NCBI GenBank assembly: GCA_023663805.1 | Contig: JAMPGR010000001.1 | Span: 156,255 to 220,254 of the forward strand | Origin: Clostridium sp. | Lineage (GTDB): Bacteria > Bacteroidota > Bacteroidia > Bacteroidales > Muribaculaceae | Reading direction: 5' to 3' | Length of the DNA: 64,000 nt | Made by a program: the position numbers and the translations under genes | Notes under the pieces: model-generated | What the model was told of the DNA's origin: nothing | Databases searched by the model: none | What the model saw: only the letters and a program-made list of their open reading frames with translations | Shown: positions 1 to 64,000 of the stretch, piece after piece | How the letters are laid out: each line of letters opens with the position of its first letter | Position numbering within the stretch: the stretch's first letter is position 1

Positions 1-1
1 C

Positions 2-478
2 GACGTGATCGTCGAGATTAACGGCGTGACGATCCGCAACGGCGCCCAGATGCAGGAGCAGATTGCCAAATACCGCCCCGGCGACAAGATCTCCGTCGGC
101 TATGTCCGCGACGGGAAGCAGAAAAAGACTAACGTGACGCTCCTGAACAACCAGGGGAGCACGAAAATAACCGCCGCCGCGACCCTCGCCGACCTCGGCT
201 GCGCCTTCAAGAAACCCTCGGCCGAGACGCTCCAGCAGCTGAAAATCTCCTCGGGCCTGCAGGTGACCGGCCTGAAGGACGGAAAGTTCAAGGATGCCGG
301 AATCAAGGATGGTTTCATCATCCTCGACATCAACAACGCCCGTGTCGCGAGTGCCGACGATGTCGAAAATCTCTACAAGGAGATAATGAAGAGCGAAGAG
401 TATGACAAAGTCATGTTCATAACCGGCATCTACCCGACGGGCCGTAAGATGTACTACGCCGTCGACCTCGCCGAGTAA
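2..478 (+). CDS. HtrA/DegP-family serine protease, C-terminal PDZ region (5' end outside window)
   Basis: ORF is open from the window edge. DVIVEING...PGDKISVGYVRDGK and DGFIILDINN are PDZ-like segments typical of Do/DegP proteases. Confidence 0.75.
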   Translation, partial: DVIVEINGVTIRNGAQMQEQIAKYRPGDKISVGYVRDGKQKKTNVTLLNNQGSTKITAAATLADLGCAFKKPSAETLQQLKISSGLQVTGLKDGKFKDAGIKDGFIILDINNARVASADDVENLYKEIMKSEEYDKVMFITGIYPTGRKMYYAVDLAE

Positions 479-505
479 GGCGCCGGACTCATTCTCCCCT
501 CCCTC

Positions 506-559
506 CGACACCCTGCCGCAGACGCCCCCGCGGGCACTGCGGCAGGGTGTCGTTTTTTT
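506..559 (+). terminator. Intrinsic terminator after htrA
   Basis: 16-bp stem CGACACCCTGCCGCAG / CTGCGGCAGGGTGTCG followed by T7. Confidence 0.9.
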
Positions 560-566
560 GATTTTT

Positions 567-597
567 TTTGTGGTCTCGAAAAAAAGCACTACCTTTG
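567..597 (+). promoter_or_regulatory. Bacteroidetes sigma-A promoter for guaB
   Basis: TTTG (567-570), 19-nt spacer, TACCTTTG (590-597); matches the -33/-7 consensus TTTG-N19-21-TAnnTTTG. Confidence 0.8.
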
Positions 598-607
598 TGC
601 GCAATAA

Positions 608-2104
<1,497 letters not shown>

Positions 2105-2127
2105 CCCGCACCGACTGACAGATATTC

Positions 2128-2186
2128 CGCACACAGATATATAATAAAAGCCACGGCGCTTCGTTATATATCTGTGTGCGCCTTTT
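2128..2186 (+). terminator. Long-stem hairpin after guaB (terminator/attenuator)
   Basis: 17-bp perfect stem CGCACACAGATATATAA / TTATATATCTGTGTGCG, 19-nt loop, then CCTTTTT. Confidence 0.65.
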
Positions 2187-2262
2187 TAGTCACGCACACA
2201 CACGATTTCTATCATACGATTTAAAACCGAAAAATTATATCCAACATTTTTTCACCCCTCCG

Positions 2263-4200
2263 ATGAATAAAACCGTTATGGCCGGCGCCCTCTGCGCCCT
2301 GACAACCTTCGCGATCATGGCCAAAGGGAACTCCTCCGATCCCGTGCTGATGACAGTCAACGGAAAGCCCGTATCGCTCAGCGAGTTCGAATATCTCTAC
2401 CACAAGAACAACACCCAGCAGCTCCAGCCCCAGAGCCTCGACGAATATGTCGATATGTTCGTCACCTACAAACTGAAGGTCGCCGACGCCGAGGCCGCCG
2501 GAATCGACACAACCGCGAAGTTCATCGAGGAATTGAACGGATACCGCAACGACCTCGCCGCCCCCTATCTGAAAGACCAGGCCTACGAGGATTCGCTCGT
2601 CGCCGTCGCTTACAACCATATGCTGACGAATGTCGAAGTCAGCCATATCATGCTTAACCTGACCGACCAGAACGGCCAGCAGGCTCCCCAGATCGCACGG
2701 CTCGACAGCATCCGCCGCGCGATCCTCGACGGAGCAGACTTCGCCGATCTCGCACGCCGCTTCTCGACCGACCGCACCGCCGAACAGAACGGCGGCAACC
2801 TCGGATATATCGTCGGCGGCCAGTATCCCTACGAATTCGAGGATATGGCCTACCGTACACCCGAAGGGGAAATCTCCCCCGTCTTCCAGACCCGCTTCGG
2901 CCACCATATCATCCGCCGCGGCCCCGAGCGTAAGGCTCCCGGCGACGTCAATGTACGCCATATCCTGAAACTGACAAAAGGGCTGTCACCCGAAGAGGCC
3001 GCCGCAAAGAAGGTACAGATTGACTCGATCGCCCTCCTGCTGAAAAACGGCGCCGACTTCGCCCAGCTCGCCAAATCCGAGAGCGAAGACCGCGGCACGG
3101 CTGAAAAGGGTGGAGAACTCGGATGGTTCAGCGTCGGTCGAATGGTACCCGAATTCGAGAAGGTATCCTTCGAACTGGCTGACGGCCAGATCTCCGAACC
3201 GATCCAGACATCATACGGGTGGCACATCGTCCAGAAACTCGGCCACCGCGATGTCGAGCCTCTCGACGAAATGGCCCCGAAGATCCGCAAGGCCTTCGAC
3301 CGCGACGTCCGCTCCCAGTGGATCGCCAGCCATAACGCCAACCGCTTCCGCGTCCTCTATCCCGCGACCGTCGACGATGCCGCCCTCGCCGCCGCCAACG
3401 AGGTTATCACCCGCGCCGGAGGTCTCGACTCCGCCTCCTATGCCGCCCTCGCTGCAGACCGCTCGACAGCGTTCACCGTCGACGGCGTCCCGACGACCGT
3501 CGCCGCTGTCGCCGCTCTGCTCCGCGAACGCCCCTATGCCGGGGCTACCCACGCCAAAAATGCCTTCGCCCAGGCAGCCGACCGCGCCATAACCAACGCA
3601 GCGACCGACGCCGCCCGACGCCATCTGGCCGACACTAACGCCGACTACCGCAACCTCCTCGGCGAATATCGCGACGGTATCCTCCTGTTCGAAATCAGCA
3701 ACCGGAACGTCTGGGACCGCGCCTCGAAAGATACCGAAGGCCTCGCCCGCTATTTCGACGCGAACCGCGCGAACTATACCTGGCAGAAACCCCACTACAA
3801 AGGCTACGTCGTCCTGGCGACGACCGACTCGATCGCCGGCCTCGCCCGCGAATTCCTCGAATCGACCCCCGTCGACGCCGACTCGCTCGCCGTCGACCTG
3901 CGGAAACGTTTCGGAACGAACGTCCGTATCGAAAAGGTCGTGACAGCCAAGGGTGACAACGCGATTGTCGACTATGTCGCCTTCGACGGTCCCCGCCCCG
4001 TCGACCCGAAGACCCGTTCGCGCTGGAACGCCTGGTTCCCCTTCCGCGGCCGCGTTATCGAAGAGCCGGAGGAAGTGACCGACGTAAAGGGTGCGGTCTC
4101 GACCGACTACCAGCAGCAGCTCGAAAAGAGCTGGATTGAGTCGCTCCACCAGAAATATCCCGTCAAAATCAACAAAAAGACCCTTAAGAAGGTCAAATAG
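2263..4200 (+). CDS. Periplasmic parvulin-type peptidyl-prolyl isomerase (two rotamase domains)
   Basis: The probable start is the ATG at 2263 (MNKTV..., signal peptide). Two rotamase domains: SHIML...GGNLG...TRFGHHII and RHIL...GGELGWF...TSYGWHIV. Confidence 0.9.
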   Translation: MNKTVMAGALCALTTFAIMAKGNSSDPVLMTVNGKPVSLSEFEYLYHKNNTQQLQPQSLDEYVDMFVTYKLKVADAEAAGIDTTAKFIEELNGYRNDLAAPYLKDQAYEDSLVAVAYNHMLTNVEVSHIMLNLTDQNGQQAPQIARLDSIRRAILDGADFADLARRFSTDRTAEQNGGNLGYIVGGQYPYEFEDMAYRTPEGEISPVFQTRFGHHIIRRGPERKAPGDVNVRHILKLTKGLSPEEAAAKKVQIDSIALLLKNGADFAQLAKSESEDRGTAEKGGELGWFSVGRMVPEFEKVSFELADGQISEPIQTSYGWHIVQKLGHRDVEPLDEMAPKIRKAFDRDVRSQWIASHNANRFRVLYPATVDDAALAAANEVITRAGGLDSASYAALAADRSTAFTVDGVPTTVAAVAALLRERPYAGATHAKNAFAQAADRAITNAATDAARRHLADTNADYRNLLGEYRDGILLFEISNRNVWDRASKDTEGLARYFDANRANYTWQKPHYKGYVVLATTDSIAGLAREFLESTPVDADSLAVDLRKRFGTNVRIEKVVTAKGDNAIVDYVAFDGPRPVDPKTRSRWNAWFPFRGRVIEEPEEVTDVKGAVSTDYQQQLEKSWIESLHQKYPVKINKKTLKKVK

Positions 4201-4411
4201 ACGCGCGTTAACTCTTTTTTGGTAACAGAAAGACCAACGACTCCCCAAAATTTCGTAATTTTGCGGTCAGTCCAAGTGCCTTCGGCACCGAGCACCGGCC
4301 TTCGGCCGACGTTCTCTCTTGGCAGACTCGCTAAATTATGCTAATTTTGCGGGAGTAGTTCTGTATAAAGGTAGCCCGACCGATTTTTATATGTTCATCA
4401 CGATAACCCAA

Positions 4412-5770
4412 ATGAAACGCAAACTCATATTTATCTTCTCTCTTCTGGCGGCCTGCTCCGCCGCCATCGCCCAAAACAATATCGCCGAGGAGGTCGCCTG
4501 GGTCGTCGGCGACCAGCCGATATGGAAATCCGAAATCGAAGAGGCATACCGGAACATGATCTACGAACGGACGCCGATCAAGGGTGACCCATACTGTGTC
4601 ATCCCCGAGAACCTCGCCGTCGACAAACTGTTTCTGCATCAGGCCGACATCGACACCGTCGAAATCCAGGAGTCGATGGCGATGGCAGAGGTCGAGGCGC
4701 GTCTGAACTACTTCACCGCCCAACTCGGCTCGAAGGAAAAGATGGAGGAGTATTTCCACAAATCGACCCCCGAACTCCGCGAGTCGCTCCTCGAAATGGT
4801 CCGTAACTCGGAGCGCATCCGAACGGTCCAGCGCGACCTGACGAAAAATGTCAAGACAACCCCGAGCGACATCCGCCGCTACTACGACAGACTCCCCGCC
4901 GACAGTATCCCCTACGTCCCGATGCAGGTCGAAGTACAGATCATATCGGTCAACCCGCCGGTTCCGCGCGAAGAGGTCGAGGAGGTCAAGGCGCGCCTGC
5001 GCGACTTCGCCGACCGCGTCAGCCGCGGCGAGAGCGAGTTCTCGACCCTCGCAATCCTCTACTCCGAGGACACAGAGAGCGCCAAGCGGGGCGGCGAGAC
5101 CGGATTCCTCGGCAAGGCCCACCTCGACCCCGAATATGCCGCTGTCGCCTTCAACCTGAATGACCCGAAGAAGGTCTCGAAAATTGTCGAAAGCCAGTAT
5201 GGCTACCATATCATCCAGTTGATCGAGAAACGCGGCGACCGTATCAACACGCGCCATATCATGCTCCGCCCCCATATCTCCGACAACGACCTCGAACGCG
5301 CCCTCGTACAACTCGATTCGCTCCGGACCCAAATCGTCGACCGCCACGAAGTCACCTTCGAGGAGGCTGTTCCCTGGATCTCCCAGGACAAGGACACACG
5401 CCTCAACAGTGGCCGTATGGTCAACTCCGAGACCGGTACGACCCGCTTCGAGATGGCCGACCTGCCCCAGGAAATCGCCCGCGAGGTCGACAATCTCCAG
5501 ATCGGCGAAGTCTCCAAGCCCTTTATTATGCGCGACCCGAAGACAAACCGCGAGGTCGTTGTTCTGGCCAAACTGACAAACCGTATCGAGGGCCACAAGG
5601 CGAACCTGAGCGACGACTTCCAGCAGATCAAAGCGATGTGTGAGAACGCGATGCGCGAGAAGATTATCAAAGACTGGGTCGCAAAGAAAATCTCCGAGAC
5701 ATATGTCCGTATTGAACCCGGCTGGCGAGGATGTGACTTCGTCCACAGTGGCTGGATCAAAGAGAAATAA
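4412..5770 (+). CDS. surA: SurA-like peptidyl-prolyl isomerase/chaperone
   Basis: Start MKRKLIF with signal peptide; SurA-like N-domain (VAWVVGDQPIWKSEIE); rotamase F..LA..YSED..SA..GGE.GF and SQYGYHIIQL. Confidence 0.8.
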   Translation: MKRKLIFIFSLLAACSAAIAQNNIAEEVAWVVGDQPIWKSEIEEAYRNMIYERTPIKGDPYCVIPENLAVDKLFLHQADIDTVEIQESMAMAEVEARLNYFTAQLGSKEKMEEYFHKSTPELRESLLEMVRNSERIRTVQRDLTKNVKTTPSDIRRYYDRLPADSIPYVPMQVEVQIISVNPPVPREEVEEVKARLRDFADRVSRGESEFSTLAILYSEDTESAKRGGETGFLGKAHLDPEYAAVAFNLNDPKKVSKIVESQYGYHIIQLIEKRGDRINTRHIMLRPHISDNDLERALVQLDSLRTQIVDRHEVTFEEAVPWISQDKDTRLNSGRMVNSETGTTRFEMADLPQEIAREVDNLQIGEVSKPFIMRDPKTNREVVVLAKLTNRIEGHKANLSDDFQQIKAMCENAMREKIIKDWVAKKISETYVRIEPGWRGCDFVHSGWIKEK

Positions 5771-5791
5771 TCTGTCACAGACCGACTCTCG

Positions 5792-7486
5792 ATGAAGCCG
5801 TTGTTGTCGCTGGTTTCTGCCGGTCTGCTCGTTGCGGTGCCGATGATTATCGGCGCGGCCGAGCCCGATCCCGCCGACCAGAACAAAGTCTTCCTCCGGC
5901 ATGCCGACCGTCTTGTCCATACTCCCGGCTCGGTCGACGAGTTCGGCGAGTATCAGGTCCTTGTCGGAAACGTTGTGATGACAAAGGGGGGGATGACGAT
6001 GACATGCGACAGCGCCCATTTCTACGACCAGTCGAACTCGTTCGAGGCGTTCGGGAATGTCCGTATGGAGCAGGGTGACACCCTTTTCGTCTACGGCGAC
6101 CGTCTCTTCTACGACGGTCCTCAGGAACTCGCGACGCTCTCTGGCGATCTCGGCCGGAAGGTCAGGATGATTAATCGCGATGTGACGCTTCAGACCTATA
6201 TCTTCTACTACGACCTGGCCGACGAGGTCGGCTACTACGACAACTGGGGCGAACTGACTGACCCGACAAACCGCCTTGTTTCGATCGAGGGGGAATACAG
6301 CACGCGCGACAAAAACGCATGGTTCTACCACCAGGTCGAACTGACCGGGAACACAACTTCGGCGAACCCGACCCGCATGACGACCGACTCGCTGAACTAC
6401 AACACCGTCACCCACATCGCCGAGATCCTCGCCCCGACCGTGATCGTCAACGACGACGGAACGATTTATTCGACCTCCGGGACCTACAACACCGAGACCG
6501 GACAGGCTGACCTCTATGCCCGCTCGACCGTCCGCACCTTCCGTGGCAACACCCTGACGGGAGACACCCTCTTCTTCGACCGCTCGACCGGCGTCGGCGA
6601 GGCCTTCGGAAACATGATCCTGACCGACTCGGCCCGACAGGTGTCGCTCTTCGGCGACTACGGCTACTATAACGACCCGATCGACAGCGCTTTCGTAACG
6701 GGCCGCGCCCTCGCGAAGGAATACTCCCGCGGAGACACCCTCTACCTCCACGGCGACACGATCAACGCCTGGATGGAACTCGTTCAGACCGACTCGCTGA
6801 CGGTCGACACGATGCATGTCATGAATGCCTTCCACCGCGTCCGATTCTACCGCAGCGACATCCAGGGTCTCTGCGACTCGGTCAGCGTGACCGAGCGCGA
6901 TTCGCTCCTTCGAATGTACCGCCACCCGGTTATCTGGAGCGGCGAACGCCAGATCGCCGGCAACGTCATCTATCTTCATGTCAACGATTCGGTTCCCGAC
7001 TGGGCTCGTCTTCCCGAGTCGGGCCTGATGAGCGAGCATATCGCCGAAGACTGCTTCAACCAGTTGGGCGGCACCGATATGACCGCCTTCCTGAACGACT
7101 CGACGATCGAGCGGCTCTATGTCGAGGGTAACGTCCAGATGATACTCTTCCCGATGGAAAACGACTCGACCTACAACAAGTATATCTTCTTAGAGAGTAG
7201 CACGATGGATGCATACTTCGAGGACCAGCGCCCGAAGAAGATCAACTTCTGGCCCGAGACGACCTACGATGTAGTTCCCCTCTACCTGGCGAAACGGTCG
7301 GCCTACAAACTCGCCGATTTCCGCGACTACAGCGACCTGCGTCCGGTCAGTCCCGCCGATGTCTTCGTCGTCCCCCAGGGGATGACAGACCTGATGTCGT
7401 TGCCGGCCGACGACGACAAACCCCGCCGCAGCCGCGCCGCCACGACCCGCACCACGACCGGCGCCATCCGTCCCAAAGGAATCTGA
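5792..7486 (+). CDS. OstA/LptA-like extended beta-jellyroll protein
   Basis: Signal peptide; repeated CDSA/GDTL/GDRL beta-strand motifs (LVGNVVMT..GMTMTCDSA; FEAFGNVRMEQGDTL). Follows surA, as in other Bacteroidales. Confidence 0.8.
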   Translation: MKPLLSLVSAGLLVAVPMIIGAAEPDPADQNKVFLRHADRLVHTPGSVDEFGEYQVLVGNVVMTKGGMTMTCDSAHFYDQSNSFEAFGNVRMEQGDTLFVYGDRLFYDGPQELATLSGDLGRKVRMINRDVTLQTYIFYYDLADEVGYYDNWGELTDPTNRLVSIEGEYSTRDKNAWFYHQVELTGNTTSANPTRMTTDSLNYNTVTHIAEILAPTVIVNDDGTIYSTSGTYNTETGQADLYARSTVRTFRGNTLTGDTLFFDRSTGVGEAFGNMILTDSARQVSLFGDYGYYNDPIDSAFVTGRALAKEYSRGDTLYLHGDTINAWMELVQTDSLTVDTMHVMNAFHRVRFYRSDIQGLCDSVSVTERDSLLRMYRHPVIWSGERQIAGNVIYLHVNDSVPDWARLPESGLMSEHIAEDCFNQLGGTDMTAFLNDSTIERLYVEGNVQMILFPMENDSTYNKYIFLESSTMDAYFEDQRPKKINFWPETTYDVVPLYLAKRSAYKLADFRDYSDLRPVSPADVFVVPQGMTDLMSLPADDDKPRRSRAATTRTTTGAIRPKGI

Positions 7487-7602
7487 CTGCGGCCCGGTTA
7501 GCCTCACCTCTAGGGCAATGCTATTAAGTTAAGCATAGTCCATCATGAGGTGCCATCTGCATGACAGAATCGCAGGAATCACCGCGGTAGCGGTGTAATA
7601 AC

Positions 7603-7755
7603 GTAGACGGGGGCGAAAGCCCACGGACCGAATATTCCATGGATTCAGACCACGTTAGTGGTCGAATAAAATCCATTATTGTTGGTCATTATTCGACCGC
7701 TAACGCGGTCTATAATAATTAAATATACGACCGCGGGCTTTCGCCACGCGGCTAC
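7603..7755. repeat. REP/REPIN-like composite inverted repeat with GTAG ends
   Basis: Left arm GTAGACGGGGGCGAAAGCCCACGG...AGACCACGTTAGTGGTCGAATAA (7603-7669) is the imperfect reverse complement of the right arm TTATTCGACCGCTAACGCGGTCT...CCGCGGGCTTTCGCCACGCGGCTAC (7689-7755). Confidence 0.7.
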
Positions 7756-7870
7756 TTTCTTGACAACGCTCTGCGGTGTTGCCATTCAGTCACACAACTT
7801 AGGAAGTGGTCTCTGTCAAGCCAAGTATATCGCAAATATAGTTCGTTGTGGGACCAGAGGGTCGGGGGAC

Positions 7871-8701
7871 TCACTGGGCCGGAAGGTTTTGGAGATGGCG
7901 GAGGGTTTCGGGGCGGCCGGAGTTGATGCGGTTGGGGTAGTGGGCGTCGCTGTTGACGACGAAAGGGATGCCGGCGGCAGTCAGGCGGGGCATCCACCGC
8001 CGGAGGGGGAAGACACGGCCGTGCTCGGCGAGGGCTTTCGTGTTAATCTCGAACTTCTGGCGACGGTCGATCATCAGGTCGATCAGGTCGTCGACCAGAC
8101 AGACATACCAGGGCTCGTCTTCGATGCCGGGGCGGAACTGTGAGGCGTTGTAGCCGATTTTGTCGAAGTGGCCGAGGAGGTCGAGGCCGCCGAGTTCGAC
8201 CATACGGGTTGTCTGGCGGTAGAAGGTCTCGACGACGTGGCGGATGTCGTTTGCGAAATACTGTTCCATCTTTCGGCGGAAACTCTCGAAGCGGCCGTCG
8301 ATGTCGACGAAGCCGCTGTCGGAGGGGATGAAATGGACGGATCCGATCCGGTAGTCGAGTCCGATAGTGTCGAACCAGGGGGTTGCGGGCCCCCAGTCGT
8401 CGCCGAGGAAGTCGATCTCCATTCCGGCGTAGAGTTCGACGCGCCCGCGGTAGATATCCCGGAGCCGGCGGACTTCGGCCATATAGGCGGGGACGTCGTC
8501 GAACGACATGTTGCAGGGGGAATCGACGCCGGGGCAGAGAGGGGAGTGGGGGGTGAAGCCGTAGTGGAGGAATCCTTCGCGGCAGGCGGCTTCGGCGAAT
8601 TCCTCCATCGAGGCGCGTCCGTCGCAGAACTGTGTGTGGGAGTGGAAGTTATATCGGTCGGTAGTCCGGGCGATACTTTCGAAGTCGATAGGCTGGCTCA
8701 T
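7871..8701 (-). CDS. PHP-family phosphoesterase (histidinol-phosphatase HisJ/HisK family)
   Basis: NFHSHTQFCDG, HYGFTPHSP, GMEIDF, IGSVH, GHFDKI and NSDAH PHP motifs. Confidence 0.9.
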   Translation of the reverse strand: MSQPIDFESIARTTDRYNFHSHTQFCDGRASMEEFAEAACREGFLHYGFTPHSPLCPGVDSPCNMSFDDVPAYMAEVRRLRDIYRGRVELYAGMEIDFLGDDWGPATPWFDTIGLDYRIGSVHFIPSDSGFVDIDGRFESFRRKMEQYFANDIRHVVETFYRQTTRMVELGGLDLLGHFDKIGYNASQFRPGIEDEPWYVCLVDDLIDLMIDRRQKFEINTKALAEHGRVFPLRRWMPRLTAAGIPFVVNSDAHYPNRINSGRPETLRHLQNLPAQ

Positions 8702-8713
8702 ATTGTGCGGGAA

Positions 8714-10120
8714 TTAGCGCGTTTCGGCTTCGACGACGCGGTTGGCCGATTCCCTGACGCGGTCGCGGAGGGTGTCGAACTGGGCCTCGAGCGAGAGGAT
8801 TTCGTCGGCGACAGCGGTCTGTCCGCGGCCGTAGCTTTTCCTGAGGGCGGCGAGGCGCCGCTCGGCGGTTGTCAGTTGTGCGACATCGTTCTGCCACTGG
8901 GCGATCGCGCGGCGTCCGGCTTCGGTCTTCAACTGGCCGGTGGCGGTCAGGATGCCCCGTCCGGGGATGGCGAAATGGAACTCGGCGCGGTCGGCGGCGG
9001 CGTTCGGGTCGATCGCGGCGACGCGGCGGCGGAGGTCGGTGTAGTCCTTGCCGGGTTCCCAGGTGTCGCGGTAGGAGTCAATCCGGGCGCGCGAGGCGAG
9101 GCCGGGATAGTCGACGGGATAGTTGACGCGGAGTTCGCCGGGGATGAACTGATAGATTGTCAAGCGGTCGGGGGCGGCGTTTCGGTCGGTTGCCCACCAT
9201 CCGATTCCGGTTTCCTCGTCGATCGCGAGCATATAGTCGTTGGCAAATGAGTTATAGGGCATGCCGATGTTCTGGGGCTGGAGGAAGTCGTCGCCGTCGC
9301 GGCGGGAGATGAAGATGTCGTAGCCGCCGAGGGAGTTCTCGCCGGTGTTGGCGTAGTAGAGTGTCACGCCGTCGCTCATCAGGAAGGGGTAGTTCGCGTC
9401 GCCCCCTTCGTTCAGGATGTCGGAAAAGAGCACGGGGCGTTCCCACGAGCGGTCGGCGAGCATCGACGACGAGGCGATCCGGAAATTTTCGGCGCTGTCG
9501 GGCATCGCCCAGTAGATATTGTCGGCACGCTCGGAGGCGTAGACAACCGTCGGCTGGGCGGCCTCGAAGCCGCGGGGGAGCTGGTCGGGGGGAAGGAGTT
9601 TGCCCGAACTCGGGGCGAGGCGGTAGGCGCGGAAGAATTCCTCGCGGTCTACGTCGAGGCTGTCGATGATGACGATCTGTTCGACCCGCTCGAGCATTGT
9701 CCGTCCGCGGTCGACCTGCTGGCGGATCTCGGTTGCTTCGGGACGTTCGGGGATCGCGCCGCGCTTTCCTTTGCGGAATCCGGCTTCGTAGCGGTCGAGG
9801 AACTCCTCGGCGTCGTCGAAGCGGTAGTCGTGCATGGCGATCTGGGCGAGGTAGAGGTTCGATTCGTTCTGGCCGAGGCGCAGATAGCGGGCGGCTTCGG
9901 CCTCGCGGCCGAGGTGGAAGAGGGCGATGCCGGCCATCTGGTTGATCAGACCGTTTTTCGGTTCGGCGCTGGCGGCGTCAATCAGGGTGGGGAGGGCTTC
10001 CTCGAAGTCGCCGAGTTCGAACGATTCTTTTGCCTGGTCGAGGGTCTGGCCCTGAGTCTGGCCCGTAGCGCTGAGGGAGATCATCAACGCGACGGCCGCG
10101 ATATATAGTGCTTTAGTCAT
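8714..10120 (-). CDS. Secreted TPR + PD40/TolB-like propeller protein with C-terminal coiled coil
   Basis: Signal peptide; N-terminal TPR-like helices; YPFLMSDGVTLYYA...SLGGYDIFIS...NIGMPYNS propeller-type motifs. Confidence 0.65.
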   Translation of the reverse strand: MTKALYIAAVALMISLSATGQTQGQTLDQAKESFELGDFEEALPTLIDAASAEPKNGLINQMAGIALFHLGREAEAARYLRLGQNESNLYLAQIAMHDYRFDDAEEFLDRYEAGFRKGKRGAIPERPEATEIRQQVDRGRTMLERVEQIVIIDSLDVDREEFFRAYRLAPSSGKLLPPDQLPRGFEAAQPTVVYASERADNIYWAMPDSAENFRIASSSMLADRSWERPVLFSDILNEGGDANYPFLMSDGVTLYYANTGENSLGGYDIFISRRDGDDFLQPQNIGMPYNSFANDYMLAIDEETGIGWWATDRNAAPDRLTIYQFIPGELRVNYPVDYPGLASRARIDSYRDTWEPGKDYTDLRRRVAAIDPNAAADRAEFHFAIPGRGILTATGQLKTEAGRRAIAQWQNDVAQLTTAERRLAALRKSYGRGQTAVADEILSLEAQFDTLRDRVRESANRVVEAETR

Positions 10121-10241
10121 ATTGTGTCGCTATTTACGGACAAAGTTAATATAATTTCGCGAGTCATCCAAGAGAGCAGTCCGGCCGCAAGCCGGAAAAA
10201 GGCCACTTTTGGCAATTAATCGGTCCGGACGGAGTCGATGG

Positions 10242-11516
10242 TCAGCGCTTTTCGCGGGTCATGATCCCGATCATGCGCTGCAGGGCCTGACGGCAGGCGA
10301 CGCAGAACTCCGGCGCGGTATTGGTCTTCATACGGCAGTCTTCGGCGGCGCGCCAGACCCCGCGCGACGAATAGGCTCCCCCTTCGACCAGGGGTGGTTG
10401 TCCGGTCGCGGGATCAGTCAGGTTCTCCCATTTTCCTGAGAAGTTGACCAGGGTTGTCACGTTCGGTTCCCACGGTTCGATGTCGGTCGGGCATGTGTCC
10501 TCCATGACATCCCCCTCGTAGAAATACTCGTCGGCGAGGCCGCCGAAACTGTGGCCGAACTCGTGGACGACGACCGGACGGAACAGGTCGTGACGGGCCG
10601 CGGTCAAGGTATAATTGTTATAGATTCCGCCGCCGCCGTAGGTTTCGGTGTTGGCCAGGATGATAATATGCTCGGCGGGGATTCCGGCCAGGGCGCGGTG
10701 GAGGTCATGGAGCCGCGGGGTCGTCAGGTAGCGGTCGGAGTAGAAGGTGTCGAAATGGGATCGGAACGCCGTCGGGATCCATCGTCGCTCGGCCGGATTG
10801 CTGACTCCGGCGCTGTCGGAGGGGGTCATGACGGCGACGACGTTGAAGCGCGGGGCGAGTAGGGAGAACGGCTCGTGGGAAAAGAGGGCGTCGGTTGCTT
10901 CGCGGGCGTCGGCGAGGAAGAGATCCATCTGGTCGGCGCGGTATCCTTCGGCGAGGATCGCGATGTTGACGGGGGATTGCTCGGCCGTGTCGGCGCGGTG
11001 AAGCGCCACGAAGGGGAGGGGTGCGCGGCCGCAGAGATTCTCAATCAGCGGGTCGTCGGGGTTGAAGGTCCAGGCGAGGTCTGTCAGGGGCTGCCGGCGG
11101 TCGTCGAAGAAGGTGACGGAGACGGTCGCCGCACGGCGCGGCAGCGGAAGCGAAGCGGTAAATTCGAACGCGCCCGACTCCTCCTTCGATTCCGGAATGA
11201 CGAACCATTCGTTGAACAGCGTCGAGAAGGAGGCTCGGTAGAGGGTGTCGGAGGGATTGTAGCGGTCGGTCACTGTCAGACGGGCGTTTCCGCGAAGGGG
11301 CAGGTCGCGGAGATTGACACGGCGTCCGCCCCAGCGGTCGGAGACGAATGCGCGGTTGACGGCGACGAACGCGACGCCGCGGTTTGCGCCGACGGTGCAT
11401 TCGAGGCTCAGGGTCGAATCTCGGAACTCGGTTTCGAAGCCGGCGGCGACGGCTGTTGCCGCGGTCAGCAGTAGAACTGTCGGAAGAACGGAACGAAGGA
11501 GGCGGAGCATCATCAT
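10242..11516 (-). CDS. Peptidase family M64 (IgA-peptidase-like), secreted
   Basis: ILAEGY, FDTFYSDRYLTT, YGGGGIYN, zinc motif VVVHEFGHSFGGLADEY, C-terminal C.M...FC..C. Confidence 0.92.
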   Translation of the reverse strand: MMMLRLLRSVLPTVLLLTAATAVAAGFETEFRDSTLSLECTVGANRGVAFVAVNRAFVSDRWGGRRVNLRDLPLRGNARLTVTDRYNPSDTLYRASFSTLFNEWFVIPESKEESGAFEFTASLPLPRRAATVSVTFFDDRRQPLTDLAWTFNPDDPLIENLCGRAPLPFVALHRADTAEQSPVNIAILAEGYRADQMDLFLADAREATDALFSHEPFSLLAPRFNVVAVMTPSDSAGVSNPAERRWIPTAFRSHFDTFYSDRYLTTPRLHDLHRALAGIPAEHIIILANTETYGGGGIYNNYTLTAARHDLFRPVVVHEFGHSFGGLADEYFYEGDVMEDTCPTDIEPWEPNVTTLVNFSGKWENLTDPATGQPPLVEGGAYSSRGVWRAAEDCRMKTNTAPEFCVACRQALQRMIGIMTREKR

Positions 11517-12289
11517 CAGGGGTTCTGTTTTTTCGCGTGTTTGTCTTCGATTCCGAGGCCGAAGAGGGCGTAGTCGTAGAGAACGGGATCGTCGGGGCGG
11601 AATTCGCGGAGTTTCGCTGTCAGTTCGACCACGGCGCGGCGGTCGTTCGACCGGCGTGTCAGCAGGCCGAGGTCGCGGGCTGTGTTTCCGACGTGGACAT
11701 CGAGGGGGATGAACAACTGGTCGGGGCGGATCGCCTCCCAGACGCCGAGGTCGACGATTCCGTCGTCGCGCACGAGCCAGCGCAGGGCCATGTTCAGCCG
11801 CTTCAGTGCCGTCTGGTCGAGGTTTTGGGGGAGGCAGCGCGGATCGGGCTTTCCGCCGGCGGCTTCGGCTATCTCGTTGTTGATCAGCCGGGCGAGTTCC
11901 CAGGCGGGGAATTCGCTGTCGCCGACGCGGCGGGCGCGGGCGAAGTCGTTGAGCGAGTCGTGGCGGTCGTAGATCCGGGCGAGTCCGGCGAGGTAGTTGC
12001 GGAGGTTTGCGGCGAAGAATGTCCGGTGGATGTTCATCTCGTGGGGGAGATCTTCGAAGCCCCGGTCGCGGACATAGTCGAAGGGGGCGTGGTCCATCAG
12101 CGAGAGTATCTTCTCGCAGTTACGGCAGATCATCGCGCGGTTGCCCCAGGCGACGGTCGCCGAGAGGAGCGCGACGATCTCGATGTCGCGCAGGTCGGAG
12201 AACCGCCGTGGGAACTGAACGGGGTCGAGGTCGATGAACGACGGGGAGTTGATTCGGGCGGCGGCTTCGTCGAGGAGTTGTCGGATCAT
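11516..12289 (-). CDS. TIGR02757 family protein (HhH-GPD-like)
   Basis: FIDLDPVQFP, DIEI.A.L.A..AWGNR, KRLNMALRWLVR, PLDVHV and DPVLYDYALFG. One-base overlap with the M64 start. Confidence 0.9.
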   Translation of the reverse strand: MIRQLLDEAAARINSPSFIDLDPVQFPRRFSDLRDIEIVALLSATVAWGNRAMICRNCEKILSLMDHAPFDYVRDRGFEDLPHEMNIHRTFFAANLRNYLAGLARIYDRHDSLNDFARARRVGDSEFPAWELARLINNEIAEAAGGKPDPRCLPQNLDQTALKRLNMALRWLVRDDGIVDLGVWEAIRPDQLFIPLDVHVGNTARDLGLLTRRSNDRRAVVELTAKLREFRPDDPVLYDYALFGLGIEDKHAKKQNP

Positions 12290-12313
12290 GGCGGTATAAG
12301 CGGAGTTGAGACA

Positions 12314-12356
12314 CGAAAAAGGATGTTTTGCGGGTCAGGGGGTGCAAAACATCCTT
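12314..12356 (-). terminator. Terminator after the tRNA-Glu/rpsT/tRNA-Glu transcript
   Basis: 13-bp stem AAGGATGTTTTGC / GCAAAACATCCTT with a U-tract on the minus strand. Confidence 0.85.
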
Positions 12357-12386
12357 CTAAGAGGGGGAATGGAAGAAATTATAGGG

Positions 12387-12458
12387 TAGCCCATAGGAGA
12401 ATCGAACTCCTCTTTCAAGAATGAAAATCTTGCGTCCTAGCCGATAGACGAATGGGCC
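12387..12458 (-). tRNA. tRNA-Glu(TTC), copy 2
   Basis: Reverse complement GGCCCATTCGTCTATCGGCTAGGACGCAAGATTTTCATTCTTGAAAGAGGAGTTCGATTCTCCTATGGGCTA; cloverleaf with TTC anticodon. Confidence 0.97.
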
Positions 12459-12525
12459 AACACAAAACGCGTAACTCCGTTATGGCTCGGAATCGTCGCG
12501 TTATGGGGGTTCTGGCAAGTCCGGA

Positions 12526-12783
12526 TTAGAGGCCGAGCTTGTTGACGTGGAGCTGGAGTTTGCTCTTGAGGTTCGAGGCCTTGTTCTTGGAGATGGTCTT
12601 CTTCGAAGCAAGACGGTCGAGCATGGCTGTCAGCTTGACGAGGGCTTCAGCGGCCTGAGCCTTGTCTGTCATTTTACGGAGATTGCGGACGGCGTTGCGC
12701 GCAGTCTTGGCGTAGTAGCGGTTGCGCAGGCGGCGCGACTCGGTCTGACGGATTCTCTTCAGAGATGATTTATGATTTGCCAT
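12526..12783 (-). CDS. rpsT: 30S ribosomal protein S20
   Basis: [13 protein letters not shown]...RNRYYAKT...[11 protein letters not shown]. Confidence 0.98.
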
Positions 12784-12821
12784 TTATCAGATTTCTTAGA
12801 TACTTTTTTGTTTCTTTATTG

Positions 12822-12893
12822 TAGCCCATAGGAGAATCGAACTCCTCTTTCAAGAATGAAAATCTTGCGTCCTAGCCGATAGACGAATGGGCC
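12822..12893 (-). tRNA. tRNA-Glu(TTC), copy 1
   Basis: Identical 72-nt sequence to 12387-12458. Confidence 0.97.
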
Positions 12894-12921
12894 GTCGAGG
12901 CTGTATTGCCAAAAGCGATTG

Positions 12922-12952
12922 CAAAGTTACGCACCTTTTTTGAATTGACAAA
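12922..12952 (-). promoter_or_regulatory. Promoter for tRNA-Glu-rpsT-tRNA-Glu
   Basis: On the minus strand: TTTG (12952-12949), 19 nt, TAACTTTG (12929-12922). Confidence 0.8.
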
Positions 12953-13058
12953 ATATTTTTTCAAAAAAACGAAAAAATCCAATTTATGCCTCCCTGGCGG
13001 CCGCTCCGATAAGGGGCGTTTCGAAAATAATCGGTAATTTCGCGCAAGCGAATCCAAT

Positions 13059-13793
13059 ATGAAGCAGAAACTGACATTTATCGCCCTGAGGCCGACGCGC
13101 GTCGGAGACTCGTCGGTCATCGTCAACGCCTACTCGCTCGAGCAGGGGCGCATCGCCGTCATATCCCAGCTGCCGCGAGGGGCGCGCGGAGGGGCGCGGC
13201 GGACGGCGCTGATGGCGATGTCGGTCGTCGAGTGTCAGGGCGACCGCCGTCCGGGGCGCGAATTCTGGGAAATCTCCGAGCCGCGGACTCTGAGGCCGAT
13301 GGAGCCGGTCTATTCGAATCCCCTGAAGAACGCTGTCGTTCAGTTTCTGGCCGAACTGCTGACGCTTCTGCTGCGCGACCAGCCGGCCGACGAGCCGATG
13401 TTCTGCTTCATCGACCGCTCGGTCGGCGTTCTGGCCGGGTCGTCCGGGACTGCGGCTGCTAACTTCCACCTCGCTTTTCTGATCGGGCTCAGCCGCCACC
13501 TCGGGATCGAGCCCGACGAATCGACCTGGCGTCCGGGCCGGCGTTTCGTCATGCCCGAGGGAGTCTTCAAGGACGCGGTCGGCGCTCTGGCGAGCCGCGG
13601 GCCTGTATTGGAGGCCGGCGAGTCGGCGGCACTGGCTGTTCTGACGAGGATGACCTACCGGAACATGCATCTCTACCGGATGACGCGCGCCGAGCGCAAC
13701 GCCGCCCTCGACCGCGTCCTTGAGTACTACACGCTCCACTACGCCTCGCTAGCCTCGCTCAAGTCGCTTCAGATCCTCCGCGAACTGTTCTGA
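13059..13793 (+). CDS. recO: DNA repair protein RecO
   Basis: N-terminal OB fold (GDSSVIVNAYSLEQGR), NPLKNAVVQFLAELL, NFHLAFLIGLSRHLGIEP, LKSLQILRELF. Confidence 0.9.
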   Translation: MKQKLTFIALRPTRVGDSSVIVNAYSLEQGRIAVISQLPRGARGGARRTALMAMSVVECQGDRRPGREFWEISEPRTLRPMEPVYSNPLKNAVVQFLAELLTLLLRDQPADEPMFCFIDRSVGVLAGSSGTAAANFHLAFLIGLSRHLGIEPDESTWRPGRRFVMPEGVFKDAVGALASRGPVLEAGESAALAVLTRMTYRNMHLYRMTRAERNAALDRVLEYYTLHYASLASLKSLQILRELF

Positions 13794-13802
13794 CCGCGCC
13801 CC

Positions 13803-14651
13803 TCACCCGAGTCGCGAGGAGATGTAGCGGGGGACGGCGTCGAGGATGTTGGCCTCGATCACGCGGTCGGCGGCGCGGCGGACTTCGTCGAAGGCGTTGG
13901 CGACGGCGACGGCGCAGTCGGCGCAGCGCATCATCTCGAGGTCGTTCAGGTTGTCGCCGAAGACCGTGACGGAGGTCGCGCCGGTCACGGTGCGGAGCCG
14001 GTCGACGGCGGCACCTTTCGAGACGCCGGGGGCGAAGATCTCGAGCAGGGCTGTCTCGCGGTTGAAGATGTCGCGGTAGGCCGAGATGCTGCAGGGGGTT
14101 GTCCGGCGCAGTTGTCCGGCACAGGCCATGATCTGCTCTGCCGGGCCGGTCGCGAAGAAAAGGACAGTGTTGTCGGGCGGAGTTCCGCAACGGCCGGCGG
14201 CGCAGTGGAACCGTTTCAGCGGTAGCCGCGAGCGCTCCGCCGCGAAGTTCTCTTCGCGGCGGGTCATCGGCCCGTAATGGGTCATGTCGAGGACGTGCGA
14301 GCCCGGGGCAAGGGTGTAGACGAAGGGGCTGATCCGGGAGGTCTCGCAGACCTCCATGATACGGGCGGTCAGGGCGGGGTCGACATACCGGACATCGGCG
14401 TAGCGCTTCAGCCGGGGATCCCAGAGGGCGGCTCCGGTCATGACGATCATCGGCAGACGCCATCCGATTCCTTCCATCAGACGGTCGACGGTCGCGGGCG
14501 TACGGGCTGTCGCGATGGTTATCATCGCGCCGCGGCCGAGCAGGTCGTTCAGAATCGCGGCCGAGCGGTCGCTGACGCGCGACTCGGAGTTCAGGAGTGT
14601 CCCGTCGAGGTCGGTTATGAACAGGGGCTTTCGGTCTTGGGTTTCAGTCAT
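13803..14651 (-). CDS. Cof-type HAD-IIB hydrolase
   Basis: ITDLDGTLLN, IATAR, GVSKG, VFGDNLNDLEM and AVANA motifs. Confidence 0.93.
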   Translation of the reverse strand: MTETQDRKPLFITDLDGTLLNSESRVSDRSAAILNDLLGRGAMITIATARTPATVDRLMEGIGWRLPMIVMTGAALWDPRLKRYADVRYVDPALTARIMEVCETSRISPFVYTLAPGSHVLDMTHYGPMTRREENFAAERSRLPLKRFHCAAGRCGTPPDNTVLFFATGPAEQIMACAGQLRRTTPCSISAYRDIFNRETALLEIFAPGVSKGAAVDRLRTVTGATSVTVFGDNLNDLEMMRCADCAVAVANAFDEVRRAADRVIEANILDAVPRYISSRLG

Positions 14652-14674
14652 GGTGGGGGGATGTGTCGGACAAT

Positions 14675-15919
14675 TCAGTTAGTCGGGTTGTAGTCGTCCC
14701 CGGGGCGGGCCGGGGCGACGGGGAGTTCGATCCGGAATGTCGTTCCGACGCCGGGGGCGGACGATTTAACGAAGATGCGGCCGTCGTGGTATTGCTCGAT
14801 GATTCGTTTGGCGAGGGTCAGTCCGAGGCCCCATCCGCGCTTTTTCGTCGTGAAGCCAGGGTTGAAGACATTCTTGAAATTTTTTCGGGAGAGGCCTTTC
14901 CCGGTGTCGGCGACCTCGACGACGGCGAGCGTCCGTTCCGGGCGGGAGATCGTGACGGTTATCGAACCGGCGCCGGAGGGCATCGCGTCGACGGCGTTCT
15001 TGATCAGATTCTCCATGACCCACTGGAAAAGGGGTTCGCAGAGGAGGACGTCGATCGGTTCGGCAGCGGGGTGGCAGAGGAGGGTGATGCGGCTCGAGAT
15101 ACGCGTCGCCATATAGTCTGTACACTGGCTGACGGCGTGGTTCAGCTCGGTCGTTTCGAGATTCGGGCGGGAGCCGATTTTCGAGAAGCGGGAGGCGATT
15201 GTCGACAGGCGCATGACATCCTTCTGCATTTCGCCGACGATCTCGCGGCCGACCCCTTCGTCGGGGAGGAGTTCCATCCACGCCATCAGTGACGATATCG
15301 GCGTTCCGAGCTGGTGGGCAGTCTCTTTCGACAATCCGACCCAGACCTTGTTCTGCTCGGCTCGTTTGGTCGAACTGACGGCGAAATAGACGATCATTAT
15401 GAAGGCGATCATGACGACCAGCTGGATATAGGGGTAGTAGCCGAGACGCCGGAGCAGTTTCGAGTCCTCGTAGTAGAGGTGCTGCATGTTGTCGGGGGCG
15501 ATGATGATATGGATGACGTTCGGGGTGTTGCGGAGATGGTCGAGTTTGTCGAGGAGGAAGAGCTCGTTTGCGCGGCTGATGTAGAGGGGGGCGGCTGAGT
15601 CAACCGGTTCGGGGAGGTCGAAGTTGCGGTGGCTGATGATGTTCCCTTCGTCGTCGGTCAGCAGGACGGGGATGGTCCGGTTGTCCTGGATGATTCCGAG
15701 GAGGAATTCGAGGTCCATGGCTCCGCCGCCGTCGGGGCCGGCGTTTTCGAGGTTGACAATCTCTTTTGTCGCGTTGGCCCAGATCTGCATCCGGGATCGT
15801 TCCTGCATGGCGAGGTCTTTGACGATGTTGTTGGAGTAGTAGATGAAAAATCCAACGACCGTCACCGAAACAGCCAGAAACAGGATGACGCCGAAGCGCC
15901 GCAGGTCATATATATTCAT
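14675..15919 (-). CDS. Orphan membrane sensor histidine kinase (PorY-like architecture)
   Basis: Two TM helices; H-box KETAHQLGTPISSL; N-box ENLIKNAVDA; G boxes DTGKG and GWGLGL. No adjacent response regulator. Confidence 0.88.
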   Translation of the reverse strand: MNIYDLRRFGVILFLAVSVTVVGFFIYYSNNIVKDLAMQERSRMQIWANATKEIVNLENAGPDGGGAMDLEFLLGIIQDNRTIPVLLTDDEGNIISHRNFDLPEPVDSAAPLYISRANELFLLDKLDHLRNTPNVIHIIIAPDNMQHLYYEDSKLLRRLGYYPYIQLVVMIAFIMIVYFAVSSTKRAEQNKVWVGLSKETAHQLGTPISSLMAWMELLPDEGVGREIVGEMQKDVMRLSTIASRFSKIGSRPNLETTELNHAVSQCTDYMATRISSRITLLCHPAAEPIDVLLCEPLFQWVMENLIKNAVDAMPSGAGSITVTISRPERTLAVVEVADTGKGLSRKNFKNVFNPGFTTKKRGWGLGLTLAKRIIEQYHDGRIFVKSSAPGVGTTFRIELPVAPARPGDDYNPTN

Positions 15920-16026
15920 AAGGCGTCAGAGGGGTGTGACAAAAAGATAACGCACCGACAGCACGGAATATTGCTTGTCGCGAAAATTCTGTATATTTGC
16001 AGTCAGAAACAAAACGAGTAAACGAT

Positions 16027-16671
16027 ATGAAGAAAATCATTTTGGCCGCCTGCGCGGCCCTGACCCTCGGGGCATGCTCCCCGAACCAGACCGAAACCGT
16101 CGGGAATAGCGCCGCAGAGGCGTCTGATTCCCCGCTTTCGAATTCCGTTGTCGAGACAATCATGAGCCGCCGGAGCGTGCGCGCCTACGATCCTGTGCCG
16201 GTCGGGCGCGACACGATGGATGTCATCATCCGCTGCGGGCTCAACGCTCCGAACGCGATGAATGCCCAGAAATGGGCCGTCAGAGTTGTCGACAACCAGA
16301 CTCTGCTCGACTCGATGACTGCGGCTTTCGTCGCTGACAAACCCGAAATGGCAGAGGATCCAGGTTTCCGGAATATGTTCCGAAATGCCCCGACTGTCGC
16401 CTTCATCGCCGCTCCGGCCGGAGCATATTCCGGAGTCGACTGCGGACTGCTCGGCGAAAATATGATTCTGTCGGCATGGTCCTTTGGAATCGGATCCTGC
16501 TGTCTCGGCGGCCCGGTCCGGTTTATCAACTCCGAAGAGGGTGCGCCGTTTCTATCGCGCCTCGGATTCCCCGAAGGGTATGAACTGATCTATGCGATCG
16601 GTTTCGGACACCCGGCCGAGTCGCCCGAAGCGAAACCTCGCGACCTGACAAAAGGATCGTATGTCGACTGA
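16027..16671 (+). CDS. Nitroreductase-family flavoprotein with lipoprotein signal
   Basis: MKKIILAACAALTLGAC lipobox; IMSRRSVRAY, APNAMNAQKW, DCGLLGENMILSAWSFGIGSC. Confidence 0.9.
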   Translation: MKKIILAACAALTLGACSPNQTETVGNSAAEASDSPLSNSVVETIMSRRSVRAYDPVPVGRDTMDVIIRCGLNAPNAMNAQKWAVRVVDNQTLLDSMTAAFVADKPEMAEDPGFRNMFRNAPTVAFIAAPAGAYSGVDCGLLGENMILSAWSFGIGSCCLGGPVRFINSEEGAPFLSRLGFPEGYELIYAIGFGHPAESPEAKPRDLTKGSYVD

Positions 16672-17302
16672 CCTGACAGACACTGTCCTGATCGATCTCC
16701 TGCGCGAGGCTGAGTCGCTTACCCGCCGAGGGATGACTGACGAATCGGTCGCGCTTTCGGGGGAGATACTCGCCCGGACGGTCTCCAGACTCGATGACAG
16801 CGACGGTCACGATCCGTCGCTGTCGGAATGGGTGGCCGAGGCCGGCGTTGTCCATCGGAGGGCTCTGTCGGCGGCCGGTCTCGGTGGGGAGTCGATAAGG
16901 ACGGCAGTCGCCTTGTTAATGCGGTTGGTATCGACCGGAGCGGACACAATACGGCTGGCAGTCGCCCGACATGCGCTGCTCAGCGAGACCTTGAGGGAAC
17001 TGACCGCATATGTTCGACGCTGCGAAGGGGAGGATTCCCCTGCCGAAGTCCGCGACCACTATACGCTCGCTTTCTATTATCTGACCTCGCTTCTCTATGC
17101 CGACTACCGCCGGATCTGCGCCGAAGACCCCGACAACTTTCTTCTGCCGGCGGTCTATCTCCAGTTGCGCCAACTGAAGGAGGAGGGAATCCCCCCGTCG
17201 TGGCCTACAGTCAGAGTTTGCGGACGCGAAATCCCATCAGACTGTCCGTCGGAGATCTATGGCGACCTGATTGGACGTCTCCGCGCGGTTATGAGAGACT
17301 GA
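16661..17302 (+). CDS. Hypothetical alpha-helical protein
   Basis: 213-aa ORF overlapping the nitroreductase stop by 11 nt and ending at the convergent aminotransferase; no recognisable motif. Confidence 0.55.
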   Translation: MSTDLTDTVLIDLLREAESLTRRGMTDESVALSGEILARTVSRLDDSDGHDPSLSEWVAEAGVVHRRALSAAGLGGESIRTAVALLMRLVSTGADTIRLAVARHALLSETLRELTAYVRRCEGEDSPAEVRDHYTLAFYYLTSLLYADYRRICAEDPDNFLLPAVYLQLRQLKEEGIPPSWPTVRVCGREIPSDCPSEIYGDLIGRLRAVMRD

Positions 17303-17305
17303 GCA

Positions 17306-18412
17306 CTACCCTTCCCAGGCGTTGACGAGGCGGATGACCTCGCGGACCTCGTTGTCGTCGATGACCGGCGAAATCGGGAGCGACAGTTCCTGCGCGGCGA
17401 TACGCTCGGTTATCGGGAGACTCAGGCTGCTGAGTTCTCGGTAGCACTCCTGGCGGTGTGGCGGAACCGGGTAGTGGATTATTGTCTGGATGCCGTTGTC
17501 GGAGAGATATTTCTGAAACTGGTCGCGCCGTAGTGTCATGACCGGAAAGATATGGAAGACGTTGGCGTCGCGGTCGGGAACACGGGGAAGTGTGATGGCC
17601 GGATTGACGATTCCGTCGATATACATCCGGGCGACATCCTTGCGGCGGTCGTTGTCGGCGTCGAGAAATTTCAGTTTCGCGTCGAGGACAGCCGCCTGAA
17701 TTTCGTCGAGGCGGGAGTTGCGGCCCCGGTAGCGGAAGACATATTTCCGGGTCGAGCCGTAGTTTGCGAGCGAGCGGACAGTCCGGGCGAGATCAGGGTC
17801 GTCGGTCGTGACGGCTCCGGCGTCGCCGAGAGCGCCGAGATTTTTCCCGGGGTAGAAACTGTGGCCGGCGGCGTCGCCGAGCGAGCCTGTCCGGCGGCGT
17901 CCCTCGAAAAGGCATCCGTGGGCCTGGGCGTTGTCCTCGACCAGGCGCAGCCCGTGGCGGCGGCAGATATCGCTGATCTGGCCGGTGTAGGCACACTGGC
18001 CGTAGAGATGAACAATCAGCAGGGCGCGTGTACGCGGCGTGACGGCCTCTTCGATCCTGGAGGGATCGATCTGGAAGGTCAGCGGGTCGGGTTCAACCAG
18101 GACCGGGACGAGTCCGTTCTCGGAGATTGCGAGAATCGAGGCGATAAAGGTGTTGGCCGGGACGATTACCTCGTCGCCCGGGCTCATGACCCCCATTTCG
18201 ATGTAGGCGCGGAAGATCCAGATCAGGGCGTCGAGGCCGTTGCCACAACCGACAGCCTCGCTGCAGCCGATATACCGGGCATAGTTTTTTTCGAAGCGTT
18301 CGTTCTCCTCCCCCTGGAGATACCATCCCGAGGTGGTCACGCGGGCGACCGCGCGGTCGATTTCGCGGGCGTGGGAGGCGGTCACTTTCTGCAGGTCGAG
18401 AAATTTAATCAT
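17306..18412 (-). CDS. DegT/DnrJ/EryC1/StrS PLP aminotransferase (FdtB-like)
   Basis: [41 protein letters not shown] and [10 protein letters not shown]. Confidence 0.93.
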
Positions 18413-18843
18413 TGTCGGCGGTATTTAAGGAAGTCATCGTAGTCGCGGATATAGTCATCCTCGGAGTAGCATTCCGAGGCGAGCACCATACAGACCGATC
18501 CCGAGGAGAAATCGTCGAGCGTACGCCATATTCCGGGGACGACGAGCAGCCCCTGGTAGGGGCGGTTCAGGAAGAATGTCCGTTTGACTTCGCCGTCGTC
18601 AAGCGTCACGGTGAAAGATCCCGAGACGGCGACAATCAACTGATATAGACGGCGGTGGGCGTGTCCGCCGCGTGATTCGCCGCCGGGGATGTCGTAGAGG
18701 TAGTAGACACGGCGTATGTCGATCGGGAGCGACCTGCGGTTTTCGACTACCGTCAGGTTGCCCTTCCGGTCGCTGTGGTGTCGGTCGAACTCGATGATAG
18801 AGCAGTCGAAGACTTTTCCTTTCGTGTTATCGGAGTTGTCCAT
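18409..18843 (-). CDS. FdtA/QdtA-like sugar 3,4-ketoisomerase (cupin)
   Basis: [31 protein letters not shown] and VVPGIWR. Confidence 0.9.
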
Positions 18844-19243
18844 TACGATAAAGATTTATGAATTCGTCGCGGTCGCGGATATAGTCGGCCTCGTCATAGG
18901 GGGTCGAACTGAGGATCATGACGACCGAGTTTGTCGAGAAGTTTGTCATCTCGCGCCAGCAGCCACGGGGGACATAGAGGCCGTAGTAGGAGCGGGTCAG
19001 GCTGAAAGTGCACGGTCCGGTTCCGTCGTCGACCGAGATGTCGACGCCGCCTGAAAGAGCAACGATAAACTCCTCGCCGCGGCGGTAGGCGTGACCGCCT
19101 CGCGATTCGCCGCCGGGGACATCGTAGATCCAGTAGGTCCGGCGGATTTCGAAGGGGATGTGGTTTCGCTGCTCGATGAACGAGAGATTTCCGCGGCCGT
19201 CGAGAATCTTTGGCAGTTCGATTATCCGTGCTTTACAATTCAT
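18827..19243 (-). CDS. FdtA/QdtA-like cupin, variant GHAY motif
   Basis: [36 protein letters not shown] and YVPRGCWR. Confidence 0.88.
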   Translation of the reverse strand: MNCKARIIELPKILDGRGNLSFIEQRNHIPFEIRRTYWIYDVPGGESRGGHAYRRGEEFIVALSGGVDISVDDGTGPCTFSLTRSYYGLYVPRGCWREMTNFSTNSVVMILSSTPYDEADYIRDRDEFINLYRNGQLR

Positions 19244-19343
19244 AATTCATAATTCGTGGTTCATAAAGCATAATTAGTAAAGCAAAATGCATAATTCATA
19301 ATCTCGGGATAATTATGAATTATGCATTATGCATTATGAATTT
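19237..19343. repeat. AT-rich heptamer (CATAATT/AATTATG) arrays in inverted arrangement
   Basis: CAATTCATAATTCATAATT...ATGCATAATTCATAAT-(9 nt)-ATTATGAATTATGCAT...; perfect 16-bp stem 19287-19302 / 19312-19327. Confidence 0.85.
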
Positions 19344-19344
19344 A

Positions 19345-22920
<3,576 letters not shown>

Positions 22921-23028
22921 TTATGGTATTAAAATGGTTTTATTCAGAGTTTATTTACAAAGTTACGAAAAAAACGGGAAATTGGGGAAGCAGTTAACAA
23001 AATTTACGGGCAGTAATCGGAAATAAAC

Positions 23029-23066
23029 AAAAAAGAGTCTCAGTCCCGGTTCCGGGGCTGAGACTC
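23029..23066 (-). terminator. Terminator after skp
   Basis: Stem GAGTCTCAGTCCCGG / CCGGGGCTGAGACTC with an A-run on the plus strand (U-tract on minus). Confidence 0.85.
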
Positions 23067-23086
23067 CGCGTCTATATGGATCTTTT

Positions 23087-23584
23087 TTAGTTGATTCCGA
23101 GTTTCTGTTTGACGGCGGGGGTCACGTCGACAACGTCGCTTCCGGTATAGACCGGCATAAGGTTTTCGAAGATCATCGTGAAATTTCCTTCGGAACCGAC
23201 GGCGTTCAGGGCGTTCATGACTTTTTCCTGAACAGGAGCGGTCAGAGCCTGCTGCTGACGGTTAAGGTCCTGAGTTGCGTTGTTACGGAACTCCTCGATT
23301 TTCTGAGCGAGATCCTGGATATCCTGCATGCGGCGTTCCTTAATGGCCTGGGGGGTCGATTCCTCCATTTTCTGAAATTCCTCGAATTTCTTGTTGTATT
23401 CTGCCTGAAGGTTGTCGAATTCAGTCTGGTATTTCTGGGAGGCAGCCTCGAGCTGGGTCTGTACCTCTTTCATCTCAGGCATGGAGAGGACGATTTCCTG
23501 GGTGTTTACGACGCCGAATTTACCCTGGGCGAAGAGCATCGACGGAATGGCAATCATGATTGCCAGCAAGATTTTCTTGATCAT
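23087..23584 (-). CDS. skp: Skp/OmpH periplasmic chaperone (copy 2)
   Basis: AQGKFGVVNTQEI...PE; coiled-coil body; DVT..VKQKLGI. A TAACTTTG element at 23662-23655 suggests its own promoter. Confidence 0.9.
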   Translation of the reverse strand: MIKKILLAIMIAIPSMLFAQGKFGVVNTQEIVLSMPEMKEVQTQLEAASQKYQTEFDNLQAEYNKKFEEFQKMEESTPQAIKERRMQDIQDLAQKIEEFRNNATQDLNRQQQALTAPVQEKVMNALNAVGSEGNFTMIFENLMPVYTGSDVVDVTPAVKQKLGIN

Positions 23585-23668
23585 TGTTCAGATATGTTTT
23601 TTTGTTTTTTTGTTTCTCTGTCAATTCGGCGGTCCGCACATACGAACCGTCCGGCAAAGTTAGTCAAA

Positions 23669-24184
23669 TTATTTGGAATATCCCATTTTTGCGAGGACAT
23701 CGTTGCTGACATCGATCCGCGGCGAGGCGAATATGATATCCGACGAACTGGCTCGGTCGAAGATAGCCTGAAGACCGCGCTCGTCGGCGACCTTCTTGAC
23801 GGCATTGTAGACATCGTCCTGGATCGGTTTCATCAGCGACTGGCGTTTCTTGTAGAGTTCACCCTCGGGGCCGAAATATTTGTTTCGGAGTTCGGATGCC
23901 TCCTTCTCTTTGGCGACGATCTCCTCTTCACGGGCTTTCTTCTGTTCGTCGGTGATGAAGACCATTTCGGCCTGGTATTTCTTATACATCTCCTCGGCTT
24001 CGCGCGAGACGCTCTCGACCTCTTTCTGCCAGCGGAGCGATATCTGGTTCAGCTGTTCGTTCGCCATTTCGTAGGCGGGGATGTTTTTCAGCACATATTC
24101 CATATCGACCAGAGCGAATTTCTGGGCCGACGCCGAGGCCGCGCAGGCGACGGCGAGTATCATGATAACGAGGAATTTTTTCAT
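23669..24184 (-). CDS. skp: Skp/OmpH periplasmic chaperone (copy 1)
   Basis: AQKFALVDMEYVLKNIPAYE...FGPEGEL...IFDRAS...DVSNDVLAKMG. Confidence 0.92.
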   Translation of the reverse strand: MKKFLVIMILAVACAASASAQKFALVDMEYVLKNIPAYEMANEQLNQISLRWQKEVESVSREAEEMYKKYQAEMVFITDEQKKAREEEIVAKEKEASELRNKYFGPEGELYKKRQSLMKPIQDDVYNAVKKVADERGLQAIFDRASSSDIIFASPRIDVSNDVLAKMGYSK

Positions 24185-24276
24185 TATGGTTCGTTTTTAT
24201 GTTATACGGTCACTTTCGTTTTAACAATTCTATGACCGGCGATGTGCGGTATGGTTTAAGTTTTTAACTTTTCTTA

Positions 24277-26931
24277 TCAGAATTCCTGGCCGAGGATGAA
24301 GTGGAAGTGGCTTCCACCCCGTTCGCCGTAGACCTTGTCGAAGCCGTAGGCCCAGTCGATACCCATCATGCCGACCATCGGGAGGAAGACGCGTACGCCG
24401 GCACCGGCACTGCGCTTCATGTCGAACGGCGAGAACTGTTTGACCGAAGTCCATGCGTTGCCACCCTCGGCGAAGACGAGTCCGTAGATTGTCGTCGTCG
24501 GCTGGAGCAGGAACGGGAAGTGGAGTTCTACGCCCATACGGGTGTAGGCGCGGCCTTCGGCGCCGTAGGGGGTCAGGGTTCCGTTGTCGTAGCCGCGGAG
24601 GGCGATGGTCTCTGTTGCGTAGGTATAGGATCCCGACATGCCGTCGCCGCCAACATAGAAGGTCTCGAACGGAGTTCGGAGCCAGCGGTTATATCCGCCG
24701 AGCAGACCGAAGTCGGCGCGGGTCATCAGCACGAGCGTGTATTTCCCGTCGGCGTCGGTCAGCGGGGTGTATGTTCGAGACTTGAAGCGAAGTTTCCAGT
24801 ATTCGATCCAGCGGTAGAGTTGCTTGCGCGACTCCTTTGTGTTCTCCTGGGAGAGTTTCTCCCAGTTTTTCTTGCCGAAGAGCGAGGCGGGGGGTGTCAC
24901 CTGGAGATTCAGCGAGAAACTCGAGCCGCGGCGTGTATAGAGCGGGTTGTCGATCGAGTTTCGGGCCAGTGTCAGACCGAGGACGAAGGAGTTCGATGTT
25001 CCGTCGGTCATTTCGAACAGATATTCCCAGTTCTTCAGGTAGTACCAGTTGTAGGTCAGTTCGGCTGTGAAGGTAAAGAAGTCATCGGGCCAGTTCAGAC
25101 GCTTTCCGAAGCCGGCCGAGACGGAGACCATCTGGAGGACCTTGTTCGGGTCGTAGGCGTCCTGGATCATGTTGCTGTAGTCATATCCGTAGCCGTAGTT
25201 TCCGAGGCCGTAGCCGTACATCGAGCCGAGGTAGCTGTTGTAGGCGCTCGACCAGCGGTTGTTGTAGAACGAGGAGTTGACACCGGTCTGGCGGCTGTAG
25301 TATGCCGACAGTGACAGCGAGTTCGGGCGTTTTCCGCCGAACCATGGGTCGAGGAACGAGATGCTGTAGGCCTGGTAGTAGCGGGCGTTGGTCTGGGCCG
25401 AGATCGAAAACGACTGGCCTTCGCCCTGGGGTATGATTCCGCGGTAACTGCTTGGGTGGAAGAGATTTCGTATCGAGAAATTGTTGAATTTCAGGGCGAC
25501 TTTTCCGACGATGCCGGTCTGTCCCCAGCCAAACGAGAGTTCGACCTGGTCGTTCGCCTTCGATTCGAGATTCAGGGCGATGTCGACTGTTCCGTTGTCC
25601 TCGTTGGGCCGGACATCGGGGTTCATGTTCTCGGGGTTGAAATGTCCGGTCTGGGCGATTTCGCGGAGAGAACGGACGAGGTCGTCTTTGCTGAAGAGGT
25701 CGCCGGGACGGATTCGGAGTTCGCGGCGGATAACTTTTTCGTAGAGTCGGTCGTTACCGTTGATGGCGATACTATTGATGCGTGCCTGGGGGCCTTCCAT
25801 CATTCTCATCTCGAGCGAGATCGAGTCGCCGTTGACGCTCCGTTCGATTGGGACGAGCTGGTAGAAGAGATAGCCGCGGTTCATATAGAGGTTCGAGACG
25901 GCATCGTCATCCTCGAGGGTTCGTTTGTTCAGGAGTTTCTGGTTGTAGACGTCGCCTGCCTTCATTCCGAGGATCTGGTCGAGCAGTTCGGTCGGGAAGA
26001 CGGTGTTGCCGACCCAGGAGATCGAGTCTATATAGTATTTTTTCCCCTCCTCGATGGTAATGTAGACATCGACTTTCTTGTCGTCCCATGCGACGACGCT
26101 GTCACTGAGGATCTTGGCGTCGCGGTAGCCTTTTTCGTTATATTTTTCGAGAATACGGTTCAGGTCATCTTCGTAGTCTGTTTCGACGAACTTCTTCTGG
26201 CTGAAAATTTTCATGATGTCGCCGTTTTCATTCGTTTTCTTCATCGTACGTTTGATAGCGCGGTCAGAGAGTACTTCGTTGCCATCGATATAGATCTTGT
26301 GGACTTTGATTTTCTGTTTTTTGTCGATATTGATGTCGACGATGACCTCGTTTTTGTTCGAGAGGTCTTCGTGGAGAACGATGTTTACGCTTGCGTTATT
26401 GAAGCCTTTGTCGGCGTAGTATTTCTTTATAATTGTTTCGGCGCGGTTAATGATGTTCTGGGTGATCTGGTTCCCTTTGTAGAGCTGGAGACGTTCCTGA
26501 AGGTCGTCGCGCTCACCCTTTTTCGCGCCGTTGTAGTTTATCTGCGATATGCGGGGCTGCTGGCGGAGTTGGATTGTCAGCCAGGCCTTGTCGCCCGTTG
26601 TTTTGTCGACGACAATCTGGACGGTCGAGAACAGCCCCTGACGCCAGAGTCGGCGCGCGGCGGCGTTCAGTTCCTCGCCGGGGATGTCGACGCGTTCGCC
26701 GACTTTCAGGCCTGCATAACCGATAATGATATGGTCGTCGTAGTTGTCGGCGCCTTTGACCGAAATTCCGGCGATTTCGTAAACGCGCGGCATACCGTTG
26801 AAGAGCACCTTCGGCTCATAGACGGTGTCGGTCGGGAGTGAGGCGGGACCGTTCTGCGCGTCGAGCATAAGGGGGAATGCAGAAGCGAGCAGAAGGACGA
26901 TTGTCAGCAGTATTTTTGAACGGGATTGCAT
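24277..26931 (-). CDS. bamA: Outer membrane protein assembly factor BamA
   Basis: POTRA repeats, VIRREL, FLDPWFGG, IALRGY (VRGF-equivalent), SAGAGVR and C-terminal HFILGQEF. Confidence 0.96.
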   Translation of the reverse strand: MQSRSKILLTIVLLLASAFPLMLDAQNGPASLPTDTVYEPKVLFNGMPRVYEIAGISVKGADNYDDHIIIGYAGLKVGERVDIPGEELNAAARRLWRQGLFSTVQIVVDKTTGDKAWLTIQLRQQPRISQINYNGAKKGERDDLQERLQLYKGNQITQNIINRAETIIKKYYADKGFNNASVNIVLHEDLSNKNEVIVDINIDKKQKIKVHKIYIDGNEVLSDRAIKRTMKKTNENGDIMKIFSQKKFVETDYEDDLNRILEKYNEKGYRDAKILSDSVVAWDDKKVDVYITIEEGKKYYIDSISWVGNTVFPTELLDQILGMKAGDVYNQKLLNKRTLEDDDAVSNLYMNRGYLFYQLVPIERSVNGDSISLEMRMMEGPQARINSIAINGNDRLYEKVIRRELRIRPGDLFSKDDLVRSLREIAQTGHFNPENMNPDVRPNEDNGTVDIALNLESKANDQVELSFGWGQTGIVGKVALKFNNFSIRNLFHPSSYRGIIPQGEGQSFSISAQTNARYYQAYSISFLDPWFGGKRPNSLSLSAYYSRQTGVNSSFYNNRWSSAYNSYLGSMYGYGLGNYGYGYDYSNMIQDAYDPNKVLQMVSVSAGFGKRLNWPDDFFTFTAELTYNWYYLKNWEYLFEMTDGTSNSFVLGLTLARNSIDNPLYTRRGSSFSLNLQVTPPASLFGKKNWEKLSQENTKESRKQLYRWIEYWKLRFKSRTYTPLTDADGKYTLVLMTRADFGLLGGYNRWLRTPFETFYVGGDGMSGSYTYATETIALRGYDNGTLTPYGAEGRAYTRMGVELHFPFLLQPTTTIYGLVFAEGGNAWTSVKQFSPFDMKRSAGAGVRVFLPMVGMMGIDWAYGFDKVYGERGGSHFHFILGQEF

Positions 26932-26996
26932 ATGTTCTGAAGAAGGATATGATGGGTCTTGGAATGTGATTATCGATGTTGGAGCGGGGGAGAGGT

Positions 26997-27782
26997 CTAT
27001 TCGGTTCCGGGAGCGGCGCCGGTCTGTCGGTCTGTTACCTGTTCGGAGGTCAGCCCGAAGCGGCGTTCGCGGCCTTGATAAGCGAGGATTGCGCGGCAGA
27101 AATCGGTTTTGTCGAAGTCGGGCCAGAGGGTCGGGGTTATATAAAATTCGGAGTAGGCAACCTGCCAGAGCAGGAAATTGCTGATGCGCTGGTCGCCGCC
27201 GGTCCGGATCAGCAGGTCGGGGTCTGGCATTCCGTCTGTTGTCAGATAGTGACTGAAAAGTTCAGGAGTGACTGTCGCGGGATTGAGTTTGCCGGCGGCA
27301 GCTTCTTCGGCTATTAACCGGGCGGCGCGTGCAATCTCCCAGCGCGACGAGTAACTCAGGGCCAGGACGAGGGTCAGACCGGTCGAGCCGGCGGTGTCGG
27401 CCATACAGCGGCGGAGCCGGGCGAGGGCCTCGGCGGGCATCCGGTCGAAGTCGCCGATCATCGTCAGGCGGACATTGTTCCGTATCAGACGCGGCGTTTC
27501 GCGTTCGAGGGCGACGACAATCAGGTGCATCAGGGCGTCGACCTCCTCTTTCGGGCGGTTCCAGTTTTCGGTCGAGAAGGCGTAGAGCGTCAGGAATTCG
27601 ACCCCGAGATCGGAAGCGGTTTCGGTGACGGAGCGGACGGTGTTGACCCCCTCGGTGTGACCGGCTGTACGGGCCATGCTGCGCGACTTGGCCCAGCGGC
27701 CGTTGCCGTCCATAATGATGGCGACGTGGCGTGGAACGCGTTTTCGGTCGATTTCCGACAATATGTTGTCTAATTCAGTCAT
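26997..27782 (-). CDS. uppS: Undecaprenyl diphosphate synthase
   Basis: PRHVAIIMDGNGRWA, YAFSTENWNRP, LALSYSSR and DPDLLIRTGGDQRISNFLLWQ. Confidence 0.97.
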   Translation of the reverse strand: MTELDNILSEIDRKRVPRHVAIIMDGNGRWAKSRSMARTAGHTEGVNTVRSVTETASDLGVEFLTLYAFSTENWNRPKEEVDALMHLIVVALERETPRLIRNNVRLTMIGDFDRMPAEALARLRRCMADTAGSTGLTLVLALSYSSRWEIARAARLIAEEAAAGKLNPATVTPELFSHYLTTDGMPDPDLLIRTGGDQRISNFLLWQVAYSEFYITPTLWPDFDKTDFCRAILAYQGRERRFGLTSEQVTDRQTGAAPGTE

Positions 27783-28511
27783 TCAGTCGATTCTGTTACA
27801 TACGACGCATCGTTTCCCGAACTCGTAGGTTATCCCGACGGTCAGGAACGAATACCAGTCTGTATTTTTTATAAACGAACTTTTTATCTGGTAGAGATCA
27901 CTGAGGCGGTCGCCGTCGATGTGATCACTGAAAGTCTTTGTCATCGTGAAGATCGCCTCGAGGTTTAGTCGCTGGCTCAGTTTGTAGCGGACGCCGAACG
28001 ACATCGGGATATTCAGGCCGAAATGGCTCTTCCCCTCCGACGAGGCCATCGTCACCCCGACTCCGACGCCGAGCACCGGAGTCCAGCGGCGCAGGCGTTT
28101 GTAGGTCTCGCCGATGCCGAAACTGAAGAAGTTGAATTCGCCGCGTACGCCGAGGTCGTAGACCTGCGATGTAAAGTCGATCGGTTCGCCGCCGGGGATA
28201 TAGTTGTCGTAGTCGGCGGTGCTTCCCTTGAGCGAGGCTGTTGCCAGGGTCGTTCTGATCGCGAAGCGGTTGTCAGCAAACAGATAACTGAAATTGGCGT
28301 TGGCGGCGAAGCCAGGATGGGCATACAGATTGCTCTGGTTTGCGTCGCCCAGATATCCGCTCATCCCGAGCGCGGCGCCGAAACTGAACTTGTAAGTGTC
28401 CTGTTGTTGCTGGGCGCTGACAAGGGAGGTTCCCGGCCGGAACGAGGCCAGGAAAATCGTCGCGAGCATCAGCGGTCTGATCAGTCTGACTATGTCGAGG
28501 TTTGTCTTCAA
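27783..28511 (-). CDS. porG: PorG/DUF6089-family outer membrane beta-barrel (T9SS-associated)
   Basis: GMSGYLGDAN, beta-barrel pattern, DWYSFLTVGITYEFG..C..C. Sits directly upstream of uppS-bamA-skp-skp, as porG does in Porphyromonas. Confidence 0.7.
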   Translation of the reverse strand: MKTNLDIVRLIRPLMLATIFLASFRPGTSLVSAQQQQDTYKFSFGAALGMSGYLGDANQSNLYAHPGFAANANFSYLFADNRFAIRTTLATASLKGSTADYDNYIPGGEPIDFTSQVYDLGVRGEFNFFSFGIGETYKRLRRWTPVLGVGVGVTMASSEGKSHFGLNIPMSFGVRYKLSQRLNLEAIFTMTKTFSDHIDGDRLSDLYQIKSSFIKNTDWYSFLTVGITYEFGKRCVVCNRID

Positions 28512-28544
28512 TTCGTTACGGGAGAGAATTTTGTTTTCGGGGGG

Positions 28545-30011
28545 TTAGTAGAGGGGCTTGTAGGTCATACGGTTGATTACGCCGCGTATGACTGAGGCGC
28601 TTTGGGTTATCTCCCCCTGTTCATATCCGCCGATAATGTAAACATAGGGGGCTTCCCATTCTGTTACCGGCTGGCTGTAGCGCGAGGGGGGGATAACGTT
28701 GCCGTTGGGGTCGATTCTGAACAGCCTGTCAATCACGTAGGCACGGGCATCGCGTCGGGGCTTGACCGATTCGGGGAACTGGAGATATCTGCCGGACTCT
28801 GACCAACTGATGCCGCGGTCGCGCGAATAATATGTCTTGTCGGAGATGTTTCCGTCGCTGTCAGCGCCGCCGACGGCAAACAGGACGCTGTTTTCTGTTA
28901 CGACCCAGGTCGATGAGGTCGAATAGATGAAGTATGGGAAAACGGTCAGACCTTTCAGCGCCGGAACAGGCTTTGTCGAACTGAGACGCGCCCATTTTCC
29001 TGCCGAAAAGCCCCAACAGTCGCCGGTCAGACTTCCGTCGGCCTTTGTGCCGCCGACGATGACCGACATTGGTTCGGTCGACCACTGCGAGACGTAGGTG
29101 ATCATCCGGGATGTCTCGCCGACCGGCATCTCGGAATCGAGCGCAACGGTCTTCCCGCCGGGGTAGGTGACCGAGTTCCATGAGCCATCGGCGTTACGTA
29201 CTGCTCCGACGACCTGGTTGCCCTGGACACCATATATATAGTCCATCGCGACACCGCAGTCGCGGAAGTGTTGCCATCCGGTTGTCGTTTCGTAGAGTTT
29301 TCCGTCGGCCAGAAGGTACATCGCCTCCTCAGTCGAGACCAGTGTCCGGCAGTCAGCACCGTCGGGAAGCGTCAGCGAACTGATGGAGCCGGTAACCAGG
29401 CCTATTTGGTCGGTTTTCTGGTTGTAGAGAGTTCCTTTGGCCCCTTCGAGACTCAGCAGGTAGAGAACATCTCCCTGGAGCGTAGTTCCCCAGTTGTCGG
29501 TTGTCAGCGTCGGAAGACCGAATTTTTCGATTTCGGTCCATGACAGGCTGTCGGGCTGCTGGCTGTGGACATTGACTTCGATCCGATAGTCGCAGGAGAC
29601 TGTTCCGTCAAACGATGTCAGGCGGAGGATAACCGGGCCGGCCTCGAAGTTAACAGAATCGTCGGGGTTGGTGAAGTAGTTGATGATCGTGTCGACTCCG
29701 GCGTCGGTTTTGCAGTGGATTTCCGCGACGCTGACAGACCCGAACGTCGGACTGATCTGAAGTCGGTTCGTTCGCGTTCCGACCGGAAGCGAATCGGGGT
29801 TCCAGATTCGGGCGTTATCGAGGTCGATTGCGAAAAAAACTGTGTCGAGATTTGCCAGAATACTGTCGTTTTCGCCGAGACGGAACTCCGTGACGGCCAC
29901 GTTGGTCGAGGTATACTCCTCGCTCCACCATGTTTCGTTGTCGTCGTTACATCCTGAGAAACAGCATATTGCGCTCAGGAAAAGTATCATCAAAGGGATA
30001 GATCTCTTCAT
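28545..30011 (-). CDS. DUF6242-type lipoprotein with C-terminal beta-propeller
   Basis: Lipobox FSGC; FAIDLDNARIWNPDSLP.GT; VNVH...PDSL.W; propeller-like repeats; conserved position upstream of porG. Confidence 0.7.
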   Translation of the reverse strand: MKRSIPLMILFLSAICCFSGCNDDNETWWSEEYTSTNVAVTEFRLGENDSILANLDTVFFAIDLDNARIWNPDSLPVGTRTNRLQISPTFGSVSVAEIHCKTDAGVDTIINYFTNPDDSVNFEAGPVILRLTSFDGTVSCDYRIEVNVHSQQPDSLSWTEIEKFGLPTLTTDNWGTTLQGDVLYLLSLEGAKGTLYNQKTDQIGLVTGSISSLTLPDGADCRTLVSTEEAMYLLADGKLYETTTGWQHFRDCGVAMDYIYGVQGNQVVGAVRNADGSWNSVTYPGGKTVALDSEMPVGETSRMITYVSQWSTEPMSVIVGGTKADGSLTGDCWGFSAGKWARLSSTKPVPALKGLTVFPYFIYSTSSTWVVTENSVLFAVGGADSDGNISDKTYYSRDRGISWSESGRYLQFPESVKPRRDARAYVIDRLFRIDPNGNVIPPSRYSQPVTEWEAPYVYIIGGYEQGEITQSASVIRGVINRMTYKPLY

Positions 30012-30082
30012 ATTCGTATTGTTTCGAAACGCAAAGTTAGCAACATTTTTGTTAACCTATTGCCTCTTAGAGTTAAAAAACG

Positions 30083-31156
30083 TCACAAAGTTTCGGTTTT
30101 GTCGATTCTATAGGGGCGAACTGTTGCGACGATATTTCCGTCGAAGGGGGTAAAACGGACTGTTCCGGCGGGTCGCGGGGGGGCAGGAGAGCGTCCGGCA
30201 TCATCGGCTGCGCGGGGCGATGTCTCGATCCTGCATTCGTCCCAGAGCCCTTCGTCGAGGAACGAACGCAGGAGTGTCGGGCCCCCTTCGATCAGGATCG
30301 AGATCCATCCGAATTCGTCGCGGAGCCGGACAGCCAGATCGCCGAGGGTCGTCCCGGCGGGGATGATAGTCTGGATGACGTGTGGCGGGAGATCTTCGCG
30401 GCGGTGGGTCGCGACATAGACAACCTCCGCGCCGTTGTCGTCGAACACCCGGCTTTCGGCCGGAACGAGGCCGCGCCGGTCGAGGATGACGCGCGCCGGA
30501 GATCGGCCAGCGATGCCCCTGACTGTCAGCGACGGGTTGTCTTCAATGACCGTCCGGCTGCCGACAACGATTGCGTCTGATTCAGCGCGAATCTCCATGA
30601 CAGCGAGCGTAGAGAGAGGAGTCGATATCCGCGCGGGGCGGCCGTCGGTTATGCTCCGGTCTATATCAGTGAAGCCGTCGGCGGTTTCAGCCCACTTCAG
30701 GGTAATCCAGGGGCGGCCGAGATGCTGGGCCGCGATGAATTTCCGGGCGAGTTCGCGGCATTCGGCCTCGCAGACTCCGACTGTCACCCCGATTCCTGCG
30801 TCGCGGAGAATCGCGATTCCCCGGCCGCTGACCCGGGGGTTCGGGTCGACACACCCTATGACAACACGCCCGACACTGAGCGAAGCAAGCATCGTCGCGC
30901 AGGGGGGGGTCTTGCCGTAGTGTGAGCAAGGCTCGAGGGTCACGTAGACTGTCGAGCCGCGAAGGAGCGAGGGGTCGGCGACGGAGGCAACGGCGTTGAC
31001 CTCGGCGTGGGCCTGTCCGAAGCGACGGTGCCACCCCTCGCCGATAATCCGGCCGCCGGAGACTATTACCGCGCCGACGGCCGGATTCGGCGAAGTAGTC
31101 AGAGAACCGTGGCGTGCGAGGGATATCGCCCGGCGCATTAATGTTTCGTCGGTCAT
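30083..31156 (-). CDS. ribD: Bifunctional riboflavin deaminase/reductase
   Basis: SPNPAVGAVIV, HAEVNA, VTLEPCSHYGKTPPC, ITLKWA, LIEGG. Confidence 0.96.
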   Translation of the reverse strand: MTDETLMRRAISLARHGSLTTSPNPAVGAVIVSGGRIIGEGWHRRFGQAHAEVNAVASVADPSLLRGSTVYVTLEPCSHYGKTPPCATMLASLSVGRVVIGCVDPNPRVSGRGIAILRDAGIGVTVGVCEAECRELARKFIAAQHLGRPWITLKWAETADGFTDIDRSITDGRPARISTPLSTLAVMEIRAESDAIVVGSRTVIEDNPSLTVRGIAGRSPARVILDRRGLVPAESRVFDDNGAEVVYVATHRREDLPPHVIQTIIPAGTTLGDLAVRLRDEFGWISILIEGGPTLLRSFLDEGLWDECRIETSPRAADDAGRSPAPPRPAGTVRFTPFDGNIVATVRPYRIDKTETL

Positions 31157-32868
31157 GCTTCTTCGTGCCAGTCACCATTTTCGCGAATCAGAGCGACCAG
31201 ACGCCCGACCGCTTCTTCGGCGGGTATGTTTTTGACGATACACTTCTTTCCTTTGTAGAGACTGACTCGTCCCGGTCCGGCTCCAACGTAGCCGTAGTCG
31301 GCGTCGGCCATCTCTCCGGGGCCGTTAACGATACACCCCATAACACCTATCTTCAGTCCTTTCAGGGAAGATGTCGCGGCTTTTATGTCGCGCAGGGTCG
31401 ACTGGAGGTCATAGAGTGTCCGGCCGCATCCGGGGCAGGAGATATATTCGGTCCGGGTCGTGCGGAGCCGGGTTGCCTGGAGTATTCCGAAGGCGACACC
31501 AGCCTCCCGGGCTGGAGTCAGCGAGGGAGCCGAGAGCATTATTCCGTCGGCAAAGCCGTTCATAAGGATTCGTCCGAGGTCTGTGGCGGCGCGCAGTGTC
31601 GCCTCCTCGGCCGACAGGGCGGGGGAGTATTCCATCGCCGTTATGACCGGGCGGCGTATGCCGAGAGCGGTCATGCGGTGGAGCAGCGCCATCATACGTT
31701 CGGGTGAGTCGGCGCGGCGGCCGCGCAGGATGATCGCCGGAGCGCAGGGGGATGATCCGATCTGTTCGATCAGTCGGTCGGGGGCGTCGTCGGCGTCCAG
31801 TTCGAGGAATCCGCCGCGGGTTTGGCTGTCGAGGATAATGTCAGGACGCTGGCCTTCGGCGAATTCGCCGGTCCGCCCGGAGACGACGACCGGCGGATTT
31901 GTTCCGCCGACGATCCCTTCGGCGTCGGTCTGGCGCCGCGCGGGGGCGAGCGAATCATATCCCGGAGCGTAGTCGCCTGGAATCGGCGCTGCTCCTGCGC
32001 GCGAGGTCGCGTAGTCGGCGATTATCCGCGCGACGGGAATCTCAGCCTCAGGCTCCTCGGAGAGGGAGACGCGGATCGTGTCACCGATACCCTCGGCGAG
32101 GAGGGTTCCGATGCCGACGGCTGACTTGATTCGTCCGTCTTCACCTTCGCCCGCCTCTGTTACCCCGAGATGGAGCGGAAAGTGCATTCCTTCGTTGTCC
32201 ATCGCCGCAACCAGACGACGCATCGTCTCGACCATGACGCGGACATTCGAGGCCTTGACTGAGATAACGACGTCCGTGAAGTTCTCGGCGACGCAGACGC
32301 GGAGGAACTCCATGGCGCTCTCGACCATTCCGGCCGGAGTGTCGCCGTAGCGGCTCATGATACGGTCTGACAGCGAGCCGTGGTTGACGCCGATGCGCAG
32401 GGCTGTGTTGTTCTGCCGGCAGAGATCGAGCAGGGGCTTCAGGGCTGTTTCGATCTTTCGGATTTCGGCGGCATACTCTTCGTCGGTGAAATCGATCTTC
32501 GCGAAGGTCCGCCCCGGGTCGACGAAGTTGCCGGGGTTGATGCGGACCTTGTCGCAGGTCGTCGCGGCGGTGTATGCGGCGCGGGGGTTGAAATGGATGT
32601 CGGCGACGAGCGGGACGTCGCAGCCGCGGCGCCGCAGTTCGGCGCGGATCACGCCGATATTTGTCGCCTCGCGCGAACCCTGGGCTGTCAGCCTGACGAT
32701 CTGGCCGCCGGCTTCGGCGATCCGGAGCGTCTGCCGGACCGATCCGGGGGTGTCCATTGTCGATGTCGAGGTCATCGACTGGAGCACGACGGGATGTCCG
32801 CTGCCGACCCCGACATTCCCGACGCGGGCCGTGACGGTCTGGCGCCGGCGGTAGTCGAAACGGCTCAA
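31153..32868 (-). CDS. ispG: HMBPP synthase IspG (long, insertion-containing type)
   Basis: LQSMT, PLVADIHF, KVRINPGN, RIGVNHGSLS, HLGVTEAG, ISCPGCGRT and VMGCIVNGPGE. Confidence 0.97.
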   Translation of the reverse strand: MSRFDYRRRQTVTARVGNVGVGSGHPVVLQSMTSTSTMDTPGSVRQTLRIAEAGGQIVRLTAQGSREATNIGVIRAELRRRGCDVPLVADIHFNPRAAYTAATTCDKVRINPGNFVDPGRTFAKIDFTDEEYAAEIRKIETALKPLLDLCRQNNTALRIGVNHGSLSDRIMSRYGDTPAGMVESAMEFLRVCVAENFTDVVISVKASNVRVMVETMRRLVAAMDNEGMHFPLHLGVTEAGEGEDGRIKSAVGIGTLLAEGIGDTIRVSLSEEPEAEIPVARIIADYATSRAGAAPIPGDYAPGYDSLAPARRQTDAEGIVGGTNPPVVVSGRTGEFAEGQRPDIILDSQTRGGFLELDADDAPDRLIEQIGSSPCAPAIILRGRRADSPERMMALLHRMTALGIRRPVITAMEYSPALSAEEATLRAATDLGRILMNGFADGIMLSAPSLTPAREAGVAFGILQATRLRTTRTEYISCPGCGRTLYDLQSTLRDIKAATSSLKGLKIGVMGCIVNGPGEMADADYGYVGAGPGRVSLYKGKKCIVKNIPAEEAVGRLVALIRENGDWHEEA

Positions 32869-33371
32869 TTTGTCTTGAATTTATATTCGACCTTCGCCAG
32901 TTCGGCGTTCGCCTTGACGATCTTCTCGGAGAGCGTCTTCCGGTAGGCGTCGAAACGGCATGCAACGGCCGGTTCGGCGACGGCGAGAATCTGGACGGCA
33001 AGCACGGCGGCATTCATCGCGGCGTTGATTCCGACTGTCGCGACGGCGACACCCGGAGGCATCTGTACGATTGACAGCAGGGCGTCGCGGCCGTCGAGGG
33101 TCGAGTTGATCGGAATTCCTATGACCGGCAGGGGGGTCATGGCGGCGATCACGCCGGGCAGCGCGGCGGCCATACCGGCGGCGGCGATAATGACCTTCAG
33201 CCCGCGGCCGGCGGCGTTGCGGGCGAACTGTTCGACCTCGGCGGGGGTGCGGTGGGCCGACAGAGCGTTCATTTCGAAGGGGATTTCCATCGACTCGAGG
33301 AAATCGGCGGCTTTGCGGAGCACGGGGAGATCCGACGTGCTCCCCATGATGATGCTGACTAATGGTTGCAT
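32865..33371 (-). CDS. purE: N5-CAIR mutase
   Basis: VSIIMGSTSD, SAHRTP, IAAAGMAAALPG and LLSIVQMPPGVAVATV. Probable start is the ATG at 33371. Confidence 0.96.
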   Translation of the reverse strand: MQPLVSIIMGSTSDLPVLRKAADFLESMEIPFEMNALSAHRTPAEVEQFARNAAGRGLKVIIAAAGMAAALPGVIAAMTPLPVIGIPINSTLDGRDALLSIVQMPPGVAVATVGINAAMNAAVLAVQILAVAEPAVACRFDAYRKTLSEKIVKANAELAKVEYKFKTN

Positions 33372-33449
33372 AACTGGGATTCGGTTATTAAACTGACCGC
33401 AAAGATACAACATCCGGCGTTTCCGCTCCTTTTTTTTAACGTACGCTAA

Positions 33450-34412
33450 CTATTTTGTCAGGCCGTCGAGCTCGTCGTCGGTCAGAGATGTAACGGCCGC
33501 GACGACGGACCGGTCAATGCCTTTTGAAAGCATCTCGCGCGCGATGGTCAGACGTCCCTGACGCAATCCTTCGGAGAGCCCTTCGGCACGGCCTTCGGCG
33601 AGCCCTTCGGCACGGCCTTCGGCGAGACCTTCGGCACGCCCCTCGGCGAGTCCTTCGAAACGTCCTTCGTTCTTTGCGGTTTCGATCATGTTATGTGCGC
33701 TGTTGACACTTTCGAGGTGGCGATAGTAGGCTTCCCGCTCGTTATCGGAGAGCCTGTCGACGCGCATCTTCTCGCGGGCGGCATCGAGACCGGGAGCATC
33801 GCTGTCGTCGTGGACGACCCCTTTCGACAGGAAGTACATCCACTGGTCGATCGGCGTTTTCGACCAGCGGTCGAAGTCTCCGGCCAGAAGAATGTAATAC
33901 TCGGGGTAGACGTCGGAGATTGTCTGGGCCTGGTATTTGAATTTCCAGTTCTCGGTCATCCTGATCGGATCGCCGTTGTGGATGCCGCGAAATTCGGTTG
34001 TCCCGCGGTAGATGTAGTCGGTATTGTTGGCGATGTTGAAGTAAACGAGGCTGATGCTGTAGATTTTGTCGATTTTGCCGTAGTTGTCGCCCCGGTTGAT
34101 ATAGTCGTTGATGATTTTCGAGGTTCCGAAAAGTATACGGTGGAAAAATTCATCCTCGCTATGGTTCTGGACCTCAATAAGGATTTTCCGGCCGCGGTAG
34201 TCCTTGGCGAGCAGGTCGACACGGTTCAGTTTCCCATCCTCGCGGTCGACGTTCCCCTCGCTTTCGAGGAGTTCCACGATAACGATCTCTTCGCCGAGCA
34301 ACGAGGTCAGGAAACCTTCGAGGACATTGAAGTTCGCCTTGTCGCGCAGCAGGCGCTTCATAGCCCAGTCGAAACGTATCAGTCTGTCGTCGGTCTTTCG
34401 GTTCGTTGCCAT
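33450..34412 (-). CDS. Rpn-family PD-(D/E)XK nuclease (PDDEXK_2), copy 1
   Basis: RFDWAMKRLLRDKANF..LEGFL, NRVDL...ILIEVQ, IYSISLVYF, PEYYIL and (R/L)AEG repeats. TATATTTG element at 34447-34440. Confidence 0.92.
   Translation of the reverse strand: MATNRKTDDRLIRFDWAMKRLLRDKANFNVLEGFLTSLLGEEIVIVELLESEGNVDREDGKLNRVDLLAKDYRGRKILIEVQNHSEDEFFHRILFGTSKIINDYINRGDNYGKIDKIYSISLVYFNIANNTDYIYRGTTEFRGIHNGDPIRMTENWKFKYQAQTISDVYPEYYILLAGDFDRWSKTPIDQWMYFLSKGVVHDDSDAPGLDAAREKMRVDRLSDNEREAYYRHLESVNSAHNMIETAKNEGRFEGLAEGRAEGLAEGRAEGLAEGRAEGLSEGLRQGRLTIAREMLSKGIDRSVVAAVTSLTDDELDGLTK
33568..33651 (-). repeat. Seven 12-nt tandem units encoding AEG(L/R) repeats
   Basis: CCTTCGGNNNNN units read directly from the sequence. 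Confidence 0.9.
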
Positions 34413-34545
34413 ATTCAATTCTGTTTTGATTTTCAATTGCAAATATAACACATTTATCCCGAATCATCCTCCTCGTCGTCAAAAAAAATTTGGATGATCC
34501 GGAGGGAATGTGTAATTTCGCACTTTCTTTTTATCAATATCTTCT

Positions 34546-35958
34546 ATGGGAGGTTTCTTTGGAGCGGCTGAAAAGACAAGTTGCCGCAATGATTTGTTTT
34601 ATGGCGTTGACTATCATTCTCATCTCGGAACCCGTCGCGCCGGCATGGTTACATATGACGAGGAGGCAGGCATGTTCTGCCGCTCGATCCACAGTATCGA
34701 AAGTACCTATTTCCGGACAAAATTCGAACACGAACTGTCGAAATTCAAAGGAAACATCGGTATCGGCGTGATCAGCGACAACGACCCCCAGCCAATCGTC
34801 ATCAATTCCCACCTCGGAAAATATGCGATCGTCACGGTCGCCAAAATCAACAACATCGACGAACTCGAGCAGGAGCTGCTCGGCGACGGCGCCCACTTCG
34901 CCGAACTCAGTTCCGGACAGACAAACCCGACGGAACTGGTCGCCCTGCTGATTAACAAGGGACGAACCTTCGCCGAAGGAATCGCCTATATGCAGGCGCG
35001 CATCGAGGGCTCCTGCTCGCTGCTGATTCTGACAGAAAAGTCGATAATCGCCGCGCGCGACCGTCTCGGCCGTACGCCCGTCATCCTCGGACAGAAGGAG
35101 AACGGCTATGCCGTCGCTTCGGAATCGACGGCGTTCCCGAACCTCGATTTCGAGACCCTCCGCGACCTCGGTCCCGGCGAGATCGTCGAATTCTCGGCTG
35201 AAACCGGTGTGTCGCAGTTGAAGGCTCCCGGCGAAGAGATGCAGGTATGCTCCTTCCTCTGGGTCTACTACGGCTTCCCGACCTCGACCTACGAGGGCCG
35301 CAACGTCGACGAGATGCGTTTCGCTTCGGGAGAGGCTATGGGGCGGTCTGATGAATCAGAGGTCGATTGTGTCGCCGGTATCCCTGACTCGGGTGTCGGA
35401 ATGGCCCTGGGTTATGCCGCCGGAAAAGGTGTCCCCTACCACCGCTGCATCTCGAAGTACACCCCGACATGGCCACGCAGTTTCACCCCCTCGGAGCAGT
35501 CGCGCCGTTCGCTGGTTGCGAAGATGAAACTCGTTCCGAACCGGGCGATGCTTCGCGGGAAGCGCGCGCTGTTTTGCGATGACTCGATTGTGCGCGGAAC
35601 GCAGTTGAACGACAACGTCACATGCCTCTATGACTGCGGTGCGCGCGAGGTTCATATGCGCATAGCCAGTCCCCCGCTAATCTACGGCTGCAAATATATC
35701 GGTTTTACGTCGTCGAAATCCGATATGGAACTGCTGACGCGCCGAATCATCGAGGAACTCGAAGGTGACCCGAACAAGGACCTCGACAAATATGCGACAA
35801 CCGGAACTCCCCAGTATAAAGCGATGGTCGAGAAAATTCGCGAACGCTACGGCCTGACCTCGCTGAAGTTCACTCCGATCGAAGTTATCGTCGAAGCGAT
35901 CGGCCTCCCGAAAGAGCGGATCTGCACACACTGCTTCGACGGCTCGAGCCACTATTGA
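34546..35958 (+). CDS. purF: Amidophosphoribosyltransferase, lacking the N-terminal catalytic Cys
   Basis: ARDRLGRTP, VASES, DLGPGEIV, CSFLWVYYG, AGIPDSG, DDSIVRGTQ, VHMRIASPP and CTHCFDG; starts MGGFFG. Confidence 0.9.
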   Translation: MGGFFGAAEKTSCRNDLFYGVDYHSHLGTRRAGMVTYDEEAGMFCRSIHSIESTYFRTKFEHELSKFKGNIGIGVISDNDPQPIVINSHLGKYAIVTVAKINNIDELEQELLGDGAHFAELSSGQTNPTELVALLINKGRTFAEGIAYMQARIEGSCSLLILTEKSIIAARDRLGRTPVILGQKENGYAVASESTAFPNLDFETLRDLGPGEIVEFSAETGVSQLKAPGEEMQVCSFLWVYYGFPTSTYEGRNVDEMRFASGEAMGRSDESEVDCVAGIPDSGVGMALGYAAGKGVPYHRCISKYTPTWPRSFTPSEQSRRSLVAKMKLVPNRAMLRGKRALFCDDSIVRGTQLNDNVTCLYDCGAREVHMRIASPPLIYGCKYIGFTSSKSDMELLTRRIIEELEGDPNKDLDKYATTGTPQYKAMVEKIRERYGLTSLKFTPIEVIVEAIGLPKERICTHCFDGSSHY

Positions 35959-35970
35959 TTCCCAATCCAT

Positions 35971-36005
35971 AAAAAGCCTGACCCCTCGCGGAGTCAGGTT
36001 TTTTT
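35971..36005. terminator. Bidirectional terminator between purF and the antiporter
   Basis: AAAAAGCCTGAC-loop-GTCAGGTTTTTT, flanked by A and T runs. Confidence 0.8.
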
Positions 36006-37286
36006 CCGGCCGTCGGCCAGAATCGAAAAAAGAACCATCGCGCCAAGGATTACGGGATAGTAGAGGTAGCGTAACGGCGCGACTGGTGTGATGCCTGCCA
36101 GCGACGTCGCAAGCAGAGTCTGCGCTCCGTAGGGAATCAGACTCTGGACGATACAACTCGAGGTGTCGAGCAGACTCGCCGACTTTCGCGGGGAGATTCC
36201 GAAACGCGTCGAGATGTTCTTCGCGAGCGATCCGACGGTTATGATCGCGATGGTGTTGTTGGCCGTGCACAGATTGACCATCCCGACGAGCAGAGCGATG
36301 CAGAACTGCGCTCCGCGGCGACCGCTGACGCGACGGGTCATAACCGAGAGAAGCCAGTCGATTCCCCCCATGCCTTTGATAAGTCCGAGCATGCCGGTTG
36401 CCAGCAGAGTGATGATTATCAGTCCGCCCATCCCCTCGATTCCGCTACCCATGTATCCGACAAGGTCGAACAGCGGCAGGTGGCAGAGAAAAACCGCCAG
36501 AATAACAGCCGATGCGATTCCGAGTGTCAGAACGATTGTCACGTTGATCCCCGCGACCGCTGCGGCGATGATGACAAGATAGGGGATGATTAGCCAGGGC
36601 GACTGTGTGTCGCTGCAAAGCGAAACAGAAACCGAATGTCCGAGGATGAAGTATAGCGCGAGTGTCAGTATCGCCGCCGGCAGGGCAATCCAGAGATTCG
36701 CCCGGAATTTGTCGCGCATGTCACATCCCTGGGTTCTCGTTGCTGCGATTGTTGTGTCGGAGATGAACGACAGATTGTCGCCGAAGAACGCGCCGCCGAG
36801 GACGACAGCGACAAAGAAAGCAACGTTCCCGCCCGAATCGACCGCCAGGGTCGAGGCCAGCGGCGTCAGCGCGACGACAGTTCCGACCGAAGTCCCGATC
36901 GAAAGCGAGATGAAGCAGGCAGTTGCGAACAGTCCCGGAACTACGAGCGACGGCGGAAGCCAGCGGAGGGTGAATTCGACCGTTGCGTCGACAGCCCCGA
37001 TCCCTTTGGCGAGCGCCGAAAACGCCCCGGCGAGAATGAAGACCCACAGCATGTACATGACGCTCGTGTTTCCGGCGCTGCGGGAAAACAGATCGATTCG
37101 CCCTGCCAGAGGGATTCCACGGTATATCGCAACTCCCCAGACCGACGCAATCAGCATCGCGACCGAGATAGGAAATTTGTAGAAATCCCCGACGGCGACC
37201 GACACACCGAGGTAGAGTATCATGAAAACAAGGATTGGCGAAAGGGCCGTCATTCCCTTTCGGGAAGATATTGTGTCGTTCTCCAT
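35994..37286 (-). CDS. NhaC-family (IT superfamily) antiporter/transporter
   Basis: FILAGAF, ISLSIGTSVGT, GGAFFGDNLSFISDTTIAATRTQG, ANNTIAI and PYGAQ. Confidence 0.88.
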   Translation of the reverse strand: MENDTISSRKGMTALSPILVFMILYLGVSVAVGDFYKFPISVAMLIASVWGVAIYRGIPLAGRIDLFSRSAGNTSVMYMLWVFILAGAFSALAKGIGAVDATVEFTLRWLPPSLVVPGLFATACFISLSIGTSVGTVVALTPLASTLAVDSGGNVAFFVAVVLGGAFFGDNLSFISDTTIAATRTQGCDMRDKFRANLWIALPAAILTLALYFILGHSVSVSLCSDTQSPWLIIPYLVIIAAAVAGINVTIVLTLGIASAVILAVFLCHLPLFDLVGYMGSGIEGMGGLIIITLLATGMLGLIKGMGGIDWLLSVMTRRVSGRRGAQFCIALLVGMVNLCTANNTIAIITVGSLAKNISTRFGISPRKSASLLDTSSCIVQSLIPYGAQTLLATSLAGITPVAPLRYLYYPVILGAMVLFSILADGRKKT

Positions 37287-37475
37287 ATTCGAAAAAGATT
37301 AATCAGGGCGCAAAGTTACGATTTGGATCCGATACGGCAAAATCCTGTGGAACTTTAGCGTCGCCAGGTTCGTTATATTGTTGCTCTTGGCTTTTCGACA
37401 AATTCCTCCTGCGGATATGCCGGAACGCCGGATTTCAACTATTTAACACTAATATCTATAAAACACAGACCCTTT

Positions 37476-38870
37476 ATGACATCCACACCCCTCCCTGTCA
37501 ACCCCGAAGGCTCCCTCCTGAAGGGTGTCCGCGGCCAGGTTCTGACATTCAAGGCCGATCCCTTCCTCTATAACGAGGAGAAATGCTACGACTTCTACCC
37601 CGATGGTCTAGTCGTCATTCAGGACGGACACATTCTCGATGTCGGCAGTAACGACGATCTGGCGCCGAAATATCCTTCTCTGAAGGATGTCGACACTTAT
37701 ACCGACGCCGTTATCCTTCCGGGCTTCATCGACTGTCATGTCCATTATGTCCAGTCGCCCATGATCGGATCGTTTGGCGACACGCTCCTGCAGTGGCTCA
37801 ATCAGTACACCTTCCCGACTGAAGCCAAATTCCGCGACCGGAAGTTCGCCGATGATGTCGCCCGGATCTTCTTCCGACAGTTGCTCGAACAGGGAACGAC
37901 GACGGCCAATGTCTTCGCGACGTCGTTTCCCGAGTCGGTCGATGCCTTCTTCGAGGAATCTGAGCGCTACAACACCCGGATGATTTCCGGAAAGGTCCTG
38001 ATGGACCGGAACGTCCCCGACGACCTGATCGACCGGAGCGCCGAAGAATCGATCATCGAAACGGAGAAACTACTGAAAAAGTGGCACCACCGCGGCCGCC
38101 AGCTCTACGCAATCATACCCCGCTTCGCGCCGACCTCGACTCCGAGGCAACTCCAGCTCGCCGGCGAACTCTACCAGCGCTACATCGACCAGGGAGTCTA
38201 TATGCACACCCATCTCGACGAAGTCCAGAGCGAAATCGACTGGGTCACACAGCTCTTCCCCGACCAGCCGAACTACACCGAAGTATACCGCCACTTCGGA
38301 CTCGTCGGCCCGCGCTCGGTCATGGCCCACTGCTGTATCGTCCGCGAGGAGGAGTGGCAGACGCTCCACCGCTGCCAGTGTGGTGTCGCCCACTGCCCGA
38401 GCTCGAACCTTTTCCTCGGCGACGGTGAGTTCAAATACTGGGAGGCTAAGAAACCGGAGCGCCCCGTGCGTGTCGGGATGGGCACGGATGTCGGCGGCGG
38501 AACGAACTTCTCGATACCCCGCCAGCTGAACGAGGCCTATAAAGTCGCGATGCTGAATATGAAAAATCTCGACGCTGTCCGGAGTTTCTATCTTGCGACC
38601 CGCGGAGGCGCCGAAGCCCTCCATCTCGAGAACACGATCGGGAGCATCGCCCCGGGCTGCGAAGCCGATATCGCCGTCCTGACCCTGAAGGCCTCGGAAT
38701 TCACTGCCTGGCGCATGCAGTTCGCAAAGACGATATTCGAGAAACTGTTCGTCCTGATGACCCTCGGGCTGAACAACGTCAATATCGCGACCTATGTCGC
38801 CGGCCGGAAAGTCTATGACCGAAGCCGTGAGAAAACCCATATGTACGCCTCCGAACTCGCCGACGCCTAA
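37476..38870 (+). CDS. guaD: Guanine deaminase (amidohydrolase superfamily)
   Basis: LPGFIDCHVHY.Q, LLQWLNQYTFPTE, GKVLMDRN, YAIIPRFAPTS, HTHLDE, AHCPSSNLFLG and GTDVGGGT. Confidence 0.92.
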   Translation: MTSTPLPVNPEGSLLKGVRGQVLTFKADPFLYNEEKCYDFYPDGLVVIQDGHILDVGSNDDLAPKYPSLKDVDTYTDAVILPGFIDCHVHYVQSPMIGSFGDTLLQWLNQYTFPTEAKFRDRKFADDVARIFFRQLLEQGTTTANVFATSFPESVDAFFEESERYNTRMISGKVLMDRNVPDDLIDRSAEESIIETEKLLKKWHHRGRQLYAIIPRFAPTSTPRQLQLAGELYQRYIDQGVYMHTHLDEVQSEIDWVTQLFPDQPNYTEVYRHFGLVGPRSVMAHCCIVREEEWQTLHRCQCGVAHCPSSNLFLGDGEFKYWEAKKPERPVRVGMGTDVGGGTNFSIPRQLNEAYKVAMLNMKNLDAVRSFYLATRGGAEALHLENTIGSIAPGCEADIAVLTLKASEFTAWRMQFAKTIFEKLFVLMTLGLNNVNIATYVAGRKVYDRSREKTHMYASELADA

Positions 38871-38893
38871 CAACCTGAAAACAACTGACCGCT

Positions 38894-40138
38894 ATGTCAA
38901 ACACAAGCATACCCGCGGGAGGTCTCTCCCGCAGCCCGCGCTACCGTCTCGGAGGCGCGATGGCCTGGACAGTCTGGATCCTCGCAACTGTCTTCGTTAT
39001 CTATCTCTTTAACATCCAGACAATGTTCTCCGACGTCCAGGGGGATATCCAGAAAGCCCTGAACCTCGACCTGAGCCACCTGACGATGATCGCCGCGACC
39101 TATACGTGGGCCTTCGCGATTTTCCAGTTCTTCGGCGGCGCCTTTCTCGACTGCTTCGGTTCGAGGCGCGTGATGATCCCGGCGTTCATCTTCGTGACGG
39201 CCGGTGTGTTTCTCTATGGATTCGCTGCATCCTACACCGCGATCCTCCTCGCCCAGGTCCTGATGGCGCTTGGCGCATGCTGCGGATTCGTCGGTGCCGG
39301 ATATATCGGCGGCGTATGGTTCGGGATGGCCGCCTACGGAACGATGTTCGGCTATGTCCAGACCCTCTCGTCGGTAGGGTCGGCAGTCCAGCAGCCGATT
39401 ATCGAGAAACTGCTCCAGAACATGACCTACGACCACCTCTTCATATGGCTCGGATTCCTCGGTGTCATCCTCGTTGTCCTCGCCCTTATCTTTATGCGCA
39501 ACCCCGAGCCGGTTCCGGCCCGGAACAATCCGTTCAAGGTCGTCGGTAACAACCTGCTGCAGATCTTCAGGAAACCGCAGATGTGGATTGCCGCTGTATG
39601 GGGCGGAATCATCTTTGGCCTGAACCTGGCGCTCGGCGTCGTCTGGACCCCGAAGATCTTCGCCCACTTCGGCTACGAAAGTTCGGGCTATATCGGGACA
39701 GCGCTTCTCTGGCTCGGTCTCGCCGCCGGATCCTGCTTCTGGCCACAGTGGAGCAACCGGATCGCCAGCCGTAAGATACCCTCGGTCATCGGTTCGATAA
39801 TGATAATCGCCGGGCTTGTGTTGGTTATCTATGTCGGGATGCCGATGTGGCTGATGAGTGTGATGATGTTCCTGATCGGTATGGGTGCAACGGCCCATAT
39901 GCTCGCCTTCAGTGTCGGCGGCGACGTTGCCGGAGGACCCCTGGTCGGCACCTCGAGCGCCTTCCTGAACGGTATTATGTTTATCTTCGGCGGAGTGCTC
40001 CAGAATATCCCGTCACACCTCAGTGCATCCGGCCACGGCTTCCAGACGATGTTCCTCCCCTATGTCATAGCCGCCGTAATCGCCTTGATCTTTGTCTTCA
40101 TCCAGCGCGAGACCGCCCCGAAACCGGCAGGCAGGTGA
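38894..40138 (+). CDS. MFS transporter
   Basis: About 12 TM segments; motif A GGAFLDCFGSRR; second-half WSNRIASRK. Lies 23 nt after guaD. Confidence 0.9.
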   Translation: MSNTSIPAGGLSRSPRYRLGGAMAWTVWILATVFVIYLFNIQTMFSDVQGDIQKALNLDLSHLTMIAATYTWAFAIFQFFGGAFLDCFGSRRVMIPAFIFVTAGVFLYGFAASYTAILLAQVLMALGACCGFVGAGYIGGVWFGMAAYGTMFGYVQTLSSVGSAVQQPIIEKLLQNMTYDHLFIWLGFLGVILVVLALIFMRNPEPVPARNNPFKVVGNNLLQIFRKPQMWIAAVWGGIIFGLNLALGVVWTPKIFAHFGYESSGYIGTALLWLGLAAGSCFWPQWSNRIASRKIPSVIGSIMIIAGLVLVIYVGMPMWLMSVMMFLIGMGATAHMLAFSVGGDVAGGPLVGTSSAFLNGIMFIFGGVLQNIPSHLSASGHGFQTMFLPYVIAAVIALIFVFIQRETAPKPAGR

Positions 40139-40287
40139 CTTCGGTGTAACAGACCGGAAAAGTTTATCGGACTCCGGGTTGCGCGCGAATCAGCGGGCGG
40201 CCCGGAGTCTGTTCTATATATAATAAGGTGTGGGGTCGTAGCGGGGTTCAAAAAACGGTGCGTTAACAAAAAAAAAGAGTGAAAAGT

Positions 40288-40318
40288 TTTGTGGATTCAA
40301 AAACAAGTTGTAACTTTG
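40288..40318 (+). promoter_or_regulatory. Promoter of the tRNA-tuf operon
   Basis: TTTG (40288-40291), 19 nt, TAACTTTG (40311-40318). Confidence 0.85.
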
Positions 40319-40362
40319 CACCGCAATTGAGACCAAGCGTGGTCCGCCAAAGGTTGCAAGAT

Positions 40363-40436
40363 GCCTCTTTAGCTCAGTTGGCCAGAGCACGTGATTTGTA
40401 ATCTCGGGGTCGTTGGTTCGAATCCGACAAGAGGCT
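40363..40436 (+). tRNA. tRNA-Thr(TGT)
   Basis: GCCTCTT...AAGAGGC acceptor stem, TTTGTAA anticodon loop, GGTTCGAATCC. Confidence 0.95.
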
Positions 40437-40493
40437 CAAAAAAGTATATTATTGAGATATCAACTTGTTCCGGCTAGCCGGAGCGATAATTCA

Positions 40494-40576
40494 GGGCGAA
40501 TACCAGAGTGGCCAAATGGGGCAGACTGTAAATCTGCTGGTTTATACCTTCGGTGGTTCGAATCCATCTTCGCCCA
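40494..40576 (+). tRNA. tRNA-Tyr(GTA)
   Basis: GGGCGAA...TTCGCCC acceptor stem, GCAGACTGTAAATCTGC, long variable arm. Confidence 0.96.
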
Positions 40577-40585
40577 CAAATAAAC

Positions 40586-40658
40586 GCGGAAGTAGCTCAG
40601 TTGATAGAGCATCAGCCTTCCAAGCTGAGGGTCGCGAGTTTGAGCCTCGTCTTCCGCT
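40586..40658 (+). tRNA. tRNA-Gly(TCC), followed by encoded CCA
   Basis: GCGGAAG...CTTCCGC acceptor stem, TCAGCCTTCCAAGCTGA anticodon arm. Confidence 0.96.
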
Positions 40659-40665
40659 CCAGATT

Positions 40666-40737
<72 letters not shown>

Positions 40738-40830
40738 CAGATACAGGTAGCCTCGATAGTGTATCCATATGCTGTCGTGGCTTCTGTCGGAAAAAGAGTT
40801 AATTAACAAAAAACAGATAATAGCAAAGTT

Positions 40831-42015
40831 ATGGCTAAAGAGAAATTCGAAAGAACCAAACCGCATGTTAACATCGGTACCATCGGCCACGTCGACCATG
40901 GTAAAACCACTCTTACCGCCGCTATCACGACCGTTCTCGCAAAGAAAGGTCTCTCCGAGGTCAAGTCGTTCGACCAGATCGACAACGCACCCGAGGAAAA
41001 AGAGCGCGGTATCACAATTAACACCGCTCACGTCGAGTATGAGACCGCAAACCGTCACTACGCTCACGTCGACTGCCCCGGACACGCTGACTACGTCAAG
41101 AATATGGTTACCGGCGCTGCTCAGATGGACGGTGCGATCATCGTGGTTGCTGCAACCGACGGCCCGATGCCCCAGACCCGCGAGCACATCCTTCTCGCCC
41201 GCCAGGTGAACGTCCCCCGTATCGTTGTTTTCTTGAACAAGTGTGATATGGTCGACGACGAAGAGATGTTCGAACTCGTCGAAATGGAGATGCGCGACCT
41301 TCTTTCGTCTTATGACTATGACGGCGACAATACTCCTATCATCCGTGGCTCTGCCCTCGGCGCCCTCAACGGCGAACCCCAGTGGGAAGAGAAAGTCATG
41401 GAACTTATGGATGCAGTCGACACCTGGATCCCCCTGCCTCCCCGCGATATCGACAAACCCTTCCTTATGCCTGTTGAGGACGTCTTCTCGATTACCGGCC
41501 GTGGTACTGTCGCTACCGGTCGTATCGAAACCGGTATCGTAAAGGTCGGCGACGCTGTCCAGATCATGGGTCTTGGCGCAGACATGACTTCGACCGTAAC
41601 CGGTGTCGAAATGTTCCGCAAGCTCCTCGATCAGGGCGAAGCTGGTGACAACGTTGGTCTGCTCCTCCGCGGTATCGACAAGAAGGATATCAAGCGTGGT
41701 ATGGTTATCTGCCACCCGGGAGTTGTCAAGCCCCACGACGAATTCAAGGCATCTGTCTACATCCTCAAGAAAGAGGAAGGCGGCCGTCACACTCCGTTCC
41801 ACAACCACTACCGTCCCCAGTTCTATATCCGTACGCTCGACGTAACCGGCGAGATCACTCTCCCCGACGGAGTCGAGATGGTTATGCCTGGCGACCACGT
41901 AGAGATCAAGGTCAAACTGATCAACCCGGTTGCATGCGACACCGGTCTCCGTTTCGCTATCCGCGAAGGCGGCCGTACCGTCGGTTCGGGTCAGATCACC
42001 GAGATCATCGAATAA
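40831..42015 (+). CDS. tuf: Elongation factor Tu
   Basis: [26 protein letters not shown] and NKCD. Confidence 0.99.
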
Positions 42016-42050
42016 TACCCTTCGTCGAACAAGGATATAACCAATAATAC

Positions 42051-42094
42051 AAAAGAGGCTGCCGCGTCAGCCATTGCCGGGGCAGTCTCTTTTT
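42051..42094 (+). terminator. Hairpin/terminator after tuf
   Basis: AAAAGAGGCTGCC / GGCAGTCTCTTTT stem. Confidence 0.7.
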
Positions 42095-42102
42095 CAAAAC
42101 AT

Positions 42103-42175
42103 ACAGGACTAGCTCAGTCGGTAGAGCACCGGTCTCCAAAACCGGGTGTCGGGAGTTCGAGCCTCTCGTCCTGTG
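42103..42175 (+). tRNA. tRNA-Trp(CCA), followed by encoded CCA
   Basis: ACAGGAC...GTCCTGT acceptor stem, CCGGTCTCCAAAACCGG anticodon arm. Confidence 0.96.
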
Positions 42176-42190
42176 CCAAACGAATAATTA

Positions 42191-42391
42191 ATGAAAAAAC
42201 TGAAACTATTTACGGATATCGAGGAGTCTTATAACGAACTGCGTTATAAGACTTCTTGGCCGACAAGAGAGCAGCTGGTCAAGAGTGCGATCATAGTGTT
42301 GATAGCTTCCATCATCATCGCTATTATCATTTTCTGTATGGACCAGATTGTCGATAACTTCATGCATTTGATCTATAAGCTCGGAAACTAA
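42191..42391 (+). CDS. secE: Preprotein translocase SecE
   Basis: ESYNELRYKTSWP followed by a single TM helix; located between tRNA-Trp and nusG. Confidence 0.93.
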   Translation: MKKLKLFTDIEESYNELRYKTSWPTREQLVKSAIIVLIASIIIAIIIFCMDQIVDNFMHLIYKLGN

Positions 42392-42420
42392 TTCCGAAAA
42401 CCTCGCAATCAAAGTAAGCA

Positions 42421-43023
42421 ATGGCAAGTAAAACTAAAGAACCGAAGGCAGAGACCGAGAAGAAGAACGAGGCGCCGAAACGCGGCTGGTATGTACTTCG
42501 CGCAATTTCCGGAAAGGAAGCGAAAGTGAAGGAAGTGCTGGACGCGGCGATTCGTAACACTGATCTCGGAAAATATCTCTTCCAGGTTCTCATTCCTACT
42601 GAGAAAGTGCTGGTTGTGCGTAACGGAAAAAAGGTTGTTAAAGAACGCAATCTTTATTCCGGTTACGTTTTTATAGATGCGATTCTTCACGGCGAGGTTA
42701 TGTATGAACTCGTCAACACGACAAATGTGATCGATTTCCTCAAGGGGAAAGGCAAGGACGCCAAGCCCGAGCCGCTCCGCGAATCTGAAGTCATGAGAAT
42801 GCTCGGAAAAGCCGATGAGTTCAACGAGGTTCTTGACGACGGAACGAACGATTACATTGTCGGTGAATCGGTGAAGGTCAATTTCGGACCGTTCACCGGC
42901 TTCACCGGAATCATCGAAGAGGTGAATCGTGAGCGGAAGAAACTGAAGGTAATGGTCAAGATATTTGGCCGCAAGACTCCTCTCGAGTTGGAAAATTCGC
43001 AGGTAGAGCGTGTCAAGGACTGA
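42421..43023 (+). CDS. nusG: Transcription factor NusG
   Basis: WYVLRAISGKE, YSGYVFI, KOW GPF.GF.G.I.EV and VKIFGRKTPLEL. Confidence 0.97.
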   Translation: MASKTKEPKAETEKKNEAPKRGWYVLRAISGKEAKVKEVLDAAIRNTDLGKYLFQVLIPTEKVLVVRNGKKVVKERNLYSGYVFIDAILHGEVMYELVNTTNVIDFLKGKGKDAKPEPLRESEVMRMLGKADEFNEVLDDGTNDYIVGESVKVNFGPFTGFTGIIEEVNRERKKLKVMVKIFGRKTPLELENSQVERVKD

Positions 43024-43110
43024 CAATCGCTGTTGGTTACGAAGCAGAGAAAAATCAGAAACGGAAACACGCAGTATAAAAACACCAATATCTAAAATTT
43101 CAGATTAAAA

Positions 43111-43554
43111 ATGGCTAAAGAAATTGCTGGACAAATCAAATTGCAGATTAAGGGTGGCGCAGCAAATCCATCACCGCCAGTCGGACCTGCCCTGGGTTCG
43201 AAGGGTATCAACATCATGGAGTTCTGCAAGCAGTTCAATGCGCGCACACAGGACAAAGGCGGCAAGATTCTTCCGGTCGTAATCACGTATTACACCGACA
43301 AGAGCTTCGACTTTGTTGTCAAGACACCCCCGGTTGCAATTCAGCTTCTCGAAGCGAGCAAACAGAAGAAAGGCTCGCGCGAGCCTAACCGAACCAAGGT
43401 TGCAGAGATAACCTGGGATCAGGTGAAGGCCATTGCCGAGGACAAGATGCCTGACCTGAACTGCTTCACGGTAGAGTCAGCGATGCGCATGGTTGCCGGA
43501 ACAGCCAGATCTATGGGTATCACCGTTAAAGGAGCATTCCCTGAAAATAACTGA
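43111..43554 (+). CDS. rplK: 50S ribosomal protein L11
   Basis: [15 protein letters not shown]...GTARSMGI. Confidence 0.99.
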
Positions 43555-43569
43555 TAAACTTCAATTGAA

Positions 43570-44265
43570 ATGAGTAAACTGACGAAAAATCAACGGTCGG
43601 CTTTAGAAAAGATTGAAGCTGGGAAGAGCTACTCGCTTGCTGAGGCTGCCGCGAAGGTGAAGGAAGTTACCTACACTAAGTTCGACGCATCTCTCGACAT
43701 TGATGTCCGCCTCGGTGTTGATCCCCGTAAAGCTGACCAGATGGTGCGCGGCGTCGTCACGCTGCCCCACGGCACAGGCAAGCAGGTCAAAGTGCTTGTT
43801 CTCTGCAATCCCGATGCTGAGACCGCTGCGAAAAACGCCGGAGCTGACTATGTCGGTCTCGACGAATATATTCAGAAGATCAAAGAAGGCTGGACAGATG
43901 TCGACGTAATCATCACACAGCCCGCCCTGATGGGCAAGATCGGTACGCTCGGCCGTATCCTCGGTCCGCGCGGCCTGATGCCCAACCCTAAGAGCGGAAC
44001 TGTGACGAACGACGTTGCCCGCGCTGTCGAGGAGGTCAAGAAAGGCAAGATCGACTTCAAGGTCGACAAGAACGGTATCGTCCACTCGTCGATCGGCAAG
44101 GTCTCCTTCACCCCCGAGCAGATCCGCGACAACGCCCGCGAGTTCATCAACACGCTGATCAAACTGAAACCCGCGACCGCAAAGGGAACATATATCAAGA
44201 GCATTTATCTTTCGAGCACGATGAGCCCGAGCGTCAAGGTCGACTCGAAGACTGTCGACGAATAA
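43570..44265 (+). CDS. rplA: 50S ribosomal protein L1
   Basis: KFDAS.D...[28 protein letters not shown]. Confidence 0.99.
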
Positions 44266-44283
44266 TCCTAACCACCGACGAAA

Positions 44284-44808
44284 ATGAAAAAGGAAGATAA
44301 AGGTATTATCATCGAGCAAATTGCCAATACTCTTCGCGAGTATCCCAATTTCTATCTGGTAGAGACTGCCGGACTCGACGCCGAAAAGACAAGCGAACTT
44401 CGCCGTGCCTGCAACAAGGCCGACATCAAGCTTGTCGTGGTTAAGAACAAACTTCTTCACAAAGCCTTCGAGATGCTGGAGACCGATTATTCGGAACTCT
44501 ATCCCGCGCTCCATGGTTCGACATCGCTGATGTGTACGACCGTCGCGAACGCCCCGGCCAAACTGATCAAGGACTTTGTCAAGAAAGATGACACTCTCCC
44601 CGCGCTTAAGGGAGCATATGTAGAAGAAACTGTCTACCTCGGAGCCGACCAGCTCGATGCTCTTGTCGCTATCAAGAGCAAGAACGAACTCATTGCCGAT
44701 GTCGTCGTTCTTCTCCAGTCGCCCGCCAAGAATGTCGTTTCGGCTCTCCAGTCCGGTGCCAACAAGCTTCATGGCATTCTTGAGACACTCTCAAAAAAAG
44801 AAGCATAA
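44284..44808 (+). CDS. rplJ: 50S ribosomal protein L10
   Basis: LRRAC, VVKNKLL, LKGAYVEE and LQSPAKNVVSALQSG. Confidence 0.97.
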   Translation: MKKEDKGIIIEQIANTLREYPNFYLVETAGLDAEKTSELRRACNKADIKLVVVKNKLLHKAFEMLETDYSELYPALHGSTSLMCTTVANAPAKLIKDFVKKDDTLPALKGAYVEETVYLGADQLDALVAIKSKNELIADVVVLLQSPAKNVVSALQSGANKLHGILETLSKKEA

Positions 44809-44846
44809 CCCAACCCGAAAAAAACAACAAATAAATATCTACAAAA

Positions 44847-45221
44847 ATGGCAGATTTGAAAGCATTTGCAGAACAACTTGTTAACCTCACCGTTAAGGAA
44901 GTAAACGAACTGGCTAACATCCTGAAAGAAGAATACGGTATCGAACCCGCAGCTGCTGCTGTAGCTGTTGCCGCCGGCCCCGCTGCCGGTGCTCCCGCCG
45001 CTGAAGAGAAGACTTCGTTCGACGTAGTCCTCAAGGCTGCCGGCGCTAGCAAACTCGCTGTCGTCAAGCTCGTCAAAGAGCTGACCGGTCTCGGCCTGAA
45101 AGAGGCTAAGGAGATGGTCGACGGCGCTCCCAGCGTAATCAAGGAAGGCGTTGCCAAGGCTGATGCCGAAGGTCTCAAGAAACAGCTCGAAGAAGCAGGC
45201 GCTGAAGTCGAACTTAAATAA
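44847..45221 (+). CDS. rplL: 50S ribosomal protein L7/L12
   Basis: [32 protein letters not shown]. Confidence 0.99.
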
Positions 45222-45244
45222 TATAACCTGTTAATCAGGTAAAT

Positions 45245-45284
45245 AGGTTAAGTATCGCCTCTCGGGTAGATACTTAACCTTTTT
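45245..45284 (+). terminator. Terminator/attenuator between rplL and rpoB
   Basis: 12-bp stem AGGTTAAGTATC / GATACTTAACCT followed by TTTT. Confidence 0.8.
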
Positions 45285-45332
45285 GTGTTATAATTTAATT
45301 TGAGTTCCTTTAACGTATTTTTCTGTTTTTAA

Positions 45333-48300
45333 ATGTCCAACACAGTAGTAAAACCCCGTGTCAACTTCGCGTCGGTTAAGAACCCGCTTCCTTATCCCGA
45401 CTTCCTCGAAGTGCAGCTCAAGTCTTTCCAGGACTTCCTGCAGCTCGACACTCCTCCGGAAAAACGAAACAACGAGGGTCTTTATAAGGTTTTTGCCGAG
45501 AACTTCCCTATTGCCGACACGCGCAATAACTTCGTCCTGGAATTTCTCGACTATTACATCGATCCTCCCCGATATACAATCGACGAATGTCTCGAGCGCG
45601 GTCTGACCTACAGCGTCCCCCTCAAGGCAAAACTCAAACTCTATTGCACCGATCCTGACCACGAGGATTTCGCAACCGTCATCCAGGATGTTTATCTCGG
45701 CGCGATTCCCTATATGACTTCCAAGGGAACGTTCGTTATCAACGGCGCCGAACGTGTTGTCGTTTCGCAACTCCACCGTTCGCCCGGTGTCTTCTTCGGA
45801 CAGAGCACCCACGCAAACGGCACGAAACTCTACTCGGCCCGAATAATCCCCTTCCGCGGCTCCTGGATCGAGTTCGCTACGGACATCAACAGCGCGATGT
45901 ATGCCTACATCGACCGTAAGAAAAAACTCCCCGTCACCGCCCTTCTGCGCGCCATCGGCCTGGAGACCGACTACGACATCATCCGCACATTCGACCTCGC
46001 TGAGGAACTCAAGGTCAACAAGACCAACCTGAAGAAAGCAATCGGCCGCCGTCTCGTTTCGAAAATCGAGCGTTCGTGGGTCGAGGACTTCGTCGACGCC
46101 GACACCGGCGAGCTGACGATGCTCGAACGCCACGAGGAGATTCTCCGCCGCGACGCTGTCATCAGCGAGGAGAACATCGACATAATCCTCGAATCGGGCG
46201 TACAGACGATTCTGATCAACAAAGAGGAGGGTACGACCAGCGACTATTCGATCATCCTGAACACCCTCGAACGCGATGAGACCCACTCCGAAAAGGACGC
46301 CATCCAGTTTATCTACCGCGCCCTGCGCAACGCCGATCCGCCGGATGACGCCAGCGCCCGCGAAGTCATCACGAACCTTTTCTTCTCGGAGAAACGCTAT
46401 GACCTCGGCGAAGTCGGCCGTTTCCGTATCAACAAGAAACTCGGTCTCGACACCCCGATGGATGTCAAGGTCCTGACTCGCGAAGATATCGTTGCGATTA
46501 TCAAATATCTAATCGAACTTATCAACTCAAAGGCCGATGTCGACGACATCGACCACCTGAGCAACCGCCGCGTCCGTACGGTCGGCGAACAACTCTACAA
46601 CCAGTTCAACGTCGGTCTGGCACGCATGTCGCGCACGATCCGCGAGCGTATGAATGTCCGCGACAACGAGGTCTTCACCCCGATCGACCTGATCAACGCA
46701 AAGACGATCTCCTCGGTCATCAACACCTTCTTCGGAACGAACGCCCTGTCGCAGTTTATGGACCAGACCAACCCTCTGGCCGAGATCACCCACAAGCGCC
46801 GTATGTCGGCCCTCGGTCCCGGCGGTCTGACCCGCGAGCGCGCCGGCTTCGAGGTCCGAGACGTCCACTACACCCACTACGGCCGTCTCTGCCCGATCGA
46901 GACCCCTGAAGGCCCGAACATCGGTCTGATCTCCTCGCTGTGTGTCTACGCCAAGATTAACGATCTCGGATTCATCGAGACCCCATACCGCGAGGTAACC
47001 GACTCGAAGGTCAACCTGAACAACAAGGAGGTCGTCTATATGACCGCCGAGATGGAAGAGGGAAAGATGATCGCACAGGGCAACGCCCCGCTGAACAACG
47101 ACGGTACATTTATCCGCGATCGTGTCAAGGCACGTCAGGACGCCGACTTCCCGATCGTTCCGCCGGCCGAGATCCAACTGATGGATGTCTCCCCGACACA
47201 GATCGCCTCGATCGCTGCATCGTTGATCCCCTTCCTCGAGCACGACGACGCAAACCGTGCCCTGATGGGATCGAACATGATGCGCCAGGCTGTTCCGCTG
47301 CTGCGCAGCGAGGCTCCGATCGTCGGCACAGGTCTCGAGGCGCAGTTGATCCGCGACTCGCGCACCCAGATCATGGCCGAGGGTGACGGCGTCATCGAAT
47401 TTGTCGACGCCCGCGTCATCCGTATCCGCTACGACCGCACCGCCGACGAGGAATTCGCCGCCTTCGAGGATGCCGTCAAGGAATATCACCTCCCGAAATT
47501 CCGCAAGACCAACCAGTCGACAACGATCGACCTCCGTCCGGTCTGCAGCAAGGGACAGCGTGTCCGCAAGGGAGAGATCCTGACCGAAGGCTACTCGACC
47601 GACAACGGCGAACTCGCCCTCGGCCGAAACCTTAAGGTCGCCTTCATGCCCTGGAAGGGATATAACTACGAGGATGCGATCGTCCTGAACGAGCGTATGG
47701 TTCGCGAGGATATCCTGACTTCGGTCCATGTCGACGAATACTCCCTCGAGGTTCGCGAGACAAAGCGCGGCATGGAGGAACTGACCAACGACATCCCGAA
47801 CGTCAGCGATGACGCGACCAAAGACCTCGACTCACGCGGCATCATCCGTATCGGCGCACATGTCGTCCCGGGCGACATCATGATCGGCAAGATCACACCG
47901 AAGGGTGAAAGCGATCCGACCCCCGAGGAGAAACTCCTCCGCGCAATCTTCGGCGACAAGGCCGGCGACGTCAAGGATGCTTCGCTCAAGGCCACACCCT
48001 CGCTCAAGGGCGTTGTCATCGGAACGAACCTCTTCACACGCGCCGCCAAGAAAAAGAAGAGCAAATCGGCCAACGCGATCCTCCCGAAACTCGACGAGGA
48101 ATATGAGGAAAAGCAGACCCGGCTGAAAGATCTTCTGGTCGGCAAACTGATGACCCTGACGGCCGAACTGACCTCCGAAGGTGTCAAGGACTTCCTCGGC
48201 TCGGACATAATCCCGAAGGGGGAACGCTTCTCGGCAGGTGTGCTCCGCGAGATAAACTACGACACCGTCAACCTGAGCAAGTGGACCGGCGACAAACACG

Positions 48301-49145
48301 CCAACGAACTGATCCGCGCGACGATCGTCAACTATCTTCGCAAATCGAAGGAAATCGAGGCCGAACTCCGCCGCAAGAAATTCGACATCTCGATCGGCGA
48401 CGATCTCCCCTCGGGAATCATGCAGATGGCGAAAGTCTATATCGCCAAGAAGCGCAAAATCAGTGTCGGCGACAAGATGGCAGGCCGCCACGGCAACAAG
48501 GGTATCGTCTCGCGAATTGTCCGCCAGGAGGATATGCCCTTCCTCGCCGACGGAACCCCGGTCGACATCTGTCTAAACCCGCTGGGTGTGCCTTCGCGAA
48601 TGAACCTCGGCCAGATCTTCGAGACCGTTCTCGGATGGGCCGGACGCGAACTCGGCGAGAAATTCGCGACACCGATCTTCGATGGCGCGTCGCTCGACGA
48701 CCTGAACGAATGGACCGACAAGGCCGGCCTGCCGCGCTACGGCAAGACCTACCTCTACGACGGCGGCACGGGCGAACGCTTCGACCAGCCCGCGACGGTC
48801 GGTGTCATCTACATGCTGAAACTCGGCCATATGGTCGAGGACAAGATGCATGCCCGTTCAATCGGCCCGTACTCTCTGATCACCCAGCAGCCCCTCGGCG
48901 GCAAGGCCCAGTTCGGCGGCCAGCGATTCGGAGAGATGGAGGTCTGGGCGCTCGAAGCCTTCGGCGCCTCCCACATCCTCCAGGAGATCCTGACGATCAA
49001 GAGCGACGACGTGACCGGCCGCAGCAAGGCCTACGAAGCAATCGTCAAGGGCGAGCCGATGCCCCCGGCCGGCATCCCCGAATCGCTCAACGTCCTTCTC
49101 CACGAGCTGCGCGGTCTCGGCCTGAGTATCAACCTCGAACAATAA
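45333..49145 (+). CDS. rpoB: RNA polymerase beta subunit
   Basis: [43 protein letters not shown] and [15 protein letters not shown]. Confidence 0.99.
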
Positions 49146-49190
49146 CAGTCAGTTACAATACATATCTCCCTCTGATATCCAATATATAAA

Positions 49191-53519
<4,329 letters not shown>

Positions 53520-53546
53520 TCTTCCGGTCAACAAAGAATAACGGCA

Positions 53547-53595
53547 ATTCCGCCCCGCTGTCCGCCTGTCGGACAGCGGGGCGGAATCTATTTTG
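53547..53595 (+). terminator. Terminator after rpoC
   Basis: 18-bp perfect stem ATTCCGCCCCGCTGTCCG / CGGACAGCGGGGCGGAAT followed by CTATTTT. Confidence 0.85.
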
Positions 53596-53704
53596 GAGCA
53601 AAAGTTGAAAATGCCACTTTAAAAAAACATAACGCGGCTTGTTGAGAGGGATAAACCGCTATATTTGGCGGAAATATCTGGAACCTGTATAAATCACATG
53701 GCTT

Positions 53705-54652
53705 ATGAAACAACGAATCATCCTGGCAGTCACTCTCCTGCTCTCGGTCGCGCTGCTTTCGGTTGCTGCCGACAAAGAGAAGAAATTCCGCAAACTGGTC
53801 GAACGCTATGACCTGACAGACTCTGCCCGACTCTGCCCCGCAGGCTCGCCGGCCGAGTTCTGGAACCTCGCGATGTCGACCGACGCCGAACTGACCGACT
53901 TCGACAAAGATATCTCCCGCAAGGGGGGAGCCCAGAAAGAGGCCCGCGAGGAAATCGCGTCGACCCCGCGCCTATATCCCGAGTACAGCGAGGCCATCGA
54001 CCGCGGCGTCCAGGCCTGGTGTGACAGCCTGATCGCGACGACCGACAGCGCCTACGCCGTCTGCGTCACCTCAGCCCTGTTCAACCATCCCGGTCTCGAC
54101 GACGATATGCTGAAGGCCCTTGTTGTCGGCGAATTTGTCCACGGTCTCTGGCGCCACCCGCTCCAGCGCTTCTTCGACGACGCCCGAAAGAAACGGAGCG
54201 ACCGCCTCTGGGGGTCTGTCGCTGTCGCGGGACTGTTTGCGGCCGATGTCGCTCTCGCCGCCGAGGCAAACCGCCGCGGCATCCGTCCGCTTCCATACGA
54301 CGATATCGACGTGACGGTCAATATCGAACAGAAAGCCCCAACGCCCCCGGGATTCCTTTTCGAGAAAGACCAGGTCTATCAGGCCGACCTGATTGCCTAC
54401 CGGTTCATGGAATGGGCCGGCAAGCCCGAGGCCTATGTCCGGGGGCTGAAACTTCTCGGCTCGGGATATGACTCTATGTATCAGGCCGCCGGCATCGAAG
54501 ACTATCCGACCCTGACGTCGCGTATCAACTTCATCAACTACGTCGCCTCGAATCCCGAGATGGGGAACAAACGCGACCGCGAGCGCCGCGTCAAGGCGAT
54601 GCTGAGCGCCCAGGAGAAGGAGCAGATCAAGCAGATCCGCCGCCGCCGGTAG
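53705..54652 (+). CDS. Secreted protein with degenerate M48-metallopeptidase-like region
   Basis: Signal peptide; ALVVGEFVHGLWRH at the expected HExxH position; YQADLIAYRFMEWAG and YPTLTSRI resemble the M48 C-terminal motifs. Confidence 0.5.
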   Translation: MKQRIILAVTLLLSVALLSVAADKEKKFRKLVERYDLTDSARLCPAGSPAEFWNLAMSTDAELTDFDKDISRKGGAQKEAREEIASTPRLYPEYSEAIDRGVQAWCDSLIATTDSAYAVCVTSALFNHPGLDDDMLKALVVGEFVHGLWRHPLQRFFDDARKKRSDRLWGSVAVAGLFAADVALAAEANRRGIRPLPYDDIDVTVNIEQKAPTPPGFLFEKDQVYQADLIAYRFMEWAGKPEAYVRGLKLLGSGYDSMYQAAGIEDYPTLTSRINFINYVASNPEMGNKRDRERRVKAMLSAQEKEQIKQIRRRR

Positions 54653-55574
54653 AGTTCGGAACGCTGCATCCGTCGACCGGAATCCCGCAGTTCAGCGGCT
54701 CCATGTGGATGTTTATGATCGCGTCCTGGCCGTAGCGGGCGCGTATGGCCCGTTCGGCGGCGCTCGCTTTGGCGTGTGCATCGTTGAGCGTCATAGTGCC
54801 GTCCATTTTCGCGTGGAGGTCGACGGCAATCGCGTTACCGACGCGTCGCGTCCTGAGATTGTGGACCTGCTCGATTCCGTCGACCTCGAGAACGAGGTCG
54901 ACGATAGCGATCTGGTCCTTGCGCGGCAGAGAGCCCTCGAGCAATTCGTTGATCGAGGGCTTCATTATATCCCAGCCGCTCTTTATGATGAAGAGACTGA
55001 CGACAACTGCCGCGATCGGGTCGAGGATACGCCAGCGGTTGCCGAGGAACATCGCTCCGGCGATGCCGGCGAGAGTACCCGCCGATGAGATCGCGTCGCT
55101 GCGGTGGTGCCAGGCGTTGGCGACGACCGCCTGCGACGAAACCCTCTGTCCGGCGCGGAGCGTGTAGTGGTAGAGCCACTCCTTCGAGACGATCGAGACC
55201 AGAGCGACGACCAGGGCAATCATCCCCGGGCAGGGGAGCATCTCCCCTTTCAGGCTCGCGACAATCCGCGAGATTCCGTCGACCATCAGGCCGAGTCCGG
55301 CGAGAATCAGGATGATTCCGATGATCATCGTGGCGAACGTCTCGTATTTGCCGTGGCCATACTCGTGGGATGCGTCGCGGGGCTTCGAGGCGACCTTGAC
55401 GAAGACGATGACAATCACGTCGGTCACGAAGTCTGAAAGCGAATGGACGGCGTCGGCGACCATCGCCGAACTGCGTCCGGCGATGCCTGCTACGAACTTC
55501 AGGACGATCAGCATGAAATTGACGGCCGATCCGGTCAGGGTGACCCGGTATATGGTACGTTCGCGGTCTTTCAT
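54627..55574 (-). CDS. Cation diffusion facilitator (FieF/CzcD-like)
   Basis: SAMVADAVHSLSD, YGHGKYE, ANAWHHRSD, VHNLRTRRVG and IHMEP. Confidence 0.93.
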   Translation of the reverse strand: MKDRERTIYRVTLTGSAVNFMLIVLKFVAGIAGRSSAMVADAVHSLSDFVTDVIVIVFVKVASKPRDASHEYGHGKYETFATMIIGIILILAGLGLMVDGISRIVASLKGEMLPCPGMIALVVALVSIVSKEWLYHYTLRAGQRVSSQAVVANAWHHRSDAISSAGTLAGIAGAMFLGNRWRILDPIAAVVVSLFIIKSGWDIMKPSINELLEGSLPRKDQIAIVDLVLEVDGIEQVHNLRTRRVGNAIAVDLHAKMDGTMTLNDAHAKASAAERAIRARYGQDAIINIHMEPLNCGIPVDGCSVPNSTGGGGSA

Positions 55575-55602
55575 GGGCTCTGGGGCGGGGTGCCGGGGAA
55601 TA

Positions 55603-56535
55603 TCAGGATAAGACGAAAGTAACGACGAAAAACAACAGGGTGTAGAGCAGAACGTTGACGGCCGTCATCCCGAGCAGGGGGTTGAGCTTTTCGGGGCGGA
55701 GCGAGGTCAGACGCCACCACAAGACGCTGTGGACAACGAGGTAGAGAGCTGGAACAAACCAGGTCGCAATCCCGAATGACCACCATGTGTGGGCCATCAG
55801 CGCCGCTCCGAAATAGCCGTTTGTCAGATAACAGCCCGACATCGCCCGTCGTCCGAGAATGACCGCGAGGGTCTTTTTCCCGACAGCCTTGTCGTCGTCG
55901 CGGTCGCGGTAGTTGTTGACGATCAAGACGTTCGAGATCATCAAACCGAGCCCGACCGATGCCAGGGCAACCCATAGATTCCAGCCGCCGGACTGGAGAT
56001 AGAAGGTCAGGTTGACCGGAATAATCCCGAAAAAGAGCATGACGGCGACCTCGCCCAGGCCGTGGCGCGACAGCGGAAAGGGTCCGGCGCTGTAGGCGAA
56101 CACTCCGAGAGCGATGACTGCCCCGGCGAAAATCAGCCACCATCCGCCGAAGAGGATCAGCAGCGAACCGATTGCGCAGGCGACGGCGAGCGTTATGAAG
56201 GTCGCGTTGCGCATCTCCGCCGGAGTTATGTCGCCCTCGGTCACGCCGCGGCGCGGACCGATACGCCCCGGGCGGTCGAGACCGGCGCGGAAGTCGTAGT
56301 ATTCGTTTGCGAAATTCGAGGCGATTTGTGCCGTCACGGCGAAGAGAAGGCAGAGCAGGGCGGGAACCCAGCAGAAACAGCCGTAGGCGACGGCGTAGCC
56401 CGAGGCGAGCAGAACTCCGGCGACGGAGACCGGGAGCGTCCTGAGACGCATGGCTTCGATCCAGGCCCGGACCGGGGCCGGGTGTGAGCCGGACAGCGGC
56501 CGGCTGTCGTGCGGGAGGTTATTGTCGTTTGTCAT
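55603..56535 (-). CDS. menA: 1,4-dihydroxy-2-naphthoate prenyltransferase
   Basis: AMRLRTLPVSV, QIASNFANEYYDFRAG.D, YSAGPFPL and NNYRDRDDD..VGKKTLAV. Confidence 0.93.
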   Translation of the reverse strand: MTNDNNLPHDSRPLSGSHPAPVRAWIEAMRLRTLPVSVAGVLLASGYAVAYGCFCWVPALLCLLFAVTAQIASNFANEYYDFRAGLDRPGRIGPRRGVTEGDITPAEMRNATFITLAVACAIGSLLILFGGWWLIFAGAVIALGVFAYSAGPFPLSRHGLGEVAVMLFFGIIPVNLTFYLQSGGWNLWVALASVGLGLMISNVLIVNNYRDRDDDKAVGKKTLAVILGRRAMSGCYLTNGYFGAALMAHTWWSFGIATWFVPALYLVVHSVLWWRLTSLRPEKLNPLLGMTAVNVLLYTLLFFVVTFVLS

Positions 56536-58307
56536 TTTTGTTTGTTCGGTTTGTTGTTTGGTCTGTTTGCGCGGCGGCGGTGCGATTTGAACCCGCGGTG
56601 GCGGTCGGCGCGGCTGGCCGGTTCGTCGCCGGAGAATCGTCGCCGGTTTCGGGTGGAGGGTTTGAAATGGGGGTGTTTCGGCGACTGCGGTTCGTTAGGC
56701 TGCGGCTCCGCTTCGGACCCGGGGGGAGTGTCGGCCGCCGGTCCGGCGGGAGATTCGGCCTGGGGGGAGTCCTCTCCGGGAAGAAGCCCGAAACAGCGGA
56801 GCACGGCCCGGCGTATGCGCTCGGCCGGCTCTCCGTCGCGGCGCAGGATCGCGAGGATCGCGCCGACATATTCGTCGCGTCCGCCGGCGATACCGCAGAG
56901 TTGGGCGACATTGCTCGACGACACCATCGATTTCTGGTTGAAGACTCGGAGTATAGAGTTGTAGTCTCTCGTCTCGGCGTAGCGCCGGAACTCGCGGCAG
57001 TAGTTTTCGTAGAGCCCGCGGGCGTTCAGTTCGATCATCAGTTGTTCGAGATGCTGCTCGAGCATATTGATGTCTGAGAACCGTCCGTCAGTCCGGTATT
57101 CCATGAAACGCTTGACGCGGTGGCGCGTATGCTGGAGCGCCTGCTGGTGGACATTGGCCTTGAAGAGGTTGACGATTGTCCGGCTGACATGACTGAAGAC
57201 CGAGTCCTCGTTTTTCCCGTTCGAGGCGGCGACGGTCCGGACAACCTCCTCGAGCATCAGTATATTTTCGATTTCGGCAACCTCCGGAACGAAGATCTTC
57301 TTCCGGCGGAGATATTCGACCTCGCCGGCGTCGCGTCGATCGCGGTCGACGATACCGTGGGAGTCGAGATGGTGGAAGGTCGCCAGGTCGTTGAAGGTCC
57401 TCGTCGACTCGATTACCTTGTTGCAACTGCCGAGGGGCTGTACGGTGTAGTCCTCGAAAATCAGCGGATAGAGTTTCGCGTCGATAGAGCGTTCGGCGTC
57501 TCCTTCGATAAACAGGATCGGTTTCCGGCTGCCGAGGATGGCGAGGTAGACCTGGTCGGGGATGACGCCGTTATGGGGGAGGATGTCGTAGTCCCAGGTC
57601 ATCGAGGCGATATCGCAGTCGCGCACCCAGACGATCGGGGCCCCGGTCCGTGAGACTGCGAATTCGAGGTCGTGGGTGACGTAGACGAACGTGCAGTCGG
57701 GGCGTGTCAGTTCGAGGCGGTTCCAGAGCGAGGCGGTCAGCGACGGATGGAGAAACATGTCGGGGTTGTCGACGAAGATGATGCTTTTCGGCCGAGCGTA
57801 ATAGATCGCGGCGAGATAGTAGAGCACAGCCTTCTCTCCCGTAGAGAGTCTCAGCGAGGAGTAGGAGCCGGTGTCGTCGCCGCGGCCGAACAGAATCTTT
57901 CCGCTCTCGATCAGGACGCGGTTGTCGGGGAAGACCTCCTGCCAGTGGGTCATGACGTGGTCCAGAGGAGTGCCTCCGATCGAGGCTCCGGGGAATTCGT
58001 CGCGGTTGAATTTGTAGGTCAGCAGGTTTATCATTTCGTCGTGCATCAGCCGCTGGAGAAGATCCTCGAGATCCGGCTGGCGTGTCGAGGTCGCGTTAGG
58101 GCTGGTCGCGTGGTTATCGTCGCCGAAGATCGCGTGGAGCGCCGAGACGCGGTATGAGTTCGGCGCGGCGTCGTCGGCCGCGCGCCGTGCGAAGCGGGTC
58201 TTGCCGGCGCCGTTGGCGCCGATGATGACCAGGCGTCCCGTTGCGGGGGTTATGACCAGGGGGTCCCCCTGGCGTCGCGGCGGGAGGGTAATGGTCCGGG
58301 GGGTCAT
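56532..58307 (-). CDS. ABC/AAA_21-type ATPase fused to DUF4435 (TOPRIM-like) domain
   Basis: Probable start MTPRT at 58307. Walker A GANGAGKT, signature LSTGEK, Walker B IIFVDNPD, H-loop YVTHD; then FIEGD, PLGSCNKVI, GIVDRD and EIEN. Confidence 0.82.
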   Translation of the reverse strand: MTPRTITLPPRRQGDPLVITPATGRLVIIGANGAGKTRFARRAADDAAPNSYRVSALHAIFGDDNHATSPNATSTRQPDLEDLLQRLMHDEMINLLTYKFNRDEFPGASIGGTPLDHVMTHWQEVFPDNRVLIESGKILFGRGDDTGSYSSLRLSTGEKAVLYYLAAIYYARPKSIIFVDNPDMFLHPSLTASLWNRLELTRPDCTFVYVTHDLEFAVSRTGAPIVWVRDCDIASMTWDYDILPHNGVIPDQVYLAILGSRKPILFIEGDAERSIDAKLYPLIFEDYTVQPLGSCNKVIESTRTFNDLATFHHLDSHGIVDRDRRDAGEVEYLRRKKIFVPEVAEIENILMLEEVVRTVAASNGKNEDSVFSHVSRTIVNLFKANVHQQALQHTRHRVKRFMEYRTDGRFSDINMLEQHLEQLMIELNARGLYENYCREFRRYAETRDYNSILRVFNQKSMVSSSNVAQLCGIAGGRDEYVGAILAILRRDGEPAERIRRAVLRCFGLLPGEDSPQAESPAGPAADTPPGSEAEPQPNEPQSPKHPHFKPSTRNRRRFSGDEPASRADRHRGFKSHRRRANRPNNKPNKQK

Positions 58308-58909
58308 AGTTCGACGTCGGCCGCTCCTTCGCGGACAATAGAGGGTGATGACGAGTCGGAGAGGTCGACGACCGTTGTCGGGACGCCGGGAGTGTGTCCG
58401 CCGTCGATCATCAGGGGGACCGTCGCGGCGAAGGTCAGGGAGACCGCGTCGGGGTCGGAGGCCTCTTCGGCGGGGAGCGGGACAGAGGTCGTCAGCAGCG
58501 GGTTCCCGAGCGCTTCGGCCAGCGCCAGCGCGACCGGCGAGGCGGGAATGCGTATCCCGACCGTCCGGCGCTCGCGGAAAATCTTCGGGAGCGTGAGGGC
58601 CGCCGGCAGCAGGAATGTGACCGCCCCGGGGAGATACTGCTTCAGCATCCTGAAGGCCGCGTTGTCGATCCGGGCATATTCGCTCGCTTCGGAGATTCCG
58701 GAGCAGATGATCGAGAGCGACTCCTTTTTTGAGGCGATATCTTTGACGCGGGCGAGCCGCTCGATCGCTTTCTTGTCGAGGGCGCTGCATCCCAGGGCAT
58801 ATAGCGAATCGGTCGGGTAGACAACGACCTGGCCGTCGCGGAGAGCCTCGACAGCCTCGGCGATAAAGCGGTCGTTGACCGAGGTCGGGTATATTTTCAG
58901 AATCTTCAT
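58304..58909 (-). CDS. tsaC: L-threonylcarbamoyladenylate synthase (TsaC/Sua5/YciO family)
   Basis: VVYPTDSLYALGC, LSIIC, LPGAVTF, TVGIRIP, LGNPLLTTS and PTTVVDL. Probable start MKILK at 58909. Confidence 0.85.
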   Translation of the reverse strand: MKILKIYPTSVNDRFIAEAVEALRDGQVVVYPTDSLYALGCSALDKKAIERLARVKDIASKKESLSIICSGISEASEYARIDNAAFRMLKQYLPGAVTFLLPAALTLPKIFRERRTVGIRIPASPVALALAEALGNPLLTTSVPLPAEEASDPDAVSLTFAATVPLMIDGGHTPGVPTTVVDLSDSSSPSIVREGAADVEL

Positions 58910-58978
58910 AGTCGATTGTTCGGATAACGTGCTACAAAAATAACAAATAGTTTTGTAAGAATGTCGCGGCCGGGAACG

Positions 58979-59050
58979 AAAAAAGAGATGTCTCACGACA
59001 TCTCTTCTCCTTTAAACCTTTATCTTAATCTAATACTATGAAAAACACAC
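58979..59050 (-). ncRNA. Candidate independently transcribed small RNA (~72 nt)
   Basis: Promoter TACCTTTG (59061-59054); predicted RNA GUGUGUUUUUCAUAGUAUUAGAUUAAGAUAAAGGUUUAAAGGAG-AAGAGAUGUC-GUGA-GACAUCUCUU-UUUU. tsaC has a separate TATTTTTG downstream (58942-58935). Confidence 0.7.
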
Positions 59051-59473
59051 TTGCAAAGGTACGGCTTTAATCTGAATAAAGTGCAAACTTAGTCGAAATT
59101 TAACACTCGTTTAACAATTGGGGATTTCGCCTCCGCCCGGATGCCATAATGATTGGTAACGGGGCATAGAAGAGCGGCATTTGTGACTTTCTGATCAGAT
59201 AATGACGGTGTGGCCTTGCATTTGTATGGGAATTGCACTTTGGTTGGGGACAACGTGTCAGGTGTGTTGGGGTATATTTAACCGCAAAAAATCCAATTAT
59301 GCAGTCGCGATCCGGAAAAATATGTGGCTGCCGGGACTATTTTTGTCGGCTGAAATTGATTTTTCTCTGAAAAAATTAGTAATTTCGCAACGGCATAACT
59401 CTGCGCTACGCGACAGCGCCTGTGGTGCCGCTATTAAAACCGATACCAAATATTCAATCAGATTACTTAAACT

Positions 59474-63043
<3,570 letters not shown>

Positions 63044-63051
63044 AAACAGAC

Positions 63052-63143
63052 AGACTCCGGCTGGATAATCAGGCCGGAGTCTATATTTTCGAAACAAAGA
63101 ACCGGCGGCAGAGAGCGAATGCCTCTGCCGCCGGCTCTTTTTT
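63052..63143. terminator. Two hairpins between convergent nifJ and rpn; the second is a bidirectional terminator
   Basis: AGACTCCGGC / GCCGGAGTCT (63052-63082); AAAGAACCGGCGGCAGAG / CTCTGCCGCCGGCTCTTT plus T-run (63096-63143). Confidence 0.8.
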
Positions 63144-63151
63144 ATTTCGAA

Positions 63152-64000
63152 TTACAGTCTGGAGATTTCGTCGTCGGTCAGTCTTGTGATTGCTAGAACG
63201 AGCGCACGATCCAGCCCTTTGGCGAGCATCTCGCGCGCGACAGCAAGACATCCCTGGCGCAATCCTTCGGCGAGTCCTTCCGCACGACCTTCGGCGAGTC
63301 CTTCCGCACGACCTTCGGCGAGTCCTTCTGCACGACCTTCGGCGAGTCCTTCTGCACGGCCCTCTGCACGGCCTTCGAAGCGTCCTTCGTCCTTTGCGGT
63401 TTCGATCATATTGTGAGCGCTGTTGATGCTTTCAAGGTGGCGGTAATATGCCTCGCGTTCGTTTTCCGGAAGTCTGTCGACTCGCATCTTTTCCCGGGCA
63501 GCGTCGAGGCCGGGAGCGTCGCTGTCGTCGTGGACAACCCCTTTCGAGAGAAAGTACATCCACTGGTCTATCGGCGTTTTCGACCAGCGGTCGAAGTCGC
63601 CGGTCAGAAGAATATAATACTCGGGGTATATGTCGGAGATTGTCTGGGCCTGATATTTGAATTTCCAGTTCTCGGTCATCCTGATCGGATCGCCGTTGTG
63701 AATGCCGCGGAATTCGGTTGTGCCGCGGTAGATATAGTCGGTGTTGTTCGCTATATTGAAGTATACGAGGCTAATGCTGTAGATTTTGTCGATTTTGCCG
63801 TAGTTGTCGCCGCGGTTGATGTAGTCGTTGATGATTTTCGAGGTTCCGAAGAGAATACGGTGGAAGAACTCGTCCTCGCTCTGGTTCTGGACCTCAATCA
63901 GTATTTTCCGGCCGCGGTGATCCTTCGCGAGCAGGTCGACGCGATTCAGTTTTCCATCCTCGCGGTCGACATTCCCTTCGCTTTCGAGGAGTTCCACGAT
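63152..64000 (-). CDS. Rpn-family PD-(D/E)XK nuclease, copy 2 (5' end outside window)
   Basis: Near-identical protein to 33450-34412 over the nuclease region; longer AEG repeat tract. Confidence 0.92.
   Translation of the reverse strand: MVELLESEGNVDREDGKLNRVDLLAKDHRGRKILIEVQNQSEDEFFHRILFGTSKIINDYINRGDNYGKIDKIYSISLVYFNIANNTDYIYRGTTEFRGIHNGDPIRMTENWKFKYQAQTISDIYPEYYILLTGDFDRWSKTPIDQWMYFLSKGVVHDDSDAPGLDAAREKMRVDRLPENEREAYYRHLESINSAHNMIETAKDEGRFEGRAEGRAEGLAEGRAEGLAEGRAEGLAEGRAEGLAEGLRQGCLAVAREMLAKGLDRALVLAITRLTDDEISRL
63264..63371 (-). repeat. Four near-perfect 24-nt tandem units plus one 12-nt unit (AEGLAEGR)
   Basis: CCTTCGGCGAGTCCTTC(C/T)GCACG(A/G) x4, starting at 63264, 63288, 63312 and 63336. 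Confidence 0.92.

Follow-up and report, generated by a model that had tools for sequence, protein, structure and literature searches.

A FopS/GibS-family small RNA gene between tsaC and the pyruvate:ferredoxin oxidoreductase gene in a member of the Muribaculaceae

Few regulatory RNAs of gut Bacteroidota are understood at the level of mechanism; FopS and GibS belong to these few. In Bacteroides thetaiotaomicron, where FopS forms a family of paralogous sRNAs (Ruttiger et al. 2025, PMC11697453) and GibS corresponds to BTnc035 (Ryan et al. 2020, PMC7366714), these RNAs pair with translation-initiation regions and block translation, as established for the homologues by EMSA, in-line probing, compensatory mutations, and in-vitro translation (PMC7366714, PMC11697453). 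FopS-10, in particular, pairs beside the start codon of BT_3983, a susC gene, and blocks its translation in vitro, the pairing being confirmed by compensatory mutations, and the RRM-1 protein RbpB relieves this block (PMC11697453). The FopS genes of B. thetaiotaomicron are transcribed from the canonical sigma-ABfr promoter, and the published conservation of the family, assessed by BLASTn with a word size of 28, is within the Bacteroidaceae (PMC11697453).

The gene considered here lies in a window of 64,000 nucleotides, by which we mean the whole stretch of DNA that was analyzed, from a member of the Muribaculaceae whose genome measures 2.58 Mb, has a G+C content of 56.8%, and is 98% complete; a literature search found no sRNA papers on this family. 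A first-pass annotation made from the sequence had proposed a self-contained sRNA gene, equipped with a promoter and a terminator of its own, whose 5' end resembled conserved Bacteroidales sRNA 5' ends. The promoter, the spacer, the hairpin with its GUGA loop, and the U-tract all lie at the minus-strand positions that it gave (Table 1), and the 5' end proves to be the R1 seed of FopS and GibS (RF04319, RF04182). The Rfam search that it suggested, run permissively over positions 58600-59600, returned RF04319 (BTncRNA_FopS) at 58976-59048 (minus) with 53.7 bits and an E-value of 7.5e-7 over model positions 1-71 of 71; the whole-genome search gave an E-value of 4.6e-7 at the same place. This score is 2.3 bits short of the gathering score of 56 bits, and an orthologue of the same subtype in another genome (G006) reaches 59.2 bits, above the cut-off. 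The match to the GibS model RF04182 amounts to 37.3 bits against a gathering score of 115, which leaves the locus outside the full model, and the alignment is confident only over the first ~30 nt, the remainder having low posterior probability. Furthermore, the 34-nt block TTTTTCATAGTATTAGATTAAGATAAAGGTTTAA of the 5' arm, searched with up to 3 mismatches, is present in the host family in 259 of the 401 genomes searched, spread over 24 of 35 genera, and the reversed pattern, used as a control, gave 0 matches. Together with the Rfam E-value, this prevalence places the locus far beyond chance. The segment 59050-58976 (minus) is confirmed as a genuine gene of the FopS/GibS family of sRNAs, a known kind of regulator, and the proposal of a self-contained gene is borne out by the sequence, the RF04319 match, the conserved -7 box, and the covarying stem. 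The annotation had also foreseen that a match to a characterized sRNA would remove the novelty of the call while confirming it; this is what happened, the FopS/GibS match removing most of the novelty.

Table 1. Positions of the sRNA gene, its elements, and the genes discussed with it
Feature	Position	Strand or orientation	Basis or remark
sRNA gene region, promoter through U6 tract	59087-58976	minus	sequence
-33 element TTTG, Bacteroidetes sigma-ABfr-type promoter	59084..59087	minus	sequence
-7 box TACCTTTG, consensus TAnnTTTG	59054..59061	minus	sequence
Predicted sRNA transcript, about 71-75 nt	58976..59050	minus	RF04319 match 58976-59048 and sequence
R1 seed GUGUUUUUCAUAGUAUUAGAU	59028..59048	minus	identical to GibS consensus positions 1-21
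CAU, complement of the AUG start codon	59038..59040	minus	sequence
Strongly conserved 5'-arm extension UAAGAUAAAGGUUUAA	59012..59027	minus	within the 34-nt pattern
Terminator hairpin, GNRA loop GUGA 58996-58993	arms 59008-58997 and 58992-58981	minus	fold
Conserved hairpin tip	58993-59000 / 58989-58992	minus	alignment A1, columns 10-19
U6 tract, intrinsic terminator	58979..58984	minus	sequence
Candidate separate tsaC -7 box TATTTTTG	58935..58942	minus	sequence
tsaC/yrdC	CDS 58909-58304	minus, downstream of the sRNA	PF01300, E 1e-43
nifJ, pyruvate:ferredoxin oxidoreductase (PFOR)	59474-63043	divergent from the sRNA	POR_N, POR, EKR, PFOR_II
321-aa ORF MKNTTIDGSLAVGRT...	C71:34009-34971 (locus L097)	minus	complementary site at its start; no Pfam family

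The promoter is of the type used by the B. thetaiotaomicron FopS genes, with a spacer of exactly 22 nt between TTTG and TACCTTTG (59083-59062, minus). On the minus strand, GUGUGUUUUUCAUAGUAUUAGAUUAAGAUAAAGGUUUAAAGG begins five bases past TACCTTTG, and GUGUGUUUUUCAUAGUAUUAGAU... begins at 59050. Transcription is predicted to start at G59050 or G59048 and to end in or just past the U tract, and the gene would produce a discrete short transcript. Among the orthologues, the TAnnTTTG box is present at 46 of 50 distinct loci, and in 34 of those 46 it stands exactly 5 nt before GTGTTTTT; a TTTG or TTG is found 15-24 nt ahead of the -7 box in 38 of 50 distinct upstream regions, the commonest spacing being 19-20 nt as compared with 22 nt in this copy. 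The promoter spacer, the linker, and the stem vary among the 50 fetched loci. The orthologues had been chosen by their similarity to the 5' block, and the conservation of that block was gauged by its prevalence and by the zero-match control rather than by alignment. A generic scan for sigma-70 promoters and terminators found no element at the sRNA locus, an expected outcome for a scanner that includes no model of Bacteroidetes promoters and for a stem with no more than 3-4 G-C pairs.

The annotation's statement that no ORF occupies the sRNA strand holds in substance. The only listed minus-strand frame at this place starts with a GTG at 58996, within the hairpin, and is an upstream extension of the tsaC frame; as the tsaC orthologues begin at MKI(L), which corresponds to the ATG at 58909, this ORF was dismissed as an artefact. 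A small ORF of 10 codons on the opposite strand (ATGAAAAACACACTTGCAAAGG...) was also rejected because its downstream sequence is the non-conserved promoter spacer. In the ~240 nt separating the sRNA promoter from the nifJ leader (59100-59340), no convincing ORF is seen and the permissive Rfam scan gave no match, its other result being a chance-level match to STnc50 at 59441-59492. On the other side, a 752-aa minus-strand frame (56532-58790) overlaps tsaC at its 3' part, in a different reading frame.

At the 3' end of the RNA, the hairpin stands out both in folding energy and in its evolution. The fold of the 78-nt RNA has an energy of -21.2 kcal/mol as compared with -11.3 +/- 2.4 kcal/mol for dinucleotide shuffles (z -4.1), and 0 of 200 shuffles were as good. 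In an alignment of 42 distinct orthologous hairpins, 95.6% of the cells can pair vs 69% in shuffles, compensatory changes on both sides are seen in 11 of the 12 stem pairs, and the covariation score is 0.765 vs 0.23 for shuffles and 0.09-0.20 for slid controls. The alignment was anchored by hand on the loop after the hairpins had been located by folding, a procedure with some bias toward structure; the slid controls speak for a real covariation signal. Most orthologues have a T run after the hairpin, which is short or interrupted in a few. At the hairpin tip, the sequence GU[C/U]-G(U/C/G)GA-[G/A]AC is near-invariant in the 42 orthologues, the other parts of the stem covarying freely, and this conservation exceeds what intrinsic termination requires.

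The 5' arm of the RNA is AU-rich, extends over about 39-40 nt, and is predicted to be only about half unpaired (ensemble mean 0.53). Its R1 seed matches the FopS consensus at 20 of 21 positions, the sole difference being an A at position 12 in place of a weakly conserved g. In the extension UAAGAUAAAGGUUUAA that follows, AAGAU agrees with the GibS consensus and AAGGUU with that of FopS; this extension may be an extended seed or a protein site. In some copies from genus g11 (L055, L059, L061, L064-L067), UAU replaces the anti-start CAU, a change that keeps the pairing with AUG through a G.U wobble and leaves the rest of the 5' arm as it is.

The host genome carries three further RF04319 copies, all above the cut-off (80.3, 59.9, and 58.5 bits) and each with CAUGG in its seed, its own TAnnTTTG box, a hairpin, and a U tract. 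At the scale of the host family, every genome searched (151 of 151) and every genus (35 of 35) has an RF04319 match, the number per genome being 1-10, and 30 of 151 genomes have one in an order sample made of one genome per family across the order. The RNA family is therefore clearly wider than the Bacteroidaceae of its published conservation. Within it, the copy studied here belongs to a distinct subtype. The block TTTTTCATAGTATTAGATTAAGATAAAGGTTTAA, with its CAUAG, occurs almost always once per genome, and most of the listed matches have 0 mismatches; being single and conserved in this way, it makes this copy an orthologue of a single-copy CAUAG subtype, which is distinct from the multicopy CAUGG genes. 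The multiplicity of the family as a whole, together with the partial FopS-like sequences present in a few phage records such as that of Bacteroides phage BX-TP2, and the phage copy of FopS already remarked on (PMC11697453), could evoke a selfish or phage-spread repeat, the remnant of a mobile element with no regulatory role in the host. We hold this extremely unlikely in view of the single-copy state of the CAUAG subtype, of the housekeeping neighborhoods of these genes, and of a functional-looking promoter and a covarying terminator that have been kept across 24 genera. In the host genome, all four copies neighbor housekeeping genes, namely PFOR and tsaC, the gene for the POR gamma subunit and that for a PCMD lipoprotein, malate dehydrogenase and carA, and two RNA methyltransferase genes; no SusR gene was found beside any of them.

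Two of these four FopS-type genes adjoin genes for 2-oxoacid:ferredoxin oxidoreductases, which may be a coincidence; the best-scoring paralog (C11:1074822-1074891, minus, L001) lies just after the POR gamma-subunit gene. Likewise, nifJ neighbors the sRNA in five lineages, that of the present genome and four others (L007, L074, L087, and L091).

The proximity of tsaC deserves closer consideration, as the terminator ends only 67 nt ahead of its ATG and the RNA could in principle be a cis-acting tsaC leader or attenuator, in which the hairpin would set the read-through into the gene. The arrangement recurs in at least two other genera, tsaC being found 100-130 nt downstream of the sRNA in the present genome, in L006 and L007, and in part of genus g24; in L006 and L007, the RNA lies directly ahead of tsaC and its first 40 nt are those of this copy without any change, in spite of a TsaC protein of only 60% identity and of dissimilar flanks. 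Moreover, the seed has a 10-bp match at the tsaC start, with a duplex energy of -15.9 kcal/mol when the 39-nt arm is placed on a 70-nt region. Such pairing is not clearly above chance, since about 6% of the crude gene starts pair at -14 kcal/mol or better and 39 of about 1900 do so at -16 kcal/mol, with the reservation that this yardstick was obtained with a 29-nt seed and that seed and region lengths differ from those of the tsaC figure; the value for nifJ, the other neighbor, is -12.3 kcal/mol and equally unremarkable. In most genera, the same RNA is found beside unrelated genes or at a distance from tsaC, which lies 750-800 nt away in the other g24 loci and in those of g23 and g26, and is not nearby in most other genera. 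The orthologous sRNAs thus adjoin different genes in different genera and, conversely, the element is absent at the tsaC orthologues of L008-L012. The closest relatives of TsaC, all at or below 61% identity, come from Paramuribaculum, Muribaculaceae MAGs, "Bacteroidales bacterium M3", and a MAG labeled Barnesiella. In addition, no alternative anti-terminator pairing is evident, and the candidate box TATTTTTG, of which a similar version sits between the sRNA terminator and tsaC in L007, suggests that tsaC would not depend on read-through. The varied neighborhoods, the absence of the element at L008-L012, and this second -7 box all lead to an autonomous sRNA gene rather than a tsaC leader, and the leader explanation appears very unlikely to us.

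What the RNA would act on was addressed with RNAduplex on 1898 gene starts derived from crude gene calls. The first-pass annotation had taken the RNA for a trans-acting repressor of initiation regions, able to act broadly on Met-Lys-Lys starts and exemplified by secE, rplJ, and skp. The kind of regulator was correctly seen, judging from the B. thetaiotaomicron homologues and, for this organism, by homology with them; the named targets are not supported by the analysis. Indeed, secE (42191+), rplJ (44284+), and skp (24184-) share only the 8-9-nt core AUGAAAAA, and their duplexes of -9.4, -6.6, and -5.9 kcal/mol are equaled or surpassed by ~56%, 92%, and 96% of the crude gene starts, respectively. 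The annotation had itself suspected that the 8-nt core was unspecific, and 58 of the 1898 crude genes begin with ATGAAAAA. A broad action on Met-Lys-Lys starts finds no echo either, as shuffling the seed does not weaken the pairing with gene starts: the energies of the real seed average -9.9 kcal/mol and 39 starts lie at -16 kcal/mol or lower, a number comprised in the range of 12-82 given by five shuffled seeds, so that no signal emerges. The start regions of 12 SusC-type genes yield -4 to -16 kcal/mol with either seed type, which is similar to the background and in no way special. Altogether, no statistically supported target of this sRNA was found in silico.

In an ungapped scan for complements of the sRNA 5' end, the sole outstanding non-self site was CTGAATTTAATCCTATGAAAAACACAA on contig C71 (minus), which is complementary at 23 of 27 positions and located at the start of a 321-aa ORF (Table 1). 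This ORF is sporadic, occurring in 7 of the 101 genomes searched in the family and in none of the 4 from its own genus, and the site is missing from its homologues; for these reasons, it was discarded as a conserved target. A fifth, weak RF04319 match in the genome, of 21.9 bits, was rejected as an RNA gene since it is the antisense of this same protein start. An amidase-like gene follows the ORF, and the region may be a prophage.

Regarding the protein partner described in Bacteroides, a search with the PF00076 (RRM_1) profile gave no match in the 98%-complete host genome, the B. thetaiotaomicron control being positive. Within the host family, only 5 of 101 genomes have this domain vs 112 of 151 in the order sample, and a cross-tabulation shows that 10 of the 30 FopS-positive genomes of this sample are devoid of RRM_1. 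RNAs with an R1 seed are common without an RbpB-type partner, and the antagonist arm of the published model cannot be general. With no RRM-1 protein in the host, the antagonism exerted by RbpB in Bacteroides is probably not operating here. Such RbpB-independent persistence fits the fact that FopS-10 represses on its own in vitro (PMC11697453).

These observations bear on whether the RNA, although real, might act mainly through protein binding, sponging, or another non-antisense route, the 5' arm and the hairpin tip then being protein sites. The conservation of the 5' part reaches well past the 21-nt R1 seed, conservation at the upper end of the hairpin goes beyond the needs of an intrinsic terminator, the target predictions gave no signal, and in Bacteroides the 5' part is also an RbpB binding site (PMC11697453), all of which would agree with such a route. 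We nevertheless judge it unlikely, for the known class of partner, RRM-1, is absent here, the homologues repress translation in vitro without any protein, and the anti-start CAU is kept or exchanged for the wobble-compatible UAU.

We favor, as probable, an independent gene for a trans-acting sRNA of ~73 nt that belongs to the "R1-seed" family of FopS and GibS and, by homology, masks start codons. According to this scheme, the ~73-nt RNA would be made from its own promoter of the Bacteroidetes housekeeping type (TTTG / TACCTTTG) and its transcription would end at an intrinsic terminator consisting of the GNRA-capped stem and the U tract. The AU-rich arm of ~40 nt, with its CAU, would then pair around the start codon of target mRNAs, and the paired arm would keep the ribosome off, leading to translational repression. 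Antisense masking of start codons is taken as the most likely mechanism in this organism because the seed, the architecture, and the promoter are all homologous to those of RNAs known to act in this way.

The locus reveals no new kind of regulator, and its interest lies in distribution and context. FopS-type RNAs, together with their type of promoter and their terminator, occur universally in a second abundant gut family, in all 151 genomes searched, and a single-copy subtype with a GibS seed has remained almost unchanged across 24 genera where the RbpB-type antagonist is mostly absent. The host family accordingly offers a natural test of whether these RNAs function without RbpB, and the CAUAG sRNA is a conserved candidate for the first sRNA studies in Muribaculaceae-like bacteria. 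More tentatively, and as a possibility to which we give somewhat less than even weight, these single-copy RNAs could constitute a distinct orthologous lineage of "short GibS-type" R1-seed sRNAs with a near-invariant arm of ~39 nt, present in about two-thirds of a family that almost lacks RRM-1. Should this be true, start-codon-masking R1-seed RNAs would form a system that spans the order and is independent of RbpB, the split between GibS and FopS would be older than the Bacteroidaceae, and the extension and hairpin tip would owe their conservation to a further partner or a conserved core target.

Compared with the two described systems, the RNA combines features of both. As in FopS, it is a predicted RNA of ~65-75 nt with a canonical sigma-ABfr promoter (TTTG / TAnnTTTG), one of several paralogs in the genome (four in this host), and its R1/R1' seed stands at the extreme 5' end, the arm opening with GUGUUUUUCAU.GUAUUAGAU. 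A single-stranded 5' stretch is followed by one Rho-independent terminator hairpin with a G-GA type loop, for a length of about 65-70 nt in the FopS description, and the covariance-model match spans the full length. It differs from FopS by its CAUAG, with an A at position 12 where FopS has a G, by a 5-nt insertion (UAAGA) relative to the RF04319 model, and by the single-copy state of this subtype. The host, too, differs, as it lies outside the Bacteroidaceae, the sole group with published conservation, and its genome has no gene for an RRM-1 protein of the RbpB type, the class that associates with FopS and antagonizes it; complementarity to SusC starts was not detected in it either. As for GibS, the first ~30 nt are almost its consensus, CAUAG and AAGAU included, the long AU-rich 5' arm recalls the 38 single-stranded nucleotides of GibS, and the GUGA loop is that of its first hairpin. 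In contrast, GibS measures ~145 nt and carries a second seed (R2) and more structure, whereas the RNA described here stops after the first hairpin; its promoter is of the canonical TAnnTTTG type and not the non-canonical PM2 type of GibS, which is induced by GlcNAc; and GibS adjoins the glycogen operon that it represses, whereas this gene lies between tsaC and PFOR. The junction between the two halves summarizes this dual character: the UAAGAU after the seed is GibS-like, and the RNA then runs straight into its terminator, as FopS does.
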